Shown here piece after piece: positions 1 through 5,744 of a stretch of 5,744 nucleotides of DNA (within the stretch, counting starts at the first letter, position 1; each line of letters opens with the position of its first letter). The translations under genes and the position numbers were made by a program. The stretch lies in the IMG/VR virus record IMGVR_UViG_2529292908_000002; one strand, written 5' to 3'. The stretch comes from a virus. Its lineage: Duplodnaviria > Heunggongvirae > Uroviricota > Caudoviricetes. The notes beneath the pieces are model-generated. The model had not been told where the DNA came from. It did no database searches and worked only from the letters and a program-made list of their open reading frames with translations.

Positions 1-41
1 GCATACCCCGCCCTGCCCTCGATTCATGGGATGCTGAATAT

Positions 42-2279
42 ATGCAGGAAAACCGCTGGGATGAGGAGTCTGCTTCCTTTGTCCCGGTTGAGACTGAATC
101 CGATCCGATGAACGTCACTTTTGACAACCTAGCCCCTGAAGTACAGAACGCTGTCATGGTTAAGTTCGACACATGTGAAAACATCACCGTTGATATGGTG
201 ATTAGCGCACAGGAATTGTTGCAGGAAGACATGGCAACATTCGACGGCCACATCGTTGAAGCGTTGATGAAAATGCCAGAAGTTAACGCTATGTATCCGG
301 AGCTTAAGCTGCATGCCATCGGGTGGGTTAAGCATAAATGTAAGCCTGGTGCCAAATGGCCCGAAATTCAGGCAGAGATGCGCATCTGGAAAAAAACGTC
401 GCGAAAGGTGAACGCAAGGAAGCCGGAAAATACACGTCTGTTGTTGATCTCGCCCGCGCCAGAGCCAATCAACAACACACTGAAAAATTCAACAGGAAAA
501 ATCAACCCGGTCATTGCTGCCATTCATCGCGAATACAAGCAGACATGGAAAACACTGGATGACGAACTGGCCTACGCTCTCTGGCCTGGTGATGTGGATG
601 CCGGAAACATTGACGGCAGCATCCATCGCTGGGCAAAAAATGAAGTTATCGACAACGACCGCGAAGACTGGAAGCGTATCTCGGCATCAATGCGCAAACA
701 GCCTGATGCCCTTCGCTACGACCGCCAGACTATTTTTGGCCTTGTCCGTGAACGTCCGATCGACATTCACAAAGACCCCGTGGCACTGAACAAATACATC
801 ACTGAATACCTGACTACAAAGGGCGTGTTTGAAGATGAAGGAACAAATCAGAGCGCAACTGATACTCTCTCGTCGCCAGTACCAGAAACTGATGCAGTGG
901 AAACGGCAATTCCAGACAACGAAAAAACCGAATGCAAAGTGGAAGTCGAACCATCTGTAGAGCGTGAGGGGCCGTTCTATTTCCTCTTCGCAGATAAGGA
1001 CGGAGAAAAATACGGTCGCGCAAACAAACTTTCTGGTCTGGATAAGGCACTGGCTGCTGGCGCCACTGAAATCACAAAAGAAGAATATTTTGCCCGAAAA
1101 AATGGCACATACACGGGCTTACCGCAAAATGTAGATACCGCTGAAGACTCAGAACAACCAGAGCCGATAAAAGTTACCGCTGACGAAGTAAACAAAATTA
1201 TGCAGGCAGCCAATATCAGCCAGCCTGACGCCGATAAGTTGCTTGCTGCATCACGTGGTGAATTTGTTGAAGGGATTAGTGACCCGAATGATCCGAAATG
1301 GGTTAAGGGGATCCAGACCCGCGATTCTGTGAACCAGAACCAGCATGAATCGGAACGGAACTACCAAAAAGCGGAACAAAACAGCCCAAATGCGTTACAA
1401 AACGAGCCAGAAACGAAACAGCCTGAATCAGTGGCGCAACAGGAAGTGGAAAAAGTCTGCACCGCCTGCGGTCAGACCGGCGGCGGTAACTGCCCTGATT
1501 GTGGCGCGGTAATGGGCGACGCAACATACCAGGAAACATTCGATGAAGAGTATCAGGTTGAAGTTCAGAAAGATGATCCGGAGGAAATGGAAGGCGCTGA
1601 ACATCCACACAAGGAGAACACTGGCGGCAATCAGCATCACGATAGCGATAATGAAACTGGCGAGACGGCAGATCACTCAATTAAGGTGAACGGTCATCAC
1701 GAAATCACATCCACCAGCAGGACGTGTGACCATCTAATGATCGACCTTGAAACCATGGGAAAAAATCCTGATGCCCCGATCATCTCAATAGGTGCAATAT
1801 TTTTCGATCCGCAAACCGGAGATATGGGACCGGAATTTAGTAAGACTATCGATCTGGAAACTGCTGGCGGAGTCATTGATCGGGACACCATTAAATGGTG
1901 GCTTAAGCAATCACGCGAAGCGCAATCGGCCATTATGACCGATGAAATCCCGTTAGATGATGCACTGTTACAATTGCGGGAATTTATCGACGAAAACTCC
2001 GGTGAATTTTTTGTTCAGGTCTGGGGAAATGGAGCCAACTTCGACAACACGATTTTGCGCCGTTCATACGAACGGCAGGGGATCCCCTGCCCGTGGCGTT
2101 ACTACAACGATCGCGATGTACGCACAATCGTTGAGCTGGGGAAAGCCATAGACTTCGATGCCAGAACGGCTATTCCATTCGAAGGTGAGCGCCATAATGC
2201 ACTTGATGACGCCCGTTACCAGGCAAAATACGTTTCAGTTATCTGGCAAAAACTGATCCCGAGTCAGGCTGATTTTTAA
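42..2279 (+). CDS. Prophage RecE (exonuclease VIII)-family protein with a C-terminal DnaQ-like DEDDh 3'-5' exonuclease domain; may extend upstream of the window
   Basis: Uninterrupted 745-codon ORF. C-terminal ~180 aa (about 1737..2279) carry the three DEDDh motifs: MIDLETMG (Exo I), GNGANFDNTIL (Exo II), HNALDDARYQAKY (Exo III). The central segment DADKLLAASRGEFVEGISDPNDPKWVKGIQTRD and the upstream LNKYITEYLTT region match what I recall of E. coli Rac RecE. A CxxC-x7-CxxC motif sits at 1458..1502, embedded in an acidic low-complexity linker. No in-frame stop between position 3 and the ATG at 42, and no obvious RBS, so the true start may lie upstream. Confidence 0.8.
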   Translation: MQENRWDEESASFVPVETESDPMNVTFDNLAPEVQNAVMVKFDTCENITVDMVISAQELLQEDMATFDGHIVEALMKMPEVNAMYPELKLHAIGWVKHKCKPGAKWPEIQAEMRIWKKTSRKVNARKPENTRLLLISPAPEPINNTLKNSTGKINPVIAAIHREYKQTWKTLDDELAYALWPGDVDAGNIDGSIHRWAKNEVIDNDREDWKRISASMRKQPDALRYDRQTIFGLVRERPIDIHKDPVALNKYITEYLTTKGVFEDEGTNQSATDTLSSPVPETDAVETAIPDNEKTECKVEVEPSVEREGPFYFLFADKDGEKYGRANKLSGLDKALAAGATEITKEEYFARKNGTYTGLPQNVDTAEDSEQPEPIKVTADEVNKIMQAANISQPDADKLLAASRGEFVEGISDPNDPKWVKGIQTRDSVNQNQHESERNYQKAEQNSPNALQNEPETKQPESVAQQEVEKVCTACGQTGGGNCPDCGAVMGDATYQETFDEEYQVEVQKDDPEEMEGAEHPHKENTGGNQHHDSDNETGETADHSIKVNGHHEITSTSRTCDHLMIDLETMGKNPDAPIISIGAIFFDPQTGDMGPEFSKTIDLETAGGVIDRDTIKWWLKQSREAQSAIMTDEIPLDDALLQLREFIDENSGEFFVQVWGNGANFDNTILRRSYERQGIPCPWRYYNDRDVRTIVELGKAIDFDARTAIPFEGERHNALDDARYQAKYVSVIWQKLIPSQADF

Positions 2280-2290
2280 TGTTCAACCGT

Positions 2291-2322
2291 CGCCAGTTGT
2301 CGTTGATATTCTGCAACTGGCG
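2291..2322. repeat. Perfect 9-bp inverted repeat (CGCCAGTTG / CAACTGGCG) with a 14-nt spacer, in the exo-xis intergenic region
   Basis: Read directly: cgccagttg at 2291..2299 and caactggcg at 2314..2322. No T-run follows, so it is not a typical intrinsic terminator; it could be an RNA hairpin or a protein-binding palindrome. Confidence 0.3.
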
Positions 2323-2340
2323 CGTTCCGGAGTGATAGCC

Positions 2341-2437
2341 ATGAGCGAACAGTACCTGATAACGCTCGACGAGTGGAAACCAAAACGGTTCAGTCTCCCA
2401 ATAACAAACACTACCCTGGTGAAATACGGAAAACTAG
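2341..2437 (+). pseudogene. xis: Excisionase (lambda Xis family), 5' fragment (codons 1-32), interrupted by the IS5 insertion
   Basis: ATG at 2341 preceded by GGAG at 2329..2332. Translation MSEQYLITLDEWKPKRFSLPITNTTLVKYGKL resembles the lambda Xis N-terminus (MYLTLQEWNARQRRPRSLETVRRW...). The frame runs into IS5 and stops at 2458..2460, giving a 39-aa truncated product. Confidence 0.75.
2434..2437. repeat. Target-site duplication CTAG (left copy) of the IS5 insertion
   Basis: CTAG immediately abuts the left inverted repeat and is repeated at 3633..3636. IS5 is known to make 4-bp duplications at YTAR targets. Confidence 0.85.
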
Positions 2438-2453
2438 GGAAGGTGCGAACAAG
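2438..2453. repeat. IS5 left terminal inverted repeat
   Basis: GGAAGGTGCGAACAAG; matches the right end in reverse complement at 15 of 16 positions. Confidence 0.85.
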
Positions 2454-2460
2454 TTCCTGA

Positions 2461-3498
<1,038 letters not shown>

Positions 3499-3616
3499 CG
3501 CCAGAAATGGTGGAAAAAATAGCCTAAATAGGCTGATTCGATGTGTTTGCGGGAAAAAAATCGGCCCAGATCCGCGAAATTTTAATCAGCGAGTCAGCTT
3601 GGGAAGAAATGACCTG

Positions 3617-3632
3617 CTTATTCGCACCTTCC
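3617..3632. repeat. IS5 right terminal inverted repeat
   Basis: CTTATTCGCACCTTCC, reverse complement GGAAGGTGCGAATAAG. Confidence 0.85.
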
Positions 3633-3636
3633 CTAG
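3633..3636. repeat. Target-site duplication CTAG (right copy) of the IS5 insertion
   Basis: Directly follows the right inverted repeat and is identical to 2434..2437. Confidence 0.85.
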
Positions 3637-3809
3637 GATACATCGTTCCAAGACCACAAAAAATTCGTGGGCGTTGGCTGATAGATCGCCGAGCAGTATT
3701 TGTTGGGCCTGGTGAAACGGGAATTGCGCCGGAAATTCATACTGGCGATGATGATGCACTGAAGGAGATTTTAACTCATGTCACCGAGGCCACGAAAAAA
3801 CAGCACTGA
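3633..3809 (+). pseudogene. xis: Excisionase (lambda Xis family), 3' fragment, separated from its 5' part by IS5
   Basis: Frame from CTA GGA at 3633 gives LGYIVPRPQKIRGRWLIDRRAVFVGPGETG...KKQH, stop at 3807..3809. Removing IS5 plus one CTAG copy joins it in frame to 2341..2437, restoring an 89-aa Xis-like ORF. The 3' end overlaps the int start by about 30 bp, as in lambda. The Met at 3543 in the ORF track lies inside IS5 and is fortuitous. Confidence 0.75.
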
Positions 3810-4895
3810 CGTAGCCGGTCTTTACGAAAAGTTTGATCGCAGAACTGGCAGAGTTTACTACCAGTATAAAAATCCTGTGACTGGAAAATTTCACGGACTC
3901 GGAACAGACAAAGGTAAGGCAGAAAAAATCGCTTCCACAGCCAATCAGCGAATAGCTGCAGCAGAAGCTGAATATTTCATGCGCAAAATTGATGAAAGTC
4001 CGTCAGCAACAAAACGTCGGGGTATCAGATTAAAGGCATGGGTTGATCGATATCTGAAAATACAGGACACGCGACTGAAAAATGGAGATATTGCAGCTAC
4101 AACTCACAAAGAAAAACTCGAATGGCTGCATACCTGGTTTCCCGTCTGGGAAACCACCCATTGAAAGAACTGGAAGTAAGAGACTTTGCATTAATACTGG
4201 ATGAGTGGCTGGATAAAGACATGGTCAGCACAGCGAGAGTAAATCGTGGATTATGGGTTGATATTTATAAAGAAGCACAGCATGCAGGGGAAGTTCCTCC
4301 TGGATGGAATCCTCCGGAGGCTACCCGTAAACCGATCCCTAAAGTAACCAGAGCCAGGCTCACCATGGAAGACTGGCAAAAAATTTACAATGCAACGCCT
4401 GAAAAACACTTTATCCGTAACGCAATGCTTCTTGCGATTGTTACTGGTCAGCGCCGTGATGACATTTGCCACATGCGTTTTTCAGATGTGTGGAACGAAC
4501 ACTTGCATATCACCCAGGGAAAAACCGGAATGCGTCTGGCGTTACCGCTTACACTACGCTGTGATGCCATTGGGATAACGTTAAAAGAAGTTATTGATGG
4601 GTGCCGAGACAGAATATTAAGTCCATATCTAATCCATAGTCGGCACCAGAAACAACCGAAGCCGATGAGTAAAGACAACCTGAGCGACTACTTTGCCAAA
4701 GCACGGGATCTGGCTGGGATAATTCCACCAGCAGGAAAAACTCCGCCAACATTTCATGAACAACGCTCTCTATCAGAACGGCTGTACCGTGCACAGGGTA
4801 TCGATACAAAAACATTACTAGGACATAAAGTCCAGGCAACCACCGATCGCTATAACGATACTCGAGGTCAGGAATGGGTTAAGCTGGTTATTTGA
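3778..4895 (+). pseudogene. int: Lambda-type tyrosine integrase, frameshifted at about 4135..4150 (two ORFs, 3778..4164 and 4122..4895)
   Basis: N-terminal part (YQYKNPVTGKFHGLGTDK) resembles the lambda Int arm-binding domain (YCYRDPRTGKEFGLGRDR). C-terminal part aligns with the lambda Int catalytic domain: LAIVTGQRRDDICHMRFSDV vs lambda LAVVTGQRVGDLCEMKWSDI, PPTFHEQRSLSERLY vs PPTFHELRSLSARLY, LGHK...YNDTRGQEW vs LGHK...YRDDRGREW. The two halves sit in frames 1 and 3, overlapping at tggtttcccgtctgggaaacc; restoring one C or T in that run would give WFPRLGNHPLKEL, which aligns with lambda AIRRGLPDAPLEDI. Confidence 0.85.
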
Positions 4896-5119
4896 CAAAC
4901 ACCATATGGAATATCCGTCACCATCTCAGGAAAAAAGTGTTGTAAAATGCGTGGCCTAGTTTTGGGGAAACGTTTTGGAGAGATTTTGGAGAAAGGAAAA
5001 AATTGAATAAATTCAAAATCCTGAAAGTGCTCCACCTTATGAATAATCAGGTGATCCACTTCCCGGAGCACCACTGGAACCACCTGAAACAAATGTCATC
5101 GAATGGGTATGTGCACCGG
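4896..5119. other. Candidate phage attachment region (AT-rich, non-coding) downstream of int
   Basis: In lambda the att site lies just beyond the int 3' end. This 224-bp stretch is AT-rich, has no convincing ORF, and ends abruptly where J-like homology begins on the opposite strand. The core site cannot be pinpointed from sequence alone. Confidence 0.4.
4959..4995 (+). repeat. Three tandem direct repeats (GTTTTGGGGA / GTTTTGGAGAGA / TTTTGGAGAAAG), candidate integrase arm-type binding sites
   Basis: TTTTGGAGA occurs at 4973..4981 and 4984..4992 (11-bp register); TTTTGGGGA at 4960..4968. They sit about 65-100 bp past the int stop, which is where lambda has its tandem P' arm sites. Confidence 0.35.
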
Positions 5120-5744
5120 CTGTCCCCATGCATTTACCGCCCGGACTGTCAGCCTGTAATTTCCCAGCGCCAGCTGCGTGAAGCGATATGTGGTTTCCGT
5201 CGTCCGGGCCGTGCTGACCAACCGCTCACTGCCGTCGTCCGCTGCCACGGTCAGGCGAAGCATAAAGCTCACCCCCTTCACCACCTTCGGCGTGTCCCAG
5301 CGCGCCAGCACCTGGTATTCCCCGCTGTCTGCGGTGACTTCTGCGGTCAGGTGCTGAACTGCTGGCGGCGTGACACCATTCACCGTGCCGCTCTGGTCAC
5401 CGTCAAAGTGCGCCCCGTTATCAGTTCATCCAGCGCGGCTGCTTTGTTCATGGCTTTGATGATATCCCGTTTCAGGAAATCAACATGTCGGTTTTCCAGT
5501 TCCGGAAAACGCCGCTGCACCGACAGGGGATCCCGTCGAGAATACTGGCAATTTCACCTGCGATCCGCGACAGCACGAAAGTACAGAATGCGGTTTCCAC
5601 CACTTCAGCGGAGTCTCTGGCATTTTTCAGCTCCTGTGCGTCGGCCTGCGCACGCGTAAGTCGATGGCGTTCGTACTCAATAGTCCCTGGCTGGAGATCT
5701 GTCTCGCTGGCCTGCCGCAGTTCTTCAACTTCCCGGCGCAGCTT
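5120..5744 (-). pseudogene. Phage tail-tip / host-specificity (lambda J-like) gene remnant, 3'-truncated and frame-disrupted; continues beyond the window end
   Basis: Minus-strand translation of about 5120..5420 reads DNGAHFDGDQSGTVNGVTPPAVQHLTAEVTADSGEYQVLARWDTPKVVKGVSFMLRLTVAADDGSERLVSTARTTETTYRFTQLALGNYRLTVRAVNAWGQ, which matches a segment of lambda J as I recall it. Homology stops after NAWGQ at about 5120. Upstream (5420..5744) the protein-like reading frame changes twice (near 5420..5426 and about 5470..5480) and no longer resembles lambda J. Confidence 0.6.

Follow-up and report, generated by a model that had tools for sequence, protein, structure and literature searches.

Organisation of the contig

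The DNA analysed here, called the window below, is a stretch of 5,744 bp that makes up the entire contig AIFX01000045.1 of assembly GCA_000249635.2, the 2012 draft of E. coli DEC6C. This strain belongs to phylogroup A and ST10 and is typed as O111:H12 (PMC8923075). The layout was obtained from the listing of open reading frames together with Pfam scans and alignments with relatives (Table 1; runs of identical bases are written as A5, G4 and so on). The window shares with lambdoid prophages the gene order xis-int-att, and its closest relatives are Qin-like prophages that reside at the potB/potC junction in about 1,600 complete E. coli genomes. The integrase of the close relatives is encoded by a single 372-aa gene (WP_000074983.1). 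The exonuclease, annotated as EHV63732.1 in the source, shares 99.5% identity with that of strain ZH48.

Table 1. Features of the 5,744-bp window
Feature	Position	Strand	Basis
Prophage exonuclease gene (exo; YdfE/Rv2179c-like 3'-5' exonuclease), 3' part; gene cut by the contig end	1-2279	+	Pfam PF16473
Three private +1 A insertions in exo: 390-396 (A7 vs A6), 402-404 (A3 vs A2), 479-483 (A5 vs A4)	390-483	+	
Excisionase gene (xis), 5' part, broken after CTAG 2434-2437	2341-2437	+	Collinear with the intact 270-nt xis of O104:H4 and ZH48
IS5-family element, ISKpn26-like, 1,195 bp	2438-3632	+	Pfam DDE_Tnp_1 and DUF772; boundaries by sequence inspection
xis, 3' part, overlapping the start of int	3633-3809	+	Homology to intact xis
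N-terminal ORF of int, 128 aa: native codons 1-113 up to 4116, then 15 out-of-frame codons, stop at 4162-4164	3778-4164	+	ORF, Pfam, repair test
Frameshift site, A5 run (A6 in intact homologues)	4112-4116	+	Alignments, repair test
Remaining int, codons 114-372, in the -1 frame	4117-4895	+	ORF, Pfam, alignment to lambda Int 1z1b
att arm nearest int, with core motif TGAATAA at its end; homology switch at 5041-5046	4896-5046		Alignments
Fragment of the tail-tip J gene (Ig_J domain; J'), as in Qin-type remnants	5096-5383	-	Pfam PF24421
nohA (Nu1-like small terminase subunit), truncated at the contig end; ORF broken at a G4 run (5522-5525)	5380-5744	-	Sequence matches

The IS5-family element that interrupts xis, a rare insertion, has a target duplication of 4 bp, CTAG, at its two ends (2434-2437 and 3633-3636), carries its transposase in an ORF at 2506-3498 and matches a copy in strain 720632 at 99.8% identity. 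Its transposase gene lacks a T of the canonical ISKpn26 at 3468/3469, which alters the last residues and yields an ORF of 330 aa as compared to the canonical 326 aa; in strain 720632 this allele is annotated as 'frameshifted' by the NCBI pipeline. The 330-aa variant is genuine and widespread: 162 blocks of the contig collection contain an identical product, among them two further copies from DEC6C. The right junction between the IS and xis is found in five further assemblies, GCA_002522425.1 and that of run SRR3957094 among them. As one of the five carries an int that differs by 2%, the site may be a recurrent target of IS5, or else the segment may have been moved by recombination.

Downstream of int the window takes a course of its own. 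In every other assembly examined int and the att arm are followed by potC, whereas the window (5037-5053) enters instead a Qin-type J'-nohA remnant. The switch from the potB/potC-site prophage to the J' remnant falls inside the att core motif TGAATAA, at the bases GAATAA (5041-5046). Other strains carry the J'-nohA remnant next to a tail-fibre fragment, at a distance of about 0.5 Mb, and the Qin site (TTAGAATAATCAGGTG) resembles the att core (ATGAATAAGAAGGTG). The junction could have arisen by an Int-mediated event at a secondary att site, either an insertion or a large inversion, or the contig could be chimeric at this point. Looking up the 74-aa ORF that spans the int-J' junction returned no record, a look-up of the J' fragment returned canonical Qin contexts only, and the 39-aa product of the truncated xis likewise had no record. 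As neither the junction ORF nor the truncated xis was found, these look-ups yielded no independent assembly, either of DEC6C or of its junction.

A single A is missing from the integrase gene

The two ORFs of int lie in different frames, the second being -1 relative to the first, and overlap by 43 nt (4122-4164). The catalytic ORF (4122-4895) encodes 257 aa and starts at an ATG that corresponds to Met116 of the intact protein. The arm-binding domain Arm-DNA-bind_1 (PF09003) was detected on residues 1-65 of the product of ORF 3778-4164 with an E value of 5.9e-22, and the catalytic domain Phage_integrase (PF00589) on the product of ORF 4122-4895 with an E value of 1.1e-18; in the deposited sequence the two domains do not occur in one continuous frame, the split being located at 4112-4116. 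Alignment with lambda integrase (PDB 1z1b) places VTGQRRDD, QGKTG, FHEQRS, LLGHK and DRYND opposite the lambda motifs, and the Arg-Lys-His-Arg-His-Tyr residues are all present.

The lone gap in the alignment with the intact int genes of O104:H4 2009EL-2071 and ZH48 maps to an A-run, which reads gAAAAAc in the window (4112-4116) and gAAAAAAc in both intact genes. Inserting one A at this position restored a protein of 372 aa that is 100% identical to WP_000074983.1, and the repaired protein aligned with lambda Int (1z1b) over residues 26-371 with an E value of 4e-54. A T or a C added to the nearby TTT or CCC run also opened an ORF of 372 aa, but with 9-10 wrong residues at positions 114-123.

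These results bear out much of the original prediction, namely that the halves of a lambda-type integrase lie in different, overlapping frames, that a one-base, -1 frameshift at a homopolymer separates them and that the intact Int is of about 372 aa. The lesion itself had been assigned to the C-run or T-run at 4139-4144, which proved wrong, since the missing base is an A in the run at 4112-4116, just upstream of the interval flagged (4120-4165). Restoring a C or a T does open the full-length frame, as had been claimed, and yet the protein so obtained is mistranslated at residues 114-123. It was the comparison with homologous integrase genes, proposed along with the prediction, that identified the missing base.

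The gene thus repaired shares with lambda integrase (PDB 1z1b, 1z1g, 1p7d) the three-part architecture, the two Pfam domains and the aligned catalytic motifs, and differs from it in using an attachment site at the potB/potC junction, in its modest identity and in its split ORF. With respect to the prophages that encode WP_000074983.1 (Qin-like, at potB/potC, in O104:H4 2009EL-2071 and ZH48) the DNA of int is identical save for the one A, whereas the surroundings differ in that the xis of the window is cut by an IS and its int is followed by the J'-nohA remnant rather than by potC. Judged by its domains and motifs, and leaving aside the continuity of the ORF as deposited, we regard the gene as an ordinary lambda-family tyrosine integrase.

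Other runs of this gene vary in length as well. The G4 run at 4287-4290 is also recurrently mis-sized in public assemblies, which gives rise to a family of truncated products of 189 or 190 aa, and the NCTC assembly UGAS01 has a G4 to G3 frameshift of its own in int (at about 5897 of that sequence), further upstream.

The A5 allele is confined to one draft contig on its haplotype

No exact match to the A5 allele, searched as an 81-nt query centred on the site, was found in about 1,590 complete E. coli genomes that carry int, and among the matches listed for this query all span 82 nt, the length expected of A6. A second local haplotype of int exists in which AAAAAACCC replaces AAAAAACTC, and the A5 form of this second (CCC) haplotype had no exact match among the same genomes either. 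Phase variation at the A-run was rejected on these grounds. Scans for the exact patterns of the A5 allele and of the left xis::IS junction found neither in genome_contigs (one genome per bacterial or archaeal species), in viral_contigs or in metagenome_contigs. Two induced phages of the INPHARED collection carry the same int, at intact length and not followed by the downstream sequence of the window.

The assemblies that share the right IS-xis junction serve as sister assemblies of the window. The site is reached in four of the five, and all four carry A6, a 372-aa int and potC downstream. From position 3608 to the att-core junction at 5046, the assembly of run SRR3957094 shows zero substitutions relative to the window, the A-run being the sole difference, and GCA_002522425.1 shows one substitution, which is located in the IS end. 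Hence, among the complete genomes and the sister assemblies, the A5 state on the haplotype of the window is private to one draft contig.

The two-ORF form could in principle be functional, if programmed -1 ribosomal frameshifting or transcriptional slippage at the A-run produced the full-length Int in addition to a separate Arm-domain protein. The break does occur at an A-run and both ORFs are open over the 43-nt overlap, as recoding would need. Yet a conserved two-ORF arrangement, the outcome that the original prediction had set against its own reading, is seen in 0 of about 1,590 complete genomes, in which intact 372-aa genes are the rule. By inspection, the zero-frame codons CAC AAA GAA AAA CTC contain no X XXY YYZ heptamer at or near the site, and the run is of only 5 A, as compared to the A/T run of about 9 or more taken as the criterion for transcriptional slippage. 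Five A's are too few for efficient slippage of RNA polymerase. As the form is not conserved, a slippery heptamer is lacking and the run is too short, we rejected programmed recoding, the chance of which we consider close to nil.

Run-length changes elsewhere in the contig and in the assembly

The 5.7-kb contig contains four further private single-base changes of run length, three of them in exo and one in nohA. The three +1 A insertions in exo lie within 94 nt of each other and recode about 29 codons, after which the frame is regained, so that the ORF appears intact. None of these insertions occurs in 3,920 records (6,670 places) of complete E. coli genomes, where the best identity over 228-nt spans was 98.7%. 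In nohA the G-run at 5522-5525 is G4, as opposed to G5 in nearly all homologues, and the Nu1-like gene is split into two called ORFs; the G4 allele was found in 9 of 4,006 complete-genome records. Relative to the nearest relatives, the int and J'-nohA segments together show 0 substitutions and two indels, and the exo segment shows 8 substitutions and 3 indels. The exo changes are within about 500 nt, and the nohA change within about 220 nt, of the contig ends, and both are probably due to poor consensus quality there.

A mutator strain was considered as a source of these changes and dismissed, since a genuine density of about 1 indel per kb would imply many private substitutions, of which the int and J'-nohA segments have none.

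Alternatively, the contig may be a consensus in which paralogous prophage copies were collapsed or joined as a chimera, the frameshift resulting from mixed reads. Its composition would fit, as it consists only of repeated prophage and IS sequence and ends in the multi-copy genes exo and nohA, and its int-to-J' junction is unique, being present in no other assembly. However, int is a single-copy gene (a median of 1 place per genome), which leaves no paralogue to mix, and the int of the window is otherwise identical to one known haplotype. In addition, the parental sequences share only 6 identical bases at the junction, too few for a mis-join by overlap. We therefore consider a collapsed consensus to be a very improbable cause of the frameshift.

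To judge the assembly beyond this contig we used two large DEC6C contigs, AIFX01000038 and AIFX01000063, which were reached via the other IS copies of the assembly and compared with K-12 MG1655. Over 29.4 kb aligned, the differences amount to 12 substitutions and 5 deletions of one base each. The deletions are all in long runs, with one among the 27 runs of 6, three among the 13 runs of 7 and one among the 3 runs of at least 8 (5 of 43 runs of 6 or longer in total), whereas 0 of more than 21,000 shorter runs were altered. Two of the five lie upstream of uvrB, 210 nt apart, and neither is present in 5,425 complete genomes, the best identity there being 99.3% with two gaps. The assembly of DEC6C thus under-calls long runs systematically, and the change of A6 to A5 in int is of the same class. 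A further one of these deletions, T7 to T6 at about position 11707 of AIFX01000038.1, lies inside the equivalent of K-12 ybhM and changes the 3' end of that gene; it is probably another false frameshift of this assembly.

Sibling drafts in the AIF*/AIG* accession series carry private homopolymer deletions relative to their clone-mates, namely A8 to A7 in the exo of DEC2A and A6 to A5 in the xis of DEC2C. The DEC drafts, those of Hazen et al. from 2012, were reportedly made largely by 454 pyrosequencing.

Sequencing error or mutation

Errors of homopolymer length of the pyrosequencing type are a known artefact of draft genomes and yield false frameshifted genes. The change in int resembles them in being a private one-base change confined to a run of 5-6 or more, in the recurrence of the same error class at conserved loci elsewhere in the assembly, and in that all the long-run changes are deletions. 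The three insertions in exo near the contig end, in runs of 2-6, differ in this respect, as they are not typical long-run under-calls.

That either a real mutation or a homopolymer error of sequencing must be at work had been stated correctly from the outset. The accompanying claim that sequence cannot separate the two causes is true for the window alone; data from outside it, that is the private allele and the same-class changes in the assembly, favour error. Based on the private allele, the four other run-length changes in the contig, the long-run deletions in the assembly and the errors of the sibling drafts, we propose that the frameshift in int is a homopolymer under-call in the DEC6C draft rather than a property of the DNA of the strain, and that the A5 run of int most likely belongs with the errors described above. 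The true gene of DEC6C would then read A6 at 4112-4116 and would encode an intact 372-aa tyrosine integrase of the lambda type, the same as WP_000074983.1.

The error rate per run for runs of length 6 in the DEC6C assembly is a few percent (1/27), whereas a genuine slip in any one A6 run would probably have a chance of a few tenths of a percent, as estimated from 0 substitutions in about 1.4 kb relative to the sister assembly together with published run-length slippage rates. Weighing the one against the other, and taking into account the poor quality of the contig, we put the probability of an under-call at roughly 0.8. The call is a statistical one, and the prior per run of length 6, being only a few percent, is not large.

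The main competing explanation is that a genuine and very recent -1 slippage from A6 to A5 inactivated int in the prophage of DEC6C as part of its decay. A-runs are natural hot spots of slippage. The insertion in xis is genuine, being common to five other assemblies, and selection on int is probably relaxed as a consequence. In addition, five data sets of the DEC2 lineage, of which some are otherwise clean, show A6 to A5 on another int haplotype, while the finished genome of E2348/69, of DEC2's lineage, has A6. Against this, the allele of the window is found in one draft contig only and in none of the complete genomes, and sister assemblies are the same save for this base. Four more private run-length changes within 5.7 kb give a ratio of indels to substitutions that far exceeds natural divergence, and the assembly has systematic long-run deletions at conserved loci. 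A real mutation is accordingly unlikely in our view, though it deserves more weight than any other alternative considered here. Were it real, DEC6C would make only the 128-aa Arm-domain fragment and its prophage could no longer excise or re-integrate.

The exact 128-aa product of the window was found in ten contigs of the Logan set (assemblies of public runs), on diverse and unrelated chromosomal backgrounds, and further run-length errors lie nearby in eight of the ten, which likewise speaks for a sequencing error. The second haplotype presents a different picture. The change of A6 to A5 on this haplotype (AAAAACCC) is present in the drafts DEC2C, DEC2A and AIGY01, which have neighbouring accessions, as well as in four contigs from early public SRA runs. 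Some of these public-run contigs are otherwise clean, SRR094159 even resolving an A8 run, and both B2-like and B1-like chromosomal flanks are represented among the contigs with the second-haplotype A5. On that haplotype A5 may be genuine in the lineage concerned, or else the site is systematically miscalled. The public runs may also be the DEC2 and AIGY01 drafts' own data and would then not be independent; independent runs, by contrast, would make the site a real slippage hot spot in some lineages. That the A6 run of int is a true mutational hot spot, at which the DEC2 O55:H6 clone, the AIGY01 strain, DEC6C and several public-run strains have repeatedly lost int, is a doubtful proposition, to which we give lower odds than to a single slip in DEC6C. 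If it held, it would imply a parallel grounding of the potB/potC-site prophage, possibly selected because it stabilises cargo such as dicB and relBE, among others.

Returning to the under-call that we favour, int is a pseudogene as deposited and would probably be intact in the strain.

Implications

A false frameshift of this kind splits a working integrase into two hypothetical fragments in the databases, here EHV63735.1 and EHV63736.1, and the drafts of DEC2A, DEC2C and AIGY01 contain the same split. Counts of pseudogenes and of prophage decay can be inflated by such fragments in comparative studies based on early draft genomes, and the main relevance of our finding lies accordingly in quality control.

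If the frameshift were real, the locus would resemble cryptic prophages whose integrase genes are pseudogenes (intQ of Qin in K-12, for instance), as a defective lambdoid prophage locked by the loss of both int and xis. Those pseudogenes are lineage-wide and are confirmed in finished genomes, whereas that of the window is private to one draft contig. Most likely, then, the split corresponds to no real biological feature of the prophage; even if real it would be an ordinary one, adding one more integrase pseudogene in a defective lambdoid prophage, and what is understood of the integrases would be unchanged by either outcome.

Follow-up and report, generated by a model that had tools for sequence, protein, structure and literature searches.

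What are the three short repeats that lie just past the integrase gene of this prophage, and which protein would read them? The 5,744-bp stretch of DNA analysed here, called the window throughout, represents the early-left end of a lambdoid prophage. A sequence-only reading had drawn attention to three adjacent imperfect direct repeats in an AT-rich, non-coding region downstream of int, and had likened them to the tandem arm-type sites that integrase (Int) binds in the P' arm of lambda attP. The repeats are real. A repeat search of the window returned one family, consisting of three 11-nt copies that start at 4960, 4973 and 4984 and show 82-91% identity when compared with the first copy. In the following list they carry the names that fit the interpretation developed below, with distances measured from the centre of the crossover.

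4960..4970, plus strand: outermost candidate arm-type site, P'3 equivalent, TTTTGGGGAAA, 73-83 bp from the crossover centre
4973..4983, plus strand: middle candidate arm-type site, P'2 equivalent, TTTTGGAGAGA, 60-70 bp from the crossover centre
4984..4994, plus strand: core-nearest candidate arm-type site, P'1 equivalent, TTTTGGAGAAA, 49-59 bp from the crossover centre
4938..4951, plus strand: block TGTTGTAAAATGCG, non-coding and conserved, past the int stop and ahead of the repeats
5003..5016, palindromic: TTGAATAAATTCAA, flanked by the arm sites on one side and by the core on the other

The array runs from 4960 to 4994, so that the earlier limits of 4959 and 4995 had placed it correctly apart from one base at each end. 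The start-to-start distances are 13 and 11 bp rather than 10.5 bp, and the helical-turn spacing first proposed therefore holds only approximately, although the 13/11 pattern itself is conserved in relatives. When both strands of the window were searched for TTTTGGRGA, exactly three matches were found, all of them in the array; 0.14 are expected, and in none of 200 dinucleotide shuffles were three matches reached. Tandem Repeats Finder did not report the array at its thresholds. The first repeat begins 65 bp past the int stop codon (4893-4895). The description of the setting as AT-rich and non-coding was borne out: the GC content of 4896-5039 is 37.5%, compared with 50% for the whole window, and the corresponding stretch is free of annotated CDSs in every annotated relative. 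The block at 4938..4951 and the palindrome are both shared by relatives of the potB/potC type (see below), and neither contains a match to the consensus for IHF. In lambda, the H' site for IHF occupies the position that corresponds to the palindrome.

The gene upstream of the repeats had been read simply as int. It is indeed an integrase gene, but in the window it is a frameshifted pseudogene, and the neighbouring xis is also disturbed.

42-2279: large exonuclease ORF
2341..2437, plus strand: 5' part of xis
2438..3632, plus strand: IS5-family element of 1195 bp inserted in xis, with a 4-bp target duplication, CTAG, at 2434-2437 and 3633-3636
3633..3809, plus strand: 3' part of xis, encoding an excisionase of the Pfam Exc family
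3778..4895, plus strand: int, here a pseudogene with a 1-nt deletion at 4112, for a tyrosine integrase of the lambda family whose N-terminal domain is of the arm-binding type

Over 3633-5046 the window and a prophage of E. coli O104:H4 2009EL-2071 agree at every base save the one missing at 4112, where a run of five A residues replaces six and shifts the frame between the arm-binding and core-binding domains. The intact Int matches PF09003 (Arm-DNA-bind_1) over residues 1-64 (E = 3.8e-21), and the N-terminal fragment encoded in the window does so over residues 1-65 (E = 5.9e-22). Residues 194-363 of the intact protein match the tyrosine recombinase catalytic domain, and residues 26-371 align with the lambda Int structures 1z1b and 1z1g (E = 4e-54). 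The full-length Int of E. coli O104:H4 has the accession WP_000074983.1. The IS5-family element splits xis after about 32 codons. An IS5-like element is also present in the same xis of an unrelated strain, XJW9B277 (L002), in the opposite orientation. Because int is frameshifted and xis is split, the system in the window is dead, and what remains of the recombination module is a relic in which the arm sites are intact.

To interpret the position of the repeats it is necessary to know where strand exchange takes place. Comparison of prophage ends with an unoccupied bacterial site, the route suggested for finding the core overlap, did locate it. The empty potB/potC site of K-12, the two O104:H4 prophage junctions and the window were aligned, and this yielded the crossover together with a flanking half-site.

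5040..5046, plus strand: 7-bp crossover (overlap) TGAATAA, the sole block common to attB, both O104:H4 junctions and the contiguous attP
5033..5038, plus strand: CACCTT, putative P'-side half-site of the core type for Int, seen in the attP ccaCACCTTaTGAATAAgAAGGTGagc that is contiguous in L097 and L098 and in the junction alignment

On its right, TGAATAA is followed by G in attP and at the potB-side junction and by A at the potC-side junction. Because this polymorphic base goes with the right-hand flank, strand exchange must fall within the 7 bp. The attP predicted from the junctions, ccaccttaTGAATAAGAAGGTGagcgaa, exists in contiguous form in two IMG/VR contigs, L097 and L098, in which the order is int, three repeats, core, P arm and a tail-fibre assembly gene. 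In this intact attP the overlap is bracketed by CACCTT and AAGGTG, which are perfect inverted copies of each other and are likely to be the core-type sites; in sequence they are unrelated to the TTTTGGRG motif of the arm. Two database records labelled as phages, vB_EcoS-640R1 and vB_EcoS-813R8, carry this int. The latter was considered as evidence for attP and rejected, since it is a prophage excerpt that includes potC and therefore does not show attP.

Intact relatives of the prophage sit between potB and potC, and in O104:H4 as well as in many other E. coli strains int adjoins potC. It may be noted that the P arm of the prophage replaces the last codons of potB, so that the protein ends in ...NKKVSELDD-stop as opposed to ...NKKVELE-stop (L003 992-1023, compared with L093, the 3' end of K-12 potB), and that potC retains its own upstream sequence, AAGGTGGAACTCGAATG, on the int side. 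The whole prophage therefore separates potAB from potCD.

Searching both strands of the prophage ends, which had been proposed as a check, revealed the same motif in the other arm of attP. In the O104:H4 prophage and in the attP of L097 and L098, the P arm contains TTTTGGAGAAA at +127..+137 and TTTTCGAGAGC at +141..+151, both sharing the strand of the P' repeats. The second of these copies is degenerate and is possibly not a genuine site. Within the 49.7-kb O104:H4 prophage region there are five exact matches to TTTTGGRGA, of which four fall within the two att arms, all on one strand.

We then asked how general this arrangement is. The survey covered 80 Int homologues with 39-77% identity, one genome per species, drawn from the Enterobacterales, Vibrionaceae and Aeromonadaceae. 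A triple repeat follows int almost everywhere in this set and its 13/11 bp spacing is conserved, but the repeated sequence is not the same at all loci. Four motif classes could be distinguished, TTTTGGRG at 19 loci (references included), TTTTGCAG at 21, TTTTGATAA at 13 and TTTTACTG at 5, with the proviso that the search expressions fix several positions, so that columns which appear invariant are partly so by construction. All 19 members of the TTTTGGRG class possess three copies, spaced by 13/11 bp in 16 cases, by 14/11 bp in two and by 13/12 bp in one, and the core-nearest site (4984..4994 in the window) is kept in all 19. Every tandem match lies downstream of int on the int strand, with none elsewhere in the loci of approximately 4 kb. 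Fourteen loci were initially scored as lacking a cluster, and in eight of these one was subsequently found. In L020 it lies directly after the true stop codon of a frameshifted int, and in the other seven it is located 0.65-1.35 kb past the int stop, which suggests that cargo genes have been inserted between int and the P' arm. Loci in which the repeat is displaced from int include L008, L027, L029, L050, L074 and L082, and in e14 (L096) the distance is 3.5 kb. A recognisable tandem cluster within 1.5 kb of int was absent from six of the 80 loci. Seven loci are listed as lacking one, namely L014, L021, L043, L045, L063 and L070, which have a full-length int, and L084, in which int is truncated. 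Two of them, the Proteus loci L043 and L045, share a beta1 sequence, LYTTYHPRMRK, that is unlike those of the four classes, and they may use a fifth motif.

Additional evidence that the repeats are preserved apart from their surroundings was obtained when the region was compared by blastn with phage records: in Klebsiella phage ST13-OXA48phi12.4 only the repeat region matched. The Int of this phage is 43% identical, the prophage abuts dcp, and 57 bp after int it carries TTTTGGGGAAAAG TTTTGGAGGGA TTTTGGGGAAG. The triple repeat has thus been kept while the flanks diverged beyond detection by blastn. In each of the two prophages checked for a second arm, Klebsiella phage Kp4865-4 (class TTTTGATAA) and PPompW (class TTTTGCAG), a class-matched site is present at the other prophage end. 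On two points the earlier proposal could have failed, namely if the motif were missing from the att regions of related phages or if the region were coding in homologues. The motif is found next to int even in relatives whose integrases are only 43-44% identical and that use other bacterial targets, and the region is non-coding in the annotated homologues.

The existence of several motif classes provides a means of asking which protein is responsible for reading the repeats. Each class is accompanied by a distinctive sequence in the beta1 region of the Int N-domain: LY.K[LF]D[KR]R in the TTTTGGRG class, LSCYTDAR in the TTTTGCAG class, LYPL.SRK in the TTTTGATAA class and LFCF.DPR in the TTTTACTG class. 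When Int residues 10-42 were compared, the nearest neighbour belonged to the same motif class in 57 of 58 cases, and the column with the highest mutual information with motif class was residue 18; this covariation spans about 70 relatives and is confounded by shared ancestry, as int, xis and att are co-inherited. Since the three are inherited together, only mosaics can separate the candidate binders, and four were recognised: phage 21, L069, L030 and L080. When phage 21 is compared over Int(10-42), each of its eight closest sequences is of the TTTTGGRG class, whereas the eight nearest Xis sequences are all of other classes, as are all of the nearest catalytic bodies with an assigned class. The N-domains of L030 and L080 show the same trend clearly and that of L069 more weakly, with four of its eight nearest N-domains in the TTTTGGRG class. 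Motif class follows the N-terminal beta-sheet region of Int and not Xis or the catalytic body. This pattern favours the Int N-domain, rather than Xis, as the probable reader of the motif. The mosaic cases further indicate that arm and core specificities are exchanged as modules. Bodies that target icd are found with all four arm motifs, and at least three different targets are represented among integrases with TTTTGGRG. As a separate observation, the class of the arm and the site targeted (icd, potB/potC, dcp, ompW and others) are mixed independently of each other across the loci surveyed (L007-L086, L087, L088, L090 and L096).

Based on these results, we conclude that the repeats are very probably arm-type sites in the P' arm, bound by a heterobivalent tyrosine integrase that is lambdoid and belongs to the phage 21/e14 family. 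Other explanations must be weighed against this one. One is that the repeats are binding sites for Xis, the excisionase or recombination directionality factor. Xis proteins bind short head-to-tail repeats located tens of bp from the core, for example X1-X1.5-X2 in lambda, and a head-to-tail array with spacing of about 11-13 bp, situated 50-85 bp from the core, resembles such an arrangement. An xis of the Pfam Exc family adjoins int, and Xis is co-inherited with the sites, with a nearest-neighbour class purity of 47/53. Yet the motif is also present 127-151 bp out in the other arm, and the Xis sites of lambda are confined to one arm. The mosaics also speak against Xis: in all four the closest Xis relatives come from other motif classes, and by their Int N-domains these elements fall mostly in with the TTTTGGRG class. 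Further, members of this class carry at least three very different types of Xis. Taken together, we regard the assignment to Xis as very unlikely.

Also very unlikely, in our estimation, is that the repeats bind host IHF or Fis or have a regulatory role, whether as promoter, as terminator or as a 3' structure in the int mRNA. The repeats do lie in an AT-rich region of an att arm in which lambda has IHF and Fis sites, and in normal lysogens transcription of int crosses them in the direction of potC. No match to the IHF consensus WATCAANNNNTTR was found in 4896-5060 with up to one mismatch, however, and neither a sigma-70-like promoter nor an intrinsic terminator was detected in 4800-5200. The predicted RNA fold is no better than that of shuffled sequences (z = +0.81) and there is no credible Rfam match. 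If a host protein were the ligand, the occurrence of four motif classes among the same host genera, in some cases with the same icd target, would be difficult to accommodate. There is, finally, the notion that the repeats are a chance low-complexity feature or belong to a small gene. Runs rich in G/A and in T are common in intergenic DNA, and a mechanically called ORF of 74 aa on the minus strand (4868-5092) does span the region. This ORF crosses the recombination junction and so cannot exist in relatives in which int adjoins potC; the absence of an annotated CDS, noted above, points the same way. With the shuffling result, the conservation of the 13/11 spacing across relatives and the persistence of the triple repeat despite diverged flanks, this explanation is effectively refuted.

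If the repeats are arm-type sites, the following picture may be drawn by homology with lambda. In a functional relative, the N-terminal domain of Int (residues about 1-65) would bind the TTTTGGRGRRR sites and would also bind one or two like sites in the other arm, while the same protomers would use their catalytic and core-binding domains to bind CACCTT/AAGGTG around TGAATAA. The resulting bridges between arm and core would fold attP into a complex able to recombine with the potB/potC junction. Physical binding by Int, and a requirement for the sites in recombination, are what the comparative data would lead one to expect. A broader proposal is that four interchangeable arm "words" share one rigid 13/11 architecture, are paired with distinct beta1 hairpins (residues about 16-22) and are shuffled independently of the core and the target. 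We consider the chances of this to be about even.

The DNA on the other side of the crossover requires separate comment, since past GAATAA the sequence does not run on into potC, and the window and the potC-type junction part ways at 5047-5048.

5047..5744, minus strand: target-side DNA, a remnant of the Qin cryptic prophage (junction of the stfQ' and J' fragments, then nohA), not potC

In 5040-5053 of the window (and in L004, 5996-6015), the P' arm meets the stfQ'/J' remnant precisely at the 7-bp overlap (tttaGAATAAtcAGGTG). The Qin site reads tttaGAATAAtcAGGTGatcc, attB reads ctgcTGAATAAaAAGGTGgaac and the window reads cttaTGAATAAtcAGGTGatcc. An AGGTG at 5049-5053 resembles the B' half-site, and the shared identity is limited to 6 bp together with an AGGTG half-site. 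With the breakpoint located at the overlap and only 6 bp in common, the event looks like Int-mediated recombination with a secondary attachment site in the Qin remnant, as opposed to homologous recombination. The int/Qin junction was absent from 5,426 complete E. coli genomes and from IMG/VR. Insertion of the whole prophage and a rearrangement would both produce the junction seen here, and the reciprocal junction, tgtatttaGAATAAGAAGGTGAGCGAATTAG, that bears on the distinction lies outside the window. The intQ gene of the K-12 Qin prophage was considered as the origin of the int in the window and rejected, as similarity at the DNA level does not extend past the exonuclease gene.

For general biology these conclusions change little, since arm-type sites are textbook knowledge from lambda and the motif is already annotated for phage 21. 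What they provide is a fixed attP anatomy (arm sites, core half-sites and TGAATAA) for a widespread group of lambdoid prophages at potB/potC in E. coli, Citrobacter and Enterobacter, and they show the element in the window to be a decayed prophage end joined to the presumed secondary site in Qin. If this interpretation is true, the window also preserves the record of an insertion by Int into a secondary att site that belongs to another prophage. The family-wide table of arm-site class against N-domain sequence could guide specificity-swap experiments, and if residues 16-22 are the determinants, it would amount to a natural recognition code for arm binding by Int.

It remains to compare the locus with known systems. 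The resemblance to the lambda P' arm that was first noted is confirmed in position: three adjacent head-to-tail sites lie on the int-proximal side, with P'1-P'3 of lambda 54-83 bp from the centre of the overlap compared with 49-83 bp here. Lambda likewise has further arm copies more than 100 bp out in the distal arm (in NC_001416, P2 at -112..-103 and P1 at -142..-133, compared with +127..+137 and +141..+151 here), a homologous integrase with the same N-terminal domain, and a 7-bp overlap between inverted core-type sites. The differences are equally clear. The lambda arm consensus, around C/AAGTCACTAT, is unrelated to the sequence found here, in agreement with the original remark that the motif departs from it; the spacing of the lambda sites is 10/10 bp rather than 13/11 bp; P2 is inverted with respect to the other lambda sites, whereas both P-arm copies here are direct; the lambda P' sites abut and overlap the int stop, whereas here they begin 65 bp past it; and lambda has an H' site for IHF, whereas none is detectable here by the IHF consensus.

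The different arm specificity that had been anticipated turns out to have a counterpart in phage 21. In GenBank OL657228.1, a misc_feature at 27563-27599 states that "attP consists of 3 subsites P1P2P3; consensus YYTTCCCCAAAA", and this consensus is the reverse complement of TTTTGGGGAARR. When the 12-mers of the window are reverse-complemented and aligned with it by eye, GTTTCCCCAAAA agrees at 11 of 12 positions, ATCTCTCCAAAA at 9 of 12 and CTTTCTCCAAAA at 11 of 12. To judge from these matches, the motif in the window is the arm motif of phage 21. After int, phage 21 carries TTTTGGGGAAGGG TTTTGGGGAAAG TTTTGGGGAAG, and its distal arm carries TTTTGGGGAAAGATTTTCTCTAC. In the int sense its motif is TTTTGGGGAAG, compared with TTTTGGRGAAA here; there are again three tandem copies, spaced by 13/12 bp as against 13/11 bp; the distal arm again possesses one consensus copy with a degenerate TTTTC... 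neighbour; and the integrase is again a PF09003 protein with the same beta1 signature, LY.K[LF]D[KR]R. On the other hand, the phage 21 Int is only 44% identical, it recombines inside icd with an attP that contains a long replacement for the icd 3' end (the potB/potC boundary and TGAATAA being used here), the repeats start 12 bp rather than 65 bp past the int stop, and two of the three copies in the window have A at the fourth G position (GGAG). The type of site is thus shared with phage 21 while the integration module is different, in that the Int is not an orthologue with the same target. In full-text searches on phage 21/e14 arm sites, on potC-integrating phages and on the motif, no account emerged of where the arms of these integrases are bound or how their att sites are built, and a paper on helper-embedded satellites concerned a different integrase clade and was set aside. 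"Repeated dodecamers", suggested as arm recognition sites, were reportedly referred to or used by Wang et al. in J Bacteriol in 1997, S. J. Schneider having proposed those of phage 21 for this role. Prior knowledge of the motif in phage 21 rests in our account on the annotation of OL657228.1.

The e14 cryptic prophage of E. coli K-12, which carries intE and has its attachment site in icd, belongs to the same integrase family and possesses a triple repeat with 13/11 bp spacing near its attachment site. It differs in its motif, which is TTTTGATAA (L096 1451-1490) rather than TTTTGGRG, and in the presence of three cargo genes, ymfD, ymfE and lit, between intE and the arm. Phage 21 (L087 2064-2100) and e14 share the icd site, and their arm motifs are TTTTGGGG and TTTTGATAA, respectively. 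Phage 21 and e14, with a common core site, are reported to excise each other poorly, and their different arm classes would account for this. If the recognition code discussed above is true, it would explain how two elements with a single attB avoid cross-excision, and it could be used in the design of orthogonal integrases.

Follow-up and report, generated by a model that had tools for sequence, protein, structure and literature searches.

Apparent meeting point of a potB/potC-type lambdoid prophage end and a Qin prophage remnant at a hybrid attachment-site core in a short Escherichia coli draft contig

How do a lambda-type integrase gene with its attachment-site region and a truncated tail gene of the J family, on opposite strands, come to be close neighbours in an E. 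coli contig? The question is raised by the 5,744-bp stretch of DNA analysed here (the window), which is the entire draft contig AIFX01000045.1 of assembly GCA_000249635.2 and for which the wider context was taken from related genomes. The window appears to be the meeting point of two unrelated prophage remains, and the identity of each of its segments, together with the positions of the three junctions, is established directly by comparison (Table 1).

Table 1. Features of the window, with positions, strand and the basis of assignment
Feature	Position	Strand	Basis or remark
Prophage early-region exonuclease gene, 3′ 2.2 kb, cut by the contig start	1..2279	+	ORF 42..2279
xis (excisionase gene), interrupted by an insertion sequence; 5′ part 2341–2437, 3′ part 3637–3809	2341..3809	+	Collinear with a relative
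IS5-family element (ISKpn26-like), 1195 bp	2438..3632	+	Sequence read directly; Pfam
Lambda-type tyrosine integrase gene (int), −1 frameshifted in an A run	3778..4895	+	Pfam; alignment
P′ arm of the prophage attachment site, 144-bp spacer	4896..5039	+	Same sequence as the spacer between int and core in potC-located prophages
Hybrid att core TGAATAA/TCAGGTG, 14 bp	5040..5053	+	Left part phage-type, right part Qin-type
stf′, ~76-bp piece from the 3′ part of a side-tail-fibre gene	5047..5122	-	100% identity to intact stfR-type genes
J′, 304-bp internal fragment of a tail tip attachment protein J gene	5119..5422	-	Nucleotide and protein homology
nohA, 3′ two-thirds of a Nu1-like small terminase/DNA-packaging gene, cut by the contig end	5419..5744	-	PF07471

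The fragment J′ is indeed a piece of a J gene. The first-pass annotation had described a J-like fragment at 5120..5420, ending after NAWGQ near 5120 and opposed in strand to the integrase side, and all of this holds: the fragment is on the minus strand with its end at ...RAVNAWGQ, and int, on the plus strand, converges on J′, which shares 99.3% nucleotide sequence identity with the J gene of phage mEp460 and 92% with nt 17302–17605 of lambda J. Its translation (...VTPPAVQHLTAEV...YRLTVRAVNAWGQ) matches positions 1–90 of the 104-position Pfam profile Ig_J (PF24421; E = 3.4e-36) and aligns with residues 600–698 of a 1157-aa gpJ from an O104:H4 prophage at 59% identity. With approximately 100–101 codons, J′ corresponds to residues ~600–700 of a protein of ~1130–1160, and it is cut at both ends. 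Homology breaks off abruptly at both 5119 and 5422, position 90 of 104 being the last of the Ig_J profile that is present, and a full-length J ORF (~1130–1160 aa, with the N-terminal tip and C-terminal receptor-binding domains) is absent from the window. The tail-operon context of J (I/K/L upstream, lom/stf downstream) is also missing there, the neighbours being the Nu1-like nohA and the last 300 nt of stf.

Both of these neighbours belong to the cryptic prophage Qin. The junction between J′ and stf′ lies in a 4-bp microhomology (GCTG, 5119–5122), as does the junction between nohA and J′ (TATC, 5419–5422). A three-way comparison with an intact J gene and an intact stfR-type gene traces tail-fibre homology up to 5122; the left limit of stf′ is at approximately 5041–5047. 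Below 5122 the stf′ frame reads AGAHTHSMTFVSGGSSGAPGSGSPDYS (...GAHTHSMTFVSGGSSGAPGSGSPDYS), which is the start of the last ~100 Stf codons, and the full Qin stf remnant found in other genomes matches the Pfam family Phage_fiber (PF03335). The nohA segment shares 100% protein identity with Qin NohA across two reading frames (Phage_Nu1 profile, E = 2e-58), and its final 12 codons consist of J′ DNA read out of frame. One base is missing from a G run (G4 at 5526–5529, versus G5 elsewhere), which yields a 46-aa ORF exclusive to this contig in a collection of 153 billion gene positions.

Apart from that single missing G, positions 5041–5744 of the window (704 bp) equal the Qin prophage of E. coli FORC 064 (NZ_CP022664.1), for which RefSeq gives the order pinQ, tfaQ, a tail-fibre pseudogene, a pseudogene termed “phage tail tip protein J-related”, nohA, ynfO and ydfO. 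The FORC 064 variant shares the Nu1/J′ and J′/stf′ junctions, and its NohA frame likewise ends in J′ DNA read out of frame. It differs from the window to the left of these: in the window, stf′ is cut after ...SPDYS and is followed by an attL/int region instead of the remainder of stf′ and tfaQ. The Qin prophage of K-12 MG1655 is a different variant again, without the J′ piece, in which nohA abuts a 963-bp stfQ. Of 5426 complete E. coli genomes, 91 have, without interruption, a 301-bp stretch spanning the J′/stf′ junction and the site in stf′ at which the window departs from Qin, while the 95-aa J′ ORF occurs in 1794 blocks of the assembly collection, with the same Qin context in every long contig that was read. 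Many E. coli genomes thus carry the same scar without a nearby int.

Since the block is present uninterrupted in other E. coli, the abrupt junction perceived near 5120 is an old Qin deletion scar. More broadly, the whole nohA′-J′-stf′ block is a fixed, widely inherited scar of a common variant of this cryptic prophage, formed by illegitimate recombination: old deletions left its parts fused through the 4-bp microhomologies. The sudden stop of J behind NAWGQ is the J′/stf′ scar and has no connection with the integrase. It had been supposed that the int-side att region starts immediately at the J end, with a boundary at 5100–5130; about 75 bases of stf′ separate the two (5119–5122 versus a crossover at 5041–5046, described below), so that the int/att boundary lies some 75 bp further left and outside that interval. 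The accompanying suggestion that a deletion had fused two regions survives in part: J was truncated by deletion, but the parts so fused are J′ and stf′ (and Nu1′ and J′) inside Qin, not J and the int/att region.

The left half of the window (1 to ~5046) has a different origin and is the int-proximal attL end (exo, IS-interrupted xis, int, P′ arm and core) of a lambdoid prophage that normally resides between potB and potC, at the 3′-end of potB. Positions 3633–5053, comprising the 3′ part of xis, int, the spacer and the core, are 99.4–99.8% identical to DNA in 1635 complete genomes; potC-potD follows in 1623 complete genomes, in the annotated examples directly after the core. potC is also next in every other contig retrieved via int fragments. 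Sister assemblies with related accession prefixes (AIFA, AIFB, AIGY) have the same int beside potC in contigs of 85–149 kb, so the differing topology of the window is no general effect of the assembly pipeline. A complete lambdoid prophage of ~48 kb occupies the site between potB and potC in O104:H4 strain 2009EL-2071 (3.053–3.102 Mb), and the same site is a published prophage location, held by Sp6 in O157:H7 Sakai (PMC8190617; also PMC8065619). Prophages of this type (at the Sp6 site, in O104:H4, and vB_EcoS-640R1/813R8) resemble the window throughout exo, xis, int, P′ arm and core, at 96–99.8% identity, and share with it a lambda-type heterobivalent integrase and arm repeats. In contrast to the window, where Qin stf′ follows the core, they have potC at that position; the window further differs in an xis that carries an IS5-family element, an int with a −1 frameshift, and another allele of exo over the first 1167 bases.

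The exonuclease ORF contains YdfE_C and Rv2179c-like 3′-5′ exonuclease domains (PF16473; E = 2e-67). Relatives of this gene are annotated as “exodeoxyribonuclease VIII/exonuclease”. Compared with the exo-xis region of two potC-located relatives, positions 1168–2438 are 96–98% identical, whereas positions 1–1167 have no match in the same two prophages, which is where exo represents a different allele. The xis halves on either side of the insertion sequence are collinear with the annotated excisionase of ON470612 (2840–3109 of the retrieved segment L002), and xis is intact in relatives, where it encodes 89 aa. The inserted element has terminal inverted repeats (GGAAGGTGCGAA.../...TTCGCACCTTCC), a 4-bp target duplication (CTAG, at 2434–2437 and 3633–3636) and a transposase ORF at 2506–3498 with DDE_Tnp_1 and DUF772 domains; RefSeq labels the matching DNA “IS5-like element ISKpn26 family transposase”. 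Two other drafts share this fusion of IS and xis; in both, int is intact and followed by potC, and one of these differs from the window over 1.55 kb by 1 SNP and an indel in an A run. The identical insertion is present in none of the 5426 complete E. coli genomes, and the ORF formed at the left fusion of xis and the element has no record in the assembly collection. Because potC-located relatives share the insertion, Xis was probably already dead while the prophage sat at potC, and excision would for that reason have been unlikely.

The integrase gene is divided into two ORFs, 3778–4164 with an arm-binding domain (Arm-DNA-bind_1, PF09003) and 4122–4895 with the catalytic domain (Phage_integrase, PF00589), by the loss of a base from an A run (A5 at 4112–4116, compared with A6 in intact relatives). 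Apart from the missing A it is 99.8% identical to the intact 372-aa integrase gene of O104:H4. The A5 variant also occurs in other assemblies, several of them with related accession prefixes, on differing SNP backgrounds, and could be either a recurrent change or a homopolymer sequencing error. The Int of this contig would, with its gene frameshifted, be inactive now, so any event it catalysed either predates the frameshift or the frameshift is a sequencing error. Use of the frameshift as proof that the junction formed after int was inactivated was considered and rejected, the change being a 1-base slip in an A6 run that occurs on differing SNP backgrounds. Together with G4 in nohA this makes two homopolymer frameshifts in a 5.7-kb draft contig, one of them exclusive to it, for which reason the quality of the consensus is doubtful; both look like sequencing errors, or at minimum like a low-quality consensus.

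As at an attL, this heterobivalent tyrosine integrase gene, frameshifted though it is, adjoins an att core. The P′ arm between them contains three direct repeats of TTTTGGRGARA, at 4960–4970, 4973–4983 and 4984–4994. The O104:H4 prophage has a single further copy, in its P arm beside potB; the rest of the window and of a 41-kb segment of that prophage (L016) contain none. The repeats are candidate arm-type Int-binding sites, of the sort that an arm-binding, lambda-type integrase should have.

The join between the two halves lies within the core. As deduced from the K-12 attB and from the int-side and potB-side junctions of O104:H4, the normal 14-bp core is TGAATAA[G/A]AAGGTG and overlaps the last codons of potB. 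Prophages located at potC read ...CCTTA TGAATAA GAAGGTG GAACTCGAATG(potC), uninterrupted Qin reads ...ACTGTATTT AGAATAA TCAGGTG ATCCACTTCC..., and the window reads ...CCACCTTA TGAATAA TCAGGTG ATCCACTTCC..., so that the core is not followed by the potC arm of the primary bacterial site; a hybrid core is followed by Qin stf′ DNA. A four-way comparison with K-12 attB, O104:H4 attL and attR, and uninterrupted Qin puts the crossover inside GAATAA (5041–5046), ~75 bp away from where J′ stops. Eleven of the 14 core positions agree, in register, with the Qin target, AGAATAATCAGGTG; over 40 bp the Qin pseudo-site is ACTGTATTTAGAATAATCAGGTGATCCACTTCC, and the intact potB-potC attB is CTGAATAAGAAGGTGGAACTCGAATG. 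Sites with no more than 3 mismatches to the core occur at ~1.4 per 12.7 kb, counting both strands, and hence number hundreds per genome, but at this frequency chance would rarely place an in-register match precisely on the breakpoint (~6e-5 per position), and it is very improbable that an arbitrary break would both land on such a site in register and fall in the core on the phage side. A breakpoint within the core and a target that is core-like in register are the features of Int-mediated secondary-site recombination. Two of the three mismatches in the Qin site fall at core positions 8–9, probably in or near the strand-exchange region, which argues against exchange by a tyrosine recombinase.

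The new element of this locus is therefore the pairing of the attL of a potB/potC-type prophage with a pseudo-att site in Qin stf′, and it has been seen once. The junction is present in none of the 5426 complete E. coli genomes; exact-pattern scans of species-representative genomes, metagenome contigs and viral contigs retrieved no further example, and ORFs spanning it have no record in the assembly collection. Of the possibilities raised by the first-pass annotation, a meeting of two prophages in tandem or nested form comes closest, in that J comes from Qin and int, xis and exo from a potB/potC-type prophage.

That annotation had also suggested a phage-orientation (attP) assembly or a tandem prophage. 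On such a reading J and int would belong to one phage and have been drawn together by loss of the b region, and the convergent orientation of the two genes does match the vegetative lambda map. This can be dismissed almost entirely. The P arm, as seen at the attR of O104:H4, reads AGCGAATTAGATGATTAATCC... and has an arm repeat at position 13122 of segment L016, whereas the window at the corresponding place reads ATCCACTTCCCGG..., which is Qin, and contains no arm repeat to the right of its core. Because the DNA right of the core is Qin stf′ and not a P arm, both an attP and a tandem-lysogen junction are excluded. Nor do J and int derive from a single phage: J′ is an internal fragment lying between Nu1′ and stf′, identical to the chromosomal Qin scar, and the J that relatives of the int-bearing phage carry is the gpJ with which J′ shares only the 59% protein identity given above.

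Recombination by Int at a pseudo-att site is the most likely reading of the position of the crossover within the core and of the similarity of the target to it. In the preferred form of this reading, to which we assign a probability of roughly 0.45, the prophage's own lambda-type integrase would have acted on a pseudo-attB in the Qin stf′ remnant, and a Xis-independent, intramolecular exchange between attL and this pseudo-attB would have joined the two halves at GAATAA and flipped ~0.45–0.5 Mb of chromosome spanning the terminus region. In FORC 064, ~451 kb separates the pot core from the Qin pseudo-site, and the two are inverted relative to each other. Their orientation in the reference genomes, like the similarity of the pseudo-site to the core, is a direct observation. 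The relative orientation of pot core and Qin region is unchanged in K-12 MG1655, the Qin variant of which does not have the stretch carrying the pseudo-site. As the sites are inverted, exchange between them would give a viable inversion and not a lethal deletion, and the arrangement so predicted is that of the window. The terminus (dif) presumably lies inside the inverted segment, going by the K-12 map. We infer the role of Int in making the join, and likewise inversion rather than re-insertion as its outcome.

Secondary-site recombination by lambdoid integrases, as at the secondary att sites of lambda, is textbook knowledge. Segall and Nash reportedly found that lambda Int and IHF recombine attL with attB in vitro without Xis, by a “bent-L” pathway, and to our knowledge exchange of the attL × attB type is described solely from such in vitro work with lambda. 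Inversions involving a secondary att site have been reported for HK022 Int (PMC5495485), and the use of secondary sites for the integrases of Stx phages (PMC8065619). The window resembles these lambdoid cases in having its breakpoint in the core, a core-like target (11/14) and an arm-bearing partner as sufficient, and differs from them in that the partner is possibly attL rather than attP and in being known from sequence alone.

The inversion would have left a reciprocal junction, AACACTGTATTTAGAATAAGAAGGTGGAACTCGAATGATCGG, in which the C-terminal part of stf′ is joined to potC. It was found in neither the viral nor the metagenome collections; ORFs predicted there lack a start codon before the join and would not have been called as a distinctive protein. 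Among the collections scanned, the junction of the window itself occurs in one contig only, which counts against an Int-mediated inversion.

Re-insertion and intramolecular exchange fit the junction equally well. The prophage could have been excised from potB/potC, or a phage of that type could have newly infected the cell, and its attP could have integrated at the pseudo-attB in stf′, leaving a nested prophage of which the window would be the attL end. Such an insertion would share the crossover and the core similarity of the inversion, with equally good junction geometry; its reciprocal end would be AACACTGTATTTAGAATAA[G/A]AAGGTGAGCGAATTAG (also AACACTGTATTTAGAATAA[G/A]AAGGTGAGCGAATTAGATG), joining the C-terminal part of stf′ to a P arm, and the potB-potC attB would be restored. 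It is nevertheless the less probable of the two outcomes, though a serious competitor. The insertion in xis is found at the same position, with the same fusion ORF, in near-identical prophage ends at potC; with Xis probably dead already at that site, excision would need Xis in trans, and spread by infection is unlikely for an IS-carrying, xis-defective phage. It is this shared insertion, together with the fact that pot core and pseudo-site are inverted relative to each other, that favours an intramolecular exchange.

Two further explanations would dispense with Int. The join might be a chimera of the library or assembly, the true chromosome having int beside potC and an uninterrupted Qin, falsely connected in one 5.7-kb contig. 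The contig invites this suspicion: it is short, complete in itself, bounded by repeats and runs through a multicopy insertion sequence, its junction is absent from the other assemblies and collections scanned, and it has homopolymer indels, including the one exclusive to it. Yet only 6 bp are common to both sides of the join, so that a repeat-induced misjoin is implausible, and a random break is not expected to fall inside a 14-bp att core and at the same time to meet, in register, a sequence that agrees with this core at 11 of 14 positions. The long int-potC contigs of the sister assemblies speak against it too, as does the fact that the sole int contig retrieved from the assembly of the window leads into Qin. 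A chimera is, on balance, unlikely. Int-independent illegitimate recombination mediated by microhomology, or a replication template switch, at the 6-bp GAATAA seems more doubtful still. The older Nu1/J′ and J′/stf′ scars nearby did form at 4-bp microhomologies, and both int and xis are inactive in the contig, but such a process leaves unexplained why the break falls exactly in the att core and why five bases downstream of the crossover (AGGTG) match the core in register.

All components of the locus are already known: the Qin scar is annotated in RefSeq, and the lambdoid prophage is of the potB/potC type and its insertion sequence of the IS5 family. The junction introduces no new type of element and raises no new question; the locus is a case of ordinary prophage decay and rearrangement, so far in one short draft contig only. 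In annotation, nohA and the pieces of J and stf should be assigned to the Qin scar, and int, xis and exo to one end of a different prophage, of the potB/potC type; the two sets are not parts of one deleted phage.

A more specific proposal, which we put forward tentatively and regard as rather doubtful, is that a grounded prophage, having lost xis to an insertion sequence, recombined its attL with a pseudo-att site in a fossil prophage and so produced a Xis-independent inversion spanning the terminus. If true, this would be an in vivo counterpart of “bent-L”-like recombination of the attL × attB type and would represent, in a natural isolate, a route to large inversions that depends on neither insertion sequences nor homology. 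If the junction itself is real, it adds one more lambdoid integrase that acts on a pseudo-att site inside another prophage; a terminus-spanning inversion may have resulted, with a modest bearing on how defective prophages reshape E. coli chromosomes.

The J′ fragment, an internal piece of the tail tip gene J, is missing from the Qin prophage of E. coli K-12 MG1655 (L017; NC_000913.3, positions 1634885–1636367, compared with positions 5976–6375 of Qin locus L001), where the 963-bp tail-fibre gene stfQ directly adjoins nohA. The Qin tail region therefore circulates in E. coli in at least two distinct deletion forms. In the J′-bearing variant, NohA is annotated as a 181-aa protein, the C-terminal 12 residues of which (TGRTLTVTRAAR) correspond to the J′ fragment read out of frame (window positions 5380–5422). 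The 181-aa NohA is a fusion ORF, produced by the Nu1/J′ deletion.

The window comprises the entire contig AIFX01000045.1 (positions 1–5744; 5,744 bp; draft assembly GCA_000249635.2), both ends of which lie within sequence that recurs in prophages: exo at one end and nohA at the other. A run of four G residues in nohA (window positions 5526–5529) contrasts with five in all relatives, and the resulting 46-aa ORF is confined, within the collection, to AIFX01000045.1, a pattern suggestive of a sequencing error in that contig. The integrase gene also differs in a homopolymer, having five rather than six A residues at window positions 4112–4116, with a consequent −1 frameshift. The split int (128 + 257 aa) is recorded in dozens of contigs with differing SNP backgrounds, several of which belong to WGS projects whose prefixes are related (AIFA, AIFB, and AIGY). 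Either the slip has arisen more than once or the homopolymer was misread in sequencing.

The xis gene is interrupted by an insertion sequence (see table). The same xis/IS fusion is found in two other draft genomes (L018 and L019), in which the prophage is located at potC, and in none of the 5426 complete E. coli genomes searched. Over its 5′ 1.17 kb (window positions 1–1167), the exonuclease gene is not matched by the alleles of the related prophage ON470612 or of O104:H4, whereas its 3′ 1.27 kb shares 96–98% identity with them; judging from this comparison, a mosaic boundary lies within the gene, at approximately position 1168.

Coordinates of the inserted element and of the repeats in the attachment-site arms
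Feature	Location	Context
ISKpn26-like element (IS5 family)	window 2438–3632	inserted in xis
Target duplication CTAG	window 2434–2437 and 3633–3636	
TTTTGGRGARA, three tandem copies	window 4960–4994	P′ arm
TTTTGGRGARA, one copy	L016 13122–13132	P arm of the related prophage (O104:H4 2009EL-2071)

No further copies of TTTTGGRGARA were found in the rest of the window or in 41 kb of L016, the potB-side locus of the O104:H4 2009EL-2071 prophage. These repeats are candidate arm-type binding sites of the potB/potC prophage integrase. The att core copies flanking the 2009EL-2071 prophage (L015, the int-side locus, ~21410; L016, 12992) differ at position 8: the int-side copy reads TGAATAAAAAGGTG and the potB-side copy TGAATAAGAAGGTG; the int-side core of other lysogens has G at this position. 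The difference at core position 8 may help to locate the strand-exchange (overlap) region.
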